A stretch of 64,000 nt of DNA, taken from assembly GCA_913054335.1 (NCBI GenBank), contig CAJXHL010000001.1, positions 22,502 through 86,501 on the forward strand, given 5' to 3'. Position numbers and translations under genes: made by a program. Below are positions 1-64,000 of this stretch, piece after piece (the first letter of the stretch is position 1; every line of letters starts with the position of its first letter). The stretch is from an uncultured Gammaproteobacteria bacterium (GTDB lineage: Bacteria; Pseudomonadota; Gammaproteobacteria; PS1; Pseudothioglobaceae). The notes beneath the pieces were generated by a model. It searched no databases, had not been told where the DNA came from, and was given only the letters and a program-made list of their open reading frames with translations.

Positions 1-275
1 TCCATTTAGCATACACCGTCACTGACCTTGACTTAGCTAGATCATTTTATGGTGATCTTCTGGGTTGTGTACTTGAATGGGGTGAGTTTCAAAAGTTGTC
101 TGAGAGGCTAAAATCAGCAAGCGTAACTTTTATAATTGAGCCGCATATTCGTTATGCTCGCCTGCTTGGTGAGCAGGCAACAATGTTCATCAAAGATCCT
201 TCAGCTAACGCTCTTGAGTTCAAAGCTTACAAAAACGCCAGTGAGATTTTTGCAAGCGATAATGTACTAGTTTAG
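1..275 (+). pseudogene. VOC/glyoxalase-family (extradiol dioxygenase-like) protein; 5' end cut by window edge, apparent in-frame internal deletion
   Basis: Manual translation from nt 3: HLAYTVTDLDLARSFYGDLLGC-VLEWGEFQKLSERLK...EQATMFIKDPSANALEFKAY, stop TAG 273-275. The first and last VOC motifs are joined without the middle ~50 aa expected for this family. Confidence 0.65.
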
Positions 276-283
276 GAGGGGGG

Positions 284-907
284 TTGGTGTTGTTAAGTGT
301 TGAAACTGTTTTGACTTTTATTGGTGCATCTGTTGTTTTGTGCTTTGTTCCTGGGCCGGATAATATTTTTGTATTAACCCAATCTGCAATCAGAGGTTGG
401 AAGGTTGGTATTCTTACAACCCTAGGTCTTTGTAGTGGCTTAATTGTGCATACATCTTTAGTTGCACTGGGTGTATCAGTTATATTTCAAACCAGTGAAT
501 TGGCATTCCAAGGTCTCAAAATTATTGGTGCATGCTATCTTGTTTATCTTGCTTACCGAGCAACACGAAGTACAAAGATAGACCTTAGGGATTCTGACGA
601 ACCAAATAAATCTTTCTATCTAACTGGCGTTGTGATGAATATCACCAACCCAAAAGTTGCTATTTTCTTTCTTGTTTTTCTGCCACAATTTGTAAATATT
701 GATAGCGGCAGTGTGTCCATCCAAATGTTTACACTAGGCTTTATTTTTATTCTTTGTGCGCTTTGTGTTTTTAGTCTTATCGCCTATTTGTCAAGCTTTT
801 TAAAGCCCCTTTTAAGCAAGTCACCAGCGCTTGTTAAAAGACTGAATATCTTTGCTGCATTTGTCTATGTTGCTTTGGCTCTTAATCTGCTATTTATCTC
901 TGTTTAA
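284..907 (+). CDS. LysE/RhtB-family translocator
   Basis: PGPDNIFVL N-terminal motif, NITNPKVAIFFL motif, hydrophobic, 207 aa. Confidence 0.9.
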   Translation: MVLLSVETVLTFIGASVVLCFVPGPDNIFVLTQSAIRGWKVGILTTLGLCSGLIVHTSLVALGVSVIFQTSELAFQGLKIIGACYLVYLAYRATRSTKIDLRDSDEPNKSFYLTGVVMNITNPKVAIFFLVFLPQFVNIDSGSVSIQMFTLGFIFILCALCVFSLIAYLSSFLKPLLSKSPALVKRLNIFAAFVYVALALNLLFISV

Positions 908-982
908 ATTAATATCTATTAACTGCAACAAAGGTATGATGCAAGAATCTTAACCGGACCAGAGAAACTTTGAGGGCAAAAA

Positions 983-1747
983 ATGACAGAGAGAATTATT
1001 TTTGAAAAACACGACAAAGTGGGCGTGGTTACACTTAATCGTGCTCGTATATTAAACGCAATAGACAAGCAAACCTTAGACGAGCTCACTGCTATTATTA
1101 ATCAGTGCGCCAAAGATGATGCTATTTATTCGCTTGTCATTACCGGCGACGGACGAGCATTCAGTGCTGGTGGAGATATCAAACACATGATGGCTGACAC
1201 AAGGCCTGAAATATTTCGCAAAACAGCCAACGCCTATCAAGTACTTGCTAGGGCTATGCAAGGTTGTGAAAAGCCAATTATCGCTGCGATTAATGGTTAT
1301 TGTTTGGGTGGTGGCCTAGAGTTGGCGCTATTATGCGATCTGCGTTTTGCAGCAAAATCCGCCAAATTAGGCTTGCCTGACGCCGAGCTTGGTTTTAGTC
1401 CGACAGGCGGCTTAACCTATATCCTCCCTCGACTGATTGGCCATGGTAGGGCGCTTCACTTAACCATGCTGCCCGACCCTATCGATGCCGTTGAATCTGA
1501 GCGAATTGGCTTGGTCACTGAAGTATTTGAGGATGAATCGCTATTGCAAGAGTCGATTAATTTAGCATCACGTATTGCTCAGTTTCCAGCGCACGGTCTG
1601 GCTTTTATTAAGAAGGGCTATTTAGCTGCGCTTGAGAGTGATTTTGAGCAGACATTAGAGCTAGAAGAAGATGTGGATGTCGCCTGTTTTACTCACCCAG
1701 AGACGCAAAAAGCAATGGCTGATTTTTTGCAATCAAGAAAAAAATAA
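983..1747 (+). CDS. Enoyl-CoA hydratase/isomerase (crotonase) family protein
   Basis: AFSAGGDI, PIIAAINGYCLGGGLELALLCDLR motifs. Confidence 0.92.
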   Translation: MTERIIFEKHDKVGVVTLNRARILNAIDKQTLDELTAIINQCAKDDAIYSLVITGDGRAFSAGGDIKHMMADTRPEIFRKTANAYQVLARAMQGCEKPIIAAINGYCLGGGLELALLCDLRFAAKSAKLGLPDAELGFSPTGGLTYILPRLIGHGRALHLTMLPDPIDAVESERIGLVTEVFEDESLLQESINLASRIAQFPAHGLAFIKKGYLAALESDFEQTLELEEDVDVACFTHPETQKAMADFLQSRKK

Positions 1748-1750
1748 AGA

Positions 1751-3118
1751 ATGTCGAATGAAGTAATAAGCGATAAGTCCTATTGGAATGAGGCACTTGA
1801 GACAATGTCTAATGAGGCATTGTTTGATCTGGAAAGTAAGCGCTTAAAAATGCAAATCTCTCGGCTTTTTCAAGTCAATGATTTTTATCGAGAAAAATGG
1901 TATCAAGCCGCGATCTTGCTTGACGATGTTCAAGATTTGGATGATTTGCACAAACTGCCTTTTACTGAAAAAACCGAATTGGCGGATGTGCAAAAATCTG
2001 GCGCACTCTTGGGTGCTAATCAATCTGTAGAGCTTTCAGAAATTGTGCGTATTGTAGGTACCGGTGGTACCACGGGTCAGCCGTTGCGCTTGGGTTTAAC
2101 ACAAAATGATTTAGATACATATAGTGAGATGGGTGCAAGAGCCTTGTGGGCAATGGGTTGTCGCCCCGATGATTTTGTTATTAACTGTTTTAATTATTCT
2201 TTGTATGCTGGCGGCACATTGGATCAAAGCTCATTTGAAAAACTGGGTGCAGCTATTCTGCCTTATGGCGTTGGAAATACCAATCGCCTATTGCAAGTGA
2301 TGGATTCAATCAAGCAAGATATTTGTTTGTATTCAACCCCATCATATGCGATTCAGTTGGCAGAAAGAGCACAAGAGATAGGAATTTCAGCCAAAGAACT
2401 CAATATAACAAAAGGGTTTTTTTCGGGTGAGGCAGGACTTCAAGTGCCTGATTATCGACAAAAAATTGAGTCGACTTGGAACATGAGTGCTGCTGATATA
2501 TATGGCGTCGCAGAAGTAGGTGCGCAAAGTGGTGAATGCGAGCATAGGGCGGGGCTGCATTTTTTTGGGCAAGGGCTTTTGGTTGCAGAATTAATCAACC
2601 CGGAAACGCTTGAAGTGGTTGCAAAAAATGATGGTGCTATTGGCGAACTGGTGTTTACAACCTTGATGTATGAGGCCTGCCCTTTGATTCGCTTTAGAAC
2701 GCACGATTTGGTTCAGGTTTATAACGAGCCTTGTGAATGCGGTAGAACGGGTTTTCGATTTAACACACTGGGGCGTAGCGACGATATGTTTGTCGTCAAA
2801 GGGGTGAATGTTTTTCCAGCATCTGTGCAAAAAGTATTGTTCTCACTTCAACCAAGTGTTACCGGAGAGTTCTATATTGTCCTGAATGCTATACCACCGA
2901 TTGACTATCCGCCTTTGGTTCGAGTGGAGGTTTCAAATGAGGTTGATGCTAATAGTCATACTGGTATTATCAATGTTATTAAAGTTGCCATTCGAGAGCA
3001 ATTAGGGTTTAGCACAGAAATTGAATTAGTAGAGCAAGGAAGTATTGCTTCGATGCATAAAACTCGCCGACTCTACCGAGCCTACGATGGAGATCGGCCA
3101 CCCCATGAAAATGACTAA
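1751..3118 (+). CDS. Phenylacetate-CoA ligase (PaaK-like) family AMP-forming ligase
   Basis: TGGTTGQP loop, DIYGVAEV, RFRTHDL, GRSDDMFVVKGVNVFP. Confidence 0.85.
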   Translation: MSNEVISDKSYWNEALETMSNEALFDLESKRLKMQISRLFQVNDFYREKWYQAAILLDDVQDLDDLHKLPFTEKTELADVQKSGALLGANQSVELSEIVRIVGTGGTTGQPLRLGLTQNDLDTYSEMGARALWAMGCRPDDFVINCFNYSLYAGGTLDQSSFEKLGAAILPYGVGNTNRLLQVMDSIKQDICLYSTPSYAIQLAERAQEIGISAKELNITKGFFSGEAGLQVPDYRQKIESTWNMSAADIYGVAEVGAQSGECEHRAGLHFFGQGLLVAELINPETLEVVAKNDGAIGELVFTTLMYEACPLIRFRTHDLVQVYNEPCECGRTGFRFNTLGRSDDMFVVKGVNVFPASVQKVLFSLQPSVTGEFYIVLNAIPPIDYPPLVRVEVSNEVDANSHTGIINVIKVAIREQLGFSTEIELVEQGSIASMHKTRRLYRAYDGDRPPHEND

Positions 3119-3477
3119 AGTTTTTTGTTTGTTATTAATATCCTTTTATGGGTCCATTCTGATGGCGGAAAGTGCAGAGCCAGTTCAAGATTTAGAAATG
3201 CAAGCGGAGGATTTTGAGTGCATTCAAAATTGGGATAAAATCAATAACTTTTTCATCACCAATAAACTGGGCCATTTAGAGGAAGCTTTGGCGGTGGCTA
3301 ATTCGGCTGAAGGTGGTGAGTATCCAGTGGGCACCATTATTCAACTGGTACCGATTGAGGCGATGGTTAAGCGCGTCAAGGGATGGGATCCACAGACCAA
3401 TGACTGGGAGTTTTTCTTTTTGGGTGTTGATGCTGAACCTTTCGTTTTTTCAAAATGACTCTAGATGTGAAGAGTAG
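3105..3477 (+). pseudogene. Secreted cytochrome P460-like protein, probably internally deleted and frameshifted
   Basis: Signal-like N-terminus MKMTKVFCLLL; YPVGTIIQLVP..MVKR..GWDP.TNDWEFF resembles P460-like proteins; no CxxCH; a family-like tail QNDSRCEE* lies in another frame (3451-3477). Family assignment is from memory. Confidence 0.45.
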
Positions 3478-3495
3478 CTCTTACTTAGGCGCTAG

Positions 3496-3930
3496 ATGGA
3501 AATGAGTGATAACTACAAAATAATAATTACCGATTATCTGGCTTACGCCAAAGACATTCGAAGCATCAGAACTAAGGTGTTTGTCGTTGAGCAATCTGTG
3601 CCTGCAGAACTTGAGCATGATGAACACGATGAGACGGCACTGCATGCTGTGGTTTTTGAAGAAGGCTCGGCTGTCGCCACCGGAAGAATGCTGGAAGATG
3701 GCCATATAGGTAGGATAGCAGTACTCAGAAGTAAGCGCGGCAAAGGTGTTGGTGGACTAGTCATGCAAGCATTTTTTCAGCAGGCTAAAGAAATGAAACT
3801 CAACCAAGTTTGGCTATCCTCTCAGTGTCATGCGCAGTCGTTTTATGGCAATTTAGGTTTTGTTTGTGTTGGTGAAAAATATCAAGAGGCGGGTATTGAT
3901 CATATCAAAATGACCAAGGCAATACAATAG
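3496..3930 (+). CDS. GNAT N-acetyltransferase (ElaA/YjcF-like)
   Basis: IRTKVFVVEQ, IGRIAVL...RGKGVG, EAGIDHIKM. Confidence 0.88.
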   Translation: MEMSDNYKIIITDYLAYAKDIRSIRTKVFVVEQSVPAELEHDEHDETALHAVVFEEGSAVATGRMLEDGHIGRIAVLRSKRGKGVGGLVMQAFFQQAKEMKLNQVWLSSQCHAQSFYGNLGFVCVGEKYQEAGIDHIKMTKAIQ

Positions 3931-4149
3931 TTGCTTTGTCAGAATTCTCCCAAGAGGCCTATCAGGCATAATCAAAACTATACTTAATTTATATTAGGTT
4001 TGATAATTACTCAATTCCAATGTGCTTGTTGAAATTCAAAAATTTGTATAATGGGAATCTTGAAGTAGGGATTTAAATGTCTGATGTTCATCGATTCTTT
4101 ATTCTCCCGCTGATGCCATTTTGTTAAATGATTTGAATAAAGGATTACT

Positions 4150-4998
4150 ATGAAGTTATTAAGAGTTGGCCCTGTGGGTAAAGAAAAACCGGCGTTATTA
4201 GATGAAAATGGTGTCATTCGTGACCTGAGTGGTGTGATTGAAGATGTTGCTGGCGAATCTCTACACCCCGATGCACTTTCAAAACTTGCGCAAATAGATG
4301 CTAGTCAATTGCCCGAAGTTCCAAACTCGGTGCGTATTGGTCCTTGCGTTGGCGCTGTTGGTAAAATTATTTGTATTGGGCTTAATTACACCGACCACGC
4401 AGAAGAAACAGGCTCTCGAGTGCCTTCCGAGCCAATCATTTTTGCCAAAGCAACCAGCGCCATTTGCGGTCCAAATGACGATGTTGTAATTCCAAGAGGA
4501 TCAATAAAAACCGACTGGGAGGTTGAGCTTGCAGTGATAATTGGAAAAACAGCCAAATACATAAGTGAAGAAGATGCGCTGGATTATGTGGCGGGTTATT
4601 GCGTTCTTAATGATGTCTCTGAGCGTGCTTTCCAATTGGAGCGAAAAGGTCAATGGAGCAAGGGAAAAAGTTGCGATACATTTGCCCCTATGGGGCCGTG
4701 GTTAGTAACCAAAGACGAGGTTGGCGATCCACAACAACTGGCCTTATGGCTTGAAGTTGATGGCCATCGTTACCAGGACGGAACAACAAAAAATATGGCT
4801 TATGGCGTAGCCTTTTTGGTGAGCTATTTAAGCCAATTCTGCAGTTTGCAGCCCGGTGACATTATCTCTACAGGAACGCCGGCAGGTGTTGGCATGGGTG
4901 TTAAGCCAGAACCTGTATTTTTACAAGCTGGCCAAATTGTACGACTGGGTGTGGATAAATTGGGCATACAAAGCCAAACAATGGTTGCAGACAGTTAA
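4150..4998 (+). CDS. Fumarylacetoacetate hydrolase family protein
   Basis: IICIGLNY.DH, DWEVEL, NDVSER, GKSCDTFAPMGP, ISTGTPAGVG. Confidence 0.93.
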   Translation: MKLLRVGPVGKEKPALLDENGVIRDLSGVIEDVAGESLHPDALSKLAQIDASQLPEVPNSVRIGPCVGAVGKIICIGLNYTDHAEETGSRVPSEPIIFAKATSAICGPNDDVVIPRGSIKTDWEVELAVIIGKTAKYISEEDALDYVAGYCVLNDVSERAFQLERKGQWSKGKSCDTFAPMGPWLVTKDEVGDPQQLALWLEVDGHRYQDGTTKNMAYGVAFLVSYLSQFCSLQPGDIISTGTPAGVGMGVKPEPVFLQAGQIVRLGVDKLGIQSQTMVADS

Positions 4999-5361
4999 TT
5001 CTATCGGTCTAGCAGTGGGGTATTAAGCAAAGCATATTCGTAGACAACAGGATTTAACTTTACCTTTTTTTTTGCAGTTGTTATTAAAAGTCTTTCATCT
5101 CTTTAAAATAGAATTGGAGAAATGCAATATGAAGGCAAGGCTTGCATCAAGGCACAAAAAATATCCCAAATTATTGAAATGAGCTTTTAAATTGCATTCG
5201 GCAAGCATTACTTACACCAAAAGACTCAAAAAATGCCATTCTCAAGCAAAAAACAGCCTGTTTTGATGATTTTTTGTTAAAAAACAATCTATTATGAGAG
5301 TTGTGGAAAAAATTTCTGAAACTTTGCAAATGAGAGTTTATTTGAATTTTTCGAGGGTTTT

Positions 5362-6747
5362 TTAGAAGTTTTTTGTAGAGATGTTGTTATTTCCAAGCCA
5401 CGTTCTAAATTTATCTTGAATTTCATTTAACATTTGTTGGCTGCTGGCTTCAAAACGCAACACCAAGCACGGTGTGGTGTTAGAAGAGCGAACCAAGCCC
5501 CAGCCCCAATGCTTTTCGTCTGCATAGTCCACCCGAACGCCGTCAATGGTGGTAATTTGTGCATCTGGAAAATCAGCAGTGTTAGCCAGCTTATCCATCG
5601 CCTCATATTGTTGTCCTTGCTTGTCAAAGTGAATATTAATCTCTGGGGTGTTAATGCTGTCGGGTAAATCCGCAAAAACTTCTGCACAAGTTTTGTCGGT
5701 TTTAGAGAGTATTTCTAACAATCTTGCGCCCGTATATAGAGCGTCATCAAAGCCGTACCAACGCTCTTTAAAGAATATATGGCCCGACATTTCACCACCA
5801 AGAGCGGCACCAGTTTCCTTTAGTTTTGCTTTAATAAAGCTGTGTCCTGTGCGCGACATAATAGGTACACCACCGTGCTCAGTAATGTCTTTGGGTAATA
5901 GTGAAGAGCATTTAACGTCAAAGACGATTTTGGCACCAGCGTTACGACTTAGAACATCTCTGGCATAGAGAATCATTTGCCTGTCTGCCCAAATGACATT
6001 GCCTTTATTATCAATAAGCCCAAGTCTATCACCATCGCCATCAAAGGCAAGACCCATGTCGGCGCCAGTTTCGAGCACCTCTTTGATAAGATCTTGTAAA
6101 TTTCCGAGTTTTGAGGGGTCGGGGTGGTGATTCGGAAATCGTCCATCGACCACGCAGAAAAGTTTAGTCACTTTAGCACCAAGCGCTTCGAACAGCTTTG
6201 GTGCAATATTGCCGGCCACGCCATTGCCACAATCGACAACAATGCTGAGTTTCTTATTGAGCTTGATGCCAGATGTGATGGTGTTGATGTAATCGTTGTC
6301 AATATTGACAGACATTGACGAGCCTGCACCCGATGCATAATCTTGGTTGATAATTCTGTTGTATAAATCCTGTATGCGATTTGATGAGAGTGTTTCGCCG
6401 GCAATCATGATTTTAAAGCCGTTGTATTCTGGTGGATTATGCGAACCGGTGATCATTACCCCAGAAGTAACCCCTTTGGTGTAGGTTGAAAAATACACCA
6501 GAGGCGTTGGTACCATACCCACGTCAATAACATGACAACCGCTCTCAATCAACCCAGCTTTCAGTTCATCCATTAGCATCATGCCGCTTAGACGCCCATC
6601 CCTGCCAACTACCACACCACGCTCACCTTTAGCAACAGACTCGCTTCCAATTGCGCGACCGATGGCTTTAACTACGCTTGGAGCCAGTTCGTCTTCGACA
6701 ATTCCTCGAATATCGTAAGCTTTGAAAATTAAGGGTGATATTTTCAT
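5362..6747 (-). CDS. algC: Phosphomannomutase/phosphoglucomutase
   Basis: FKAYDIRG, ITGSHNP phosphoserine loop, FDGDGDR metal loop, GEMSGH. Confidence 0.93.
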   Translation of the reverse strand: MKISPLIFKAYDIRGIVEDELAPSVVKAIGRAIGSESVAKGERGVVVGRDGRLSGMMLMDELKAGLIESGCHVIDVGMVPTPLVYFSTYTKGVTSGVMITGSHNPPEYNGFKIMIAGETLSSNRIQDLYNRIINQDYASGAGSSMSVNIDNDYINTITSGIKLNKKLSIVVDCGNGVAGNIAPKLFEALGAKVTKLFCVVDGRFPNHHPDPSKLGNLQDLIKEVLETGADMGLAFDGDGDRLGLIDNKGNVIWADRQMILYARDVLSRNAGAKIVFDVKCSSLLPKDITEHGGVPIMSRTGHSFIKAKLKETGAALGGEMSGHIFFKERWYGFDDALYTGARLLEILSKTDKTCAEVFADLPDSINTPEINIHFDKQGQQYEAMDKLANTADFPDAQITTIDGVRVDYADEKHWGWGLVRSSNTTPCLVLRFEASSQQMLNEIQDKFRTWLGNNNISTKNF

Positions 6748-6764
6748 GTTTGAGGCCTTAGCAT

Positions 6765-7190
6765 TTGATAAAATTAAAAAACAGATATTTTATCAAACTA
6801 ACGCTTATTGCAATGCAAGAAGACTTTGAGATTATTGAAATAAAGAACGATTTGATGGTGTTAAAAGCCCAACGACAAGAAGGGTGTAATACTTGCGCCT
6901 CGAAAGCCACATGCGGCACAGGTGTGTTATCGAGTTTTTTTGCTGGTTTTTCTGTGTTTAAGAAGCCTTTACAAAAAGGCGTCAAGGAAGGAGATGTTAT
7001 CACTCTGGAAATTTCTTCAAAAGAACTCTTCTTCCGCGCCTTTCAGCTCTATCTGATGCCCTTACTGGCGCTCTTTGTAGGTGCGATTCTGTCTAGCCAA
7101 TTATTTCCGGCTAATGATGTTATTCAGACGTTGATGGGTCTCGCTGCTTTTGCACTCAGTTTGGTCTTTTTAAAGGTTTACCTAAAGTGA
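6765..7190 (+). CDS. rseC: SoxR-reducing system RseC-family protein (ATG at 6813 is an alternative start)
   Basis: C..CASKATCGTG motif followed by YLMPL and two TM segments. Confidence 0.8.
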   Translation: MIKLKNRYFIKLTLIAMQEDFEIIEIKNDLMVLKAQRQEGCNTCASKATCGTGVLSSFFAGFSVFKKPLQKGVKEGDVITLEISSKELFFRAFQLYLMPLLALFVGAILSSQLFPANDVIQTLMGLAAFALSLVFLKVYLK

Positions 7191-7538
7191 GATCTTTGTG
7201 ACAGTTATTTTAGATTTGGTAGTGGGATTTTCATTGTTTTACAAGGCATATTTTTAGAGGCTCTACTTGTTGTAAGGCGATAAAATTTAACACAGGAAAA
7301 TATAGTGCAAAGCCTGCCCTTGGGTGAAAAATTCCCTATCCCGAAGGGCTGAGGTTAACAATGTTAAAGCTAAGCCAAACAACGCCTTGGCGTTTGTTTG
7401 TGCGAAACTTATACTTTAGTGTAAAAAGTGCAGAAAAATTCTCATCAATAGCTAGTGCTATTAATTTCAAATTTTTACACATTTTTTATTCATTTTTATC
7501 ATTCAGTAAATTCAAACAATAATTGTCACAAAGGTCTC
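7189..7538 (+). mobile_element. MITE-like repeat, copy 1 (long form, 350 bp)
   Basis: TIR GAGATCTTTGTGACAGTTATT / AATAATTGTCACAAAGGTCTC; perfect AAAGT direct repeat at 7184-7188 and 7539-7543; 159-bp core identical to copy 2. Confidence 0.85.
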
Positions 7539-7624
7539 AAAGTAAACACTGTGGTCATTTATTTGGCATAAAATACGCACCTTGCTACTTGAATTTTAAT
7601 CGTTGTTAGGTTGAACTGAATTAT

Positions 7625-10282
7625 ATGACAAATAGGGATAAGGACATTGACCCCCAAGAAACCATCGAATGGCTAGATGCTTTTCGATCAGTTGCACGCT
7701 TTGAAGGTGAAGATAGAGCCAAATTTATTCTGAACCAATTAATGGACATGGCTCACAGCGAGGGTATGGACTTACCCGAAGGTGTAAACACAGCTTATCT
7801 CAATTCCATTCCTGTCGAAAAAGAAACCGAGCTCGTGGTTAAGCACGAAATTGAGCACCGAATTAAGTCGATTATTAGGTGGAATGCGATGATTATGGTG
7901 GTTAAAGCCAATCAAGTTTCATCGGAATTGGGTGGTCATATTGCATCATTTGCATCCAGTGCGACACTGTATGAGGTGGGCTTTAATCATTTTTATCGTG
8001 GTAACGATGCTGATCAAGGTGCTGATTTAATATTTTTTCAAGGCCATATCGCTCCAGGAATATATTCGCGCGCTTTTTTAGAAGGGCGAATTACCGAAAA
8101 GCAAATGCTTAATTTTCGCCAAGAGGCAAATCATCCAGGATTGTCTTCTTACCCCCACCCTTGGTTAATGCCTGACTTTTGGGAGTTTCCGACTGTATCG
8201 ATGGGTCTTGGCCCCATTATGGCTATTTATCAAGCGCGTTTTATGAAGTACCTTCATCACCGTGAGATTATTAAAACCGACAAACGCACTGTCTGGACTT
8301 ATATCGGTGATGGCGAAACAGACGAGCCCGAATCTTTAGGCGCTATTTCGCTGGCCGGTAGAGAAAAACTAGACAATCTTATTTTTGTTATTAATTGTAA
8401 TCTTCAACGCTTGGATGGTCCAGTTCGAGGCAACGGCAAAATCATTCAGGAGCTGGAAGCAATGTTCCGTGGTGCGGGTTGGAACGTCATTAAGGTTATT
8501 TGGGGCAGGGACTGGGATGCGTTGTTAGCCAAGGATACCTCTGGTTTGTTAAAAAAACGCATGGAAGAGGTTGTTGATGGTCAATATCAGGCCTATAAAG
8601 CCAAAGACGGCGCTTACGTGCGCAGTCACTTTTTTGGTGCGTATCCAGAATTATTAAAATTAGTTGAACACCTAAGTGATGATGAAATATTTGCCCTCAC
8701 GCGTGGCGGCCATGATCCAAATAAAATGTATCAAGCTTATAAAAGAGCGAAAGAGCATGTTGGTCAACCTACGGTTATTTTAGCTAAAACCGTTAAAGGG
8801 TACGGCATGGGTGAGGCTGGTGAGGGAAAAAACACCACTCACTCTCAAAAGAAGCTTGGTGTTGAGGCATTAACCCGCTTTGCGAAACGGTTTAACATTC
8901 CTGTCACCGAAGAAGATGCAAAACAATTAAATTTTTACAAACCCGCTGAAGACAGTGAAGAGATCACTTATCTCAAAGAGAGGCGAAAAGCTTTGGGTGG
9001 ATTTTTGCCGCTTAGAAGCTTTGAATTGGAAAAACTAAAAACGCCAGATATTAGCGTCTTTGATGTTCTGCTTAAATCCTCTGGCGAAAAAGAACTATCA
9101 AGCACTAAGGCATTTGTGCGCTTCTTAACCCTGCTTGTTCGTGATAAACAATTAGGGCCTAGAGTTGTACCGATTGTGCCGGATGAGGCGAGAACTTTTG
9201 GCATGGAAGGCTTGTTTAGGCAGATGGGTATTTATTCTTCTTCTGGGCAATTATACGAACCTGAGGACGCCGAAACAGTCATGTGGTATAAGGAAGACAT
9301 CAAAGGCCAAGTTTTGCAAGAAGGTATTAATGAGGCGGGTGCGATTTCGGATTGGATTGCCGCCGCAACTTCGTATGCGTCGCACAATGTCACTATGATT
9401 CCTTTTTATATTTATTACTCTAAGTTTGGGTTTCAGCGGGTTGGTGACTTAGCGTGGGCTGCTGGAGATATGCAAGCAAAGGGCTTTTTAATGGGTGGCA
9501 CTGCAGGGCGTACAACGCTTGCTGGTGAGGGGCTTCAACATCAAGACGGCGATTCTTTAATTATTTCCAACACCATTCCAAATTGTATTTCTTACGATCC
9601 AACCTATGCTTACGAATTAGCGGTTATTCTTTGTGATGGTATGAGTCGGATGTACGAAAAAATGGAAAATATTTTCTACTACATTACCTTAATGAACGAA
9701 GCTTACCCCCACCCTGAAATGCCAAAAGGTGTTGAGCAGGGCATTATTAAGGGTATTTATCCATTAAAAGTTGTTGGCAAGGGCAGTATTGAGGTTCAAT
9801 TATTGGGCAGTGGGGCGATTCTCAGAGAAGTGGAAAAAGCTGCAGAAATCCTCGATAAAAATTGGGGGGTTAAATCGTCCATTTGGAGTGTAACCAGCTT
9901 TAATGAATTAACACGTGAAGCGCAAAAAGTGGATAGAGATAATCGATTTAATATCGATGGAAACCTACAGGTTCCTTATGTAACTAAGTGCTTAGAAGGG
10001 ACAAAAGGGCCAGTAATTGCAGCAACAGACTACATCCGTAATTACGCTGAGCAAATTCGTAAATTTGTGCCAGCACGTTATGAAGTTTTGGGTACTGATG
10101 GCTTTGGTCGTTCGGATACAAGAAGTGAATTAAGAATCTTTTTTGAAGTGAATGCCAACTATATTGCTTTTGCAACTCTAAGGGCTTTGGTTGATGAAGG
10201 TTCTCTAGATACTAAAATATTGGCTGATGCTATAAAACAATTGGACATCGATACAAACAAGCCAAATCCAATGTATGTTTAG
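7625..10282 (+). CDS. aceE: Pyruvate dehydrogenase E1 component, homodimeric type
   Basis: DIDPQETIEWLD N-terminus, FPTVSMGLGP, GDGETDEPES, TLAGEGLQH. Confidence 0.97.
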   Translation: MTNRDKDIDPQETIEWLDAFRSVARFEGEDRAKFILNQLMDMAHSEGMDLPEGVNTAYLNSIPVEKETELVVKHEIEHRIKSIIRWNAMIMVVKANQVSSELGGHIASFASSATLYEVGFNHFYRGNDADQGADLIFFQGHIAPGIYSRAFLEGRITEKQMLNFRQEANHPGLSSYPHPWLMPDFWEFPTVSMGLGPIMAIYQARFMKYLHHREIIKTDKRTVWTYIGDGETDEPESLGAISLAGREKLDNLIFVINCNLQRLDGPVRGNGKIIQELEAMFRGAGWNVIKVIWGRDWDALLAKDTSGLLKKRMEEVVDGQYQAYKAKDGAYVRSHFFGAYPELLKLVEHLSDDEIFALTRGGHDPNKMYQAYKRAKEHVGQPTVILAKTVKGYGMGEAGEGKNTTHSQKKLGVEALTRFAKRFNIPVTEEDAKQLNFYKPAEDSEEITYLKERRKALGGFLPLRSFELEKLKTPDISVFDVLLKSSGEKELSSTKAFVRFLTLLVRDKQLGPRVVPIVPDEARTFGMEGLFRQMGIYSSSGQLYEPEDAETVMWYKEDIKGQVLQEGINEAGAISDWIAAATSYASHNVTMIPFYIYYSKFGFQRVGDLAWAAGDMQAKGFLMGGTAGRTTLAGEGLQHQDGDSLIISNTIPNCISYDPTYAYELAVILCDGMSRMYEKMENIFYYITLMNEAYPHPEMPKGVEQGIIKGIYPLKVVGKGSIEVQLLGSGAILREVEKAAEILDKNWGVKSSIWSVTSFNELTREAQKVDRDNRFNIDGNLQVPYVTKCLEGTKGPVIAATDYIRNYAEQIRKFVPARYEVLGTDGFGRSDTRSELRIFFEVNANYIAFATLRALVDEGSLDTKILADAIKQLDIDTNKPNPMYV

Positions 10283-10291
10283 GAAAGCAGC

Positions 10292-10672
10292 ATGAATACA
10301 CAGCAATATTTAGAGCAACTTAAGTCGGGCGAAGAAATGAAATTTTTAGACTTTACTGACTTAATTGACAACGAGTACACATTTCTGCCCACTGCCTTTA
10401 TGAATGCCGATTTAGCGAATAAAGATGACGAAAATCAAGGTTCTGCCAAGGTGTTTTGTTTTGGATTAATGCATTCTCTTTCAGAAAGAGAGGTTGTTAA
10501 GTGTTTTGGAGAGCATTACCAGTCTGTGTTAGATTCCCCCCAAGATCCAAGCTCACATTTGAATATTCGAAGTTTTATGAATAGTGGATGGGGAGGGGTT
10601 ACAATTGATTTTTCTGCCTTAACTATTAAAGAAAACATCAATGACACAAGCAGTTTCCGTAGAAGAAAGTAA
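10292..10672 (+). CDS. HopJ-like family protein
   Basis: N...ENQGSAKVF, FGEHYQSVL..P....HLNIRSFM..GW pattern. Confidence 0.75.
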   Translation: MNTQQYLEQLKSGEEMKFLDFTDLIDNEYTFLPTAFMNADLANKDDENQGSAKVFCFGLMHSLSEREVVKCFGEHYQSVLDSPQDPSSHLNIRSFMNSGWGGVTIDFSALTIKENINDTSSFRRRK

Positions 10673-11816
10673 AGCATTTAATAGAGGTATTTATACTACT
10701 TTTCTTAGTGCATTTCTTGTTCTTTTTCAGATTGGAATATACTTTGTCTACATCCCATGGAACGCTGAAAGGCTTCAAATAACTGAATCAGAAATTGGTA
10801 TTGGGTTATTAGTTTTTGGTATTTCAAATCTAATTGGAAATCAAACCTCAGGGCGATTGATTGTTCCAAGGATAGGCACAAAAAATTCTATTGCTATAGG
10901 CATTCTAGGAGTAGCTTATTGCCCTTTATTTCTAATATTATCACCAAGTTATCTCTGGTTTTTATTGGTTTATATACCTTTTGGATTTTTTGTTGGATTT
11001 TTTGCTCCTTCTGCTCAATCTCAAATATCAATGATTGAAAGTAAAACCTCTGCAATACTTACTCCTCTCTATCATGCTGCATTTAGTGTTGGCTCTTTGG
11101 TTGGGGCTTTTTCCGCATTTTTTACGATTAAATACATAGATAATCCACCTTTAATATTTTTAATTACAGGCACGATGTTAATTTTGGGCTCATTAACAAT
11201 ATATATATTTGGACTCTCAAAATCATTTGAAGCTCTTGAAAAAACTCTTAAATTTAAATTACCAAAAAACTCAATACTAATTTTTGGTCTTTTAATGATG
11301 ATGAACTATGCGACTATGGGCATAATTCTTGATTGGTCTGCACTCTGGTTAACAAAAGATTTATTGATACCTTTGTATTTAGGTGGAACTATTATTATTG
11401 CTTTCAATATTGGTGAAATTACGGCAAGATTAATTGCTTCAAAGATGATAAAAAAGACAAGTGAAAAATTTATTGGAGGCTATTTAAGTATCCTTGCTGG
11501 AATAGTTCTTTTCTTCTCAATATTAACGACAAATTTCTATGTAATCGTTTTTGGAATACTTTTATTTGGCTTTGGAACAGCAAACTTTGTAGCAATTATA
11601 TACAGACAAGCTATCAAAATAACAGACGAACCAATAGCTTTAACTGTTGCAAATCTTGTGACTTTAGGGTTTGCTGGCTTTATTTTTGGACCAGCTCTAG
11701 TTGGGTATTTGGCTGAGTATTTAGGTTTGACTTTTAATATGTACCTTTTGTGTATAGTATGGGGTCTTAATGGAGTCGCTCTTTTAATAATGATGAAACG
11801 AATAAAGCAAGCTTAA
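10641..11816 (+). CDS. MFS transporter (visibly more AT-rich than neighbouring genes)
   Basis: About 12 hydrophobic segments, 391 aa. Confidence 0.85.
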   Translation: MTQAVSVEESKAFNRGIYTTFLSAFLVLFQIGIYFVYIPWNAERLQITESEIGIGLLVFGISNLIGNQTSGRLIVPRIGTKNSIAIGILGVAYCPLFLILSPSYLWFLLVYIPFGFFVGFFAPSAQSQISMIESKTSAILTPLYHAAFSVGSLVGAFSAFFTIKYIDNPPLIFLITGTMLILGSLTIYIFGLSKSFEALEKTLKFKLPKNSILIFGLLMMMNYATMGIILDWSALWLTKDLLIPLYLGGTIIIAFNIGEITARLIASKMIKKTSEKFIGGYLSILAGIVLFFSILTTNFYVIVFGILLFGFGTANFVAIIYRQAIKITDEPIALTVANLVTLGFAGFIFGPALVGYLAEYLGLTFNMYLLCIVWGLNGVALLIMMKRIKQA

Positions 11817-11872
11817 TTTTTAAAGCTTAAAAAATTAATACATCTTAAGATTTAGTGGCTCATGTACAAAAT

Positions 11873-11901
11873 CCCTAGGGTGAAAATCTTCTCTCTCAAA
11901 A
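11873..11901 (+). repeat. Degenerate remnant of the MITE-like repeat core
   Basis: CCCTAGGGTGAAAATCT (11873-11889) is a 17-bp exact match to the core hairpin of copy 3 read on the minus strand. Confidence 0.5.
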
Positions 11902-12142
11902 CAATTTAAACCTCTTTTTTCATTCTCTTCTAGATATCCTTCGTGATCAGGTCTTTGCTCAAGCCACAAACAGATTGCCTCATCAGGTCAATCATCATAG
12001 ATGCCTGTTGCATACGAAGAGTTAAAGATGCATAAAGGAAAAAATAAAATTAATAAATTAAGAAAAGATTTCATGACATTAATCTCGATATTTGGAGGTA
12101 ATTTAAATATTGGCCTAATTAAGAAAGATTTTCAATTTTTAT

Positions 12143-12346
12143 TTAGTAGTGAGGAGGGTTGTCATCAATGATTTGGGATTGATTAGATTCAGATTGATTG
12201 ATTAGCTTTTCATTTGTTTCTTTAATCTGATTATTAAGTTTTTCGATTGTTTCACCTTGACGAAAAACAACCATATTAAGTTCGTCTAACATATGCTGTA
12301 GATGGGCTATTTTTTCTTCTAGGTTTATTAGTTGTTCTTCGGACAT
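12143..12346 (-). CDS. slyX: SlyX family protein
   Basis: LEEKIAHLQHMLDELN..V..Q and C-terminal PPHY. Confidence 0.9.
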   Translation of the reverse strand: MSEEQLINLEEKIAHLQHMLDELNMVVFRQGETIEKLNNQIKETNEKLINQSESNQSQIIDDNPPHY

Positions 12347-12384
12347 AGGTATAAAAAGCCACCTTGCGGTGGCTTTAATTTGTT

Positions 12385-14478
12385 TTACTTGTCGATCAAT
12401 GCTTTAAGTGAAAGTTTGATTCTACCACGATCGAGGCCAAGGACTTTAACCTCGATTTCTTGACCTTCTTTAAGGTAGTCTTCAACCTTTTCAACGCGTT
12501 CGTGAGCGATTTCAGAGATGTGAAGTAAGCCGTCTTGGTTTGGCATGATGGTTACAAACGCGCCAAACTCAACGATCTTAGCAACTTTACCCAAGTAAAC
12601 CTTGTTTATTTCAGGTACTGCTGTAACGTCTTTAACCATTTGTACAGCTTTCTCAAAACTCTCGTCATCGTTAGCAAAAACATTAACGTTTCCGTCGTCA
12701 TCAACATCGATACTTGCGCCAGACTGGGAAATAATACCTCGGATTGTCTCACCACCTTTACCGATTAGATCGCGAATCTTATCCGTTGGAATCTTGATTA
12801 CTTTGGTTTTAGGTGCATTCTTTGATGCTGCATTAGGTTCAGAAATTACCTGATTCATTTGACCAAGAATGTCAAGTCTTGCAACTTTGGCTTGCTTCAA
12901 AGCAATTTCCATAATGTCTTTAGTGATGCCTTGGATTTTAATGTCCATTTGCAGGGCATTAATACCACGTGACGTACCAGCAACTTTAAAGTCCATATCG
13001 CCAAGGTGGTCTTCATCGCCCAAGATGTCTGTCAAAACTGTGAAACGATCTTCGTCTTTAACAAGACCCATCGCAATACCAGCAACCGGTGCTTTAATTG
13101 GCACACCTGCATCCATTAATGCAAGTGATGAACCGCAAACACTTGCCATCGAGCTTGAGCCGTTTGATTCAGTAATTTCAGAAACCACACGAATTGTGTA
13201 TGGATACTCTTCGATGCTTGGTAGGCAGGCAGCAATACCACGGCGCGCAAGACGACCATGGCCGACTTCACGACGCTTAACGCCCATTACGCGACCTGTT
13301 TCACCAACACAGTATGGAGGGAAATTGTAATGAAGCATGAAGTGATCTTCAATCCGATCGTTTGTTTCAAGTTTTTCAATAAGTTGTGCATCACGCTTAG
13401 AGCCTAATGTTGTTACAACCAAAGCCTGCGTTTCACCGCGAGTGAATAATGCAGAGCCGTGTGTGTTGTTAAGCACACCTGTTTCAATTGCAAGCTCACG
13501 AACAGTGTCACTGTCACGACCGTCAATACGTGGCTCACCAGCAAGGATGCGCTCACGAACCGTTGATTTTTCAATTTTCTTAATGTAGTCTTTAACTTCA
13601 TCTGCACTAGGTGCATCTTCTTCATCAGTGCTAAGCGTTGCAACAGCGGCTTCTTTAACCTCGGTCATCATGGCTTGACGTTCCATTTTGTCAACGGTTG
13701 TGTAGGCTTGTGCAATTTTTTCGCCAAACTGAGATTGAATCGCAGAAAGTAGCGTTTCGTTTGTTGCAGGAGCAACCCATTCACGTGGCGAGACACCGAC
13801 CTCGAGAGCGAATTCAGCAACACTGTCAATAACCACCTGGAATTGCTCGTGGGCAAACATAACTGCGCCAAGCATAATTTCTTCAGAAAGCTCACTGGCT
13901 TCTGACTCAACCATTAATACAGCGTCTTTTGTACCAGCAACAACCATGTCAAGATCAGAAGTTTCTAGATCCGAGTAAGTTGGGTTGATGATGTAGTTGC
14001 CGTCTTGGTAACCAACACGTGCAGCACCAATTGGACCGCTGAACGGTACACCAGAAATAGCCAATGCAGCCGATGTGCCCAGCATTGCTAGAACATCTGG
14101 ATCAACATTCTTGTTTGCAGAAATCACCTGAATCATAACCTGAACTTCGTTCATGTAGCCGTTAGGGAATAGTGGGCGAATAGGGCGGTCAATCAGGCGA
14201 GAAGTTAGAGTTTCTTTCTCACTTGGTCGGCCTTCACGCTTTAAAAAACCACCTGGGATTTTTCCTGCAGCGTAAGTCTTTTCGATGTAGTCAACAGAAA
14301 GAGGGAAGAAGCTTTGTCCTGCTCTGGCCTCTTTGGCGCCAACGACACTTACTAATACCTGTGTGTCGTCCATGCTGGCAAATACTGCACCGTGTGCTTG
14401 ACGTGCAATTCTGCCTGTTTCGAATGTAATTGTGCTGTTGCCAAATGCAAAGCTTTTTCGAACAATGTTCATGTCCAT
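12385..14478 (-). CDS. pnp: Polyribonucleotide nucleotidyltransferase (PNPase)
   Basis: [42 protein letters not shown] and S1 domains. Confidence 0.98.
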
Positions 14479-14528
14479 ATTGAGTCTCCAATAATTAAAT
14501 AAAATGTCTTATGGATTACGCAATAAGC

Positions 14529-14567
14529 TTTATCTCAAACGCACCCGACGGATGCATTTGAGATAAA
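14529..14567 (-). promoter_or_regulatory. Long stem-loop in the pnp 5' leader (candidate RNase III processing stem)
   Basis: TTTATCTCAAACGCACCCG-A-CGGATGCATTTGAGATAAA; both mismatches become G-U pairs only on the pnp mRNA strand. Confidence 0.6.
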
Positions 14568-15001
14568 ACTTACCTAAACACATAAAACCCTGTGGATTAT
14601 CCCCTAAATCATATCTATATATATGTTAATTAACGCTCTGCGTGTTACTATTGCTGAACTGCTTGTGTTTAGTTTCGACTAACTTCAACGGTGCAAGTGA
14701 GCAGGGGCTCGCAAGCTTTCCAGCTGTCTGATTTTGAAGCTTGTAATATTACTTTATGCGTTAAATCGAATAGCAGGACAAGTCGGCTATTTTGAAAATG
14801 ATTTTATATACTTATTTAAGTTGGCAGTTAACACTAATTAACTAATGACAATCAAGTACACTAAGGCGATATATGCGCTAATGTAAGGCTGCAAATGTTT
14901 TGTTGAGGTATTGTTTTCGTAGCCCATGGCTAGAGGTTGATACAATTGTCAGCATTTATTCAGCTTTACTGGCTTTACTTTTTTTTGGTAACTTAATACT
15001 T

Positions 15002-15988
15002 ATGTCAGTTATATCTTTTCCTCCATCAAGATTTAGCCCGTCTGAAGCGCACCAAATAGCAAAAACTTTATATGGTTTTGAAGTCTCAGTTAAAGTCTTG
15101 GATAGTGAGCGAGATCAGAATTTTTATTTGAAACGTGAAGATGGCAAGGAATTTGTATTAAAGATTTCAAATCCGGCGGAGGATGTTGAACTCATTAAGT
15201 TACAGGTCGCTAGTTTGAAGCATATTGCCAACTTTGATTCCTCCATACAAGTACCAAGCACGATCCAGACTGTAGGTGGTGAATTTATTAGTCGGCATAA
15301 TGGCTGTTTTATTCGCCTACAATCTTTTTTAGCAGGACACTTTATAAAGGACATTGAGAATCCTGAGTCTTTCTTATTGGAAGAATTTGGCGCATTTCTG
15401 GGTAAGTTGGACGTTGCTTTTCGAGAGTTTGATTATCCGGATTTAAAGCGTAAATGGATATGGGATGTTAGAAATATTGACTTTTTGAAAAGTCATTTAG
15501 ACTATATTGAGAGTGAGTCTGATAAAGCTGTAGTGCGTCATTTTATTGCAAATTATCAGTTAAACATTGTGCCGAATGAAAAATATTTACGCACCCAGTA
15601 TATTCATAATGATGGCAATGATTACAATGTACTTCTAAATGACAATGGCCACATATCTGGCGTTATTGATTTTGGTGATATGGCGCATACTTTTTTAGCA
15701 AGCGAATTAGCGGTAGCCATCACTTATCTTATTCTAGAAGAAGCAGAGCCTGAGACGAAGATCAAGTCGGTTGTGCAGGGATTTCAATCAGTTTATCCAT
15801 TAAGAGACGAAGAAATTGAGTCACTCATTCATCTTGTTTGTGTACGCGCGTGTTTTAGCGTGGTAACAGCGAACTACCGAAAAAAACTATTTCCTGAAAA
15901 CAAGTATATTTCTGTTACTGAGCCATACGCATGGACATTTCTGAAAAATTTTGCTGACAAAGAATTAAGTAATTTTAAAATATATTAA
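15002..15988 (+). CDS. Aminoglycoside-phosphotransferase-like kinase (hydroxylysine kinase-like); ATG at 15002 preferred over the TTG at 14900
   Basis: LDSERDQNF, FVLKIS, IHNDGNDYNVL, GVIDFGD. Confidence 0.82.
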   Translation: MSVISFPPSRFSPSEAHQIAKTLYGFEVSVKVLDSERDQNFYLKREDGKEFVLKISNPAEDVELIKLQVASLKHIANFDSSIQVPSTIQTVGGEFISRHNGCFIRLQSFLAGHFIKDIENPESFLLEEFGAFLGKLDVAFREFDYPDLKRKWIWDVRNIDFLKSHLDYIESESDKAVVRHFIANYQLNIVPNEKYLRTQYIHNDGNDYNVLLNDNGHISGVIDFGDMAHTFLASELAVAITYLILEEAEPETKIKSVVQGFQSVYPLRDEEIESLIHLVCVRACFSVVTANYRKKLFPENKYISVTEPYAWTFLKNFADKELSNFKIY

Positions 15989-15991
15989 AAA

Positions 15992-17272
15992 GTGAAATCC
16001 AAAAAAAATACATTGGAGTTGAGAAAAAAACACCTGGGTCCGTCACTCTCTCTGGCTTATTCAGAGCCACTAAAAATACTCAGGGGGAAAGGGCAATATT
16101 TGTATGATGAAAAAGGCAAGGAGTATTTAGATTGTGTTAATAATATCAGTCATGTTGGGCATTGCCATCCTGCTGTTATCCAGGCGGCTCACGAGCAGAA
16201 TCAACTATTAAATACTAACACTCGCTACCTGCATGATAATATTGTTGAGTTGGCTGAGAAGCTTTGCAGAAAATTACCCAAACCCTTGTCCATTTGTCAT
16301 TTTGTAAATTCGGGTAGTGAGGCGAACGAGCTGGCTTTAAGAATGGCCAGAGCATATACGGGCAATGATAGCACAATTGTCCTAGATCACGCCTACCACG
16401 GAAACACCGACTCTCTAATCAATATCAGTCCTTATAAATTTAATGGTAAGGGTGGGCAGGGAAAGTCAAAACATGTTGAAGTTGTTCCGATGCCAGACTT
16501 ATTCAGGGGTGAATTTAATAACCCAAAAACGGCGGGGAAACAATATGCCCAAGCGGTTCAGGAGGCAGTTAATAAGCACGGTGGGGGTTCAACCTTTATG
16601 GCTGAATCGATGTTAGGTTGTGGTGGACAAATCCCGTTACCAAATGATTTTTTAGCGGAGTCGTATAAATGGATAAGGGCGTCCTCTGGAGTTTGTATCA
16701 GTGATGAGGTTCAGGTGGGTTTGGGCAGAGTGGGCTCTGCCTATTGGGGGTTTGAGACACAAGAAGTCATCCCGGACATCGTCACAATTGGCAAACCGCT
16801 GGGTAACGGCCACCCTATAGCAGCTGTTGTGACCACAGCTGAAATAGCAAGCTTCTTTAATAATGGCATGGAGTATTTCAATTCTTTTGGTGGCAACCCA
16901 GTTTCTTGTGCAATTGGACTCTCTGTTCTCAATGTAATCGAACAGGAGGGGTTGCAGCAGAATGCCCTAAATGTAGGAAATTATTTGTTCTCAGAGTTGT
17001 GTTTATTAAAAGATAAATTTTCATTGATTGGCGATGTTCGAGGCGCTGGATTATTTATTGGAATCGAATTGGTTGAAGACAGAAAAACCTTGAAACCGGC
17101 AACAGAAAAGGCAAAGTTGATTACTGATAAAATGAAAGAACTTGGCATACTTCTCAGTACTGATGGGCCACATAATAATGTTATTAAAATTAAACCTCCT
17201 TTGGTCTTTACCCAGGACAATGCAAAGTTGTTGGTGGATTCATTGTCAAAGTTATTAGCTCGCCTGTTTTAG
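15992..17272 (+). CDS. Class III PLP aminotransferase / phosphohydroxylysine or phosphoethanolamine phospho-lyase-like
   Basis: [51 protein letters not shown]. Confidence 0.88.
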
Positions 17273-17320
17273 TTAAAGAGTCTTATTGTGTTTTGTGCTT
17301 TAACCAACGTCAGAAGGTGC

Positions 17321-17419
17321 CTAAATTTTTGATTTTATTACTGATAACAGGCGATCAATATCGGCTTCGTCGTTATATATATGGGGTGAGATGCGCAACC
17401 CCAAACTTCTGCAGTCGAG
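17321..17419 (-). pseudogene. C-terminal fragment of a class V aminotransferase/kynureninase-like enzyme
   Basis: Manual translation LDCRSLGLRISPHIYNDEADIDRLLSVIKSKI*; RISPH.YN...DID.L is the class V C-terminal signature. Not in the ORF track. Confidence 0.7.
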
Positions 17420-17741
17420 TGTGATTAGTGGTTATTCAGACCAAGTTAATCCCCAAGCTGTAGGCCTCAATGCCTTGGTGTATGTTTTTGTTCGATTGAC
17501 TGAAAACTCTAATGACAATGCCGATGTTTTTGAAAAGGCGATGGCAAACTTAGCGCAAGTTATTGAATGCAGCGTTATCACCGGTGCACACGATTATTTG
17601 TTAAAAATTATTGCCACCGACTTGCTCGGCTACGAAAGCTTTGTGAAAAAATCTTTGGGTAGTTTGAAGTGCATTGCAAGTGTCGAATCGACAGTTGTAT
17701 TGAAACAAACATTTTCAAAAAGCACTTTTCCTATTAAATAA
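17391..17741 (+). pseudogene. Lrp/AsnC regulator lacking the N-terminal HTH
   Basis: Begins at VISGY..VNP..VGL; the effector domain (ITGAHDYLLKI) is intact, the HTH is absent. Confidence 0.75.
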
Positions 17742-17764
17742 GAGGTGTATTTTTTGTTTAGCAG

Positions 17765-18886
17765 CTAAGAGCGCAACCTGCGAATAAGAGCAAGTATTTG
17801 CAAGCGAGAAGCCAGAAGATAGTTGCTTGAGTCGTGATCAATGATTTTAAGGCTACGCGTGTTGCAGAAGTCGATAACAATTTCTTTGTCAATATTGCTA
17901 CAATCAAACGATTCGCCATTAATGTAACAATTAATGTCATCACCTGATAGTTGATAGGCGATACGGCAACATGGTTGCAGCTCGTAAGTCGCCTCAAGAT
18001 CAAGTGGCTTAAGCTCGTTGTAGGCGCTAATTTCATTCATGTTTTGCTCGTCCATTGGGTCAAGCTTTGTAACAAAGGCGCCAAAAAAATCATCAGGCAA
18101 TGCAATACCCTCTAGAAACGATTTGGCTTGACTAAAAGCCGCTTCAGGAATGAGGGCTGCTGAGTCCTCTTCTTGCCACTCAGGGTCTTGGTAATAAGTG
18201 ATTTTTTCAACTGTATCGCCAATATCCATCGCTAACAACATTTCTTGGTGTGAGTAAGAGCGATAACCGATGGACAGCGTCATACAATCATCATCCAAGC
18301 TAACGCCATGATGAGCAACTTTAGGTGGCACGTAAACCACATCCCCGGGTTCAGCATCCCAAACAACTTCTGGGTTAAACTCCTTCATGATTCTGAGGGG
18401 TACATTACTTAGATAGTTGTCAAGAGTGCAATTTTCGGTACTAATATGCCAGCGCCTCCTACCACCTCCTTGTAGTAAAAAAACATCGTAATAGTCAAAA
18501 TGAGGGCCGACACCTCCGCCTTTTGCTGCGTAAGAAATCATCACGTCATCAAAGCGCCAACGCGGAATAAAATCAAATTGATCGATGAGGTGATAAACCT
18601 CATCAACGTAGCGGTCTACTCCTTGAACAAGCAGTGTCCAATTATCGTCAGGTAATTCAGAAAACATTTCTTCTGGAAATGCACCATTTGTTAATTGCCA
18701 GTTATTGTCATCAGTTGAACCTATAATAATTCTTGATTCGAATTCAGCTTCACAGGCAAGGCCGGCCAACTCATCGGGTGAAAGTGGTGAAATGAAATCT
18801 GGTAACGCTTGTTTGATTAACAGGGGCTTTTTCTGCCAATAATCTCGCAGAAATTCTTGCTGTGATATTTTTCCAAAATGAATCAT
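17765..18886 (-). CDS. JmjC/cupin ribosomal oxygenase (RoxA/YcfD-like)
   Basis: FLRDYWQKKPLLI, PRWRFDDVMISYA..GGVGPHFDYYDVFLLQ, PPKVAHHG. Confidence 0.88.
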   Translation of the reverse strand: MIHFGKISQQEFLRDYWQKKPLLIKQALPDFISPLSPDELAGLACEAEFESRIIIGSTDDNNWQLTNGAFPEEMFSELPDDNWTLLVQGVDRYVDEVYHLIDQFDFIPRWRFDDVMISYAAKGGGVGPHFDYYDVFLLQGGGRRRWHISTENCTLDNYLSNVPLRIMKEFNPEVVWDAEPGDVVYVPPKVAHHGVSLDDDCMTLSIGYRSYSHQEMLLAMDIGDTVEKITYYQDPEWQEEDSAALIPEAAFSQAKSFLEGIALPDDFFGAFVTKLDPMDEQNMNEISAYNELKPLDLEATYELQPCCRIAYQLSGDDINCYINGESFDCSNIDKEIVIDFCNTRSLKIIDHDSSNYLLASRLQILALIRRLRS

Positions 18887-18986
18887 TACGTATTATTTCA
18901 AAAATTCAATGCTATTATTTTATTAAAATATAGCTAATCGCGATGCACTAAATGCATCGATTAAACGCTAATCAGGACAAGTAATT

Positions 18987-19772
18987 ATGAATAAAGTATT
19001 GATAACGATCATTGATTGCGAGAAATACCCTTTTAAAAGCAAGGATTTTCGAGTTCAATGCAAACAACAACTGGACGCTAATGGTTTATTAGTTTTGAGT
19101 GGGCTGCTTTTGCCAAGCGCAATACAAGCACTTATAGAAGAGGCAAACGCGAATGAGCATCTTGCTTATTATTGTGAAAATAACCACAATGTTTATTTGA
19201 GGCCACAAGACGAATCGTTGTCAGAAAACCACCCAAGAAATCAAATTGTTAGTTCTTCAAAGGGCTGTATTACAGATGATCAGGTGCCCAGTGAGTCACC
19301 CCTTAAGGCGTTATATAACGCTAAAGAATTTCAGGATTTTCTTTGTGCTGTATTAGGTGAGAGTGCCTTGTACAAATATGATGACAATCTCTCTTCTGTA
19401 AACGTTCATTACGCATGTGCAGGACAGGAGTTGGGCTGGCATTTTGACAATTCATCTTTCGCAATAACATTGTTAATTCAAAAGCCTAAAGGCGGCGGTT
19501 CTTTTGAATACATTCGTGACTTTAGGAATTCAGAAAATGATGAGATGAATTATGAGGGGGTTGGCGCGCTACTTGCTGGCGAGCACTCACCCGATGTTTT
19601 ATCGATTGAGCCGGGTGACCTTGTTTTGTTTCGTGGACGTAATTCGTTACACAGAGTAACACCCACGAAGGGTGATAGGGTTAGAATTTTATCCGTTTTG
19701 GCTTACAATACAGAGCCGGGTGTGCAGTTATCAGAATCAGCTCGAATGACGTTTTATGGCAGGTTAAACTGA
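18987..19772 (+). CDS. 2OG-Fe(II) oxygenase, HalD/BesD-like family with HxD triad
   Basis: ELGWHFDNSSF, GDLVLFRGRNSLHRVT. Confidence 0.75.
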   Translation: MNKVLITIIDCEKYPFKSKDFRVQCKQQLDANGLLVLSGLLLPSAIQALIEEANANEHLAYYCENNHNVYLRPQDESLSENHPRNQIVSSSKGCITDDQVPSESPLKALYNAKEFQDFLCAVLGESALYKYDDNLSSVNVHYACAGQELGWHFDNSSFAITLLIQKPKGGGSFEYIRDFRNSENDEMNYEGVGALLAGEHSPDVLSIEPGDLVLFRGRNSLHRVTPTKGDRVRILSVLAYNTEPGVQLSESARMTFYGRLN

Positions 19773-19866
19773 GCTTAAACTCATTAATTCTCTGTTTGAA
19801 CGGCTTGCACTCTTTTTTTTGGTGCAATGGTATGATTGTGCTCTTTAACGAACTTTGGAGGATGCA

Positions 19867-20262
19867 ATGAAAGGAAGCTGCTTGTGCGGTGGTGTTGTCT
19901 ACGAGATTGACCCGCCTTTTAAGATTTTTCAATATTGTCACTGCTCACGCTGCCGCAAATTTACAGGCAGTGCACACGCTGCCAATCTATTTGTGCCACC
20001 CAGTCAATTTCGTTGGCTTAAAGGTAAAGAGCAACTGGGGAGGTTTGAACATCCAGAGGCAAAATACTTTGCAACGGGTTTTTGCATAAATTGCGGATCA
20101 TCAATGCCTTGGGCGGTTAAAGGCGGTGTAAATATCGTTGTGCCTGCTGGAACACTGGACGAAGATCCAGAGATTAAACCACAACAAAGTATCTTTTGGG
20201 ATTCCCGTGCGTGCTGGTTTGAGGAAAATCAAGATTTAATAAAGTTCGAGGGAACTGGTTAA
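19867..20262 (+). CDS. GFA/CENP-V family Zn protein
   Basis: GSCLCGGV, CHCSRCRK, FC..CGS. Confidence 0.92.
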   Translation: MKGSCLCGGVVYEIDPPFKIFQYCHCSRCRKFTGSAHAANLFVPPSQFRWLKGKEQLGRFEHPEAKYFATGFCINCGSSMPWAVKGGVNIVVPAGTLDEDPEIKPQQSIFWDSRACWFEENQDLIKFEGTG

Positions 20263-20302
20263 AAGGGCAAAAAAAATAAGTAAGTAGGTGTAGAAAATAA
20301 CA

Positions 20303-21007
20303 ATGAAGATATCAGGTAAAAAAGCACTCGTTTTTGGCGGGACGTCTGGCATTGGCCTTGCCACTGCAAAACAACTTGCGGCGTTAGGAGCCAAAGTCGT
20401 TTCAATCAGTCGCCACCCACAAAAAGCTGGCGATAAGTTAAAGGGTATTTCGCTGCAAAAGTGTGATGTTCGTGATCGAGAGGCATTAGCAAAACTATTT
20501 CAAGGGCACGCACCTTTTGACATATTGGTGAGCACTGCACCCGGTGGAACAAGATCTCTTGGTCCTTTTCTAGAAATGGATATGGATGGTTATCAGACCT
20601 CTTTTGATAAATTATGGGGTTATGCGAATGTTGTGCGTTTTGGCGCGCAGTATATGAGCAAAGAGGGGGCTATCGTGCTCGTTAGCGGAGCGCCAGCACG
20701 AAGACCTAAAGCTGGGCAAGTGTCATTAGCCTCAGTTGGTGCGGCAGTTGAGACAATGGTTAGAACAGTTGCATCTGAATTAGCACCGCGGCGTATTAAT
20801 GTAGTCTCTCCTGGGATTATCGATACACCGATGGTTTCCATTGAAGGAAAAGAGCGAGAGACATTATTTAAAGAACGAACTAGCGACCACATAATCCCAC
20901 GTGCTGGAACTGCAGAAGAGGTGTCACAGGGTATTTTATTTGCAATTCAGAACGATTTTGTCACTGGCACAACCATTGATGTGGATGGCGGCTGGTTACT
21001 TTCTTAA
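20303..21007 (+). CDS. SDR family oxidoreductase (no obvious YxxxK)
   Basis: GGTSGIG Rossmann motif, RINVVSPGIIDTP, IDVDGG. Confidence 0.88.
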   Translation: MKISGKKALVFGGTSGIGLATAKQLAALGAKVVSISRHPQKAGDKLKGISLQKCDVRDREALAKLFQGHAPFDILVSTAPGGTRSLGPFLEMDMDGYQTSFDKLWGYANVVRFGAQYMSKEGAIVLVSGAPARRPKAGQVSLASVGAAVETMVRTVASELAPRRINVVSPGIIDTPMVSIEGKERETLFKERTSDHIIPRAGTAEEVSQGILFAIQNDFVTGTTIDVDGGWLLS

Positions 21008-21090
21008 AGAATGTTGACACAATCATCTTAATGTCCATTTTTGTTAACTAAAATAACAACCTTATTCACTGTGTAATCTTAAGAGTAATC

Positions 21091-21399
21091 ATGAAAAAAA
21101 CATTCAAATTAACACATCCAAAAATCAAACCCGCAAGGCTTGTTGAAGCGGTCAGACGTGATGTGAAAAAATACCTAAAAAGAGAGGGTAGAAAAGCCCT
21201 TCCTGAGGGTGTTGATTATTGGGACTTTGATTGCAAATACGGCCCAACTGAAGACAGGGCGGAAGTTATTCATACGGCCGAACTTAGTAAATGCATTGGT
21301 GAAGCTGAGGCGGAAGGCTTAGAATCGTTTTATTTGGAAATACTGGCCAAGCCGGGTTACAGAACCAAAAAACCTACGGAGCCTGACTTTGAAGAGTAA
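21091..21399 (+). CDS. DUF6172-like conserved small protein
   Basis: MKKTFKLTHPK.KP.RLVEA...VKKYLKRE..K.LPEGVDYWDFDC. Confidence 0.7.
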   Translation: MKKTFKLTHPKIKPARLVEAVRRDVKKYLKREGRKALPEGVDYWDFDCKYGPTEDRAEVIHTAELSKCIGEAEAEGLESFYLEILAKPGYRTKKPTEPDFEE

Positions 21400-21440
21400 T
21401 TCATAACTCTTTTAGCCATTACGCTTTCAATATTTAATAA

Positions 21441-22040
21441 ATGACAGGTTTTCTTTCTGGCTTCGTATTGGGATTAAGTTTGATTTTGGCAATTGGTGCG
21501 CAAAATGCCTTTATTCTTAAACAGGGCTTAAAACAACAACACGTCTTTATCTTGTGCTTAATTTGTGCAATTTCTGATGCTGTGCTCATTATTATTGGCG
21601 TATTTGGCTTTTCTCTTGCTATCAATATTTTGCCTGAAGTGGAATCTTTTGCTCGATATGCAGGTGCTATTTTCCTTTTAGTCTACGGTGCTCGAAGTTT
21701 TTACTTTGCTTTTAATAGCAATGATGCATTGAAAGAAAGTGAGGTATCTAAAACTTCACTTGCGCCAGCTGTATTGGCATGCCTCGCGTTTACATGGTTA
21801 AACCCTCATGTGTATTTAGACACGCTTTTTCTGCTCGGCTCTGTTTCTACTCAATACCTCGATGAGCAATATCAATTTGCATTGGGAGCGACGATTGCCT
21901 CATTTGTATTTTTCTTTTCTTTGGGATACGGGGCTCGCTTATTGGCGCCTATTTTTAACAAACCCATGGCTTGGAAAGTGCTAGAATTTGTTATTGGTTG
22001 CATCATGTGGCTCATTGCAATTAGCTTGGTTATTGTTTAG
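21441..22040 (+). CDS. LysE/ArgO-family amino acid exporter
   Basis: LILAIGAQNAFILKQG, TWLNPHVYLDT. Confidence 0.92.
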   Translation: MTGFLSGFVLGLSLILAIGAQNAFILKQGLKQQHVFILCLICAISDAVLIIIGVFGFSLAINILPEVESFARYAGAIFLLVYGARSFYFAFNSNDALKESEVSKTSLAPAVLACLAFTWLNPHVYLDTLFLLGSVSTQYLDEQYQFALGATIASFVFFFSLGYGARLLAPIFNKPMAWKVLEFVIGCIMWLIAISLVIV

Positions 22041-22042
22041 TT

Positions 22043-22392
22043 GAGGCCTTTACGTAAAGCATTTTATGTTTGATAGTGGGATTTTTTTTATTTTACAAGG
22101 CATATTTTTTTGAAGTTCTACTTGTTGTATAGCGATAAAATTTAACACAGGAAAATATAGTGCAAAGCCTGCCCTTGGGTGAAAAATTCCCTATCCCGAA
22201 GGGCTGAGGTTAACAATGTTAAAGCTAAGCCAAACAACGCCTTGGCGTTTGTTTGTGCGAAACTTATACTTTAGTGTAAAAAGTGCAGAATAATTCTCAT
22301 CAATAGCTAATGCTATTAATTTCAAATTTTTACACATTTTTTATTCATTACTACCACTCAGCAAACTTTAAAATGATTTATGTAAAGGCCTC
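22043..22392 (+). mobile_element. MITE-like repeat, copy 2 (long form, 350 bp)
   Basis: TIR GAGGCCTTTACGTAAAGCATTTTA / TAAAATGATTTATGTAAAGGCCTC; flanks TAGTT / TAGTA. Confidence 0.85.
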
Positions 22393-22404
22393 TAGTAATT
22401 ATTT

Positions 22405-23034
22405 ATGTCAGATTCAGAAAATACAAATCTACAAACCCACGAAGATGGTATCACTCGTTGTTATTGGGGAAAAGACGACTTAGATTATCGCAAATACCAT
22501 GATGAAGAATGGGGTAGACCGACCACCAATGATTTTCGACTCTTTGAAAAAATTTGCTTAGAAGGCTTTCAATCGGGACTTTCATGGCTAACCATCCTAC
22601 GAAAGCGCGAGAATTTTAGGAAGGCGTTTGCTGGGTTCGACTTTAATAAAGTCGCTCAATATAATGATGAGAATGTTGCTCAGCTTCTACAAAATAGCGG
22701 CATTATTCGTCACCGAGGAAAGATCGAGGCAACGATTAATAATGCGCATCGAGCCATAGAGATTGTTGATGAATTTGGAAGCCTCTGTACCTACATTTGG
22801 CAATGGGAACCAAAGTCAAAAGAACCACACATTGGCAAGGGGGATTACGATCATCCTATCCCTAGTATCACCAAAACATCCCAAGCGTTAAGCAAAGATT
22901 TAAAAAAACGCGGGTGGAAGTTTTTCGGCCCAACAACAGCCTACGCCTTTATGCAGGCAATGGGGCTGGTTAATGATCATGTAGAAGGTTGTGCTTTCAG
23001 AGGTGTTGCAATCAAATTAAGGAAGGAATTATAA
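22405..23034 (+). CDS. tag: DNA-3-methyladenine glycosylase I
   Basis: YHDEEWG, LFEKICLEGFQSGLSW, GLVNDH. Confidence 0.93.
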   Translation: MSDSENTNLQTHEDGITRCYWGKDDLDYRKYHDEEWGRPTTNDFRLFEKICLEGFQSGLSWLTILRKRENFRKAFAGFDFNKVAQYNDENVAQLLQNSGIIRHRGKIEATINNAHRAIEIVDEFGSLCTYIWQWEPKSKEPHIGKGDYDHPIPSITKTSQALSKDLKKRGWKFFGPTTAYAFMQAMGLVNDHVEGCAFRGVAIKLRKEL

Positions 23035-23080
23035 CTTCCATAATATGAAAACCCCACCCAAGAAAGCTAAAAAAACTAGC

Positions 23081-23110
23081 CTGTTCCCAATAAATCTGTC
23101 CCCAATAAAT
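23081..23110 (+). repeat. Tandem 15-bp repeat CTGT(T/C)CCCAATAAAT, with a third copy at 24821-24835
   Basis: ctgttcccaataaat-ctgtccccaataaat; ctgtacccaataaat at 24821. Confidence 0.7.
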
Positions 23111-23192
23111 TTCAGATTTGTGCCCACGTATTAGAACAAGAGACCCGCTTCACGATTTGAAAACTATTTGAACAATCTTTTAATTAAAACAC

Positions 23193-24068
23193 ATGAAAAA
23201 ACGCAGATTAGGCTCATCCGGAATTTCAGTCAACCCAATTGGCTTGGGGGCGATGCCGCTGTCCACTGTTAATCGACCGACTAGTCAACAAGCGATACAT
23301 CTAATTTGTGAGGCATTGGACGCAGGTATTGATTTTATTGATACAGCGGATGTTTATTGTCTGGACGATAATGATATTGGCCACAATGAACGTTTGATTG
23401 CCAAAGCGTTCAAAGCTTGGCAGGGTAGTACACCTGTTACTGTTGCGACAAAAGGCGGTTTAGTGCGACCCAACGGCGATTGGGTTGATAATGGCCACCC
23501 TGATCACCTCAAGGCTGCCTGTGAGGCAAGCTTAATTGCACTTGATACAGAAACCATTGATTTGTATCACTTTCATGAACCCGATAAAAAAGTGCCTTTT
23601 GAAGAAAGTATGGGCGCTTTGATTGACCTTAAGAATGCTGGAAAGATTCGTAATCTTGGCCTTTCAAATGCCACTCTTGAGCAGATTATCCAAGCCCGTA
23701 AAATGGTTGATATTGTTAGTGTCCAAGATCGCTGTAGCCCCTTTGACCTTGATTATTTTCGCAATGGTATTATTGATTACTGCGAACAACAAAACATCGC
23801 TTTTTTGGCTTACAGTCCCGTTGGTGGTGGCAATGGTAAAGTTCGCACTGAGAATAGTCATCCACTGAACAAAGTAGCACAGGCCTTTGACGCAACACCT
23901 TATCAAATTGCACTGGCATGGTTGCTTGGGAAGTCGCCAGTGATGATTCCAATTCCTGGGGCCAGCCGCGTCGAAAATGCTATCAGCAGTGCCGATGCTA
24001 TGTCTATTAAATTATCAGATGACGATATGCTTTATCTTAATCAAGCCTTTGGCGTTGCGAAAACCTAA
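23193..24068 (+). CDS. Aldo/keto reductase
   Basis: IGLGAM, FIDTADVY, IDLYHFH, LAYSPVGG, IPIPG. Confidence 0.93.
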   Translation: MKKRRLGSSGISVNPIGLGAMPLSTVNRPTSQQAIHLICEALDAGIDFIDTADVYCLDDNDIGHNERLIAKAFKAWQGSTPVTVATKGGLVRPNGDWVDNGHPDHLKAACEASLIALDTETIDLYHFHEPDKKVPFEESMGALIDLKNAGKIRNLGLSNATLEQIIQARKMVDIVSVQDRCSPFDLDYFRNGIIDYCEQQNIAFLAYSPVGGGNGKVRTENSHPLNKVAQAFDATPYQIALAWLLGKSPVMIPIPGASRVENAISSADAMSIKLSDDDMLYLNQAFGVAKT

Positions 24069-24182
24069 ATAGAATCTATGAATAAAAAACTAACCCGTTC
24101 TCAATAATGCTCTAATTTTCTATTTTTTTTATGCTGTATCTTTAGTGCGCAGTCCAACCTTATCTTTATAACCCAATAAATC

Positions 24183-24761
24183 ATGAATAACGAAGCTGTA
24201 GTTGACTTTTTAAAAGAAATAGAAAAATTTAAAACTTGTGAAAGAACGTGCCGTACAACAGACACAACTCGAGCTGAGAGCGATGCTGAGCACTCGTGGC
24301 ATTTGGCTACTTTCCTTTTATTACTAGAGGATGAATTGCCTGAAGCTGACTTTACTAAAGTGCTTAAACTTGCTTTGATCCATGACTTGCCAGAGATATA
24401 TGCAGGTGATACCAATCCCTATAGAGGTGATTTAACAAACAAAGAAGCAAACGAAAAAGCAGCAGCAGATAAATTGTTCAACATGTTGCCGAGCACTCCT
24501 AAGCTTAAATTTAAACAGCTATTTGAAGAGTATCTAAATCAAACGACCATTGAGGCGCGTTTAGTCAAATCGGCGGATAAATTGATGCCTTTGATTCAAA
24601 ACCTTTGCACCAATAATGAGTATTCTTCCTATAGAAAGTTGGAAGTGGATTACCAAGAAGCGAAAGAATACTTAGATAAATACTTTCAAACAGGCGGTGT
24701 ATTAAAACAAATGTACGAGAATCTTTTGCAAGAAGCCAAAGCCAAAGGAGTTTTTTATTAA
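24183..24761 (+). CDS. HD-domain hydrolase (YfbR/HD_3-like)
   Basis: ESDAEHSWHL, ALIHDLPEIYAGD, ADKL. Confidence 0.9.
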   Translation: MNNEAVVDFLKEIEKFKTCERTCRTTDTTRAESDAEHSWHLATFLLLLEDELPEADFTKVLKLALIHDLPEIYAGDTNPYRGDLTNKEANEKAAADKLFNMLPSTPKLKFKQLFEEYLNQTTIEARLVKSADKLMPLIQNLCTNNEYSSYRKLEVDYQEAKEYLDKYFQTGGVLKQMYENLLQEAKAKGVFY

Positions 24762-24856
24762 ATGCTTTTTAAATGCAGTCGGTAAATTGTGTACTTAGAG
24801 TGAGGCATAACAAAACTAATCTGTACCCAATAAATTTATAAGTCAAGGAGAATGAA

Positions 24857-25258
24857 GTGAAAATAACTGGCGAGTGTTTTTGTGGAGAAGTGAAATACCA
24901 AATTGATGGCAGACTTTGTGATGCAAGATCTTGCCACTGTTCCCGTTGCCGTAAAGCATTCAGCGCACAAGCATCCGCTTACGCATTGGTTGATCCATCA
25001 AAGTTTAAGTGGTTATCTGGTAAGGATATACTCACATCCTATATTGGAAGCCATGGCTTCGGATTGCAGTTCTGTAGTCAATGCGGTTCTACTCTTTGTG
25101 GTATTCTTAATGGTGTTGTTCATGGCGTCACATTGGGTTGCGTAAACGGTGATCCAGAAATTGAGATTGGCAAACACATTTATGTTGGCTCTAAAGCACA
25201 GTGGGAAATAATCCCTGAGGGTGTTCCGCAATTCAACGAAGGTGCGCCGGAAAATTAA
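24857..25258 (+). CDS. GFA/CENP-V family Zn protein
   Basis: GECFCGEV, CHCSRCRK, FCSQCGS. Confidence 0.92.
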   Translation: MKITGECFCGEVKYQIDGRLCDARSCHCSRCRKAFSAQASAYALVDPSKFKWLSGKDILTSYIGSHGFGLQFCSQCGSTLCGILNGVVHGVTLGCVNGDPEIEIGKHIYVGSKAQWEIIPEGVPQFNEGAPEN

Positions 25259-25294
25259 AGGGGGTCGTTGTCTTTCATCATAGGAGAAACCGAG

Positions 25295-25696
25295 ATGACA
25301 ATTAAAGGCGGATGCTTATGCGGCAAGGTTCGTTACGAAATCACTGGGCCACTCTTTAGTGCAGATCACTGCCATTGCTCTATGTGTAGACGTCAGCATG
25401 GCGCAGCATTTTCTACTTATGCAAAATTTAATCCAGGTGATTTTAAATGGATTTCAGGGGAAGACTTTGTAAAAGTATTCGATCCGTCGTCAGCTGGTGG
25501 ATGGTGCTTTTGTAGTGAGTGTGGTTCGACATTAGCAGGAACCGATAAAGGTGATACTACCACTGTAACGCTCGGCACGGTTGAGGGTGATCCAGGCATA
25601 AAGCCAGAGTCGCATATCTTCGTAGGCTCCAAAGCCCAGTGGCATGATATATGTGATAATCTTCCACAATTCGAAAAACGATCTCCAAATACCTGA
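25295..25696 (+). CDS. GFA/CENP-V family Zn protein (ATG at 25295; TTG at 25268 in ORF track)
   Basis: GGCLCGKV, CHCSMCRR, FCSECGS. Confidence 0.92.
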   Translation: MTIKGGCLCGKVRYEITGPLFSADHCHCSMCRRQHGAAFSTYAKFNPGDFKWISGEDFVKVFDPSSAGGWCFCSECGSTLAGTDKGDTTTVTLGTVEGDPGIKPESHIFVGSKAQWHDICDNLPQFEKRSPNT

Positions 25697-25755
25697 GAGC
25701 CACTGTATTTAAAAAAACGTTAACCATTTATAAAAATAATAATTAAGGAAATAAA

Positions 25756-26199
25756 ATGAAATTTAATATATACCTTTCAGGCGAGATTCACTCAGACTGG
25801 AGAGAGCAAATTATCGAAGGGTGCTCTCAAGAAAATCTTGAAATCTCTTTCTCTTCGCCGGTTACAAATCATGAGGCTAGTGATGCGGCAGGCGATTGTC
25901 TTGGCTTAGAGAGTGATTCTTTTTGGCGTGACCATAAGTCCGCCAAAGTAAATGCCATTCGTACCAAAACACAAATCGAAAAATGCGACTTAGCAATCAT
26001 TCGTTTTGGTGAAAAGTACAAACAATGGAATGCCGCTTTTGACGCAGGTTATTGCGCTGCGCTCGGCAAGCCATACATCACATTGCATGACAAATCACTT
26101 GTTCATCCATTGAAAGAAGTCAATTCTCAGGCTCAAGCTTGGGCGCAAACCCCAGAACAAATAATAGAAATTCTAAAGTACTTACTCTGCCAAAAGTAA
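25756..26199 (+). CDS. YtoQ-family protein
   Basis: YLSGEIHSDWRE, WRDHKSAK.N.IR, RFGEKYKQWNAAFDAG, HPLKEV. Confidence 0.88.
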   Translation: MKFNIYLSGEIHSDWREQIIEGCSQENLEISFSSPVTNHEASDAAGDCLGLESDSFWRDHKSAKVNAIRTKTQIEKCDLAIIRFGEKYKQWNAAFDAGYCAALGKPYITLHDKSLVHPLKEVNSQAQAWAQTPEQIIEILKYLLCQK

Positions 26200-26201
26200 A
26201 A

Positions 26202-26270
26202 GCCTAACAAACGGCTGGCAAGGGTCTTTAAAGCCGTACACTTTTCTCATGAGTTATACAGGTGTTATAA
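26202..26270 (+). mobile_element. Degenerate attC-like site after ytoQ
   Basis: GCCTAAC-AAACGGCT inverse-core-like start 3 bp after the stop, ACGGCT/AGCCGT stem, GTTATAC and GTTATAA core-like ends. Confidence 0.4.
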
Positions 26271-26277
26271 AAAATTA

Positions 26278-26486
26278 ATGAAGCAATCAATAATTGGTTA
26301 CCATAAGGATGAAGAAAATGATTGGGTAGCTGAATTATTTTTGGTCATTTTCAGCATGTTAGGCATAATCCACCCTTCACCAATCGTCCATGGGTGGTAG
26401 TAGAATCGGGTCGTGATTTAATGTTAGGTTCTGAGCTAAATTGTCAAAAATGTGATTTGGGTGATCCAAAAGACATATTGAGATAG
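26278..26486 (+). pseudogene. DUF3565-family protein with a 1-bp deletion frameshift
   Basis: MKQSIIGYHKDEENDWVAELF then shifted frame GHFQHVRHNPPFTNRPWV...ELNCQKCD; a base is missing in the T run near 26338-26342. Not in the ORF track. Confidence 0.75.
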
Positions 26487-26604
26487 AGCCACATCTGGTT
26501 GTTAAGATTCACAATAATAATGGTAACACTTACTAATTATTATAACAATGACAAAATTAAGGTAATTAAGTACATGTCCACAACTCCCTTCCCCAACTTC
26601 CTAT

Positions 26605-27075
26605 ATGAAGAGTAATATTGTTATCAAGCCATTGATTGATCACCAAGAAGCCATCCCTGAACTTGTGGATTGGTTCGTTACGCAGTGGCCAGAATACTAT
26701 GGTGTGGATGGCAAGGGAAATGCCCAAAAAGACGTTGAAAATTATGCAAATAATGGCACTATTCCGCTTGGCTTGGTTGCGTATAAAGGTAATCAATTGT
26801 GCGGTTTTATGGCGCTTAAAGCTGAGTCATTTGCCTCGCTGACCTATAGCGAACCGTGGGTAGGTGCTGGCTTTGTTTTGCCTGAAATGCGTGCTCAGGG
26901 TATAGGCACTAGGTTGTTATCTGCAATCGAAAACAAAGCTGCGAGTATGGGATATTCTCAGCTTTATTCTGGCACAGCCAAGTCTCATGGCTTGCTGCAA
27001 CGAGCTGGTTGGACTAGAGAAAATGAAGTCTTTCAAGATGGAAAAAAAGTAACTATTTATACAAAAAAACTCTAG
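26605..27075 (+). CDS. GNAT N-acetyltransferase
   Basis: PWVGAGFVLPEMRAQGIGTRLL. Confidence 0.85.
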   Translation: MKSNIVIKPLIDHQEAIPELVDWFVTQWPEYYGVDGKGNAQKDVENYANNGTIPLGLVAYKGNQLCGFMALKAESFASLTYSEPWVGAGFVLPEMRAQGIGTRLLSAIENKAASMGYSQLYSGTAKSHGLLQRAGWTRENEVFQDGKKVTIYTKKL

Positions 27076-27154
27076 CACACAAATCATGTCAGAGTTTAAC
27101 CAGAAATACTTACCTATAAGGAATAATGGTGGCATGTGCCTTTTTATAAAAATG

Positions 27155-27240
27155 GCATAATTAAGGCAATTAAGTGCGTGTCTTCCAACTTTTTATTTTT
27201 CTGCTACGCTCCAAAATGCAGGTAAATTCAAACGTTAGCA
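27155..27240 (+). mobile_element. Degenerate attC-like site ending in the core GTTAGCA
   Basis: GCATAAT...AATTAAGTGC left arm; CTACGCT loop; GCAGGTAAATTCAAAC-GTTAGCA right end. Confidence 0.5.
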
Positions 27241-27255
27241 TGATGGACCAAAGTT

Positions 27256-28254
27256 ATGAATTATGAAAAGATACCACGGCAATCTCTAGGTTTTTTTCCA
27301 ACACCGATAGTCGAACTTTCCAAGTTAAGTGAAGCGCTTGGCGGCTCTAAAATATTTATGAAGCGAGATGACAATACGGGTCTTGCATTGGGTGGCAACA
27401 AAACCAGAAAACTCGAGTTTATTCTTGGAGATGCGCTGGCGTGTGGTGCAGATACTATTATTACCGCCGGTGCAGCGCAATCAAACCATTGTCGGCAGAC
27501 CGCTGCCGCAGCTGCTAGCCTGCAACTTGAATGCCATCTTGTTTTAGGCGGAGAAAAACCTGACATTGTTAACGGCAATCTCTTACTTGATCAAATATTT
27601 GGCTGCCATATCCATTGGGCTGGTGTAAATCGTAAGGGAGAAGATATTCCTCAAATTGTTGAACAACTGAAACAAGCAGGGAAAAAACCCTATGTTGTGC
27701 CTTATGGCGGTTCAAATGAGCTCGGCGCCTTAGCATTTGTAGAGGCACTAAAAGAGCTTGAAACACAACGTCAAGACACTGGTAAATCGTTCACATACAT
27801 CGTTTTTGCATCAAGCTCCGGAGGTACACAAGCTGGGTTGATGCTTGGGAAAAAGATGCTTGATGCGTCATATCAAATAGTCGGAATAAATATTGATAAA
27901 GGAGAAACAGATAAGGTTCCTTTTGATCAATTCATATTGTCTCTTGCTAACAGTACGGCAAAATTCATTGGTGTAAATCACGACTTTTCAGAAGAAGATT
28001 TAATTCTGAACTCTGACTATGTTGGTGAAGGTTATGGCGTGATTGGTCACCTAGAGAACGAAGCAATTTCATTGACAGCACAAACCGAAGGTATATTGTT
28101 GGACCCTGTCTATACCGGAAGAGCCATGGGCGGGTTATTTGATATGATCAGAACCGGAAAAATCAATAAAAAAGATAGCGTTTTATTCTGGCATACCGGA
28201 GGCGTGCCCGCTTTATTTGCTTATTCAAATAGATTAAATTTCTCAAAATGCTAA
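27256..28254 (+). CDS. D-cysteine desulfhydrase / cysteate sulfo-lyase family PLP enzyme
   Basis: KRDD.TGLALGGNKTRKLEF, AQSNHCRQ, SSGGTQAG, LDPVYTG, HTGG. Confidence 0.88.
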   Translation: MNYEKIPRQSLGFFPTPIVELSKLSEALGGSKIFMKRDDNTGLALGGNKTRKLEFILGDALACGADTIITAGAAQSNHCRQTAAAAASLQLECHLVLGGEKPDIVNGNLLLDQIFGCHIHWAGVNRKGEDIPQIVEQLKQAGKKPYVVPYGGSNELGALAFVEALKELETQRQDTGKSFTYIVFASSSGGTQAGLMLGKKMLDASYQIVGINIDKGETDKVPFDQFILSLANSTAKFIGVNHDFSEEDLILNSDYVGEGYGVIGHLENEAISLTAQTEGILLDPVYTGRAMGGLFDMIRTGKINKKDSVLFWHTGGVPALFAYSNRLNFSKC

Positions 28255-28296
28255 TAAAGTATTGCAACGGACAAGTCACTGAATGCGGTGTTATAT
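28249..28296 (+). mobile_element. Shortened attC-like site overlapping the stop codon of the desulfhydrase gene
   Basis: TGCTAAT-AAAGT-ATT[G]CAACGGAC...CACTGAAT-GCGGT-GTTATAT; ATT[G]CA pairs with TGAAT leaving the canonical extrahelical G. Confidence 0.6.
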
Positions 28297-28631
28297 TTCC
28301 GAAAAGGTATAGGCAAAAGGATACGTCAGCCTTTTGTTTTTTACTCTGTCAAAATAAAGTCCTAACAAAAATTTAGGAAATTTTGAAAATGAAGCCCTGC
28401 AAGGAGTAGAATGAATCAAAAAGAACTGTTTTAAATGCTATATAAAGGCTATTTTTAGGTTTTAAGTACTTTTATGGGATTTTATGAACATTTTCCAGAT
28501 GAAGGAAAAATGATAATTAAATGACCCAAAAAAAGGGCGGCACACTTACTTATGTAAGTGTAAAATATTCTTTTCTTTGAATTCTCATCTCGCAAACTGT
28601 TTGTGACATCTTTGATGTCAGTTTCAGATGA

Positions 28632-29309
28632 TTGCAATTCAAGCTTCAGGTGATTATTATTCCAGACAAAGTTGAACCTCAAGAGTTACAGCCTACTATT
28701 CTTTCCTTTCTAAAGGATCTTCCTAACATATGCTCGCTTGCAGGTCTGGCTTGCACGATATTGGCCATATATTTCAGTATATTGGGTGTTTACTACGCTG
28801 CAATGATTGGCATGGTTTGGGCTGTTGCATTTGACTGGGCGGATGGGCTTATTGCACGTAGAATTAAAGGGCGAACAGGTAAACAGAGTTTTTTTGGAGG
28901 GCAGCTTGATTCGTTAATAGATATTGTGAACTATGGCGTTTCTCCTGCTATTCTTCTTTTGAGTTATGCTGAATTCGATCCTATATTCCTATTAGGATCA
29001 TTTATAGTTATTTCTGCTAGTGCCATTCGATTGAGTTATTTTAATACCTATGGACTTTCTAATGGGGCCAGATACACAGGAATGGCTCTTGATAACAATA
29101 ATCTAATACTTGTTTTCATATTTCTATTTGAAAGCATGTTTAGTGAAGGCCAATTTTCGGTTATTCTTTATATCAGTTGTATAGGGATTGCAATCCTAAA
29201 TGTTTCACAAATAAAAACACCAAAACTTTCTGGAAGCACATTTAATGTTTGTGTTCTTGCTGTTTATACTCTTGTAATAACAGCGATCTACAGCTGGAAA
29301 CTTTTATAG
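28632..29309 (+). CDS. CDP-alcohol phosphatidyltransferase family protein (start uncertain)
   Basis: D.ADG.IARR...G..LDSL.D signature. Confidence 0.85.
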   Translation: MQFKLQVIIIPDKVEPQELQPTILSFLKDLPNICSLAGLACTILAIYFSILGVYYAAMIGMVWAVAFDWADGLIARRIKGRTGKQSFFGGQLDSLIDIVNYGVSPAILLLSYAEFDPIFLLGSFIVISASAIRLSYFNTYGLSNGARYTGMALDNNNLILVFIFLFESMFSEGQFSVILYISCIGIAILNVSQIKTPKLSGSTFNVCVLAVYTLVITAIYSWKLL

Positions 29310-29360
29310 AAAGTAACGCTCTGGTAAAGGAAAAAATTATTTTGATAAGGAGTTAATACA

Positions 29361-29861
29361 ATGGTTGTATATACGGTAGGTACTTTTGATTTATTGCATG
29401 TTGGACATCTTGCGTTGTTGGAATTCTGTGCCACTCTGGGCGATACAGTTGCTGTTGGGGTTGCCTCTGATGAAGTAGTTAAATTATACAAACCTAATGT
29501 GCCCACTATTCCGCTTGATGAGCGTATAGAAATGCTTCAAGCGCTTAGCTGCGTGGATATTGTTCTGCCATACCATCAGCTGGATTACATTTCTGTATGT
29601 AAAAAGGTTAAAGCCGATATTTTTGTTATTGGTGAAGATTGGGGTAGGAAGCCTCATAATCAAGGCGTAGAAAATTATCTTAAAGGACAAGGCAAAAAAA
29701 TCGTTCAAATTAAATATAATCCACGAACTTCGTCCACTAAAATAAAACAAAATATCATAGCTCAATTTCAAAGAAATAAAGACATAGAGCAAGAAATTGT
29801 ACAAAATATTTGGTATGACGTGGTTAAGAAAAAGCACAACAAGGCAAGTACAAATGGATAA
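29361..29861 (+). CDS. Cytidylyltransferase (TagD/RfaE-like HxGH nucleotidyltransferase)
   Basis: YTVGTFDLLHVGHL, ER.EML.AL.CVD.V, GEDW, TSST.IK. Confidence 0.88.
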   Translation: MVVYTVGTFDLLHVGHLALLEFCATLGDTVAVGVASDEVVKLYKPNVPTIPLDERIEMLQALSCVDIVLPYHQLDYISVCKKVKADIFVIGEDWGRKPHNQGVENYLKGQGKKIVQIKYNPRTSSTKIKQNIIAQFQRNKDIEQEIVQNIWYDVVKKKHNKASTNG

Positions 29862-29909
29862 ACTCAAGCCGATTCCACTACGTTACGCAACTTAAATTTC
29901 CTAGTGACT

Positions 29910-29949
29910 GGTAACTTGGTGTTTATTTATCAATAAATACCAAGTTACC
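29910..29949. terminator. 18-bp-arm palindrome between convergent genes (terminator-like or recombination-site-like)
   Basis: GGTAACTTGGTGTTTATT-TATC-AATAAATACCAAGTTACC, one G-T pair. Confidence 0.5.
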
Positions 29950-30088
29950 TCTTGTTGGGTAATAAATTAACGCAATATAGAAGAGTAAGTCGAGGCGTAA
30001 GAAAATTGAAGGACGTGAGCTTATATTTAATAAGCGATCAATCTGAAATTTTTGACAACAAAGACATACAGAAAATTAAACTCTATAT

Positions 30089-32213
<2,125 letters not shown>

Positions 32214-32217
<4 letters not shown>

Positions 32218-34961
32218 AAGGCTGATATTTTATCTAATTGTTGACCTAAATCACTGATGGCTTGTTCTACCGAGTGCAGCTTTTGTCGTTCTTTTTCGAC
32301 AACAGCTTCTGGTGCGCCTGAGACAAATTTTTCATTATTGAGTTTGCCTGAAAATTGCTGTTGTTGCTTGGTTAATTTCTCAATTTCTTTGTTTAGACGT
32401 GTTATTTCTTGCTTTTTGTCAACAAGGCCCGCTAGTGGAATCAAGATTTTCATCTCACCAACCAATGCTGTTGCAGATTCCTCAGCTTCATCAGAGTCTG
32501 ATAACTGAGTGATGCTTTCAAGCTTGGCAAGTGTTGTCAAAATTGAATGATTGCACTGTAGGTAAACTTTGTCAGCGCTATTGCTGTTTTGAATAAAGCA
32601 AGGCAACGGTTTGCCAGGGGCAATATTCATCTCTCCTCTAATTTGACGAACACCCAGAATAAAGCCTTGTAGCCAAGCAATTTCTGCTTCTGAATCCTCG
32701 GAGATTAAGTTTTGATCAATCTCAGGGTAGGCCGTGGTTATTAATCTTTCTGAATCTCTCGCAGTCAATGATTGGCATTGTTCAAAAATCTCTTCGGTGA
32801 TAAATGGAATGATTGGATGCAGTAAGGTGAGGATTTCACTAAGTACTTTAATCAACGTTGCTTGCGTTCCAGCGCATGTCTTGTCATCATCCAGTAGTGG
32901 CTTGGAAAGCTCCAAATACCAATCACAGTAGTCGTGCCATACAAATTCATAAAGCGTTTGGCTCATTAAATCTAGGCGGTAATCAGTAAGGTGTTTTTCA
33001 ACAGCAATCTTGGTGTGTTGAAGGCGAGATAAAATCCACTCATCAGATGCAGAGGTGCAGGCGCTCTCGTTTATGGATTGACCTTCAAGCTTCATTAGAA
33101 CAAAGCGAGAAGCGTTCCACAATTTGTTGCAGAAATTACGATAGCCTTCAACACGCTTTAGATCAAACTTAATATCACGACCAAAGGAGGCGAGTGCGGC
33201 AAAGGTAAATCTTAATGCATCAGCACCGAATGAAGGAATGCCGTCAGCAAATTCCTTTTCTGTCTGTTTTTTGATTTTTGCCGCCATTTCTGGCTGCATC
33301 ATGCCTTGGGTTCGTTTTTCCAGTAAATCTTCTAGGGTGATGCCATCGATAAGATCAATTGGGTCAAGCACATTGCCCTTGGACTTGCTCATCTTTTGAC
33401 CATGACTATCTTTGATAAGACCAGTGATATAAATATCTTTGAAAGGCACATCGCCTGCAAATTTAAGGCCAAACATAATCATTCTGGCAACCCAGAAAAA
33501 GATAATATCAAAGCCTGTTACCAAAACATTGGTTGGGTAGAAGCGTGATAATTCAGGCGTTTTTTCTGGCCAGCCCAATGTTGAAAAAGGCCATAGCGCT
33601 GACGAGAACCAAGTGTCAAGTACGTCTTCGTCTTGCTTGAGTGTCACATCTTCGCCTGCTTGTTGTTGAGCTTCTTCAAGGCTATGAGCAACGTATATTT
33701 TGCCAGATTCGTCATACCAAGCCGGGATGCGGTGACCCCACCATATTTGACGAGAAATACACCAGTCTTGGATGTTATCCATCCAATTGAAGTATGTCTT
33801 CTCCCAATTGCTAGGAACAAAGCGAATGTCGCCATTCTTCACAGCATCGATCGCTGGATCAGCTAATGGCTGAATTTTGACAAACCACTGATCCGTCATA
33901 TACGGCTCAATCACGGTGTTGGTTCTATCACCTCTGGGCGTCATTAGAGTGTGTGGATCGATTTTTTCGAGAAGCTCTTGGCTTTCTAAATCTTTAACAA
34001 TTTGTTTACGCGCAACAAAACGATCAAGACCTCGATAAGCCTCAGGTGCATCGTCGTTAATTTTGGCGTCATCTGTAAGAATGTTAATAATCTCAAGATT
34101 GTGTCTTTGACCCATTTCATAGTCATTAAAGTCATGAGCAGGGGTGATTTTCACGCAACCCGTGCCAAATTTCATGTCAGCATAATCATCAGCAATGATC
34201 GGTATTTGGCGATCGGTTAAAGGTAAATTAATAAGCTTGCCAATTAGGTGTTTGTAGCGCTCGTCATCAGGATGCACAGCAACAGCGCTGTCACCCAGCA
34301 TGGTCTCTGGTCGAGTGGTGGCAACTACCAGCACTTCGTCAGAATCAGCAACAGGATAGCGTATATGCCAGAGAGAGCCTTGCTCTTCAGTATTAATAAC
34401 TTCCAAGTCTGATACAGCTGTTAATAGCACAGGATCCCAATTTACTAATCGCTTGCCACGATAAATTAGACCTTCGTTGAATAAGTCGACAAAGACTTTT
34501 TGTACGGCATCTGAAAGGCCATCATCCATGGTAAAGCGCTCACGACTCCAATCAACAGAGGCGCCAAGCCTGCGCATTTGTGAAGTAATTGTGCCACCAG
34601 ATTGTTGTTTCCAGTCCCAGATTTTTTCAATAAATTGTTCACGGCCAACCTCAACTCGGGTGATGCCCTGTTGAGCAAGTTGACGCTCAACAACCATTTG
34701 CGTAGCGATGCCAGCGTGGTCTGTACCAGGCTGCCAAAGTGTTTGATCGCCCTTGCCTCGGTGGTAGCGAGTGAACACATCCATAATGGTGTGTTGAAAA
34801 GCGTGGCCCATGTGCAAGCTGCCCGTTACGTTGGGCGGCGGTAGGACGATGCTGTAAGCATCTTTACTCTGAGGATTCGTGCTTGAGGAAAAGAAATCAC
34901 CCTGTTCCCAAATGTCGCGGTATTTCGCCTCTATTTGATGGGGGTTGTATGTTTTTTCCAT
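32214..34961 (-). CDS. valS: Valine-tRNA ligase (ATG 34961)
   Basis: [31 protein letters not shown]-terminal coiled-coil arm. Confidence 0.98.
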
Positions 34962-35069
34962 GGAAACTAAGAATTGGATAAAACTTCGCAATTATACAAT
35001 ATATACAGTCAAATTACTACTGTAATTGCCTTTTGTAAAGCCCTGCAACATCCTGAAATTTAGATTAAA

Positions 35070-35759
35070 TTATGGAATGGCAATCCTTGTTAGTTGTGAT
35101 TTTAGCAGTTTAATCAAGCTATCTTTTTGGGTACTGCTAAAGCGATTAACAGGGCCTGAAACCACTAAGGCGCCGACAAATTTTGCGGAATTTGAAAGAA
35201 CCGGAATAGCAATGGCAAACAGTGAGGAGTTGTTCTCATCAACGGCCTGAAAAAAACCTTTGTCACGAATGTCTTTATAAAACCCTGATTTATCACGACT
35301 GCGTTTTCCGTAGGCTAAAATAATTCGACCAGATGCACCACGGTTGAGGTCAAGTCGAGTGCCTTGTTCAATATTGTGGCGAATTTCATCTCTAGAGTGA
35401 GCACGGTACAGACAAATACGTCTACTGTCCTCTTCAACAAAGAATGAGGCAGTTTCACCCGAAATGTCGCGTATATTGTCAACAATTGGCCGTATCTGGT
35501 CAAGATGATTGCTGTGTGTATAGATTGCGCTTAAATACAATGCTTGTGTGCCAATAGTGTATTGTTTGTCTCTTAATCTAACGACGTAGCCGTATTCTTC
35601 AAGTGTGGTTAGAATTCTGTATGTTGTTGAGAGGTTAAAGCCGAGCAACTCACTAATTTCCTTGAGACTGTATTGTGCTTTGTCTATCGAAAAAATTGAG
35701 AGAATCTGTAAACACTTCTCAATGGCATTGTGTTTTTTCTGTGGTTGATCGCTTGTCAT
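35070..35759 (-). CDS. IclR-family transcriptional regulator, divergent from aceA
   Basis: HTH ST.YRIL.TLEE.GYV, GASGRIILA, IAIPV. Confidence 0.9.
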   Translation of the reverse strand: MTSDQPQKKHNAIEKCLQILSIFSIDKAQYSLKEISELLGFNLSTTYRILTTLEEYGYVVRLRDKQYTIGTQALYLSAIYTHSNHLDQIRPIVDNIRDISGETASFFVEEDSRRICLYRAHSRDEIRHNIEQGTRLDLNRGASGRIILAYGKRSRDKSGFYKDIRDKGFFQAVDENNSSLFAIAIPVLSNSAKFVGALVVSGPVNRFSSTQKDSLIKLLKSQLTRIAIP

Positions 35760-35762
35760 ATT

Positions 35763-35800
35763 ATTTCATATAGTGATATGTTGTGATTATATAATGAAAT
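35763..35800. promoter_or_regulatory. Paired imperfect palindromes, candidate IclR operator between iclR and aceA
   Basis: ATTTCA-TATAG-TGATAT and TGATTA-TATAA-TGAAAT in inverted arrangement, overlapping a TATAAT at 35790-35795. Confidence 0.4.
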
Positions 35801-35894
35801 ATATCGGTAAACAAGTTATTGCTAACGTATAATTTTCGCCAACAAATGGAGTGTTTGTTAATTGTCAAGCACGTTGTATTATTAGGATAAAAGA

Positions 35895-37199
35895 ATGAAC
35901 AGAAAAGAACAAGTAGAAGCTTTAGAGCAGGATTGGAAAAACAACCCACGTTGGGCTGATGTTAAGCGCGGCTACTCAGCAGAAGACGTTGTACGTCTAC
36001 GTGGATCAGTACAGCCAGAATACACACTAGCGAGAAACGGTGCTGAAAAACTTTGGGAATTAATTAACGGTTCATCTAAGAAAGGCTACGTAAACTGCAT
36101 GGGCGCAATTACTGCAGGTCAAGCAATGCAACAAGCGAAAGCGGGCATTGAAGCAATTTACTTGTCAGGTTGGCAGGTTGCTGCTGATGGTAACACATCA
36201 GAAACAATGTATCCAGACCAGTCTCTATATGCTTACGACTCGGTACCTACAATGGTGCGTCGTATTAATAATACTTTTAAAAGAGCTGACGAAATTCAGT
36301 GGGCTCGTGGAATCGAAAAGGGTGACGACAAGCATGTTGATTACTTCCTTCCAATTGTTGCTGATGCTGAAGCTGGTTTTGGTGGTGTATTGAATGCATT
36401 CGAGTTAATGAAAAACATGATTGCTAACGGTGCAGCTGGCGCTCACTTTGAAGATCAATTAGCAGCTGTTAAAAAATGTGGTCACATGGGTGGTAAAGTT
36501 CTTGTACCAACACAAGAAGCTGTGCAAAAATTGATTTCAGCTCGACTAGCTTCTGACGTTATGGGCGTTCCGACTGTTGTTTTGGCGCGTACTGATGCTG
36601 AGGCTGCCAACTTATTGACATCTGATGTTGATCCAGCTGATGAGAAATTCCTTACGGGCAAGAGAACGCCTGAAGGTTTCTATATTGTTAAGAACGGTCT
36701 TGAGCAATCTATCTCTCGTGGTGTTTCATACGCACCTTACGCTGACTTAGTATGGTGTGAGACAGGCAAGCCGGACTTAGGTTTTGCGCGTGAGTTTGCT
36801 GAAGCAGTATTGGCTGAAAATCCTAACCAGCTACTTGCTTACAACTGTTCTCCGTCATTCAACTGGAAGAAGAACCTTAACGATAGCCAAATTGCTTCAT
36901 TCCAGCAGGATATTGCTGACATGGGCTACAAGTACCAGTTCATCACATTGGCTGGTATCCACAACATGTGGTACAACATGTTTGATCTTGCGCACGAGTA
37001 CGCACAAGGCGAAGGCATGAAGCACTATGTTGAAAAAGTACAAGAGCCTGAATTTGCAGCTGTTGATAAAGGTTACACATTTGCATCGCATCAACAAGAA
37101 GTTGGCGCTGGCTACTTTGATGATGTTACAACTGTTATTCAAGGTGGCGCATCTTCAGTTACTGCACTGACTGGTTCTACAGAAGAAGAGCAGTTCTAA
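35895..37199 (+). CDS. aceA: Isocitrate lyase
   Basis: KKCGHMGGK catalytic motif, [23 protein letters not shown]. Confidence 0.98.
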
Positions 37200-37207
37200 T
37201 AAAAAAT

Positions 37208-37250
37208 CCCTTCATGGGTTGGCGTCTTTTTGAGTCAATCCATGAGTGGG
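37208..37250 (+). terminator. Stem-loop between aceA and aceK
   Basis: CCCTTCATGGGTTGGC pairs with GTCAATCCATGAGTGGG using G-U pairs on the + strand. Confidence 0.55.
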
Positions 37251-37279
37251 TTCAATGTGTTATGATGAAACACTAAATT

Positions 37280-39031
37280 ATGCAAAACTCATCAACCGAT
37301 TCAACCTCAGAAGACATCGCCAAGACAATACTTGGTGGCTTTAATCAGCACTATGAAAACATCAAAAGTGCATCCATAAAGGCCAAAGAATACTTCGAAA
37401 AGCGTCAGTGGGGCCTAATTGAGCAAGAATCTAAGCGCCGACTTAACATTTATGACCAACAAGTCAATCTTTATTGTACGGAGCTCAAAGCAGGGCTAGG
37501 GCAAAGAGAGCGAGAGCCGGGTTTTTGGAAAAGTGTTAAGCGATACTACGTTCACCTAATATCTAATCACAAACAACCCGAGCTAGCGGAGACATTTTTT
37601 AATTCTGTCTTTTGTCACCTTTTTGAGCGTAGTTTTTACAACAATCAATACATTTTTACTAGACCAAGTGTATCCATCACTCATATTGACATGGATGAGC
37701 CAGTCATTGATAGCTATATTGTGCGTAACGGTGATTTAGAAGAGGTGTGTTCTCAAATATTAAAAAGCTATTCTTTTGCTTGTGAGTTCGAAGACTTGGA
37801 TAGAGACGTATTTCGATTAAAAGAGCAGCTCTTCCAGCAGTTTGAACATATTCAAACAGAACTTTTCGAGATTCAGGTAATTAACGCAGCATTTATCAGA
37901 GGCAAAGGTGCATACATTGTTGGTAATATTATTACAGAGCTTCATTCTAACCGGCCGATATTGATAGCGCTTTTAAACGAAGAAAATCGCGGTATTTTTG
38001 TCGATAGTCTGGTAACGGATCTCAGAAGTATTTCATCAATTTTCAGCTTTTCTCGCTCCTACTTCTTTATCGATACAGATTACCCATCCGCAATCGTTGA
38101 ATACTTAAGGACTGCAATTCCGGGCAAAACACGTGCAGATTTATACAGCTTAATCGGCTTACATAAGCATGGAAAAACGTTGTTGTATAGGCATTTTTTG
38201 CGTTACTCAAAGGTCACAAAGGAAAAGTTGATCGTTGCACCTGGAATTAAGGGGATGGTAATGTCGGTCTTTACTTTCCCGATGTTTCCCTTTGTTTTTA
38301 AAATGATTAATGATCATTTCACGCCACCAAAAATGGGCACTCGAAAAATGGTTCAGGATAAATATTATTTTGTTAAAAACCATGTACGCATCGGACGCCT
38401 TGCCGATACTTGGGAGTTTTCGGATGTGGCTTTTCCACTCAAAGATATTGAAGACACCTTGCTTGAAGAGCTCAAAGCGAAAGCCCCATCAAATATTGAA
38501 ATAGAAGGTGATTTGCTAATCATTAAGCATATGTATATTGAGAACAAAATGACACCGCTTAATTTGTATTTAGAAACGGCAACAGACGAGCAACAAGAGC
38601 ATATTATTAATGATTATGGTCTAGCTATTGATGAACTAATTAACTCTAATATTTTCCCGGGTGACATGCTCACTAAGAATTTTGGTGTTACTCGGCAGAA
38701 TCGTGTTGTGTTTTACGATTACGATGAAATTACACTGATGAGTAAGCCAAATTTTAGAAAAATACCCGAACCAAAAACCTACGAACAAGAGATGGCTTCT
38801 GAGCCATGGTACTACGTTGCACATGATGATGTTTTTCCTGAAGAATTTAAGTATTTTATGTTTCCGAATTCAAAAATGAAGAAAATGTTTAATCGCAATT
38901 ACAAGAAACTACTGGACGCTGATTACTGGTGTTCGATACAGAAAAAAATCGAAAAAAATGTTGTAATGGATTATTACCCGTACGGTCAAGAAAAGAGAAT
39001 GTGTGTTATTTATGCAGAAAATAATGAATAA
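37280..39031 (+). CDS. aceK: Isocitrate dehydrogenase kinase/phosphatase
   Basis: QPELAETFFNSV, APGIKGMVM, FPGDML.KNFGV, VVFYDYDE. Confidence 0.96.
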   Translation: MQNSSTDSTSEDIAKTILGGFNQHYENIKSASIKAKEYFEKRQWGLIEQESKRRLNIYDQQVNLYCTELKAGLGQREREPGFWKSVKRYYVHLISNHKQPELAETFFNSVFCHLFERSFYNNQYIFTRPSVSITHIDMDEPVIDSYIVRNGDLEEVCSQILKSYSFACEFEDLDRDVFRLKEQLFQQFEHIQTELFEIQVINAAFIRGKGAYIVGNIITELHSNRPILIALLNEENRGIFVDSLVTDLRSISSIFSFSRSYFFIDTDYPSAIVEYLRTAIPGKTRADLYSLIGLHKHGKTLLYRHFLRYSKVTKEKLIVAPGIKGMVMSVFTFPMFPFVFKMINDHFTPPKMGTRKMVQDKYYFVKNHVRIGRLADTWEFSDVAFPLKDIEDTLLEELKAKAPSNIEIEGDLLIIKHMYIENKMTPLNLYLETATDEQQEHIINDYGLAIDELINSNIFPGDMLTKNFGVTRQNRVVFYDYDEITLMSKPNFRKIPEPKTYEQEMASEPWYYVAHDDVFPEEFKYFMFPNSKMKKMFNRNYKKLLDADYWCSIQKKIEKNVVMDYYPYGQEKRMCVIYAENNE

Positions 39032-39497
39032 AACTTGCGACATATCCGATGCGTTGCATCCCGAAGTGCAATATCTAGAGCCCGGCTATCAATCTTTTGG
39101 TGGCAAGTCAAGTTTTAGTGGTCGCATTCAAACGGTTAAGTGTTTTGAGGATAACTCTCTTGTTAGGGAAAAAGTTTTTTCTAATGGTGCTGGATGTGTT
39201 TTGGTGGTCGATGCTGGCGGCTCGAAGCGTTGTGCTATGTTGGGCGATATGTTGGCTGCAAAAGCCGTGGAGAATGGTTGGCAGGGTATTATTATGCACG
39301 GTCTTATTAGAGATTCTGCTGATATTAACCAAATGGACATCGGTGTTAAATCTCTGGGAACTTTTCCCTTAAAAAGCGTCAAAAATGGCGTGGGTGAGGT
39401 GGATATTGAAGTTTCTTTTTCTGGTGTAACCTTCACGCCGGGAGACTATTTATACGCCGATGAAGACGGCGTAATTACAGTTAAGGAGAAATTATGA
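39024..39497 (+). CDS. rraA: RraA family (RNase E inhibitor / HMG-aldolase-like)
   Basis: TCDISD, FGG...F.G...TVKCFEDN, VLVVDAGGS.RCA.LGD, ADEDG. Confidence 0.92.
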   Translation: MNKTCDISDALHPEVQYLEPGYQSFGGKSSFSGRIQTVKCFEDNSLVREKVFSNGAGCVLVVDAGGSKRCAMLGDMLAAKAVENGWQGIIMHGLIRDSADINQMDIGVKSLGTFPLKSVKNGVGEVDIEVSFSGVTFTPGDYLYADEDGVITVKEKL

Positions 39498-39907
39498 AAC
39501 AAGTACTAAAGCTCGTGCTTGAAGATGCGAGAATAATGATGGATGGTGCAATCAATAAAGCACTCGAAATAGGTGTGGATATGGATATTGCTATTGTGGA
39601 TGATGGTGGGCATTTGATGTTGTTTACGAGAATGGATAATGGAAGAATTACAAGCATTAACATTTCAATCGACAAGGCCTTCACTGCCGCAGCTGCTAGA
39701 AAACCAACGTCAGATTATGCTAAAGCTGCCCGTAATCACGGCCCAGCTTTTGGCATCCAAACGTCACATCAAGGCCGTTTTTGTGTTGTTGGCGGTGGCT
39801 TGCCATTATTTGTCGAGGGTCAAATCGTTGGTGGAATTGGTTGCAGCTCGGGTACACCTGATCAAGATACAGTGGTTTCTCAGGCTGGACTTGACGCACT
39901 GATATAA
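39494..39907 (+). CDS. glcG: GlcG/HbpS-family heme-binding protein
   Basis: IAIVDDGGHL..F.RMD, KAFTA, GGLPL...G..VGGIGCS. Confidence 0.8.
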   Translation: MKQVLKLVLEDARIMMDGAINKALEIGVDMDIAIVDDGGHLMLFTRMDNGRITSINISIDKAFTAAAARKPTSDYAKAARNHGPAFGIQTSHQGRFCVVGGGLPLFVEGQIVGGIGCSSGTPDQDTVVSQAGLDALI

Positions 39908-40055
39908 AAATAACAAAGTGGGCGGTATGATGGATTAGGCAGCATCGCCCCAATAAAGTAACAAAGTGTTAATTTTCTGTAGTATTGTGTTAATTATTTA
40001 GAGTATATAAAAGAATATACTCGTCAGTATTTCAACAACTTATAGGGGGTGTTTA

Positions 40056-42227
40056 ATGGCGGACTTGCTGCTTCAGGACTCGAAAGTTTCAAATAGCAAG
40101 GTTGAGTTTGATGGTCTTGAAATTGATCGTGACTTTTATATTTTTATTGAGACCGAAGTTTGTGCGGGTTTGGCGATAGATGTGCAAGAGTTTTTTTCAT
40201 CTCTTGCCTTAATTGTTTCGGCGTTGTCTGTAAAAAATAGCGATCTTCTTAATAAAAGAGACGAACTACAAACGCAAATTGATGCGTGGCACACACAAAA
40301 TATAGCCAATTTTGATGCCAGTAAATACAAAGACTTTCTCACTAACATTGGTTATGTTTTGCCACAACCCGATGACTTTTCGATAGAAGTTGATAATGTT
40401 GATGACGAGATAACTCTTATTGCTGGCCCACAGTTGGTGGTACCTATTTCTAACGCTCGGTTTTCCCTCAATGCCGTCAATGCAAGGTGGGGCAGTTTGT
40501 TTGACTCACTGTATGGTACTGATGTCATTCCTAACAAGGGCAGCATGGCAACTTCTTTTGCCCACAATCTCCATCGCGTTAAGAAAACAGCCGAGCTTGC
40601 TTGTGACTTTCTAGATGAAGTAGTGCCGATCAAAGGTGCTTCATACAGGCAAATAATCGCTGTTGAAAAGCACCCCAGCCAGCTCATTTTTATCTTGAGT
40701 AATGGTCAAAATGCCGCCTTAGTTGATGAGAAAAAATTCATCGGATTCTCCTCTTCTGGCAACATATTGTTGCTGAATAACAATCTTCACATGGAGATTG
40801 TTTTGGATCAAGAAAGCAGTTATCACAAAAGTGGTATTTTTGATGTTTTATTAGAGTCTGCAATTAGCACTATTGTTGATTTCGAAGATTCGGCCTCAAC
40901 CGTTAGCGGCGAGGAAAAAATCGACGCCTATCGTAATTACTTGGGTCTAATGAAAAGAGATCTGAGCTTTAGTTTCGTCAAGAATGGTGAAAAACTTGAG
41001 CGCGATATGAATGAAGACCTCAGTTACACAGATGTTAAGGGTCGCTCGAAGAACTTGCCTGGCTGCAGTCTGATTTTGGTTAGACATGTGGGCCTTCATA
41101 TGTTTACCGATTTAGTTAAAGCACCGAATGGTGACTCAATTCCAGAAGGTATATTGGATGTAATGGTAACAACTTTAGCTGGTTTGCATGACTTGACATC
41201 CAAACGTAATTCTAAAAAAGGCAGTCTTTATGTGGTCAAACCAAAAATGCACAGCCCAGCTGAGGTGGCATTTACGGTTAAGCTGTTCTCATTGGTAGAG
41301 AAAGCCCTTAACTTGCAAGAAAACACCATAAAAATAGGCATTATGGATGAGGAGCGACGAGCCACTCTTAATTTAAAAGCTTGTGTTAAAGAAGCGAAAA
41401 ATCGGATTATTTTCATCAACACCGGCTTTTTGGACAGAACTGGCGATGAAATCCACACTTCGATGCTTGCAGGACCGATGCGGCGTAAAAATGAAATTAA
41501 AGAGGAGGTTTGGCTTGATGCTTATGAAAGAAACAATGTCAGCGTTGGCTTGCAAAGTGGTTTCTTCAAACGCGCTCAAATTGGCAAAGGTATGTGGGCA
41601 CAGCCTGATTTAATGCGAGACATGCTGGATACCAAGATGCTGCATTTAGAAGCGGGTGCGAGTTGCGCCTGGGTGCCTTCGCCAACAGCTGCTACGCTGC
41701 ATGCTACACATTATCATCGCTTCTCGGTGCATCATCGTCAGCAAGAACTTCAAGAAAGTTTGCAGGTTGATCAAGAAGATCTATTAAAACTACCATTGAT
41801 GAAAAGCACTGAAAATCTTTCCAAAGAGGCCATTTCGGGTGAAATTCATAATAACGCACAAGGCATTCTTGGTTACGTGGTTCGTTGGGTTGATCAAGGT
41901 GTTGGCTGCTCAAAAGTACAAGACATCAACCATGTGGGTCTAATGGAGGATCGTGCTACTTTGCGTATTTCCTCACAACATATGGCTAATTGGCTACACC
42001 ATGGCATTTGCTGTGAAGAGGAGGTGCGTTCAGCTTTTGAAGAAATGGCTGTCCTTGTTGATGGGCAAAACAAGAATGACCCTAATTACCAAAACATGGC
42101 GCCAAGTTTTGATGGCTTTGCCTACCAAGCCTCTTTAGCACTTGTTTTTGAAGGCAAAGAGCAGCCTAACGGCTACACTGAAGATGTGTTAATTCGCTTT
42201 AGGCGTAAAGTACTAGGGCTTGATTAA
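40056..42227 (+). CDS. glcB: Malate synthase G
   Basis: AGPQLVVP, NARWGSL, NTGFLDRTGDEIH, AWVPSPTAATLH, MEDRATLRISSQ. Confidence 0.97.
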   Translation: MADLLLQDSKVSNSKVEFDGLEIDRDFYIFIETEVCAGLAIDVQEFFSSLALIVSALSVKNSDLLNKRDELQTQIDAWHTQNIANFDASKYKDFLTNIGYVLPQPDDFSIEVDNVDDEITLIAGPQLVVPISNARFSLNAVNARWGSLFDSLYGTDVIPNKGSMATSFAHNLHRVKKTAELACDFLDEVVPIKGASYRQIIAVEKHPSQLIFILSNGQNAALVDEKKFIGFSSSGNILLLNNNLHMEIVLDQESSYHKSGIFDVLLESAISTIVDFEDSASTVSGEEKIDAYRNYLGLMKRDLSFSFVKNGEKLERDMNEDLSYTDVKGRSKNLPGCSLILVRHVGLHMFTDLVKAPNGDSIPEGILDVMVTTLAGLHDLTSKRNSKKGSLYVVKPKMHSPAEVAFTVKLFSLVEKALNLQENTIKIGIMDEERRATLNLKACVKEAKNRIIFINTGFLDRTGDEIHTSMLAGPMRRKNEIKEEVWLDAYERNNVSVGLQSGFFKRAQIGKGMWAQPDLMRDMLDTKMLHLEAGASCAWVPSPTAATLHATHYHRFSVHHRQQELQESLQVDQEDLLKLPLMKSTENLSKEAISGEIHNNAQGILGYVVRWVDQGVGCSKVQDINHVGLMEDRATLRISSQHMANWLHHGICCEEEVRSAFEEMAVLVDGQNKNDPNYQNMAPSFDGFAYQASLALVFEGKEQPNGYTEDVLIRFRRKVLGLD

Positions 42228-42808
42228 TCGTAAGATTTTCGTCCAGAAAGGGCGTGGGCAATGGTGTTGATGTCGGCGTATTCGAGCTCGCCACCAATCG
42301 GTATGCCGTGTGCAATTCTGGTGGTGTTAATGCTGTGTTTTTTGGCTAAATTGTGAATGTAGTGGGCGGTGACTTCGCCTTCAATCGTGGCGTTGGTGGC
42401 AAGAATAATCTCACCGATTTCTTCGTTTTCAAGCAGACTTTCAAGTTCATCAAGGCCAAGCTCTGCTGCGCCGATGCCATCAATAGGAGAAAGGTAACCA
42501 CTAAGGACGAAGTATTTACCGGAGTACACAGCACTTTGTTCAATAGCATGAATATCGCTGGGCGTCTCCACAATGCATAATTGTGAGCCATCACGTACAT
42601 TGTTTGCGCATATCTCGCAGATTTCTTTTTCAGAGAGTGTGCGGCATCTACTGCAATTTTTGACGTGCTCCATCGCGTCGACCAGTGCTTTGGCCAATTC
42701 AAAGCCGCCTTCACGATCTCGCTCGAGCAGATGGTAAACGAATCGTTGTGCACTTTTTGTGCCGACACCGGGCAGTATGCAGAAGGCTTTGTTTAGTTTT
42801 TCAATCAT
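42224..42808 (-). CDS. recR: Recombination mediator RecR
   Basis: LPGVG.KSA.R, C4 Zn finger, toprim EGEVTAHY, GIPIGGELEY. Confidence 0.96.
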   Translation of the reverse strand: MIEKLNKAFCILPGVGTKSAQRFVYHLLERDREGGFELAKALVDAMEHVKNCSRCRTLSEKEICEICANNVRDGSQLCIVETPSDIHAIEQSAVYSGKYFVLSGYLSPIDGIGAAELGLDELESLLENEEIGEIILATNATIEGEVTAHYIHNLAKKHSINTTRIAHGIPIGGELEYADINTIAHALSGRKSYD

Positions 42809-42828
42809 AGTTAAATATTCATTACAAT

Positions 42829-43134
42829 CTAGAAGGGTAGATTCAACCCACCGGTAACACCTTTCATTTTTTCCTCAGAAATTCTATTGACTTGTGACGA
42901 GGCATCGTTAATTGCCATCATAATCAAGTCTTCAAGCATTTCCTTGTCATTCAGTAAGCCCTTATCAATTTCAACGGCAGTTGTTTGATGTTGGCCATTA
43001 ATGGTGATCTTTATGCCTCCAGACGCTGACTCACCTGTACAACTTAGAAGCTTTATTTCATCTTGCGCAAGCTTTATATCCGACTGCATTTTCTGTGCTT
43101 TTTGCATCATGCTGGCCATGCCACCTTTAAACAT
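42829..43134 (-). CDS. ybaB: YbaB/EbfC nucleoid-associated protein
   Basis: MMQKAQKMQ, GES..G..KIT.NG, EMLEDLI; dnaX-ybaB-recR synteny. Confidence 0.92.
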   Translation of the reverse strand: MFKGGMASMMQKAQKMQSDIKLAQDEIKLLSCTGESASGGIKITINGQHQTTAVEIDKGLLNDKEMLEDLIMMAINDASSQVNRISEEKMKGVTGGLNLPF

Positions 43135-43223
43135 AAATAGCTTCTCCTAAGTAAGTTGTAGTCATTACGGCGTATTATAAGCCGAAGGCAAACACGTAAT
43201 AGATTAAACCTACCTAGGAGAGG

Positions 43224-44900
43224 CTATGCCTCTTGCAAGGGTCTGATTGATTTAACGTCGACTTTGGTGTTTAAGGCTTTTTCTAGTGCTTTAACGCCTT
43301 CGTCGTTCAGATAGTTTGTTTCTAATTCTTGACGCTGTTCTTTTTCAGCGGCGTTTTCTTTTTGCGCTAGCGACTGGTTGTTTGTTTCACCAGATTCAAT
43401 GGCAACACTGATGTCGGTAAAATGCTCTTGAAGTGTCACTTCAATTGCTTTTTGCGTGTTTGCTGTTAACAAGTTACTAAGACCAGAGTCAAGTGTTAGT
43501 GTTAACTTATTGTTTTTAAATTGAGTGAAAAGCGTGTTCTTAACCAGCATCTTTGCTGCACCCTTAAACGGTAGCTGTTGAATTAAAACTTCCCAATCGG
43601 CTTGATTGTTGATGGTTAAGCTATTTGTTTTGGTGTCGGTAATTGTCGTTGATTTTGCTTCAGTCTCTGCTTCTGTTTTGGCTTTTGTGACTTTAGGAGG
43701 GGGAGGAGGTGTCGTGTCTTTTGCTGCTAGCTTTTCCTCGATTTTTGGCTTAACGGCGACTTTGGTTGTTAAATTTGTTTTAGCTTTGGAGCTGGTTTTT
43801 AGAGTTTTTTTTTCACTCTCGTGCTCAGAATGAAAAGCTATCATTCGTAGCAGTGTCATTTCCAGACCCACTTGCTCACTTGGTGCATGAATAAGATCTC
43901 TTTGGCCGTTAATGGCTATTTGGTAATACAGCTGTAAATCGTGAACAGAAATTTGATTTGCAAGAGTGTGTATTTCCTTGGAGCTCTCAGCATTATTAGG
44001 TAAGATTTGAGCGATTGAAATTTGATGAATAAGCGAAGTTAAATCCTTTAGTGCGTTGCCTAAGTTTTCTCCTTGATGGGCGAGCTTTCTGACGAAAGCA
44101 ATGATTTCAGCCGGTTTTTTTTCAACAAGAAGAGTGGCAAGTTCAACAATGTCATCGTGCTTTACGAGCCCCAACATGGCCTTGATGTCTTTTTCTAAAA
44201 CACTACCATTGCCAAAAGAGATTGATTGATCAAGAAGGCTAAGGGCATCACGCATAGAGCCGTTGCCAAAATCAGCAATCTTGGCCAAAGCGGACTCTTC
44301 ATAATCCAGACCTTCGGACTTCATAATGAATTTCAGTTGGGACAGAATTTCATCGTGTGTAAGTTTATTGAGGTTGAACTGTAGGCAACGCGATAGAACA
44401 GTAATGGGTAATTTCTGAGGATCGGTAGTGGCCAATAAAAATTTAATGTGGCCAGGAGGCTCCTCTAGGGTTTTTAAAAGGGCATTAAAACTACTCTTAG
44501 AGAGCATATGCACTTCGTCGATTAGATAGACTTTAAAGCGATCTTTAGTGGGCAAATATTGCGCATTTTCTAAGATTTCACGCATATGATCAACGCCTGT
44601 ATGAGAGGCGGCGTCTAGCTCGATTAAATCAATTGATTGACCTTTGTCGATTTCTATACAGGTTGTGCATTTACCACATGGATTGGCGCTAACACCTTGT
44701 TCGCAATTGATGGACTTTGCAAAGATACGAGCGATGGTTGTTTTGCCAACACCTCGAGTACCAGTAAATAAAAATCCATGGTGCAGGTTATTGTTATTAA
44801 GGGCATTAACTAGGGTTTTAACGGTGTGCGTTTGGCCCACCAATTCTTCAAAAGTATGGGGTCGGTATTTTCTCGCTAAAACTTGGTAGTGCTCACTCAT
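43224..44900 (-). CDS. dnaX: DNA polymerase III subunit gamma/tau (ATG 44900)
   Basis: YQVLARKYRP, GTRGVGKTT, DEVHML, SRC, GSMRDALS. Confidence 0.97.
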   Translation of the reverse strand: MSEHYQVLARKYRPHTFEELVGQTHTVKTLVNALNNNNLHHGFLFTGTRGVGKTTIARIFAKSINCEQGVSANPCGKCTTCIEIDKGQSIDLIELDAASHTGVDHMREILENAQYLPTKDRFKVYLIDEVHMLSKSSFNALLKTLEEPPGHIKFLLATTDPQKLPITVLSRCLQFNLNKLTHDEILSQLKFIMKSEGLDYEESALAKIADFGNGSMRDALSLLDQSISFGNGSVLEKDIKAMLGLVKHDDIVELATLLVEKKPAEIIAFVRKLAHQGENLGNALKDLTSLIHQISIAQILPNNAESSKEIHTLANQISVHDLQLYYQIAINGQRDLIHAPSEQVGLEMTLLRMIAFHSEHESEKKTLKTSSKAKTNLTTKVAVKPKIEEKLAAKDTTPPPPPKVTKAKTEAETEAKSTTITDTKTNSLTINNQADWEVLIQQLPFKGAAKMLVKNTLFTQFKNNKLTLTLDSGLSNLLTANTQKAIEVTLQEHFTDISVAIESGETNNQSLAQKENAAEKEQRQELETNYLNDEGVKALEKALNTKVDVKSIRPLQEA

Positions 44901-44946
44901 GAATGTCGGTTTAACAATTGTGGTGTAAGTAGTGCCGAGAATAGAA

Positions 44947-45040
44947 TCCAACACAAGAAAAAACTATTACCGTTGCTCCCTTCCGGGCCTGGCGGGGTTC
45001 ATAATTATTCATTGTCGGTTTACCCTCGACACTGGGTAAT
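44947..45040 (-). ncRNA. ffs: Signal recognition particle 4.5S RNA
   Basis: Minus strand carries the domain IV motif CCCGCCAGGCCCGGAAGGGAGCAACGG (44971-44997) inside a long stem (CCGACA.../...TGTTGG); lies directly upstream of dnaX. Ends approximate. Confidence 0.9.
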
Positions 45041-45093
45041 ATTTTACTGCAATTGATTCGCCTCAATAGCGAGAAAAAACAGCCAGTGGTCAA

Positions 45094-45936
45094 TTAAACG
45101 TTTAGGCTTTTCTCGACTTGGAAACGATCGTAAACCAAAGACCACAATTCTCCCGCTTGGCCTTGGTTGATTAAAACATCATCGATCTTTGTGATTGGCA
45201 ACACTTCACGTGTTGAACTGGAGACCCAAACTTCATCTGCGTCAAATAAATCCTCTTTTGAAGTTGGGACTTCTTCGATGTTAATGCCGCAATAATTGGC
45301 GCATTCTAAGACAACTTCCCGGGTAATACCTGGCAAGATATGCGGACCCTTAGGGTGGGTGTAAACACAGCCATTTTTAACGATAAAGATATTAGAGCTT
45401 GAGCATTCTGTGACGATATTGTCACGACAAAGAATCACGTCCTCAACATTGTTTTGTTTTGCCTCTTGGGCGTACATAATGTTTGCAAGAAGGGAGGTAA
45501 CTTTGGTGTTGCATTGACTCCAGCGGATATCATCGCGCGTTATTGCCGAAACTCCTTTTAGAAAATCCTCTTTACGCACAACTTCAAATGGGCTTGACTG
45601 CACATAAACAGTGGGCTTAAGTTTGTCATAGGTGTGCTTTCTGTCCGTGTCGCAACCTCTTGTTACTTGCAAATAAATGGATTGATTGTTGTATTGCGGG
45701 TGATAATCGATGAGTTGTTGAAGTATTGCATTCCACTGTTCAAATGTATGTGGATTTGGTATATTGATTGCCTTTAAACTCTCACCCAATCGGTCAAGAT
45801 GTGGCTTAATGCAGAAAATATTACCTTTGTATACAGGAATGACTTCATAAACGCTATCGCCGAATAGAAACCCTCTGTCCATCACTGAAACAAAGGCTTT
45901 ATCTTTTTCGATGTATTTGCCGTTTAAATAAACCAT
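45094..45936 (-). CDS. dat: D-amino acid aminotransferase (class IV PLP)
   Basis: DRGFLFGDSVYEV, YLQVTRG, ILPGITR, SSTREV. Confidence 0.85.
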   Translation of the reverse strand: MVYLNGKYIEKDKAFVSVMDRGFLFGDSVYEVIPVYKGNIFCIKPHLDRLGESLKAINIPNPHTFEQWNAILQQLIDYHPQYNNQSIYLQVTRGCDTDRKHTYDKLKPTVYVQSSPFEVVRKEDFLKGVSAITRDDIRWSQCNTKVTSLLANIMYAQEAKQNNVEDVILCRDNIVTECSSSNIFIVKNGCVYTHPKGPHILPGITREVVLECANYCGINIEEVPTSKEDLFDADEVWVSSSTREVLPITKIDDVLINQGQAGELWSLVYDRFQVEKSLNV

Positions 45937-45949
45937 GGCTAAGACCTAA

Positions 45950-47095
45950 TTAAAAGAGCATTTTAATAGAGTCAACCATTCTTGCAAAAAATCCGGATTC
46001 AGGTGCGTCTTCAAGCGCAACTAATGGCATACGAGCCAATACTTCATCCTTAAAACTAAGTACCAGTTCGCCAACATTATCACCAAGCTCGATTGGTGCT
46101 ACTAGCTTTTGGTATAAATGTATGGTTTGGGTTGTGTGCCTAAATTGGTTGCGAGGTAGGGTTACGTGCGATGAATCAATGACACCGACTTTAATAGTGT
46201 TTTTCTCAGACTTGAATACAGGTACTTGCTGGGAGATGTCATTAATGGATTGTGTTTCAAAGAATCTGAAGCCGTAGTCTAGGAGTTTTTGCGTTTCTGA
46301 GACGCGAATCGTAGGACTATTAGAGCCAAGAACGACGGAAATAAGACGCATGCCAACTCGGTTGGCGCTGGTGACTAAGCAGTACCTTGCTTTTTTAGTG
46401 TAGCCAGTTTTAAGGCCGTCAACAGTGGCATCAGACCATAGCAACTTGTTACGGTTGTTTTGTTTGATGTCGTTGTAAGTGAACTCTTTTTGGCTATACC
46501 ATTTATAGTAATCAGGAAACTCTCGAATGATGGCAGAGGACAAAATGGCCATATCATTTGCTGTAGTGTATTGGTTGTCATTTGGAAGACCTGAAGCATT
46601 TTCGAAATTGGTATTGCTCATACCAAGATCCAGTGCATACTCATTCATGAACAGCACAAACGTACCCTCAGAGCCTGCAACATGTTCTGCCAGTGCCACT
46701 GATGCGTCATTGCCAGATTGAATGATCATTCCCATTAATAAGTCTTTCAGTTTTATCAATTTTCCGACTTCAATAAAACTTCTAGAGCCGCCTGTTTTCC
46801 ATGCTTTTTCACTGATTTTAACTTCATCGTCTAGACTAATAAATTCTCCCTTAATGCGCTGAAAGATAACATAAGAGGTCATTAATTTAGCAAGACTCGC
46901 CGGCGCTCTACGCTCATCCGAATTATTTTCGGCAATAACTTTTCCTGAGTTGTGGTCCAGAATTATGTAGGCAGCAGCGCCGATTACAGGGGCTTCAGGG
47001 ATATAGAATTTTGGGTCTTTTGCCGCACTAACACTGCCAGCTAGAAAAAGGATTAAAAGGGTTTTAATAAGTGAAGATGGTGATAGAAATTTCAT
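45950..47095 (-). CDS. dacA: D-alanyl-D-alanine carboxypeptidase (PBP5/6)
   Basis: PASLAKLM (SxxK), SGNDA (SxN), KTG, C-terminal PBP5 domain. Confidence 0.9.
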   Translation of the reverse strand: MKFLSPSSLIKTLLILFLAGSVSAAKDPKFYIPEAPVIGAAAYIILDHNSGKVIAENNSDERRAPASLAKLMTSYVIFQRIKGEFISLDDEVKISEKAWKTGGSRSFIEVGKLIKLKDLLMGMIIQSGNDASVALAEHVAGSEGTFVLFMNEYALDLGMSNTNFENASGLPNDNQYTTANDMAILSSAIIREFPDYYKWYSQKEFTYNDIKQNNRNKLLWSDATVDGLKTGYTKKARYCLVTSANRVGMRLISVVLGSNSPTIRVSETQKLLDYGFRFFETQSINDISQQVPVFKSEKNTIKVGVIDSSHVTLPRNQFRHTTQTIHLYQKLVAPIELGDNVGELVLSFKDEVLARMPLVALEDAPESGFFARMVDSIKMLF

Positions 47096-47267
47096 AGAAA
47101 GTTGGCTTTAAATAGTTGAAGTGAGTTTTGCTTTAATTGCTCAGATAATTGATAAACAGTCACCGTGTAGCGGTTATCGTGATTATAGCGAGTAATGGCG
47201 TAAAAGTTCCAGAAAGTAAACTAAGTTTGTTTTATTTTGACTAACGCGATTTAAACTGAGCTTGGTT

Positions 47268-48407
47268 TCATCGTTGTAAATATCTTGGCACTTTGTGTTT
47301 ATGAATAGACATGATAATACCAAAGCTTGCCATCAATGTCATTAGTGACGAGCCCCCGTAGCTAACCAATGGAAGGGGTACACCCACAACTGGTAGTAGA
47401 CCAGAAACCATGGCAATATTGACAAAGACATAAGTGAAAAAGATTAGCGATAAACTGGCACCTAACAGTTTAGAGAAGTTATCTTCGCAGCGTAGTGACA
47501 AGCTAAAGCAACGATAGATAATTAATCCATATAATAACAGCAGTAAAAGAACACCAAGAAACCCCATTTCTTCTGCCAAGACTGAAAAGATAAAATCGGT
47601 GGAATCTTCAGGGAGAAAATCGAGTTGAGATTGAGAGCCTTGTTGCAATCCTTTACCGGTGAATCCACCGGAGCCGATCGCAATTTTGGATTGCAAAATG
47701 TGATAGCCAGAGCCAAGTGGGTCGGACTCTGGGTCGAGTAATGTCAAAATTCGCTTTTTTTGATAATTTATTAACAAAAAATTCCAGACAATATACAGTC
47801 CGCTCGAAGCTAGACTCAATAACAAGCCAAAATTAAGCCATGGATTTTTTAGTAATTTGATACTGACACCTGAGAAAAACAAAACATAAACCCCTGAGGC
47901 GCCAATCAAAAGCGAGGTGCCCAAATCAGGTTGTTTTGCAATCAAAAGCACAACGCTAGCTATGGCGCCCAGAGAAATCAATATAGGGATAGCTCTAGGA
48001 GGCATGGTTCTCTCAGAAAGGATAGAAGCAATGGCAATGGGTACAATGACTTTCATCATCTCCGAGGGTTGAAACTTAACCAAACCAAGGTTGAGCCAAC
48101 GCTGTGCACCCCCACCAGAACTACCAAAGAATAACACCATAATAAGCAGAAAAATACCAATAACCATTAGTATAGGCGCTGATCTCTTGAGATAGAGAGG
48201 TGGTATTTGTGCAACAACTAACATCACCCCGGTTGCAAGTGCCAAATGGGTTAATTGTTTATAAACAGGACTTAAAGAACCGCCTGAACTGCTATACAGA
48301 ACCAATAAACCAAGGGCGGAAATAATTGCGATCAGTAGTAGTAGTGGCGTGTCAATTTTAAAGTAGCGATAGAATAGCTTTATTCTTTTGTACAAAAAGG
48401 CAATCAT
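47268..48407 (-). CDS. mrdB: Rod shape-determining SEDS protein RodA
   Basis: GAQRWL..G...QPSE..K, QPDLGT, GYHILQSKIAIGSGG, PLPLVSYGGS. Confidence 0.93.
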   Translation of the reverse strand: MIAFLYKRIKLFYRYFKIDTPLLLLIAIISALGLLVLYSSSGGSLSPVYKQLTHLALATGVMLVVAQIPPLYLKRSAPILMVIGIFLLIMVLFFGSSGGGAQRWLNLGLVKFQPSEMMKVIVPIAIASILSERTMPPRAIPILISLGAIASVVLLIAKQPDLGTSLLIGASGVYVLFFSGVSIKLLKNPWLNFGLLLSLASSGLYIVWNFLLINYQKKRILTLLDPESDPLGSGYHILQSKIAIGSGGFTGKGLQQGSQSQLDFLPEDSTDFIFSVLAEEMGFLGVLLLLLLYGLIIYRCFSLSLRCEDNFSKLLGASLSLIFFTYVFVNIAMVSGLLPVVGVPLPLVSYGGSSLMTLMASFGIIMSIHKHKVPRYLQR

Positions 48408-48766
48408 AAGACTAGCAAACCAACCGCTCGTGCATCTGAGAGCAATAAGTTAAAACTGCTGCAAGCTGAAGTATTGTTCATGCATTCAACGCCAAGACCA
48501 AGCTCTCTAAGAGAAACTTGTTGCTTGGGAGAGAGAAAAATCACCTTTTCGCCCGTTCCAATAATCAATAAATTAAGTGGCTCTTGACACGTGAGTTGGA
48601 AGAGTAGTTTTTTGTCGATTTCATCTAGAGATTGTATTGAAAGTTCTTGGCTATTTGTTGGTGAAATAAAGCAAGGGGTTTTTAATTGTCCATGCGTTAA
48701 TATGATGGTGGACGAATTGAATGAGACAATGGAGTTATGGTTGGCGTCTTGTTGAGTAAATTCCAT
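48404..48766 (-). CDS. Mth938-like domain protein
   Basis: LLIIGTG, GLGVECM...AC.SFNLL. Confidence 0.8.
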   Translation of the reverse strand: MEFTQQDANHNSIVSFNSSTIILTHGQLKTPCFISPTNSQELSIQSLDEIDKKLLFQLTCQEPLNLLIIGTGEKVIFLSPKQQVSLRELGLGVECMNNTSACSSFNLLLSDARAVGLLVL

Positions 48767-48896
48767 TGAAGTGCTAAAGATATTTGGCTATTGGGGGGTA
48801 ATTATATCAGTGTAAAATTAATACTTCATTTGAATTAATTGGCGATATTTAAGTTGTGTCCAGTTATCAGTATCAAGGTCAACAATAATCATCCCT

Positions 48897-50279
48897 ATGA
48901 AATCCAGATTTGCTCCATCTCCCACAGGTTATCTCCACATTGGCGGCGCCAGGACGGCACTGTTTGCATGGCTTTGGGCAAGAAAAAATAATGGACAATT
49001 TACGCTTAGAATTGAAGACACAGATAGGGAGCGATCCACTCAGGCGTCCGTTGATGCAATATTGCAAGGCATGGATTGGCTTGGACTTGACTATGACGAG
49101 GGTCCAATCTATCAAACTGATCGCTTTGATCGCTACGAAGAAGTCATTAATGAGTTATTGAAAAAGGGTAGGGCGTATTACTGCGAATGCTCAAAAGGGC
49201 GACTGGAAAAATTGAGAGAAGATAAAATGGCCGCGGGTGAAAAGGCAAAATATGACGGCTGTTGCCGCGACAAGAATTTATCTAGCGGTGTTATTCGTTT
49301 TCTCAACCCAGATAAGGGAAAAGTAACCTTTAGGGACCATGTTAAAGGTGACATTGAAATCGCCAATTCAGAGCTTGATGACTTAATTATTGCACGTTCT
49401 GATGGCTCACCCACTTACAATTTAACGGTTGTTGTTGACGATCATGATATGGCGATTGACTGCGTTGTTCGCGGCGATGATCATATCAACAACACACCAA
49501 AACAGATTAATTTATACACTGCTCTTAATTGGGACTTGCCAGCTTTTGCTCATGTGCCGATGATTCTGGGTGGTGATGGCGCGCGATTATCAAAACGTCA
49601 TGGTGCAGTCAATGTGATGGCTTATCGAGAGAAAGGGTTTTTACCAAAAGCACTGCTTAACTACATTGTGCGCCTTGGTTGGTCACACGGTGACCAAGAG
49701 GTTTTTTCATTAGAAGAGATGATTGATTTGTTTGACCTTGATAACATCAACAAAGCACCTGCAAGCTTTAATCAAGAAAAGTTGGTTTGGTTAAATCAGT
49801 TCTACATTAAAAGCACTGACATTTCAGAGTTGATTCAACACTTGCAGTGGCACTTAGAACAACGATTAATTGACGTTAACAGCGGCCCTAGAATAGAAGA
49901 TGTGGTTGAGTCGTTAAGAGACAGATCGAAAACTCTAGTGGAAATGGCCGATAGTTGCATTATGTTCTATCATGATTTTTCAGTTTTTGATGAAAAACAA
50001 GCCAGAAAACAATTCAGTGACAAGTCGCAATCTATTATCGAAGCGCTCCACTCAAAACTCTCGGCACTTGACATTTGGAATGCTGAGACTGTGCACGGTG
50101 AAATTCAAAAGGTGTGTGAGCAAGAGAGTGTTGGTTTCGGCAAGGTAGGCCAACCTTTTAGGCTTGCACTAAGTGGCAATGGGAAGGCGGGAAGTATTGA
50201 TGTTTGTGCTGAACTTGTTGGCAAGAATAGAACGTTGGCCAGATTGCAAATGGCCATTGATTATATTAAAACTCTTTGA
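48897..50279 (+). CDS. gltX: Glutamate-tRNA ligase
   Basis: RFAPSPTGYLHIGG, LSKRHG, anticodon-binding domain retained. Confidence 0.97.
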   Translation: MKSRFAPSPTGYLHIGGARTALFAWLWARKNNGQFTLRIEDTDRERSTQASVDAILQGMDWLGLDYDEGPIYQTDRFDRYEEVINELLKKGRAYYCECSKGRLEKLREDKMAAGEKAKYDGCCRDKNLSSGVIRFLNPDKGKVTFRDHVKGDIEIANSELDDLIIARSDGSPTYNLTVVVDDHDMAIDCVVRGDDHINNTPKQINLYTALNWDLPAFAHVPMILGGDGARLSKRHGAVNVMAYREKGFLPKALLNYIVRLGWSHGDQEVFSLEEMIDLFDLDNINKAPASFNQEKLVWLNQFYIKSTDISELIQHLQWHLEQRLIDVNSGPRIEDVVESLRDRSKTLVEMADSCIMFYHDFSVFDEKQARKQFSDKSQSIIEALHSKLSALDIWNAETVHGEIQKVCEQESVGFGKVGQPFRLALSGNGKAGSIDVCAELVGKNRTLARLQMAIDYIKTL

Positions 50280-50295
50280 GTGCTTATCTAAATAA

Positions 50296-51246
50296 GTGGT
50301 TGTTATGAGCTTGGCGTTCACTGACGTTGTTTTTGCAATTGCACCAATTTTCATGCTTATGATTATTGGTAATCTGCTGAGACGAAATCAAATACTGGAT
50401 GACGCATTTTGGAATCTAAACGATAAACTTGTTTATTGGATTCTTATGCCAGCGCTATTGTTTAATGAGATTTCACAAATACATTTTTCACCAGCGCTTT
50501 TTGGTAGTTATGCCATGGTTATTCTTAGTGGATTTTTTGCCGTCATCTTATTATCAATTTTATTGAGTAAAGTATGTGCTTACTCGGGCGCGATATCGAG
50601 CTCTGTCATGCAAGGTGCTGCTAGACACAACGCGTTTATAGCTCTGGCAATCTCTGGCAGTCTTTTCGGTGCCAAAGGTTTGGCGATAGGAACCAGTCTA
50701 ATGGCCATTCTTATACCGATTGTTAATGTTGTCATAGTGACTTTTATGGTGATTGTTCTACAAGATGAAAAGCCCAATAATGCAAAACCAAGATTAACTG
50801 GCGTTGTTGCTGAATTGGCAAAAAACCCACTTATTTTATCGATTATTGTGGGTATTGTATTCTCGGTAGCGAACGCGAAGGACGTTCCCATTATTCATGA
50901 AACAACTCGGTTGCTAGGTTTGGGGGCTATACCAGTGCTGCTTTTGGGTCTAGGGGCAAATATTAGGATTAGAAATCTTTCAATAAAAATCAGTCCGCTC
51001 ATTATTTCTTGCGTCTTAAAATTGGCTATTTTCCCGTTGATTGTTTATTTAGTCAGTGATTATTTTGAATTCAGTGTAACTGAAAAGATTGTTATGGTGA
51101 TATTTGGTTGCGTGCCAACGGCCGTTAGTTCTTATACCCTAGCCAAACAGTTGGGTGGTGAGGCCGAATTGATGACAAGTATAATCACGTTACAAACGGC
51201 ACTATCATTTATTACCATTCCATTAATTTTGGTTTTGATTACCTAG
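50296..51246 (+). CDS. AEC (auxin efflux carrier) family transporter
   Basis: LVYWILMPALLF, NPLILSI, PTAVSSYTLAKQLGG. Confidence 0.88.
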   Translation: MVVMSLAFTDVVFAIAPIFMLMIIGNLLRRNQILDDAFWNLNDKLVYWILMPALLFNEISQIHFSPALFGSYAMVILSGFFAVILLSILLSKVCAYSGAISSSVMQGAARHNAFIALAISGSLFGAKGLAIGTSLMAILIPIVNVVIVTFMVIVLQDEKPNNAKPRLTGVVAELAKNPLILSIIVGIVFSVANAKDVPIIHETTRLLGLGAIPVLLLGLGANIRIRNLSIKISPLIISCVLKLAIFPLIVYLVSDYFEFSVTEKIVMVIFGCVPTAVSSYTLAKQLGGEAELMTSIITLQTALSFITIPLILVLIT

Positions 51247-51512
51247 ACCTCAGCAGTGTATTTTTTTACTGTTTAGGGCAATCGCCTGAAACAAATGGCA
51301 TAGATCATTGCAAAATTGATTTTTGGGATGGGGTTTGGGGAAGGGTAAAATTTTTGAAAGATTTATAAGTCATTGATTTTAATACTCTTCCCCGACTTAA
51401 AAAGTGTTCGGAGTTGTTGCAATGCAACAACTTCGGTATTTGTTAAGTTTGGTGATATAATAGGCGTCAGAATTCTCTTAATTCTAATTTTCTATTTCAC
51501 TTTTCAAATATC

Positions 51513-51839
51513 ATGAACGATAAAATTAAAGCGGTCTCAGACGCTTCTTTTGATGCTGACGTTATTAACGCATCACAACCAGTTTTAGTAGATTTTTGGG
51601 CGGAATGGTGTGGTCCTTGCAAGGCTCTTTCACCAATCCTAGATGACATTGCAATTGAATATGATGGTCGTGTGACTATCGCTAAAGTCAACGTTGACGA
51701 AAACATGCAGACGCCGCCAAAATACGGTATTAGGGGCATTCCTACTATGCTTTTATTTAAAGATGGCGCAGTCGAGGCCACTAAGGTTGGGGCATTGTCA
51801 AAAGCTGAATTGAGTGCATTTATAGACTCGAATATTTAG
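51513..51839 (+). CDS. trxA: Thioredoxin
   Basis: WAEWCGPCK; trxA-rho synteny. Confidence 0.97.
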
Positions 51840-51897
51840 AGACCTTTGCATAAAAACATTTAAATTTGATAGTGGGATTTTTTTTAATTTACAAGGC
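51839..51897 (+). mobile_element. Solo left end of the MITE-like repeat (copy 5)
   Basis: GAGACCTTTGCATAAAAACATTTAAATTTGATAGTGGGATTTTTTTTAATTTACAAGGC matches the first ~60 bp of copies 1, 2 and 4; no right end found downstream. Confidence 0.75.
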
Positions 51898-52051
51898 TTC
51901 ATTTAAACTAATTTTTTAAACAGAACAAAAACTTAAAACACCAATCGCTGTCGGCGCAACTTGCGCTGACAATAGCACATTTCCTCAATACAATCTGTAT
52001 TAAATCGACCGTTTGACAATCCGTCAACATAAATATCACTAACAATCAATT

Positions 52052-53314
52052 ATGAAATTATCCGACCTTAAAATCCAGACGCCATCTGAACTCTTGGAAA
52101 TGGCACAATCTTTAGGCATTGAAAACATCTCGAGAGCGAAAAAGCAAACGCTTATTTTTGCAATCTTGAAACACATGGCAGACAATGATGAAGAGGTTTT
52201 AGGTGATGGTGTATTAGATATTTTGCAAGAAGGTTATGGTTTTCTGAGATCTGCGAACGATTCGTATGTTTCTGGCCCCGACGATATTTATGTGTCACCG
52301 AACCAAATCAGGCGATTTAATCTGTCAACAGGTGATGTTGTTACTGGCAAGATTCGTGCACCAAAAAAAGGTGAAAAATATTTTGCTCTAGTCAAAGTTT
52401 TAGAGGTTAATGGTGATAAGCCAGAAAATGTTAGAAATAGAATTCCTTTTTCTTCACTAACGCCTCTTCATCCAAATGAAAGGTTAAAACTAGAGATTGG
52501 CAATGGTGGTACAGAAGATATTACCGCAAGAGTAATTGACTTGGTTGCACCGTTCGGTAAAGGCCAAAGGGGCTTGTTGGTTGCGCCGCCTAAGGCGGGC
52601 AAGACGATGATTATGCAAAATATTGCATCATCAATTGCCGTCAACCACCCAGACTGTGAGTTAATTGTATTGTTAATTGATGAGCGTCCGGAAGAGGTGA
52701 CTGAAATGGAGCGCACAGTCAGAGGTGAAGTGATTTCTTCTACTTTTGATGAGCCTGCAAAGCGCCATGTTCAGGTTGCTGAAATGGTCATCGAAAAAGC
52801 TAAAAGACGTGCTGAGCAAGGCAAGGATGTCATCATTCTTCTTGACTCAATCACGCGTTTAGCAAGAGCCTACAATACCGTTGCGCCTTCTTCTGGTAAG
52901 GTGTTGACTGGCGGTGTTGATGCTAATGCATTGCAAAGACCAAAACGCTTTTTTGGTGCCGCTAGAAACATTGAGAACGGTGGTAGTATTACTATCATTG
53001 CTACTGCATTGGTCGACACCGGTTCAAAAATGGACGAGGTGATTTACCAAGAATTCAAGGGTACTGGTAATATGGAATTGCATCTTGAGCGCCGTCTTTC
53101 AGAAAAACGCATTTTCCCAGCGATTAATATTAATGCCTCAGGTACACGTCGCGAAGAGCTGATTACCGATGAGCAAGAACTTCAGAAAATGTGGATTTTG
53201 CGCAAAATTCTTCACCCAATGGATACCGTTGGTGCTGCAGAATTTTTGATCGAAAGATTAAGGTTTTCTAAGACTAATAATGAGTTCTTTGACTCAATGA
53301 AGCAAAAGAAATAG
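52052..53314 (+). CDS. rho: Transcription termination factor Rho
   Basis: [45 protein letters not shown]. Confidence 0.98.
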
Positions 53315-53341
53315 CCGTTATTATCTGGTAGACTGATATGA

Positions 53342-53633
53342 GAGGCCTTTACAACAATCATTTTAAAATTTGCTGAGTGATAAAAATGAGTAAAAAATGT
53401 GTAAAAATTTATAATTAATAGCACTCGCTATTGATGAGAATTTTTCTGCACTTTTTAGCATTTTTCGCCTCAGCCCTTTGGGATAGGAGATTTTCACCCT
53501 AGGGCAGGCTTCGCACTCCAATTTTCCTGCGTTAATTTTTTTCGCTAGACAACAAGTAGAGCTTCTAAAAATATGCCTTGTAAAATAATAAAAATCCCAC
53601 TATCAAACCTAAACTGATTGTTGTAAAAGCCTC
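53342..53633 (-). mobile_element. MITE-like repeat, copy 3 (short form, 292 bp, inverted)
   Basis: TIR GAGGCCTTTACAACAATCA / TGATTGTTGTAAAAGCCTC; flanks TATGA / CATGA. Confidence 0.85.
53363..53461 (-). CDS. Putative 32-aa peptide inside the repeat (MLKSAEKFSSIASAINYKFLHIFYSFLSLSKF)
   Basis: GAGG SD 6 nt before ATG; homologous frames at 7361-7522 (53 aa), 22216-22293 (truncated) and 61331-61519. Confidence 0.35.
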   Translation of the reverse strand: MLKSAEKFSSIASAINYKFLHIFYSFLSLSKF

Positions 53634-53634
53634 C

Positions 53635-54810
53635 ATGAAAACGAATCTTTTTAGAATTATTCAATACCAAAATAGTCGCATTGCTCGGTATCTCATGCGC
53701 AATGTGAGTGTGTTGTTTTTTGCCATGATATTTATCATTGGCTTGGTTGTTTTTGGCAATCAGTTTGTCTTAATGGTGAAGGAGAGTGTTCGCCAAGGCG
53801 TACCTATTCAAGAATTAATGCCACTCATTGGCTTTAATATGATCAGAGATGTTCCTATTATCTTTTCTCTTTCTTTGTTTTTAGCTATTATTCTTGCCGT
53901 CTCTCAGCTGTATAAGAATTCCGAAGCTATTGTGCTTAATTCACTGGGCTTGGGCGATAAGCATTTTATGGTTTTTATTCAGCCGGTTGTTGTTGTTTCT
54001 GTTTTGTTTATTTTATTTTTAACAACTTTTGCAGTACCTTGGGCTAAGGAGCAGAAAAATCTAATTGTAGAAGAAACCAAAAATGCCTCTGAGTTTTCTT
54101 TTATTAAAGAAGGTGAGTTCCAAGAATTTAAGGATGGAGAAATTGTCTTTTACGCTTCCGAATCATCAACCCCTGATGATGCTCAAGAGCAAAATATGGA
54201 AGAAATCTTCATTTACGCCTCAGCCAAAGGAAGGCCTTTAATTGTCTTGGCTTCTGAGGCAACAAAATACACAGATCCCGACACTCATAGCGTTTATTTG
54301 CGCCTTAGAAATGGCACTCGTTATCATGGCATTCCAAGTAGTGAAAACAAAAGCATTCTCGAATTTGATCAATACGATTTGCAAATTATTTCAGGAGAGA
54401 TTCAAGAAACAGAAGTTATTTACACCGAAATTGAAGGTCGCTCGACGCTTGATCTCTTTAAAGAAACTGGTAGAGAAGTGTCTGCCGAAATACAGTGGCG
54501 CTTCTCACAACCACTAAGTGTTCTCATTCTGTCAGCGCTTGGCGTGCTGTTGGGCAAAGCATCTCCACGTGGTGGAAAAGGCATCGGCTTATTAATTGGT
54601 GTTGTTGTCTTTATGCTATACAATAACGGCCTATTAATGGCTAAAAGCGCTATGGAGCGTGGCGAGATAGATCCTTCTATTGGTCTTTGGTGGATTCATT
54701 TGTTAGTTATTTTTCTGACATTTCTGCTTTATCAGTTCAGGTACGGAAGACTGTCGACCTATCTTGTTAAAATACCCGCTTTATATAATAGAGAGAAAAT
54801 AAATGCCTAG
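53635..54810 (+). CDS. lptF: LPS export ABC transporter permease LptF
   Basis: LptF/G topology, [28 protein letters not shown]. Confidence 0.85.
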
Positions 54811-55189
54811 CACCCCAAGTAAAATTTTAGAAGTTTTTGACAACCCTAATCCTGAGCGAGATTACGTTATTCGTATCGATATGCCAGAATTTACCTGCTT
54901 ATGTCCAATGACTGGTCAGCCTGATTTTGCCATTTTGAATCTTGAGTATATTGCCGATGAGCGATGCGTCGAACTAAAAGCGCTTAAAAATTACATTTGG
55001 TCTTTTAGAGATGAGGGTTGCTTTCATGAGGCTGTGACCAATCAAATTTTGAACGACTTAGTTGATGCGCTTGAGCCAAGGTTTATGCGTTTAGAGGCAA
55101 TATTTAATGTTCGAGGTGGTATTTATACAACCGTGGTGGTAGAGCATAAATGCCCTAATTGGATCCCCAAAGAAACTGTACGCCTATGA
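54803..55189 (+). CDS. queF: PreQ0 reductase (7-cyano-7-deazaguanine reductase), short unimodular type
   Basis: [30 protein letters not shown]. Confidence 0.93.
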
Positions 55190-56322
55190 TACCAGTCCGT
55201 CAAACAATACGATTTGACAAGCATTTATTAGACAAGGACGCCCTAAAAGTTGTTAATGTTTTAACCAAAGCAGGTTTTGAAGCATATCTTGTTGGTGGCT
55301 GTATACGTGATTTATTGCTTGGCTATCAGCCCAAAGATTTTGATATTGCCACAAGTGCAACACCTGAGCAGGCACATAAGTTGTTTAAACGTTCAAGGCT
55401 AATTGGTAGACGTTTTCGCTTATTGCACGTGATGTTTTCGCCAAGAAAATTTCTTGAAGTGGCGACATTTCGCGCAGGCAAGGTGCAGACAAGCAATAAT
55501 GGTGTTGTTAGAGACAACCTTTATGGCTCTCTTAAAGAAGACGCTTTTCGTCGTGACTTTACTGTTAACGCCTTGTATTACGATGTGGCTAAATCAGAAT
55601 TAATTGATTATGTTGGTGGTCTTGATGATCTTAAAGCTAGCCGCATAGAGATGATTGGCGATCCAATTGAACGTTTTGAGGAGGATCCGGTGCGAATGAT
55701 TCGTGCTGTGCGCTTCCAGGCCAAGCTTGGTTCAAGTTTGTCAGAAGATATTCTTAAGGCGATTAAAAAACAAGCGTGTTTACTTAGCAATATCCCTCCG
55801 GCCAGGTTGTTTGATGAGTGCGTTAAACTTTTTCATAATGAAAAAAGCCTTGAAATTTTTCGACAACTTGAAAATCTTGGCCTACTGAAACAACTTTTTC
55901 GCCAAACCGAAAGCACGACTTTTATTGAGCAAGCCCTAATTAACACCTCTGAGAGGATTAAAGCAGGCAAGTCTGTAACACCAGCTTTTTTATTTGCTGT
56001 TTTCCTTTGGAGCGCCCAGAATAAACGATTTGAGCAGCTCGCTAAAAAGAAAAGCTCAAGGTTTCTGGTAATGAATCAGGCGTCAGATGAGGTTATAAGA
56101 AAACAGGTTGAGCAAGTGATGATGCCTAAGTGGCTTTCTGCCAGAGTACGAGATACTTGGATAATGCAACACAAGCTTGAAATATGCAATCCAAAAAAAG
56201 AGAAAGAACTGATTGCACACCCTCGATTTAGAATGGCTTATGATTTTTTGGTTTTACGTTCACAAAGTATTAACCCACAATTAAAAGAAAGGGCAGATAG
56301 ATGGACTCAACTGCAGAAGTAA
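55186..56322 (+). CDS. pcnB: Poly(A) polymerase I
   Basis: [54 protein letters not shown]. Confidence 0.92.
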
Positions 56323-57140
56323 AATCCATCCTTATCACAGGCTGCTCAACTGGAATTGGCCTGCATCTTGCCCGTGGTCTTAAAGATAAGGGCTACCGAG
56401 TCTTTGCCAGTGCTAGGCAAGAAGCCGATGTTGAGAAACTCGAAGCTGAAGGTTTTGAGTCATTATTGCTTGATTTGTCCTCTTCAGAGTCAATTAATTG
56501 CGCTGTAAAGGATCTTTTTCAAAAAACCGAGTGTATTTATGCTTTGATTCACAATGGTGCATACGGCCAAGCTGGCGCATTAGAAGATATTTCTCGAGCA
56601 GCAATGGAAGAGCAGTTTCAAGCGAACTTTTTTGGCTGGCATGAGTTAACTAATTTGATTTTGCCATCGATGAAAAAGCATAATAATGGCCGTGTAATAT
56701 ACATCAGTTCGGTATTGGGTTTTGTTGCTTTACCTTTTAGGGGTCCATACGTCGCCTCAAAGTTTGCCGTTGAAGGTCTGGTCGACACACTAAGGCTTGA
56801 GCTTCGCCACACCAACATTAACTTTTCATTAGTTCAGCCCGGCCCGATAGAGTCTGACTTTAGGAAAAATGCTTACTTGTCTTTTCAAAAGCATGTTGAT
56901 TTTGAAAGTAGTGACTATCGAGCAGATTACAAGAAGATGATTGAACGACTTAACTCATCGAAAAATGCACAGTTCACATTAGGACCTGAAGCGGTATTAA
57001 AGCCGGTACTTCATGCATTAGAATCAAGAGCACCAAAGTTGCGTTATCGAGTCACCTTTCCCACCAAGTTGTTTGCAATTTTAGGTAGAATACTTCCTAG
57101 TGCTTGGATGGATCGAGTGCTGATTAAAGCTGCAGACTAA
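56301..57140 (+). CDS. SDR oxidoreductase (YbbO-like)
   Basis: ITGCSTGIG, YVASKFAVEG, PGPI. Confidence 0.9.
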   Translation: MDSTAEVKSILITGCSTGIGLHLARGLKDKGYRVFASARQEADVEKLEAEGFESLLLDLSSSESINCAVKDLFQKTECIYALIHNGAYGQAGALEDISRAAMEEQFQANFFGWHELTNLILPSMKKHNNGRVIYISSVLGFVALPFRGPYVASKFAVEGLVDTLRLELRHTNINFSLVQPGPIESDFRKNAYLSFQKHVDFESSDYRADYKKMIERLNSSKNAQFTLGPEAVLKPVLHALESRAPKLRYRVTFPTKLFAILGRILPSAWMDRVLIKAAD

Positions 57141-57151
57141 CGGAGAAAAGA

Positions 57152-57397
57152 ATGGCTAGCAAATTTGATTTTAATAAGGGCTTAAGCGAGTTAGAGTCCA
57201 TTATCAATAAAATGGAATCTGGTGATTTGAGTCTTGAGGATTCTCTTAAGTATTTTGAAAAAGGCGTTAAGCTTCATCGTCAATGTCACACGGCTCTTAG
57301 TGATGCTGAACAGCGCATTTCTGTACTAAGTGCGAGTGATGGTTACAGCTCTGAAAAGCCCTTTGACGCTCCTAGGGACACCTCTAACAACCCATGA
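57152..57397 (+). CDS. xseB: Exodeoxyribonuclease VII small subunit
   Basis: F...L.ELE.I..KME.G.LSLE.SL..FE.G...L.DAEQ. Confidence 0.93.
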   Translation: MASKFDFNKGLSELESIINKMESGDLSLEDSLKYFEKGVKLHRQCHTALSDAEQRISVLSASDGYSSEKPFDAPRDTSNNP

Positions 57398-57539
57398 TAA
57401 CCTCTAAAAAGCGAATCTTCACTCATTTGTCAATTTTAATAAAATCTGTTTTAACCCTGCTAGAACTGACTTTATTTAAATCAACAACCAAGCAAAAATA
57501 CACATTTTATAAATCACCACGGGTTGTTAGAGATGCCCT
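57374..57539. mobile_element. Second inverted-repeat-bounded element (~166 bp) between xseB and ispA
   Basis: AGGGACACCTCTAACAACCC ... GGGTTGTTAGAGATGCCCT; 12-bp perfect core CTCTAACAACCC; AT-rich interior; single copy in the window. Confidence 0.55.
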
Positions 57540-58387
57540 TGGATAATTACCGAGCGCGCGTTAACAGTTGTCTTAGTAGTCATTTTTCTCAAAAGGGCGC
57601 GTTAACTGAGAATATGCGCTACAGCGTTTTGGCTGGAGGCAAGCGATTTAGACCGATACTAACTTACACAACCGCCTCTGTATTTAATGTGGATTTAGCT
57701 CAAGCCGATTCATGCGCTTGTGCAGTTGAGTTAATTCACATTTATTCACTCATTCATGATGATTTACCAGCGATGGATGATGATGATATGCGCCATAATC
57801 AACCTGCTAACCATAAGCAGTTTGGCGAGGGTCAAGCTATTTTGGCTGGTGATGGCCTACAAGCTCTGGCTTTTCGTATACTGACGAATAACGATAGCAT
57901 TGATCCAGAAATTCGAATTAATTTAGTGAAGCAGCTCTCAAATGCCGCTTTTGAAATGGCTGAGGGTCAATCCATTGATCTGTCCATTGTTTCAAAAAAT
58001 GTAGAAATTAATCTACTGTATTCAATGCATCGCAAAAAAACCGGCGCATTGTTGAAGTGTTCTGTGTTGTTAGGCGCTCTTCTTAATTCTGATTTATGTT
58101 CTGAAGATGAAGCAATATTAACTTCTTTTTCACGGGATATCGGTCTTGCATACCAAATACAAGACGACGTGTTAGACGTGTCGACGCCTGATTATGTGCT
58201 CGGCAAAAGACAAAACTCTGACGCCGAGAGGGGCAAGCCTACATTTCCTTCGATACTTGGTATGGACGAGTCGGTAAGGGTTTATGAATCGTTGTATGAA
58301 AAAGCAAGTGAGATTATTTCGCAACTTAGTGTTGACGAATCACCTCTAAGAAAGTTGACCGAAAAGTTGCTGTCGCGAACGTTCTAA
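57533..58387 (+). CDS. ispA: Farnesyl-diphosphate synthase / geranyltranstransferase
   Basis: GGKRFRP, SLIHDDLPAMDDDD.R, KKTGAL, FQ/YQ.QDDVLD. Confidence 0.94.
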   Translation: MPLDNYRARVNSCLSSHFSQKGALTENMRYSVLAGGKRFRPILTYTTASVFNVDLAQADSCACAVELIHIYSLIHDDLPAMDDDDMRHNQPANHKQFGEGQAILAGDGLQALAFRILTNNDSIDPEIRINLVKQLSNAAFEMAEGQSIDLSIVSKNVEINLLYSMHRKKTGALLKCSVLLGALLNSDLCSEDEAILTSFSRDIGLAYQIQDDVLDVSTPDYVLGKRQNSDAERGKPTFPSILGMDESVRVYESLYEKASEIISQLSVDESPLRKLTEKLLSRTF

Positions 58388-58390
58388 GTT

Positions 58391-59335
58391 TTAGTATTCG
58401 ACCAACAGTCCGCCCCAGCTAAAGCCGCCACCAATGCCTTCGAGCATGAGTTTGTCGCCTTTTTTAATGCGTCCATCACGTACCGCAACGTCAAGCGCAA
58501 GAGGAATTGATGCGGCTGATGTGTTGCCATGTTTGTCTAAAGTTAGCACGACTTTTTCCATAGGCAGTTTGATGCGTTTAGCAACAGCAGTGATGATACG
58601 AATATTGGCTTGATGAGGAACCATCCAGGTCAAATCCTCAGTGGTCATATCGCATTCTTGTAGTGTTGTTTCCGCTAAATTCGAAAGCCTGTTAACGGCA
58701 ATTTTGAACACTTCATTTCCTGACATTTGAATAAAGCCAAGTTCATTGATGCGATTATTGCTCACTTGCAGTGATGAAAGATAGCGACCGTCACTGCAAA
58801 TTTTAGAATGAAGAATACCTGTCTCATCGTCAGCACTTAGCACAATCGCACCAGCGCCATCGCCAAAAAGGATTGCTGTCGAACGATCGTTTTGATCAAC
58901 AAGTCTTGAAATGGTTTCGCTGCCAACAACCAACACTTTCTTAGCGCCACCATTCTCAATGTATTGCTGAGCTGTTGTCATTGCGAAAACAAAACCCGCG
59001 CACACAGCTTGCAAGTCAAAAGCAGGGCATGTAGCGCCAATTTGGTTTTGCAACATGGTTGCCGTTGCTGGAAATATTTTATCTGGGGTCGTCGTTGCTA
59101 AAATAATAAGATCAAGTTCGTTGGCGTCAATTCCCGCCATTTCAAGGGCATTATTGCTGGCTTCTACTGCAAGGTCACAAGTGCCTTCTTCTTCTACGAT
59201 TCTACGCTCACTGATGCCTGTTCTAGCAACAATCCACTCGTCGTTTGTGTCAAGCGTTTTTTCAAGGTCATGGTTCGTCACCACCTTTGGGGGTAAGTAG
59301 CTGCCAGTGCCTATGATTCGTGCAAATTTCTTCAT
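58391..59335 (-). CDS. fabH: 3-oxoacyl-ACP synthase III
   Basis: AVCAGF, FGDGAGA, PHQAN.R, GNTSAAS. Confidence 0.96.
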   Translation of the reverse strand: MKKFARIIGTGSYLPPKVVTNHDLEKTLDTNDEWIVARTGISERRIVEEEGTCDLAVEASNNALEMAGIDANELDLIILATTTPDKIFPATATMLQNQIGATCPAFDLQAVCAGFVFAMTTAQQYIENGGAKKVLVVGSETISRLVDQNDRSTAILFGDGAGAIVLSADDETGILHSKICSDGRYLSSLQVSNNRINELGFIQMSGNEVFKIAVNRLSNLAETTLQECDMTTEDLTWMVPHQANIRIITAVAKRIKLPMEKVVLTLDKHGNTSAASIPLALDVAVRDGRIKKGDKLMLEGIGGGFSWGGLLVEY

Positions 59336-59338
59336 TTA

Positions 59339-60367
59339 TTAGTTGATTTTATGTTGTTCCAGCTCGTGAGTTAACTGGTCGGAAATCTTATCGGTAATTT
59401 TAGCATGTGCCTCTAAGTAGGCCAGCTTAATTGCTTGAAGGTAGGCTTTGGTATCGGCCCCACCGTGGCTTTTAATGACCACACCTTTGAGTCCTAGCAA
59501 ACTTGCGCCATTATATTGACCAGGGTCCACGCGCGACTTGAAATCCTTCATCACTGGGCTGGCAATCAGCGCGATGATTTTTGTTAATGGGTTTTTCTTA
59601 AAAGAGCGCTTGAGAAAGTGCGATATCATCTTAGCAACGCCTTCACTAGCCTTCAAGGCAATATTACCTTCAAAGCCATCGCAGACAACGACATCGACGG
59701 TACCTTTATAGATATCATCGCCTTCAACGAAACCAACGTAGTTAAGAGAAGAGTTTTTAAGGAGTTGAGCGGTGTCTTGAATTTTCTCACTGCCTTTCAT
59801 GTCTTCTACACCGACATTGAGAAGACCAATCGTTGGCTGTGTGATATTTTCAGTGTGCTGTACTGCAATTGCACCCATGGTCGCAAATTGTAATAAAGTT
59901 TCTGGTTTTGAATCAATATTTGCACCAACGTCAAGCATGTGAGTGTGACCAGTGTAGGTAGGTAGACTGGTCATAATGGCCGGCCGGTCTACACCTTTAA
60001 TGGTTTTTAAGACAAAGCGTGATATTGCCATTAGAGCGCCCGTATTTCCAGCGCTTACGCAGGCATCAACTGTTTTATCGTGGACAAGATTGATAGCGAC
60101 CCGCATTGATGAGTCTTTCTTACGGCGCAGAGCGTGCGAAGGAGCTTCGCACATGTCAATGACTTCACTAGCATGGGTGACGCTGATACGCTCGATAAGC
60201 GACTTGTATTTGGCGTGCTTTTCCAACTCTTGCTGAACACCTGGTTTGTCGCCGACAAAATTCAGGTGCAGGTCACCATATAAGCTTAGTGCATTAAGTC
60301 CAGCTTCGATGGTAACGGGAAATCCAAAGTCACCGCCTGAGGCATCAATTGATACCTTGGTTGTCAT
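59339..60367 (-). CDS. plsX: Phosphate acyltransferase PlsX
   Basis: IDASGGD, VSAGNTGALM, LD.GAN, VVCDGF.GN..LK, KSHG. Confidence 0.95.
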   Translation of the reverse strand: MTTKVSIDASGGDFGFPVTIEAGLNALSLYGDLHLNFVGDKPGVQQELEKHAKYKSLIERISVTHASEVIDMCEAPSHALRRKKDSSMRVAINLVHDKTVDACVSAGNTGALMAISRFVLKTIKGVDRPAIMTSLPTYTGHTHMLDVGANIDSKPETLLQFATMGAIAVQHTENITQPTIGLLNVGVEDMKGSEKIQDTAQLLKNSSLNYVGFVEGDDIYKGTVDVVVCDGFEGNIALKASEGVAKMISHFLKRSFKKNPLTKIIALIASPVMKDFKSRVDPGQYNGASLLGLKGVVIKSHGGADTKAYLQAIKLAYLEAHAKITDKISDQLTHELEQHKIN

Positions 60368-60379
60368 AGTTGCTTTATT

Positions 60380-60580
60380 TTAAGCTTCTACTTCTTCGAT
60401 GTCTTCAACTACTGATTTGATCACTTGTTTGCCACGATAATAACCATCAGTAGTGATGTGATGGCGCAAGTGAGTTTCACCAGTTTCTTGATCTTCTGAT
60501 AATGCAGGATTTTTTAGTGCATTATGTGAACGACGCATACCTCTCTTCGAAGGTGTTTTTCTACTTTTTTGTACTGCCAT
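60380..60580 (-). CDS. rpmF: 50S ribosomal protein L32
   Basis: [27 protein letters not shown]. Confidence 0.97.
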
Positions 60581-60583
60581 TGC

Positions 60584-61093
60584 TTACTCCTCGCCCTCAT
60601 CGGCTATTTGAATATTTTTTAGTATTGCAAAAGGGTTTTGTTTCTCTTGCTCAACTACTTGTTCTGTGTCTTTATAAGTTGCACAATCATAATCGTGCAA
60701 AGGTACCATTGGTATTGCCAACAAAACCTCGTCTGAAATCAACTCCACTGTTGATAATTCTTCATCTTCAGTCACATACAACTCAAAGCGTGAATCCAGT
60801 CCCACACCTTGGTTTTCGTTTTTAATAAACCCCAAATTAAAGTCAATCTTTAAATCTTGAACAATATCTTCAAGGCAGCGCTGACATGAAATCGCAATAC
60901 TTAATGAAATTATTCCACTTAGACAAGGTGTTCTATTATTTTCAAATGAAAAGGCTAGTGCCACTTTGACTTTGTCTGTTTTATTGCTTGCAATCTTCTC
61001 AAGTTCTGGAAAATCCATAATTTGGTATTCCCCTGAAAAGATCAATTCCTTCCTAGCAAAGTTAAACAGTTTTAGCTGTTCTGGTGGCTTCAT
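60584..61093 (-). CDS. yceD: YceD/DUF177 family protein
   Basis: CQRCL, DEVLLAIPMVP.H, NPFA.LK; yceD-rpmF-plsX synteny. Confidence 0.88.
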   Translation of the reverse strand: MKPPEQLKLFNFARKELIFSGEYQIMDFPELEKIASNKTDKVKVALAFSFENNRTPCLSGIISLSIAISCQRCLEDIVQDLKIDFNLGFIKNENQGVGLDSRFELYVTEDEELSTVELISDEVLLAIPMVPLHDYDCATYKDTEQVVEQEKQNPFAILKNIQIADEGEE

Positions 61094-61157
61094 GCTAGCC
61101 CACTTATATTTGTTTTTCTAAAGCGAGAGTATTTTACCAGAAACTTTTCAATTAGTT

Positions 61158-61451
61158 GAGACCCTTGGGTAAATCATTTTAGATTTGATAGTGGAATTTT
61201 TGTTATTTTAAAAGGCATATTTTTTTAAAGCTCTACTTGTTGTCTAGCGAAAAAAATTTACGTAGGAAAATGGAGTGCGAAGCCTGCCCTTGGGTGAAAA
61301 ATTTCCTATCCCAAAGGGCTGAGGTGAAAAATGCTAAAAAGTGCAGAAAAATTCTCATCAATAGCTAGTGCTATTAATTTTAAATTTTTACACATTTTTT
61401 ATTCATTTTTATCACTCAGCAAATTCCAAAAATGGTTTGCACAAGGATCTC
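61158..61451 (+). mobile_element. MITE-like repeat, copy 4 (short form, 294 bp)
   Basis: TIR GAGACCCTTGGGTAAATCATTTT / AAAATGGTTTGCACAAGGATCTC; flanks TAGTT / AGGTT (3 of 5 match). Confidence 0.82.
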
Positions 61452-61454
61452 AGG

Positions 61455-62201
61455 TTAATAACTTTGACGTTGCCTTGTCGCTTCGAATAGCGCAATTCCG
61501 GTCGCCACAGATACGTTGAGGCTTTCAACATTGCCATGCATAGGGATTTTGACCAATTGGTCACAAGTTTTTTTGACTAATTTTCTAAGCCCTTTACCTT
61601 CAGTGCCCATCACCAGAACACTTGGCTCTCTGAGATTAAGTTGATACAGCAAGGATTGTGTCTCTCCATCAAGGCCAATAACCCACAGTGATAATTTTTG
61701 CAATTCTTTAATGGCTCTCACCAAGTTAGTTACTTGGAAGATTTTTAGTTGGTTTAGCGCACCGGCAGAGGTTTTGTGCACAAGTGCATTAATTGGCGCT
61801 GAACCGTCTTTATTGATAACCACACAGTCAACAGCGGCTGCATTTGCGCTTCGCAAACACGCACCGAGATTCCTTGGGTCTTGGATGGAGTCGAGCATTA
61901 GTATTAATGGAGCGTCACTCATACCACCTACAAACTTTATGAGCGCATCCTGACCCAGTAAGGTCGGTAGAACAATATCTGCAACAATGCCTTGGTGAAG
62001 TTCTCCTTTTGTTAGGCGATCCAACTTGCTTTTATCGATATAAGAGTAGTTGATTTGATGAGCATTAAGCTGTGAGATAACCCCAGATATTCGACGATCA
62101 TCCCTACCGGTTTGAATAAAGACGTTTAGTACGTACTCAGGGTTTGCATTAAGCTGTGCTTCTATACCGTGAAAGCCGTATATTTGTATCGATTTTGACA
62201 T
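61455..62201 (-). CDS. rlmB: 23S rRNA Gm2251 2'-O-methyltransferase
   Basis: HQGIVA, LDSIQDPRNLGACLRS, MG.EGKGLR, ESLNVSVA. Confidence 0.94.
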   Translation of the reverse strand: MSKSIQIYGFHGIEAQLNANPEYVLNVFIQTGRDDRRISGVISQLNAHQINYSYIDKSKLDRLTKGELHQGIVADIVLPTLLGQDALIKFVGGMSDAPLILMLDSIQDPRNLGACLRSANAAAVDCVVINKDGSAPINALVHKTSAGALNQLKIFQVTNLVRAIKELQKLSLWVIGLDGETQSLLYQLNLREPSVLVMGTEGKGLRKLVKKTCDQLVKIPMHGNVESLNVSVATGIALFEATRQRQSY

Positions 62202-62218
62202 ACTAATTTTGCTTTTCT

Positions 62219-63088
62219 CTATAGTTTATCTGAGAAGATCTCGATATAAGCAGAGCTTCTAAGTTCTTGCACCCAGTCAAGATAGTGCTTTGCAGTCTTG
62301 TTGTTGATAATTTTTTGCTTACAAGCTTCTAGACTGGAATTAATATAACGCTCGTCTGTTTTGATGGCGATTGCCCATCCAGCCCCCGAATTGTAAACCT
62401 TTGATACTTCACCTTCTTTAAGTTTGTCAAAAAAAATAAGATTTGAACTCTCCAGAGTGAGCCAGTCAGAAAGACCACCTTGTGCATAAGAGTAGTCTTG
62501 AGAGTGTAATTTTGCAAAATCATAAAATGAAGCGCCTTTTTCTATGTGTTTTGCAATTTTGTTAAGAAGATCTTTAACAGCACTTTTTTGATCATTGGCG
62601 CCTTCAACCTCGGAAATAAATATTTGCGCTATTCTTATTTGTTTGGTGCTGTTTTTGGTTGCGTTATTTTGGCATTTAGTGCTTATTTCTTCATCGGATA
62701 AAATAATCGCCATTCCCTGAATTACATTTTGCTGCAATATTCTTACTGAAAGTTGGCTGATGATTTGTTGAAGGAATGTGGGAAATTGTGAAAGGGCTTT
62801 AAGTTCCTCAATCGTCATGTTGTTGGTTTTTGCTATTTGTGCTATAGCTTCGTCAATCGATTGCTGTGTAGGCTTAATACCTAGGCTGGTTATTTGTTCA
62901 TGAATCAAAATATTGTCAATTTGTTGATCGATGACTGCCATTTTTTCATCTAACGAGCTGCCAGTGGTGAGTTGTTGCTCAACCGAAGTCGTGGTGATAA
63001 TGTTGTCATTGACAATGGCAATTATGTTGTTGGTGGCAAATACAGGTCCAAATTGTAAGCACAATAATAGTGCTAGGAGTTTTCTCAT
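62219..63088 (-). CDS. surA: SurA-like peptidyl-prolyl isomerase/chaperone
   Basis: IIAIVND.IIT N-domain, rotamase F..FAKLHSQD...QGG; directly downstream of lptD. Confidence 0.75.
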   Translation of the reverse strand: MRKLLALLLCLQFGPVFATNNIIAIVNDNIITTTSVEQQLTTGSSLDEKMAVIDQQIDNILIHEQITSLGIKPTQQSIDEAIAQIAKTNNMTIEELKALSQFPTFLQQIISQLSVRILQQNVIQGMAIILSDEEISTKCQNNATKNSTKQIRIAQIFISEVEGANDQKSAVKDLLNKIAKHIEKGASFYDFAKLHSQDYSYAQGGLSDWLTLESSNLIFFDKLKEGEVSKVYNSGAGWAIAIKTDERYINSSLEACKQKIINNKTAKHYLDWVQELRSSAYIEIFSDKL

Positions 63089-63999
63089 CGAGTGATGCCA
63101 GCTCGGTAGTATGGTATGTTCTCTTCAATTTTTTTACGCAGACTAAATGAACTTGAGCCTAATCCTTTAAATACAAGCTCGGCGCCTGTGCTGTAGTCAT
63201 AGCCGCTACTGCTGTCTCTGTATTTTTTAAAATGCGCTATGCGAAACGCCCAGCAACAAGACTCATAAACAATACCAGTGGTTTCCGTGTTGGTTATACC
63301 GGTTGAAGTGGTTTTATCGATACCGCCGAATAAATGTATAGCATCTGTTACAGGGTATGCTCCATATAGCTTAAGTGTTTTTTTTGTGCCGTCGTTTTCA
63401 GTGGAAATTGAGACAAACTCCTTGGGGTTAAGTTTATAACTAAGAGTATTATTTCGTTTAACAATTGTTGCCTTATCTGGGTCAAATTGTATAGCGGTGT
63501 TATAAATGAAATTGCCTAGCGCTAGGTCAATTGATGCAGCAATATCGGAGTGAGTTTTTCGCGTTTCATAATCAGTATTTGCATTATCACTGACCACTTC
63601 ATCATCTGCATAAAAGCTCTGAGCAAGTTTGATGTTTAATAAGCTTTTGTTGGAATCTTTATCACTTAAATCAGATTCAAGACTCAGAGTGATGTCATTG
63701 GCATTTGTTACTCTGTCGAAGCCCGTGTATCTTTCACCAGAGGTTAAGTCAGCAAAGGTGATGATGTCATCATGTTTGTCAGTTGTGTCGAAAATTGGAA
63801 TATTTCCTTGTACCTGTTTTGCCCGATAGTTGTAAGAAACTCTAGGTGTAAACTGATGAATTACATCAGAATTAAGCAATTGTGTTTGTCCGATGAAAGG
63901 AAAGGCGAGACCAGCACCAAATCCGGCTGTAGTGCGCGTGATGTTGTTACTATTATCAAGTAAATAGTGAGTCACTCCCACATCCGCACGGGTTGTCAC
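63085..63999 (-). CDS. lptD: LPS assembly protein LptD, C-terminal part (runs off the window)
   Basis: PIFDT, RYTGFDR...AN, YESCCW, FKGLG; lptD-surA synteny. Confidence 0.88.
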   Translation of the reverse strand: MTTRADVGVTHYLLDNSNNITRTTAGFGAGLAFPFIGQTQLLNSDVIHQFTPRVSYNYRAKQVQGNIPIFDTTDKHDDIITFADLTSGERYTGFDRVTNANDITLSLESDLSDKDSNKSLLNIKLAQSFYADDEVVSDNANTDYETRKTHSDIAASIDLALGNFIYNTAIQFDPDKATIVKRNNTLSYKLNPKEFVSISTENDGTKKTLKLYGAYPVTDAIHLFGGIDKTTSTGITNTETTGIVYESCCWAFRIAHFKKYRDSSSGYDYSTGAELVFKGLGSSSFSLRKKIEENIPYYRAGITR

Positions 64000-64000
64000 T

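Follow-up and report, generated by a model that had tools for sequence, protein, structure and literature searches.

Gene content of the window and its host

All the sizeable open reading frames (ORFs) in the window, by which we mean the whole 64-kb stretch of DNA analysed here, have housekeeping or metabolic functions, and include pgm, rseC, aceE, pnp, valS, guaB, aceA, aceK, glcB, recR, dnaX, rodA and gltX, together with trx, rho, lptF/G, queF, pcnB, ispA, fabH, plsX, yceD, rlmB, surA and lptD. There are no transposase, integrase or phage genes in the 64-kb window. An earlier reading made from the sequence only had already described the window as free of transposase, and this was borne out by Pfam searches of 36 ORFs and Pfam lists for the remaining genes, in which every family was housekeeping or metabolic and none was a transposase.

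Many metagenome contigs of marine and deep-sea origin, and one 119-kb NCBI record, encode proteins identical to those of the window. The nearest named homologue of RseC bears the label Candidatus Thioglobus sp. (77% identity), with closer homologues labelled 'MAG: Gammaproteobacteria bacterium', and this is a weak pointer to a Thioglobus affinity of the host. Rho (window 52052-53314) stands alone in its cluster at 90% identity in a set of about 15 billion proteins, and is present on 19 contigs. The isolated Rho and the RseC matches together imply an uncultured host from a fairly isolated gammaproteobacterial lineage of the deep sea. The window also carries a glyoxylate-shunt cluster (35895-42227) encoding isocitrate lyase, AceK kinase/phosphatase, RraA-like and HbpS-like proteins and malate synthase G, with an IclR-type regulator upstream on the opposite strand; this cluster indicates a capacity for heterotrophy in this lineage, for which Ca. 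Thioglobus is the closest named relative.

A family of dispersed intergenic repeats

Comparison of the window with itself revealed four copies of a repeat and one short fragment of its 5' end, all four copies being intergenic and 82-94% identical in pairwise comparisons. A profile HMM of the family, based on 23 non-redundant members, matched the four copies end to end (E = 2e-83 to 6e-74), and matched the fragment at 51839-51903 as the 5' 65 nt of the element (E = 6e-9). The sequence-only reading had counted four full copies and two remnants; the four full copies lie exactly where it had placed them, but the second remnant was absent from the window in the profile search, even at E <= 10. In a multiple alignment the four copies are collinear from the GAG... 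tip through to the ...CTC tip, and the 350-bp copies (starting at 7189 and 22043) correspond to the copies of about 293 bp (53342, inverted, and 61158) with one additional internal cassette of 57 bp. The ends of the four copies are GAGATCTTT, GAGGCCTTT, GAGGCTTTT and GAGACCCTT, each with a matching inverted end, and their flanking 5-mers are AAAGT/AAAGT, TAGTT/TAGTA, TATGA/CATGA and TAGTT/AGGTT; both ends and 5-mers were re-read exactly as first listed. The features of the family in the window are as follows.

7189..7538, + strand: full copy 1, 350 bp, core with cassettes A and B; preceded by the stop codon of rseC and followed by aceE; sister lineages are empty here
7184..7188, no strand: left target duplication AAAGT of copy 1; empty sites in L070-72 and L076-78 read ...ACCT AAAGT AAACAC...
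7539..7543, no strand: right target duplication AAAGT of copy 1
7189..7214, + strand: 5' terminal inverted repeat arm of copy 1, pairs with 7513-7538
7513..7538, + strand: 3' terminal inverted repeat arm of copy 1
7260..7278, + strand: internal hairpin H2, GCTCTAC..N5..CTAGC type; 3/5 pairs covary across copies
7302..7326, + strand: optional cassette A, about 23-25 bp, completes a GCCCTTGGG/CCCGAAGGGC hairpin
7365..7421, + strand: optional cassette B, 57 bp, with terminator-like hairpin CAAACAACGCC-TT-GGCGTTTGTTTG; also at 22220-22276
7422..7512, + strand: most conserved 3' core, long imperfect palindrome centred on ATAGC-NNNN-GCTAT
22043..22392, + strand: full copy 2, 350 bp, cassettes A and B; lysE-family stop 2 nt away, tag start 12 nt away; flanks TAGTT/TAGTA
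51839..51903, + strand: 5' remnant comprising the ~65 nt at the start of the element; directly adjoins the stop codon of the thioredoxin gene, upstream of rho
53342..53633, - strand: full copy 3, 292 bp, with cassette A; rho on one side and an lptF/G-family gene on the other; + strand flanks TATGA/CATGA
61158..61451, + strand: full copy 4, 294 bp, with cassette A; lies in the yceD-rlmB spacer (both genes on the - strand); flanks TAGTT/AGGTT; empty site known

The element has a core of ~270 bp, and family members range from 217 to 431 bp. Its terminal inverted repeats are imperfect, extending over 24-26 bp contiguously and about 40 bp if two 1-nt gaps are admitted, with the tip GAGRYCTTT and ends of the GAGRYCTTTGCANAAATCATTTTA type. 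On average 20 of the first 26 positions of the arms match, and 88.5% of arm cells pair. Three internal cassettes are optional: cassette A is in all four window copies and missing from most others, cassette B (57 bp) is present 0, 1 or 2 times per element, and cassette C (20-70 bp) is inserted within the 3' core. This 3' core, TAAAAAGTGCAGAAAAATTCTCATCAATAGC...TTATCACTCAGCAAATT, is the most conserved stretch and is itself a long imperfect palindrome. We also observed that cassette B, single in the window, is double in the conspecific contigs L005, L007 (copy 2 site) and L060 (copy 1 site), and cassette number is thus polymorphic within the species.

Beyond the window, a degenerate 30-mer from the 5' part of the element matched one contig, from the 3000-m MAG L011, among 185,579 GTDB species-representative genomes, and the family is therefore either narrowly distributed or carried by hosts that are rarely assembled. 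A 25-mer from the 3' core was found on 28 metagenome stretches with about 35 copies, several contigs of 6-13 kb holding two, in agreement with the sequence-only expectation of many copies. From the 3'-core matches and the loci around window genes we assembled about 60 copies, which reduce to 25 flank combinations and, after removal of two flank chimeras, to 23 independent sites, or 24 with the L084 site. The repeats are thus multiple and dispersed: the 64 kb carry four copies and one remnant, and related DNA contributes 24 or more distinct sites. Their density in the DNA examined is roughly one copy per 15-30 kb, and the boundaries of the element are consistent at unrelated loci. On four contigs (L002, L034, L042 and L068) flanks of different sites meet exactly at the element, a left flank from one and a right flank from another; L034, for example, combines the left flank of window copy 4 with the right flank of L033. 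These flank-swapped contigs reflect either repeat-induced misassembly or real recombination between copies, and would account for some of the flanking 5-mers that do not match.

Target duplication and empty sites

Over the 24 independent sites the flanking 5-mers are perfect duplicates at six and match at 4/5 positions or better at 11, compared with means of 0.29 and 1.44 when flanks were re-paired at random (maxima of 4 and 8 in 20,000 shuffles). Flanks match poorly at 10 of these sites. Wherever a site is well preserved, and in all empty-site comparisons, the duplication measures 5 bp, and the target sites are AT-rich, with T favoured directly before the 5-mer and A(A) directly after it.

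Empty sites were sought by joining the two flanks of each copy and matching the joined sequence against available DNA, with contigs encoding homologues of the flanking proteins added for the window copies. The joined-flank search gave three filled/empty pairs between related contigs, of which two are clean: L030 reads TATAA[element]TATGA where L033 has one TATGA, and L028 reads ATTTT[element]ATTTT where L011 and L027 have one copy of the 5-mer. At the rseC/aceE junction, the window and a sister lineage (L073-75, RseC 86%, including MAG GCA_050256335.1) are filled and read AAAGT[element]AAAGT, while lineages with RseC of 79-81% identity are empty and read ...GGTTTACCT AAAGT AAACAC..., with a spacer of 42-78 nt. 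The rlmB/yceD junction is empty, with a spacer of 62-66 nt, in lineages with RlmB of 87%, 85% and 79% identity; here L081 reads ...GTT AACTT ATTGAAAAG..., compared with ...ATT AACCT[element]AACTA ATTGAAAAG... on the reverse strand of the window. There are in total four filled/empty pairs, two of them for window copies. The check that the sequence-only reading had proposed, orthologous sites with a single 5-mer, is thus borne out at two of the four window copies and at two other members of the family; together with the statistics over 24 sites, these sites support its inference of a non-autonomous MITE with 5-bp target duplications.

The empty sites and the duplications at 24 sites are direct evidence of transposition with a 5-bp staggered cut. 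All four window sites are filled in every conspecific metagenome contig examined, with flanks 98-100% identical, and no filled/empty polymorphism within the species was seen in conspecific contigs at these four sites. Between species, insertions are lineage-specific at window copy 4, L028, L030 and L033, and window copy 1 is common to a sister species. This combination of lineage-specific and shared insertions implies that the family was active over a period spanning several speciation events. We conclude, with a probability of about 0.9, that the repeats are a family of non-coding MITEs with a 5-bp target duplication. The family is a genuine and previously undescribed one, although the kind of element is ordinary.

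Coding capacity and candidate signals

The longest recurrent ORF of the element (MLKSAEKF..., 32 aa, following GAGG-N6-ATG) survives undamaged in about 9 of 23 copies, and the only relatives it has in a database of 5.8 billion proteins are ORFs of 34-73 aa from other copies of the element. The element therefore has no conserved ORF or other conserved coding capacity. We considered and rejected a small protein MLKSAEKFSSIASAINFKFLHIFYSFLSLSKF, with GAGG-N6-ATG upstream and cassette B in frame: the start codon is missing from about 8 of 23 copies, about 9 retain an intact ORF, conservation is equal at all codon positions, and there is no long homologue. ORFs of 34-86 aa within copies of the element are called as hypothetical proteins in public metagenomes (P0001-P0010; examples are L041 3183-3371, L007 3702-3962 and L061 2049-2210), and these calls are most likely annotation artefacts.

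Searches with Rfam 15 gave hits to the element at chance level (E 0.38-0.48), and in the window only the SRP RNA passed the gathering threshold. This bacterial small SRP RNA (window 44933-45028, - strand, RF00169, 64 bits) overlaps the start of the predicted dnaX ORF by about 20 nt. An outward promoter in the 3' core was also rejected: the match TTTACA-17-TATCAT (10/12) occurs in copy 1 only, most copies have TATCAC, and the sister-species copy has an 11-bp deletion in the spacer just after the TTTACA hexamer. The core contains a candidate IHF site, CATCAATAGCTAG, with two mismatches to WATCAANNNNTTR by eye.

Placement at gene boundaries

The insertions occur in both orientations and occupy very short spacers that separate housekeeping genes; their tips are often 0-4 nt from a stop codon and 1-21 nt from a start codon. 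At 13 of 23 sites a start codon is within 21 nt of a tip. Orientation relative to the flanking genes follows no rule (12 sense, 5 antisense). In copy 1 the TGA stop codon of rseC is rebuilt from a flanking T and the GA of the element tip; in copy 3 the downstream ATG, that of the lptF/G-family gene, is contained in the duplicated 5-mer, 1 nt from the 5' tip; and in copy 4, 3 nt separate the 3' tip from the stop of rlmB.

A Shine-Dalgarno-like motif precedes the start codon by 7-16 nt in only 12 of the 46 window genes, and the organism seems to rely little on Shine-Dalgarno pairing. We considered whether the tips, which read ...AAAGGYCTC outward, donate Shine-Dalgarno sequences to the genes downstream, and rejected this given the same low frequency of the motif and the position of several starts 16-17 nt from AAGG. 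Weak use of Shine-Dalgarno pairing and the tiny spacers account better for the tolerated insertions.

Folding, covariation and divergence

Both strands of a short copy fold well beyond shuffled sequences (z = -3.9 and -5.9), and in the predicted fold the ends of the element pair into a long closing stem. The two arms of one copy match at a mean of 20.0 of 26 positions, against 18.6 +/- 0.28 when arms were re-paired, and 0 of 10,000 re-pairings reached the observed value. Covariation was counted over the outer stem and the internal hairpin H2 in 22 copies. Pairs changed on both sides numbered 15, compared with 9.9 +/- 1.7 in shuffles (1/500 reach), and cells changed on both sides numbered 45, compared with 20.9 (0/500 reach), counts which are not of independent events because the copies fall into subfamilies. 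When partners were slid by a few columns, pairing fell from 89% to 40-48%. In H2, three of the five pairs covary, with GC to AU six times, CG to UA twice and UA to CG twice. Arm mismatches of wobble type show no bias between strands (25 vs 17), which says little about the strand of a putative RNA.

The one cross-species pair of orthologous copies, window copy 1 and L074, is 87.9% identical (JC 0.13), while 4-fold sites in the adjacent aceE and pgm are 49-54% identical (JC 0.84 and 0.72), so that in this single pair divergence is about six times below that of synonymous sites of the neighbouring genes. In sliding windows the copy 1 orthologues are as conserved as the coding flanks. Within the species, in contrast, elements change 1.5-3 times faster than their coding flanks. 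Divergence of copy 1 below that of 4-fold sites argues against a purely selfish, neutrally decaying insertion of that age, and covariation of the arms and internal hairpin beyond shuffles is more than recognition by a transposase alone requires.

These data bear on a reading in which the copies are of MITE origin, with which it is compatible, but are now under selection as structured elements, whether as an RNA hairpin in operon transcripts, as a DNA structure or as a protein-binding site; the paired ends and covarying hairpin of copies lodged at operon junctions in a compact deep-sea genome would then act on co-transcribed mRNAs, through processing, termination, translation or the coupling of neighbouring genes. 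Such selection would account for the roughly six-fold slower change of the cross-species copy at rseC/aceE, and the covariation in the stem and in H2, the folding of both strands beyond shuffles and the fixation of all four window insertions in the population are in its favour. Other details count against it. The within-species rate relative to coding flanks is roughly neutral-like, the arms of the cross-species pair have diverged independently (GTGACAGTTATT/GTGACAATTATT vs GTAACAATCATT/GTGGCCATTATT), and this pair differs by indels in an 11-bp piece of the 3' core and in cassette A. Cassette C breaks the palindrome of the 3' core in several copies, and neither the orientation of the insertions nor the strand of the wobble mismatches shows a bias. 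The relatedness of copies within subfamilies can inflate covariation counts, and gene conversion or a later or parallel insertion from the same subfamily could also give low divergence. It is possible that the low divergence of the copy 1 pair is due to purifying selection, to gene conversion among copies, or to later or parallel insertion at the same 5-mer; pointers to parallel insertion are that window copy 4 has the same 'CACAAGG' end type and that the copy 1 orthologues differ in cassette A. On balance we regard selection on the structure, and equally the proposed action on co-transcribed mRNAs, as unlikely.

Search for an autonomous partner

No autonomous partner of the MITE family was found among the 72,556 plasmids of PLSDB in BLAST searches with the whole element, both ends and a 30-nt tip; the ends gave 68 weak matches, none of them significant among the 40 listed, with two Neisseria records counted among the other 28. 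Four scans of IMG/VR viral contigs likewise gave no partner, nor did a search of 5.8 billion proteins with the element's own ORF as query, and a pattern scan for paired ends across all loci gave only noise.

Ends of the Tn3 family have a common GGGG tip and inverted repeats of about 38-40 bp. The inverted repeats of the present family, which reach about 40 bp with two 1-nt gaps, are of similar extent, and derivation from this family, as TIMEs, would also fit the element's size, similar to the range of about 260-300 bp, and its AT-rich duplication, since TIMEs and Tn3-family transposons duplicate 5 bp (sometimes 6 bp) of AT-rich target (PMC13367494, PMC4133298). Against this, the tips are GAGRYC rather than GGGG, the ends have no BLAST match in a plasmid collection rich in Tn3-family transposons, and there are four copies in 64 kb, whereas TIMEs are usually single-copy per genome, a property ascribed to transposition immunity (PMC4133298). 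An origin of the family as Tn3-derived TIMEs is accordingly improbable.

The sequence-only reading likened the ends to the termini of IS1106, an element of the IS5 family, and a relative of that element is a second candidate partner. Within this family, ends like those of IS1106, IS427 and IS1031 begin with GAG and contain TTTGCAAAA-like runs, and the groups of the family are known for target duplications of 2-4, 8 or 9 bp. The GAG start and such runs are what would favour an IS5-family partner, but the duplication here is 5 bp, no IS5-like gene is present in the window, and the ends have no significant match among the plasmid hits listed, making this attribution very improbable.

That the repeats are immobile, being either an intergenic repeat dispersed through duplication or recombination or a family of small genes or of RNA genes, could draw on the flank swaps at L002, L034, L042 and L068, which show recombination or misassembly at copies, and on the poorly matching flanks at 10 of 24 sites, but is contradicted by the precise empty sites with a single 5-mer, and has against it the consistent boundaries at unrelated loci and the lack of a conserved ORF or Rfam match, and we dismiss it.

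Comparison with known elements

Among known elements, TIMEs (TIME1-4, IS101, MITESen1) share with the present family their non-coding nature, a size of about 250-300 bp, a 5-bp AT-rich duplication, long imperfect inverted repeats and a predicted long stem-loop when transcribed (PMC4133298, PMC13367494). They differ in their tip (GGGG type rather than GAGRYC), no sequence similarity was found, and they are mostly single-copy and associated with plasmids or transposons, whereas the present family is multi-copy and chromosomal and lies between core genes.

For the Correia elements (CREE/NEMIS) of Neisseria no cognate transposase is known, and none was found for the present family in the collections searched. 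Correia elements are also an abundant chromosomal MITE next to or between genes, with length variants that stem from an internal segment, and their ends pair into a hairpin in transcripts that is cleaved by RNase III (PMC10969869). They differ in their TA duplication, their length of about 100-160 bp and their ends, and promoter, IHF-site and RNase III roles have been demonstrated for them. ERIC/IRU and related enterobacterial units resemble the family as imperfect palindromes in transcribed intergenic regions, with internal insertions at fixed positions and small spurious ORFs, and effects on mRNA stability have been proposed for ERIC/IRU (PMC10969869, PMC2759123). The present elements, unlike these, are longer, occur in another host clade and have a clear 5-bp duplication and empty sites, and no sequence similarity was found. 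Ends of IS1106 and the IS5 family would be alike in the GAG tip and a TTTGCA-like run; they are unlike in that the present duplication is 5 bp, and neither a transposase gene nor a database match was obtained.

Proposed mechanism and implications

We propose that elements unable to move themselves are moved by a transposase acting in trans, which would cut the target with a 5-nt stagger, and which is probably a DDE-type enzyme encoded elsewhere or now lost. The element inserts at T/NNNNN/A(A) in very short spacers, duplicating 5 bp, and its conserved internal sequences may be cis-acting signals needed for movement. Copies within operons would be transcribed together with the adjacent genes, their two ends closing a long hairpin in the transcript, and cassette B could supply a terminator-like stem. 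Insertions beside start codons would be tolerated because the organism rarely uses Shine-Dalgarno sequences.

With this family, a poorly known and uncultured gammaproteobacterial lineage of the deep ocean gains an abundant MITE that has no known partner. The family accounts for unannotated spacers of 270-430 bp, for spurious small ORFs called in metagenomes, and for contigs joining unrelated flanks at a copy through misassembly or recombination, and it provides dated insertion markers for separating sister lineages. If the slow divergence and stem covariation do reflect selection, the family would exemplify the exaptation of a MITE at operon junctions.

Other features of the window

Two further features were noted. 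Three paralogous genes for GFA-domain proteins (glutathione-dependent formaldehyde-activating enzyme family) lie at 19855-20262, 24857-25258 and 25268-25696, within 6 kb and around copy 2. In the xseB-ispA spacer, a 151-bp stretch (57382-57532) has perfect 12-bp inverted repeats, CTCTAACAACCC ... GGGTTGTTAGAG, within wider 78-nt arms that are 71% complementary; the 12-mer occurs three times within one mismatch, compared with 0.26 expected, and this stretch may be a second, unrelated small palindromic element.

Follow-up and report, generated by a model that had tools for sequence, protein, structure and literature searches.

The stretch of DNA analysed here (64 kb, referred to as a whole as the window) contains a dispersed repeat that raises an unusual question: which process keeps the two ends of each copy alike while the ends of different copies diverge? 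The initial annotation had pointed out that the left ends of copies 1 and 2 show 9 differences over 21 positions, whereas the left and right arms within copies 1 to 4 differ at only 2/21, 2/24, 2/24 and 4/23 positions, and that the pentamers at positions 10–14 read GTGAC/GTGAC, ACGTA/ACATA, ACAAC/ACAAC and GGGTA/GTGCA in the four copies. All of these counts and pentamers proved correct upon recounting. The window harbors four full copies of the repeat and one 62-nt mini copy, all of them intergenic and occupying nearly the whole spacer between the adjacent genes. The copies and the parts of copy 2, the copy named in the initial annotation, are as follows:

Copy 1: 7189–7538, plus strand, 350 nt, with a perfect 5-bp target duplication AAAGT (7184–7188 and 7539–7543).
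Copy 2: 22043–22392, plus strand, 350 nt, with module M1 and one module M2, flanked by TAGTT (22038–22042) and TAGTA (22393–22397).
Left arm of copy 2: 22043–22082, plus strand, outer 24 nt GAGGCCTTTACGTAAAGCATTTTA and inner part TTTGATAGTGGGAT, the latter conserved in all copies.
Stretch of copy 2 identical to copy 1: 22132–22290, plus strand, the core of a central tract of ~218 columns with two differences.
Optional module M1 of copy 2: 22157–22179, plus strand, ~23 nt, ATAGTGCAAAGCCTGCCCTTGGG, missing from the basic 270-nt copies.
Optional hairpin module M2 of copy 2: 22220–22276, plus strand, 57 nt, stem AAACAACGCC/GGCGTTTGTTT with a CUUG loop.
Right arm of copy 2: 22352–22392, plus strand, reverse complement GAGGCCTTTACATAAATCATTTTA...TTTGCTGAGTGG, 2 mismatches in 24 nt to the left arm.
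Mini copy: 51839–51900, plus strand, 62 nt, left arm and ~20 nt, terminating at an internal arm-like ACAAGGCTTC, with a perfect target duplication ATTTA (51834–51838 and 51901–51905).
Copy 3: 53342–53633, minus strand, 292 nt, with M1 and no M2, between rho and lptF/G, with the target duplication TATGA (53337–53341)/CATGA (53634–53638) overlapping the lptF start codon.
Copy 4: 61158–61451, plus strand, 294 nt, with M1 and no M2, flanked by TAGTT (61153–61157) and AGGTT (61452–61456).

Several of these copies supply or abut stop and start codons of their neighbors. The first two bases of copy 1 (GA) complete the TGA stop codon of the open reading frame 6765–7190, the first G of the mini copy completes the trxA stop codon TAG, and copy 3 sits 1 nt upstream of the lptF/G start codon, displacing the native upstream region. 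The window has a G+C content of ~40%. Since its Rho is 95–98% identical to Rho of 'Candidatus Thioglobus sp.' MAGs and of Ca. Pseudothioglobus singularis, the host is, as judged from this protein, a member of the Thioglobaceae, SUP05 clade. A bacterial small SRP RNA (44933–45028, minus strand; Rfam RF00169, 64 bits) is also encoded in the window and bears no relation to the repeat.

A conserved interior 20-mer, scanned once against metagenome contigs, matched 43 loci of almost exclusively marine origin, and searches with left-end and right-end profiles yielded 40 full copies at 28–29 independent loci. The basic unit revealed by this collection measures ~270 nt and is bounded by imperfect terminal inverted repeats of ~40 nt (outer consensus GAGAYCTTTGCAACAATCATTTTA), which are present in all 29–30 loci with 90.7% of cells paired over 32 pairs. 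Optional internal hairpin modules extend some copies to 290–410 nt and are inserted at three fixed places, namely M1 (~23 nt), M2 (57–60 nt) and M3 (~30 or 68 nt). M2 occurs in 0, 1 or 2 (tandem) copies across elements and strains, and its count is polymorphic between strains at one and the same locus. The M2 units in the window (22220–22276 and 7365–7421) and at three metagenome loci (L066, L034 and L064) are 57–60 nt long with a CUUG or CCCA loop and a bulged T, and two compensatory pairs separate the M2 types A and B. Only some copies have an extension of M2 (GGCAGGCTTCGCACT), to which M1 (AGTGCGAAGCCTGCC) shows ~15 bp of complementarity (compared at L034:120–150, L041:3146–3536 on the minus strand, L057:13060–13427 on the minus strand and 22157–22179 of the window). 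Since the window copies carry M1 without its complementary M2-extension partner, this arrangement suggests a larger ancestral element from which hairpins were lost stepwise. Solo arms (L040:2766–2791, L043:315–343 and L045:3235–3263) and arm-loop-arm minis of ~50–60 nt (L045:2125–2173 and L077:7631–7693) were also seen. They adjoin housekeeping genes (recA/ribD, xerD), and the arms of the L077 mini are matched in a non-consensus form (ACACAAA).

[quoted passage not shown] It is small, multicopy and devoid of a transposase gene, with four copies and a mini copy in 64 kb. The sequences flanking the copies show a peak of identity only at 5-mers (62% at k = 5 versus 26–47% at the other tested lengths), five of the duplications are perfect, and the duplicated target pentamers are AT-rich. 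The copies were thus inserted by a transposase making 5-bp staggered cuts. This assignment is illustrated by the rho-lptF spacer, which measures 320 bp in the window and in ten further loci (L090–L099) that contain the element, and 20–39 bp in relatives with 97–98% identical Rho (L079–L089 and L100–L107, the spacer-length tally covering L079–L089 and L100–L105), where neither the element nor any hairpin is present. The pentamer TATGA overlapping the lptF start codon is the target at the empty site. Copy 3 is nearly invariant in 10/10 of the loci L090–L099, all of which have Rho variant P0003, nearly identical to Rho of the window. Compared with the empty site, ~10 nt (TCGACTCGAT) beside the insertion are missing (window 53314–53640 versus L079:3760–3800). 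For the mini copy, an empty site is found in L086–L089, while L079–L082 carry the mini copy in a more decayed form.

Since true empty sites in relatives lack any hairpin, the arms belong to the element. This bears on a different origin of the matched ends, in which the arms are the halves of pre-existing, locus-specific palindromes (terminators or REP-like sequences) with a conserved element inserted into the loop, as in IS1397. Such an insertion would account for copy-specific complementary ends around a conserved core, and copies do sit immediately after stop codons. However, no palindrome of this kind is present at the empty rho-lptF and trxA-rho sites, the 5-bp duplication is external to the arms, and the arms have a family consensus in common. 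The empty sites refute this origin for copy 3 and the mini copy, and for the family as a whole we regard it as the least credible of the readings, with hardly any probability left.

A search for a partner element gave no candidate. On the window and L030–L078 (~0.43 Mb), all that an arm-profile search turned up were MITEs, solo arms and arm-loop-arm minis. L079–L107 yielded nothing further when searched with profiles of the complete left and right ends, and neither an autonomous partner nor a transposase was seen in ~0.6 Mb of Thioglobaceae DNA. No homologue of the repeat was found in plasmid and phage collections or IMG/VR, one viral match (L108) being a chance match within a coding region. 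A scan of genome contigs with a pattern lying inside the optional M1 gave chance matches only and is uninformative on the range of the family. Against Rfam 15, the window gave no match to the repeat at gathering score, the element itself reaching chance level only (E 0.48 and above), and four loci with long variants were likewise without a match. In the literature, we found no description of repeats in SUP05/Thioglobus.

We also considered whether the element is a gene for a small protein, such as a type I toxin under hok-like control, in which pairing of the 5′ and 3′ ends silences the mRNA. A 45-codon open reading frame with a hydrophobic tail (MEKIPYPKGLRLKMLKNAEKFSSIASAINFKFLHIFYSFLSLSKF; positions 112–249 of the basic-copy consensus, e.g. 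in L062:2264–2533, minus strand) is found repeatedly among the basic copies, and an M2 module, at 57 or 60 nt, leaves its frame intact. Yet it is intact in only ~8/18 basic copies and in 0/4 window copies, modules M1 and M3 break the frame, and variability by codon position (0.063/0.074/0.073) shows no third-position excess. With the frame broken in most copies and no codon periodicity, we rejected this reading, which we hold to be very unlikely. A resemblance of the arm to dif/Xer sites was likewise dropped, as judged by eye, since the consensus GCAACAA misfits and variable positions fall inside the binding arm.

In its architecture, the repeat is nearly identical to the TIMEs, the Tn3-derived MITEs. 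These, as described in PMC4133298, measure 262 bp, have terminal repeats of 38–40 bp, duplicate 5 bp (sometimes 6 bp) at AT-rich targets and are predicted to form long stem-loops as RNA; arms of about 38 bp and the AT-rich duplication of 5 bp are common to both. Unlike the repeat described here, TIMEs have arms homologous to Tn3-family ends and are usually single-copy, compared with four copies in 64 kb in the window. The arms of the SUP05 repeat begin with GAG(A/G)(C/T)C, while Tn3-family ends typically start with GGGG, and no Tn3-like inner motif was recognised in them. No Tn3-type transposase was found in the ~0.6 Mb of Thioglobaceae DNA examined.

We then turned to the interior of the element, which the initial annotation had taken to be frozen, in reversal of the pattern of a normal MITE. 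The stretches 7277–7435 of copy 1 and 22132–22290 of copy 2 are indeed identical over exactly 159 bp. This holds for this pair of copies only; family-wide, pairwise differences amount to 15.6% in the interior and ~24% in the outermost 24 nt of the arms, with inner arms that are as conserved as the interior. Copies 1 and 2 show 39 differences in 351 aligned columns, of which 21 lie within the leftmost 89 columns, 0 in the 159 that follow, 2 in a further 59 and 16 in the final 45. A run of 159 columns was not obtained in any of 200000 random placements (0/200000). The central tract of the two copies is flanked by ends that are 24–36% diverged, and the diverged part comprises the entire left 88 nt and right 45 nt, reaching beyond the arms alone. 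The 159-bp identity hence represents the core of a conversion-like tract and not a constraint on the interior, so that the proposed reversal of the MITE pattern is not supported.

Other strains carry two M2 modules at locus 1 (L066) and at locus 2 (L034), whereas the window has one identical module at both. On a 3.9-kb metagenome contig (L031, element at 2420–2768), a hybrid element joins the left genes of copy 1 to the right genes of copy 2, which reflects either a real 14.8-kb deletion by inter-copy recombination or an assembly chimera. Because the differences between copies 1 and 2 cluster at their ends, and in view of the M2 pattern and the L031 hybrid, gene conversion or recombination between copies would be the most economical reading of the identical interior. 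Conversion of this kind would homogenise the centres and spare the edges beside unique DNA, and for this reason the arms would be the most diverged part. As a separate observation, one population variant of copy 3 (L094:2763–3083) has five substitutions clustered in ~45 nt inside or just after M1, which may stem from conversion over a short tract by another copy; the remaining variants of copy 3 have 0–4 scattered changes.

The covariation of the arms was examined on 28–30 independent loci comprising those of the window and metagenome loci L036–L078. The initial annotation had recognised that its proposal would fall if, with more copies, left-right identity were no higher than between-copy identity. 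Within a copy, the arms mismatch at 4.3/24 positions, compared to 5.8/24 between copies, and 0/20000 permutations reached the observed value, although the significance of all such shuffles is inflated as the copies are related to one another. Non-consensus states common to both arms number 48 against 20 expected, and 56 cells are changed on both sides, where shuffling leads to 23.4±4.1 (0/500 reached 56). When the partners were slid by 1–3 columns, only 7–15 double changes remained, compared to 56 at the true mirror positions. The pairs with the highest mutual information in the whole element are mirror-image columns (13/257, 14/256, 11/259 and 18/252). Left-arm and right-arm distances are correlated (Mantel r 0.46, 0/5000), whereas arm and interior distances are not (r 0.19 and 0.04). 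At least eight matched non-consensus haplotypes occur (ACAAC, GTGAC, GAAAC, GCGAC, GCATA, GCAAA, GTAAC and GCAGC), and arm positions 1–3, 6–9, 15 and 19–21 are nearly invariant. The covariation of the arms is real and specific to mirror-image positions. Since shared ancestry links the two arms of a copy but does not produce identity at mirror positions, a process that makes both arms alike is needed.

Whether this process acts before or after insertion can be approached through the target duplications, which are usable as a neutral clock because both halves are identical at the time of insertion. The halves now mismatch at 38% of positions, compared to 67% for unrelated flank pentamers, and because most duplications have decayed, most insertions are, by this measure, old. 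At arm positions 10–14, the mismatch amounts to 24% within a copy and 50% between copies, the within-copy value lying below the 38% of the duplications (Fisher p 0.02). The mismatch between arms does not rise with the decay of the duplications (Spearman rho 0.10 for 24 nt and 0.007 for the variable positions), and locus L050 combines a duplication decayed at 3/5 positions with arms that are matched at 24/24, non-consensus bases included. For these reasons, arm complementarity appears to have been maintained after insertion. Taken together, the mirror columns, the at least eight matched haplotypes and the independence from duplication decay bear out the proposal of the initial annotation that selection or another process acts on end-to-end complementarity and not on the arm sequence as such.

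These data also bear on a scenario in which several master elements existed, each with a matched arm pair fitted to a cognate transposase variant, and in which gene conversion later erased the corresponding signal from the interior. Copy 3, a young and species-specific insertion, already carries the non-consensus ACAAC in both arms, so that matched variants are passed on from source copies, and one arm variant can occur at unrelated loci (ACAAC in copy 3 and L076; GCATA in L044 and L059b). However, at least ~8 haplotypes would call for an equal number of transposase specificities in genomes that are small and streamlined and in which no transposase was seen, and old copies with decayed duplications retain perfect arms. 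Moreover, linkage within a master element gives an association of the arms and not identity at mirror positions, as is apparent from the slid controls (7–15 versus 56). We thus judge such a set of master elements to be unlikely.

The two alternatives put forward by the initial annotation, a fold-back structure and a templated homogenisation of the arms, remain the two live explanations. In the second, one arm is homogenised against the other at the DNA level and without selection on a fold, either by intramolecular template switching at the imperfect inverted repeat while it is replicated (quasipalindrome correction) or by repair of mismatches in ssDNA that has formed a snap-back or panhandle. 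It predicts the same arm pattern as selection for pairing and agrees with a covariation that is specific to mirror-image positions and independent of insertion age. Several matched variants depart from the consensus at two adjacent positions (GTG, TA), as a copied tract would, and the rate of change between close strains is ~3 times higher in the outer arms than in the flanks (8/384 nt versus 37/~6300 nt; small numbers). Template-switch correction of quasipalindromes is, in addition, an established mutational process in E. coli (PMC7202029). On the other hand, left/right asymmetries persist family-wide, with 10 copies showing T in the left and C in the right arm at position 5 (a plus-strand wobble) and 3 showing the reverse, and the inner arms GATAGTGGGA and GCTGAGTGA remain different in all copies, a difference that frequent conversion should erase. 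The arms of the element lie 190–330 nt apart, a spacing that is far for hairpin-mediated template switching and that counts against this process.

The strand on which mismatches are tolerated offers a further distinction, since conversion at the DNA level predicts no preference for wobble pairs on one strand. The initial annotation had noted that several residual arm mismatches are G-U compatible; in the enlarged set this survives as a weak signal, with wobble mismatches favoring the plus strand at 38–41 versus 25–27 and transversion mismatches amounting to 34–42. In an interior hairpin (A3, columns 78–80 with 94–96), G-C is replaced by A-T in six copies, and of its wobble cells, 15 are on the plus and 3 on the minus strand. 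For all helices taken together, wobble cells number 62 versus 34 in favor of the plus strand, although such cells are not independent, as those at one column may be inherited. Because of this 62 versus 34 preference, selection for a single-stranded fold is favored over homogenisation at the DNA level. The folding energy of both strands is equal (z −5.6 and −6.5) and does not discriminate between them. The whole-element consensus fold from RNAalifold comprises just the terminal stem plus three hairpins that are small and for the most part invariant, and its covariation term is −1.0 kcal/mol; we therefore do not propose a detailed structure for the interior. With respect to co-directional neighbor genes, 7 copies are oriented in the same and 10 in the opposite direction; hence, a fold formed by one strand in read-through mRNA would serve about half of the copies. 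Among 29 loci (the window and L036–L078), the element lies between divergent genes six times and between convergent genes once. Promoter and terminator scans of the element gave nothing above shuffles except for the M2 hairpin, which has a terminator-like score. Outward TTTACA/TTGTAA-N17-TATCA motifs are conserved at both ends and might be weak outward promoters; as these −35/−10-like motifs lack the −10 T6, we make no claim on them.

Weighing these observations, we consider it about an even chance that the covariation of the arms is mainly caused by selection for intrastrand pairing, in RNA or ssDNA, with exchange between copies having shaped the interior. Homogenisation of the arms at the DNA level without any selection on a fold appears less probable, but as a possibility it deserves to be taken seriously. 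If pairing within one strand is what selection acts upon, the history of the family may be pictured as follows. A transposase with 5-bp staggered cuts inserted the MITE copies, most of them long ago. Since then, the arms would have been kept mutually complementary while their sequence drifted at positions 4–5, 10–14 and 16–18. For this, the element would have to fold back as a single strand, forming a long terminal stem around smaller hairpins, and the folding strand could be RNA, transcribed with or towards the neighbor genes, or ssDNA. The central part would in the meantime have been swapped between copies by homologous recombination or gene conversion, with the edges beside unique DNA escaping; such central exchange sparing the edges would explain the 159 identical bp that lie between the diverged ends of copies 1 and 2.

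In bacteria, small mobile repeats whose arms undergo compensatory change have been reported before, namely bcr1 (PMC3184786) and REPINs (PMC3116915), so that the MITE family is new while compensatory arm evolution as such is already known. The bcr1 repeats of the Bacillus cereus group are likewise small, non-autonomous and interspersed with 5-bp direct repeats; they are transcribed, and base-pair compensatory changes keep their double-stranded fold (PMC3184786, a review). They differ from the SUP05 repeat in their length of ~155 bp, their Gram-positive host and their unrelated sequence, as well as in a cruciform-like fold in place of a 40-nt terminal stem, and transcription has been demonstrated for bcr1 only. 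REPINs, the doublets of REP sequences mobilised by RAYTs, similarly consist of two inverted arms; they form a hairpin in ssDNA or mRNA that is the unit of selection, and compensatory changes on either side are common (PMC3116915). Unlike the SUP05 repeat, they measure ~70–110 nt, lack a target duplication and move by a single-strand mechanism with a tyrosine (HUH) RAYT. With 270 nt or more and a 5-bp duplication, the SUP05 repeat falls outside the REPIN/REP-RAYT group. ERIC/IRU of enterobacteria and the Correia elements of Neisseria are intergenic imperfect palindromes that are co-transcribed with their neighbors, whose RNA stems affect mRNA processing and stability and of which some copies are kept at orthologous sites. 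They differ from the SUP05 repeat by their lengths of ~127 and 100–155 bp, by a TA duplication or none, and by unrelated sequences. ERIC is also mentioned in the description of the TIMEs (PMC4133298).

At a locus common to L078 and L054, the interior of the element differs by 9.5% and the arms by 6%, compared to 14–21% for the coding flanks, and either purifying selection or concerted evolution would hold the element at this site. A more far-reaching and quite tentative proposal, which we think has a small chance of being right, is that the element is a domesticated, structured single-stranded module of streamlined SUP05-clade genomes, an RNA or ssDNA fold of ~270 nt whose transposase is extinct. 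If so, the terminal helix and the inner hairpins would be under purifying selection, and the copies would act as punctuation between packed genes by providing stop codons, transcript insulation or processing, and outward promoters. In a variant of this proposal, the matching of the arms may be kept by a panhandle-type templated repair, which is undescribed for bacterial MITEs.

The finding has practical consequences for the analysis of this clade. Repeats of this kind break or mis-join its metagenome assemblies, of which L031 may be an example, and in genome annotation it matters that they provide stop codons to upstream genes and abut start codons. The element also comes with three clocks of its own, in the decay of its target duplications, in its arms and in its interior, which could serve to separate selection on a fold from homogenisation at the DNA level. 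SUP05/Thioglobaceae are abundant sulfur oxidisers of oxygen-minimum zones with small and tightly packed genomes, for which a non-coding repeat of 270–410 nt at about one copy per 15 kb, as in the window, is an unexpected ballast, and one that is kept at one locus across species with less divergence in the repeat than in the coding flanks.

What the first reader, a model, noticed from the sequence alone, without database searches (positions are those of the whole stretch)
27234..28296. D-cysteine desulfhydrase-family gene with matching cassette boundaries
Seen: GTTAGCA 22 bp before the ATG, and its near-complement TGCTAAT (expected TGCTAAC) overlapping the stop codon. This is followed by a 5-bp spacer, an L box with extrahelical G, and GTT. 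This is the geometry of an integrated cassette, though the 48-bp site is shorter than known functional attC sites. Inference: a sulfur-releasing PLP enzyme (DcyD or CuyA-like; YTG/HTGG residues argue against ACC deaminase) acquired as a cassette, which is relevant if the host oxidises sulfur.
Basis: partly seen in the sequence, partly recalled or inferred. Interest (0 to 1): 0.65.

Follow-up and report, generated by a model that had tools for sequence, protein, structure and literature searches.

The report
Ordinary desulfhydrase-family gene, no integron cassette
The gene is a real PLP enzyme of the D-cysteine desulfhydrase/cysteate-lyase family that a marine Thioglobus (SUP05-clade) bacterium gained by horizontal transfer into a variable chromosome region, but the proposed integron-cassette boundaries around it are chance sequence matches.

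Summary
They do not form an attC site.

- The 48-bp stretch does not fold. Its bottom strand gives -2.3 kcal/mol, z +0.37. A real aadA1 attC gives -18.8 kcal/mol.
- Neither GTTAGCA nor GTTATAT fits GTTRRRY, and core motifs occur at the chance rate.
- 3 of 60 genes in the window pass the same GTT-restricted boundary test.
- No integrase, recombinase or transposase was found in the 64 kb.

The comparison with relatives settles it. A sister lineage (94% identical protein) is homologous without a break from the GNAT gene through position 27234 to 21 bp past the stop. It reads GTTTGCA and TTCTAAC at the two motifs.

A second Thioglobus relative lacks the gene. Against it, the insertion is a 2.1-kb three-gene block: a DUF3565 pseudogene, GNAT and this gene, 26212-28340. 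A ~30-nt direct repeat of the ytoQ 3' end flanks the block. It lies in a hypervariable tract between guaB and a JmjC gene.

The family assignment holds. TIGR01275 is passed, YTG/HTGG match Salmonella DcyD, and the ACC deaminase and CuyA models are not passed. The gene clade is spread across phyla. Low interest.

The parts
27256..28254 (+). 332-aa PLP-dependent enzyme of the D-cysteine desulfhydrase / CuyA family
   Evidence: Pfam PALP 3e-42. TIGR01275 292.5 bits against cutoff 289.4. CuyA NF052482 360 bits, below 450. Closest solved structures are 7YSK and 4D8T, both D-cysteine desulfhydrases.
27234..27240 (+). GTTAGCA, claimed as R' of an upstream attC; a chance motif
   Evidence: It does not fit GTTRRRY and occurs 4 times against 4.4 expected. 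The sister lineage L060 reads GTTTGCA here, inside unbroken 93% homology.
28249..28296 (+). Claimed 48-bp attC (TGCTAAT ... GTTATAT); not an attC
   Evidence: Bottom strand -2.2 to -2.3 kcal/mol, z about 0. R box pairs at 3 of 7 positions. L060 reads TTCTAAC, and its homology ends at 28275, inside the supposed site.
28312..28342 (+). Intrinsic-terminator-like hairpin (GGCAAAAGG / CCTTTTGTT) followed by a T run
   Evidence: RNA fold -12.6 kcal/mol, z -2.0; sequence.
26212..28340 (+). Lineage-specific three-gene block (DUF3565 pseudogene, GNAT, this gene) absent from the Thioglobus relative L064/L065
   Evidence: blastn of the window against L065 gives homology at 24174-26211 and again at 28351-28503, with nothing between.
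26182..26211 (+). Left copy of the ~30-nt direct repeat: the last codons of ytoQ, its stop and 12 nt
   Evidence: TTACTCTGCCAAAAGTAAAAGCCTAACAAA matches 28341-28369 at 26 of 30 columns.
28341..28369 (+). Right copy of the direct repeat, a remnant of the ytoQ 3' end
   Evidence: Alignment A6. The sequence from here to 28503 matches the spacer that follows ytoQ in L065 at 75% (blastn hit 28351-28503).
26278..26486 (+). Frameshifted DUF3565 gene; its conserved HVRH codons supply the GTTAGGC at 26358
   Evidence: Translation. Pfam DUF3565 3.7e-28 on the joined frames. The gene is intact in L060, L054 and L055.
26605..27075 (+). GNAT acetyltransferase, collinear with this gene in the sister lineage L060
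   Evidence: Pfam. A single 1674-bp block at 92.4% identity spans 26602-28275.
28504..29991 (+). Second lineage-specific block: CDP-alcohol phosphatidyltransferase plus cytidylyltransferase
   Evidence: Absent from L065. Pfam.
18987..29861 (+). Variable tract of small same-strand genes between the JmjC gene (17765-18886, minus strand) and guaB (30089-31561, minus strand)
   Evidence: Its content differs between Thioglobus lineages at 93% and 81% ValRS identity. It is constant in the window's own population.

Best explanation
The gene at 27256-28254 encodes a fold-type II PLP enzyme of the D-cysteine desulfhydrase / D-cysteate sulfo-lyase family. By inference it carries out a beta-elimination on a D-cysteine-like or cysteate-like substrate and gives pyruvate, ammonia and sulfide or sulfite. 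It ends in its own intrinsic-terminator-like hairpin. It is an accessory gene of one lineage of Candidatus Thioglobus (SUP05 clade). It belongs to a 2.1-kb block (DUF3565, GNAT, this gene) inserted directly after ytoQ, in a hypervariable tract between guaB and a JmjC gene. The gene clade has moved horizontally between orders and phyla of marine bacteria. It is not an integron cassette: the GTTAGCA/TGCTAAT pair is a chance match and no attC site exists. How the block entered is only inferred. The ~30-nt direct repeat of the ytoQ end on both sides suggests single-crossover (Campbell-type) or short-homology recombination. It does not point to IntI-mediated attC recombination.
For: Family:
- PALP, and TIGR01275 above its cutoff.
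- GGNK lysine motif, YTG and HTGG aligned to Salmonella DcyD.

No attC:
- Folds at the level of shuffles.
- My hairpin scan recovers the aadA1 attC of plasmid R100 at -18.8 kcal/mol with 6 of 7 R-box pairs.
- The same scan finds 21 weak candidates in 18900-30100, against 10-26 in shuffles.
- It finds no candidate beside the gene in 48 related loci, and no excess over shuffles in L061; L060 is within its shuffle range.
- Spacer folds are unremarkable apart from a MITE and terminators.

No recombinase: all 70 Pfam-scanned ORFs of 100 aa or more across the 64 kb lack an integrase, recombinase or transposase domain.

Comparative evidence:
- L060 is collinear over 26602-28275 at 92.4%.
- L064/L065 lack the block, and the ancestral spacer resumes at 28351.
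- L066/L067 have different tract content.

Population: the identical protein sits in the same context on 20 metagenome contigs. Contigs from four runs cover it at 17-142x with no joint that skips it.

Horizontal transfer: the window and L060 nest with Arenicella, a Cellvibrionaceae MAG and an unnamed gammaproteobacterium (support 95/96). The wider clade includes Bacteroidota and Thermodesulfobacteriota. No neighbours are shared with those loci.
Against: - The tract looks like a cassette array: about 16 small same-strand genes of unrelated function, with gene-hugging indels between lineages.
- The direct repeat flanking the block contains GCCTAAC / TCCTAAC, which resembles an integron R'' core.
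- The closest non-Thioglobus homologue (L001/L061) also carries GTTAGC about 25 nt upstream of its start, and it too sits in an array of small same-strand genes.
- My attC scan is a home-made hairpin filter with a single positive control, not the IntegronFinder covariance model.
- The substrate of the enzyme is untested.
Confidence: 0.85

Rival explanations
1. Decayed integron cassette (CALIN remnant). The tract was once an integron array. The gene entered as a cassette by IntI-mediated attC recombination. Later the integrase was lost and the attC sites eroded beyond recognition.
For: - A same-strand run of small unrelated genes from families common in cassette arrays: GFA three times, GNAT, DUF3565, YtoQ.
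- Indel boundaries between lineages hug the ORFs.
- GCCTAAC at 26202 and TCCTAAC at 28360 fall within the repeats that flank the block.
- The homologue in L061 sits in a long array of small same-strand genes.
Against: - No attC-like hairpin in any spacer of the tract, nor in L060 or L061; counts equal those in shuffles.
- The only perfect GCCTAAC...GTTAGGC pair (26202/26358) has its right arm inside the HVRH codons of a DUF3565 pseudogene.
- No intI or intI pseudogene among the ORFs of the window.
- CALIN requires at least two attC sites (PMC4889954), and none is found.
- The specific boundaries proposed, 27234 and 28296, are contradicted by L060.
Confidence: 0.07
2. The block was added by an unrecognised site-specific or short-homology mechanism that inserts gene-sized modules flanked by short direct repeats, a cassette-like system that does not use attC.
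For: - A ~30-nt direct repeat flanks the three-gene block, 26 of 30 columns identical.
- A 42-nt repeat (83%) brackets the GNAT gene.
- A 21-nt motif occurs three times in successive spacers around the AKR and HD genes, against 0.05 expected.
- Contigs of co-occurring lineages break exactly at the ytoQ stop (26198), and one breaks at 27250.
Against: - The three repeat families are unrelated to each other in sequence.
- The AKR and GNAT repeats do not sit at the breakpoints seen against L065 and L060.
- No recombinase is encoded nearby.
- Ordinary illegitimate or homology-facilitated recombination followed by drift can leave such scars.
- No excision joint appears in four metagenomes (contigs only, so rare forms would be missed).
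Confidence: 0.06

Closest known systems
D-cysteine desulfhydrase DcyD (Salmonella StDCyD, PDB 4D8T; PMC3344862) and the TIGR01275 family
   Same: Fold-type II PLP enzyme aligned over its full length (E 7.5e-66). It has the GGNK lysine motif, DPVYTG and HTGG, and it passes the TIGR01275 cutoff.
   Different: It scores far below the enterobacterial DcyD equivalog models (267 bits against 429). It belongs to a separate clade from marine cold-water bacteria. No activity data exist.
D-cysteate sulfo-lyase CuyA (NF052482; PMC11193023)
   Same: This is the best-scoring NCBIfam model (360 bits, full length). Some metagenome annotations of close relatives read 'L-cysteate sulfo-lyase'.
   Different: The score is below the 450-bit equivalog cutoff. 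No cysteate racemase (CuyB) or sulfite exporter lies nearby in the window or in 48 related loci.
ACC deaminase AcdS (Pseudomonas, PDB 1RQX/1TZM)
   Same: Same superfamily and length; E 2.5e-62.
   Different: The window protein has Thr and Thr where ACC deaminase has the key Glu and Leu (YEG/HLGG in 1RQX; key residues listed in PMC4048297). TIGR01274 scores 238 bits against a cutoff of 392.
Integron gene cassette with attC, and CALIN (PMC4889954)
   Same: One promoter-less-looking ORF in a same-strand run of small unrelated genes, with short GTT.../...AAY strings near its ends.
   Different: No R/L-box hairpin, no extrahelical-base geometry, a length of 48 bp, no IntI, no second attC, and boundaries contradicted by a collinear sister lineage.
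Hypervariable (flexible) genomic islands between conserved core genes in marine bacteria
   Same: Fixed core flanks (guaB-ValRS on one side, JmjC-PNPase on the other). Gene content differs between lineages but is stable within a population.
   Different: This comparison rests on my general knowledge. No paper on such islands in Thioglobus was consulted.

Membership tests
Integron gene cassette (attC-bounded) | R'' (RYYYAAC) and R' (GTTRRRY) core sites that are complementary to each other | tested here: not met
   TGCTAAT and GTTATAT pair at 3 Watson-Crick positions plus 1 G-T out of 7. Neither fits the consensus, and the upstream GTTAGCA does not fit GTTRRRY either.
Integron gene cassette (attC-bounded) | Bottom strand folds into an imperfect hairpin with R box, L box and extrahelical bases | tested here: not met
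   -2.3 kcal/mol, z +0.37, and -2.2 kcal/mol, z -0.2. The positive control, aadA1 attC, gives -18.8 kcal/mol.
Integron gene cassette (attC-bounded) | Integron integrase nearby, or at least two attC sites (CALIN; PMC4889954) | tested here: not met
   No integrase, recombinase or transposase domain in the 70 Pfam-scanned ORFs of 100 aa or more in the 64-kb window. attC-like candidates in the tract equal the shuffle level.
Integron gene cassette (attC-bounded) | The unit is present or absent as a whole at the attC crossover points in related genomes | tested here: not met
   L060 homology runs unbroken over 26602-28275, across 27234. Against L065 the indel spans 26212-28350 and holds three genes. 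One diverged contig breaks at 27250.
TIGR01275 D-cysteine desulfhydrase family (PLP fold type II) | Whole-protein HMM score at or above the curated cutoff | tested here: met
   292.5 bits against 289.4. Pfam PALP 145 bits against 35.
TIGR01275 D-cysteine desulfhydrase family (PLP fold type II) | PLP-lysine motif, and Thr/Thr (YTG, HTGG) in place of the Glu/Leu of ACC deaminase | tested here: met
   GGNKTRKLEF, DPVYTGRAM and WHTGGVPAL align to StDCyD GGNKLRKLEF, DPVYTGKAM and IHTGGAPAL.
CuyA D-cysteate sulfo-lyase (NF052482 equivalog) | Score at or above the 450-bit equivalog cutoff | tested here: not met
   360.1 bits.
CuyA D-cysteate sulfo-lyase (NF052482 equivalog) | Pathway context: cysteate racemase CuyB and sulfite export (PMC11193023) | tested here: not met
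   None among the annotated neighbours in the window or in the related loci.
ACC deaminase (TIGR01274) | Cutoff of 392 bits, and the key Glu296 and Leu322 (PMC4048297) | tested here: not met
   237.7 bits. Thr and Thr stand at those positions.
Any member of this superfamily | Catalytic activity and substrate | not testable with these tools
   This needs an enzyme assay.

The most novel reading that the evidence does not exclude
The Thioglobus guaB-JmjC tract grows and shrinks by gene-sized modules inserted at ORF ends and flanked by short direct repeats. The example here is the ~30-nt ytoQ-end repeat around the DUF3565-GNAT-desulfhydrase block. This would be a cassette-like exchange mechanism that uses neither attC sites nor an integron integrase.
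Probability: 0.06. Interest if true: 0.55.

Novelty: new member of a known kind. Interest (0 to 1): 0.14.

Why it matters
As it stands, it matters little. This is one more uncharacterised member of the DcyD/CuyA family, carried in a flexible region of a SUP05-clade genome, and the integron reading should be dropped.

Two modest points remain. First, this protein clade is shared at 65-87% identity among marine Gammaproteobacteria, Bacteroidota and Thermodesulfobacteriota. That implies frequent transfer and probably a useful organosulfur or D-amino-acid function, which could be assayed. Second, the guaB-JmjC tract is a clean natural example of gene-by-gene turnover in an abundant, mostly uncultured ocean bacterium.

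Tried and rejected
1. An attC at 28249-28296: rejected by folding and by the core-site rules.
2. An attC ending at GTTAGCA (27183-27240, TTCCAAC...GTTAGCA): 5 of 7 R-box pairs and -5.4 kcal/mol, no better than shuffles.
3. The perfect inverted pair GCCTAAC (26202) / GTTAGGC (26358), 163 bp, z -2.7: rejected because GTTAGGC encodes the conserved HVRH of a frameshifted DUF3565 gene, and because the fold is two local hairpins rather than one R/L stem.
4. A hairpin beginning at TCCTAAC (28360-28460): z about 0.
5. Repeat families in the tract that might be attC-like: none are palindromic.
6. Arrival of the block together with a foreign ytoQ (homology-facilitated illegitimate recombination): not supported, because ytoQ is as similar to L065 (87% nt) as its neighbours are.
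7. Close relatives on plasmids: only distant Phaeobacter dcyD hits.
8. Rfam on 26000-30200: only a spurious miRNA hit on a hairpin.
10. Accession BR000038 (R388) as a positive control was not in the collection. R100 was used instead.

Full report
**Observation**

The quoted strings exist. GTTAGCA lies at 27234-27240, 22 nt before the ATG at 27256. TGCTAAT lies at 28249-28255 over the TAA stop. GTT lies at 28290. The ORF 27256-28254 (+, 332 aa) is the only long frame there.

**The boundaries are chance matches**

- GTTAGCA and GTTATAT do not fit GTTRRRY, and TGCTAAT lacks the C of RYYYAAC.
- The putative R box pairs at 3 Watson-Crick positions plus one G-T, out of 7.
- In the 64-kb window GTTRRRY occurs 84 times (83 expected) and GTTAGCA 4 times (4.4 expected).
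- As an empirical null I tested all 60 long genes of the window. 37 have some 7-mer within 45 nt upstream whose near-complement lies at their stop. 3 do so with a GTT-starting 7-mer, including a phosphoglucomutase and a FtsW/RodA-family gene.

**No attC fold**

- The bottom strand of 28245-28300 folds at -2.3 kcal/mol, z +0.37; 120 of 200 shuffles fold as well.
- For 28249-28296 the value is -2.2 kcal/mol, z -0.2.
- I wrote a scan for xxxxAAC...GTTxxxx pairs 45-200 nt apart whose bottom-strand minimum-energy fold closes the R box.
- As a positive control the scan recovers the 60-bp aadA1 attC of plasmid R100 at -18.8 kcal/mol, -0.31 kcal/mol per nt, with 6 of 7 R-box pairs.
- In the tract 18900-30100 the scan gives 21 weak candidates, the best at -0.147 per nt. 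Ten shuffles gave 10-26 candidates, with best values from -0.109 to -0.168.
- No candidate lies beside the gene in any of 48 related loci. L061 shows no excess over shuffles. L060, with 12 candidates against 4-12, is within its shuffle range.
- Folding each spacer shows structure only at a MITE, at terminators and in the long spacer after this gene, which folds as several small hairpins and not as one R/L stem.
- The one perfect core pair, GCCTAAC at 26202 and GTTAGGC at 26358, is explained away. GTTAGGC encodes the conserved HVRH of a frameshifted DUF3565 gene at 26278-26486.

**No recombinase**

Pfam scans of 70 ORFs of 100 aa or more across the window found no integrase, recombinase or transposase. 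The flanks are core genes: PNPase and a JmjC gene on the left, guaB, ValRS and the glyoxylate-shunt genes on the right.

**Host**

The closest named ValRS relatives (92% and 81% identity) are Candidatus Thioglobus MAGs.

**Comparative test**

- The identical protein occurs on 20 metagenome contigs, always in the same gene order.
- Contigs from four marine metagenomes cover 25700-28800 at about 17-142x with a handful of SNPs and no joint that skips the gene.
- The sister lineage L060 (protein 94% identical) has the order ytoQ - [FMN_bind_2] - DUF3565 - GNAT - this gene - [two small ORFs] - CDP-alcohol transferase.
- Nucleotide homology with the window is a single block, 26602-28275, at 92.4%. 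It runs through the GNAT gene, the whole 180-bp spacer, position 27234 and the gene, and ends 21 bp after the stop.
- In L060 the two motifs read GTTTGCA and TTCTAAC. No cassette junction therefore exists at 27234.
- The homology ends at 28275, in the middle of the supposed attC.
- The Thioglobus relative L064/L065 (ValRS 93%) has guaB | ytoQ, GFA, GFA, HD, Tag, LysE, DUF6172, SDR, GFA, HalD | JmjC. It lacks this gene, GNAT, DUF3565, the two lipid-head-group genes, the AKR gene and the MITE.
- Against L065 the window aligns at 24174-26211 and then at 28351-28503.
- The unit that differs is therefore a three-gene block of about 2.1 kb, 26212-28340.
- The block is flanked by an imperfect direct repeat: TTACTCTGCCAAAAGTAAAAGCCTAACAAA at 26182-26211 and TTACTCTGTCAAAA-TAAAGTCCTAACAAA at 28341-28369, with 26 of 30 columns identical.
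- This repeat is the 3' end of ytoQ plus 12 nt. The ancestral spacer downstream of ytoQ continues after the right copy.
- ytoQ is no more diverged from L065 than its neighbours are, so the block did not arrive together with a foreign ytoQ.
- A more distant Thioglobus (ValRS 81%) has entirely different genes between guaB and JmjC.
- The tract is therefore a hypervariable region with fixed core flanks.

**Points that lean towards a cassette-like history**

- The tract is a same-strand run of small unrelated genes.
- Indel boundaries hug the ORFs. Contigs of co-occurring lineages break at the ytoQ stop, and one breaks at 27250.
- The closest non-Thioglobus homologue (L001/L061, 86-87% identical) also sits in a long run of small same-strand genes. 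It carries GTTAGC about 25 nt upstream of the shared ATG, where it overlaps an alternative start codon, ATGTTAGCG.
- None of these arrays shows attC-like hairpins.
- At 82-84% nucleotide identity within the coding sequence, neutral flanks are expected to be unalignable in any case.

**The gene itself**

- Pfam PALP.
- NCBIfam TIGR01275, the D-cysteine desulfhydrase family, scores 292.5 bits against a cutoff of 289.4.
- The best model is CuyA at 360 bits, below its 450 cutoff. XcbE scores 293, the DcyD equivalogs at most 267, and ACC deaminase 238; all are below their cutoffs.
- The closest solved structures are D-cysteine desulfhydrases, 7YSK and Salmonella 4D8T.
- DPVYTGRAM and WHTGGVPAL align with StDCyD DPVYTGKAM and IHTGGAPAL. 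Pseudomonas ACC deaminase has DPVYEGKSM and AHLGGVPAL.
- PMC4048297 lists Glu296 and Leu322 among the residues required for ACC deaminase.
- CuyA acts on D-cysteate together with a racemase, CuyB (PMC11193023). No racemase or sulfite exporter lies nearby.
- A terminator-like hairpin followed by a T run lies at 28312-28342 (-12.6 kcal/mol, z -2.0).

**Phylogeny**

- Homologues at 65-87% identity occur in Arenicella, Cellvibrionaceae, Psychrobacter, Colwellia, Glaciecola and Paraglaciecola, Polaribacter and Geobacteraceae.
- In the tree, the window and L060 nest with Arenicella, a Cellvibrionaceae MAG and an unnamed gammaproteobacterium (support 95/96).
- Neighbours are not shared with the window.
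- Within Psychrobacter and Paraglaciecola the gene sits in several stable contexts that do not look like cassettes, for example next to modAB or an NhaC-type transporter.
- No close relative is plasmid-borne.

**Verdict**

This is an ordinary, horizontally acquired accessory gene of a known enzyme family, in a flexible chromosomal tract of Thioglobus. The integron-cassette geometry is not real. How the block was inserted is inferred only from the flanking direct repeat.

Noticed in passing
window 26278-26486: A DUF3565 gene is inactivated by a 1-nt deletion (TTTTGTGG to TTTTTGG, near 26335). It is intact in the sister lineage L060 and in two contigs of the same population (L054, L055). Its HVRH codons create a GTTAGGC that mimics an integron core site.
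   Followed up: yes
window 26537-26578 and 27141-27182: A 42-nt direct repeat (83% identical) lies upstream of the GNAT gene and upstream of the desulfhydrase gene. L060 has only the second copy. The first copy lies in a 128-bp insertion (26474-26601) between DUF3565 and GNAT. It may be a duplicated promoter or operator.
   Followed up: partly
window 23073-23093, 24087-24107, 24813-24833: A 21-nt motif, AAACTARYCYGTWCYCAATAA, occurs three times in successive spacers after the Tag, AKR and HD genes (0.05 expected by chance). It is present in the window's own population and absent from the relative L065, which also lacks the AKR gene.
   Followed up: partly
window 28408-28585: A region of about 180 nt with imperfect terminal inverted repeats (AGAATGAATCAAAAAGAA / TTCTTTTCTTTGAATTCT) and inner hairpins lies in the long spacer before the CDP-alcohol transferase gene. 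It may be a small MITE-like element or a regulatory structure.
   Followed up: no
window 29862-30088; loci L050-L057: The spacer between the cytidylyltransferase gene and guaB varies in length between population contigs (188-383 bp). In L057 it holds two extra genes, a GNAT and a 111-aa ORF. It contains an 18-bp near-perfect hairpin at 29910-29949.
   Followed up: no
L061 1-13846 (JGI metagenome contig, same organism as the Cellvibrionaceae MAG of L001): A run of more than 20 small same-strand genes of unrelated families (DM13, GFA, CHMI, DUF3465, the desulfhydrase homologue, LEA_2, DUF2784, DUF3297, metallo-beta-lactamase fold, thioredoxin and others). It looks like an integron array, but my scan found no attC-like hairpins.
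   Followed up: partly
window 25697-26200 against L060 79-578: There is mosaic divergence between the window and L060. The last 75 nt of the GFA gene are 100% identical, ytoQ is 87% identical, and GNAT, the desulfhydrase gene and the CDP-alcohol transferase are 93% identical. This suggests recombination within the tract.
   Followed up: no
window 27250, run X19: A contig of a diverged (90-95% identical) copy of the gene in one metagenome has a different 5' flank. The break lies 6 nt before the ATG, so a third context for the gene exists in a lineage close to Thioglobus.
   Followed up: no
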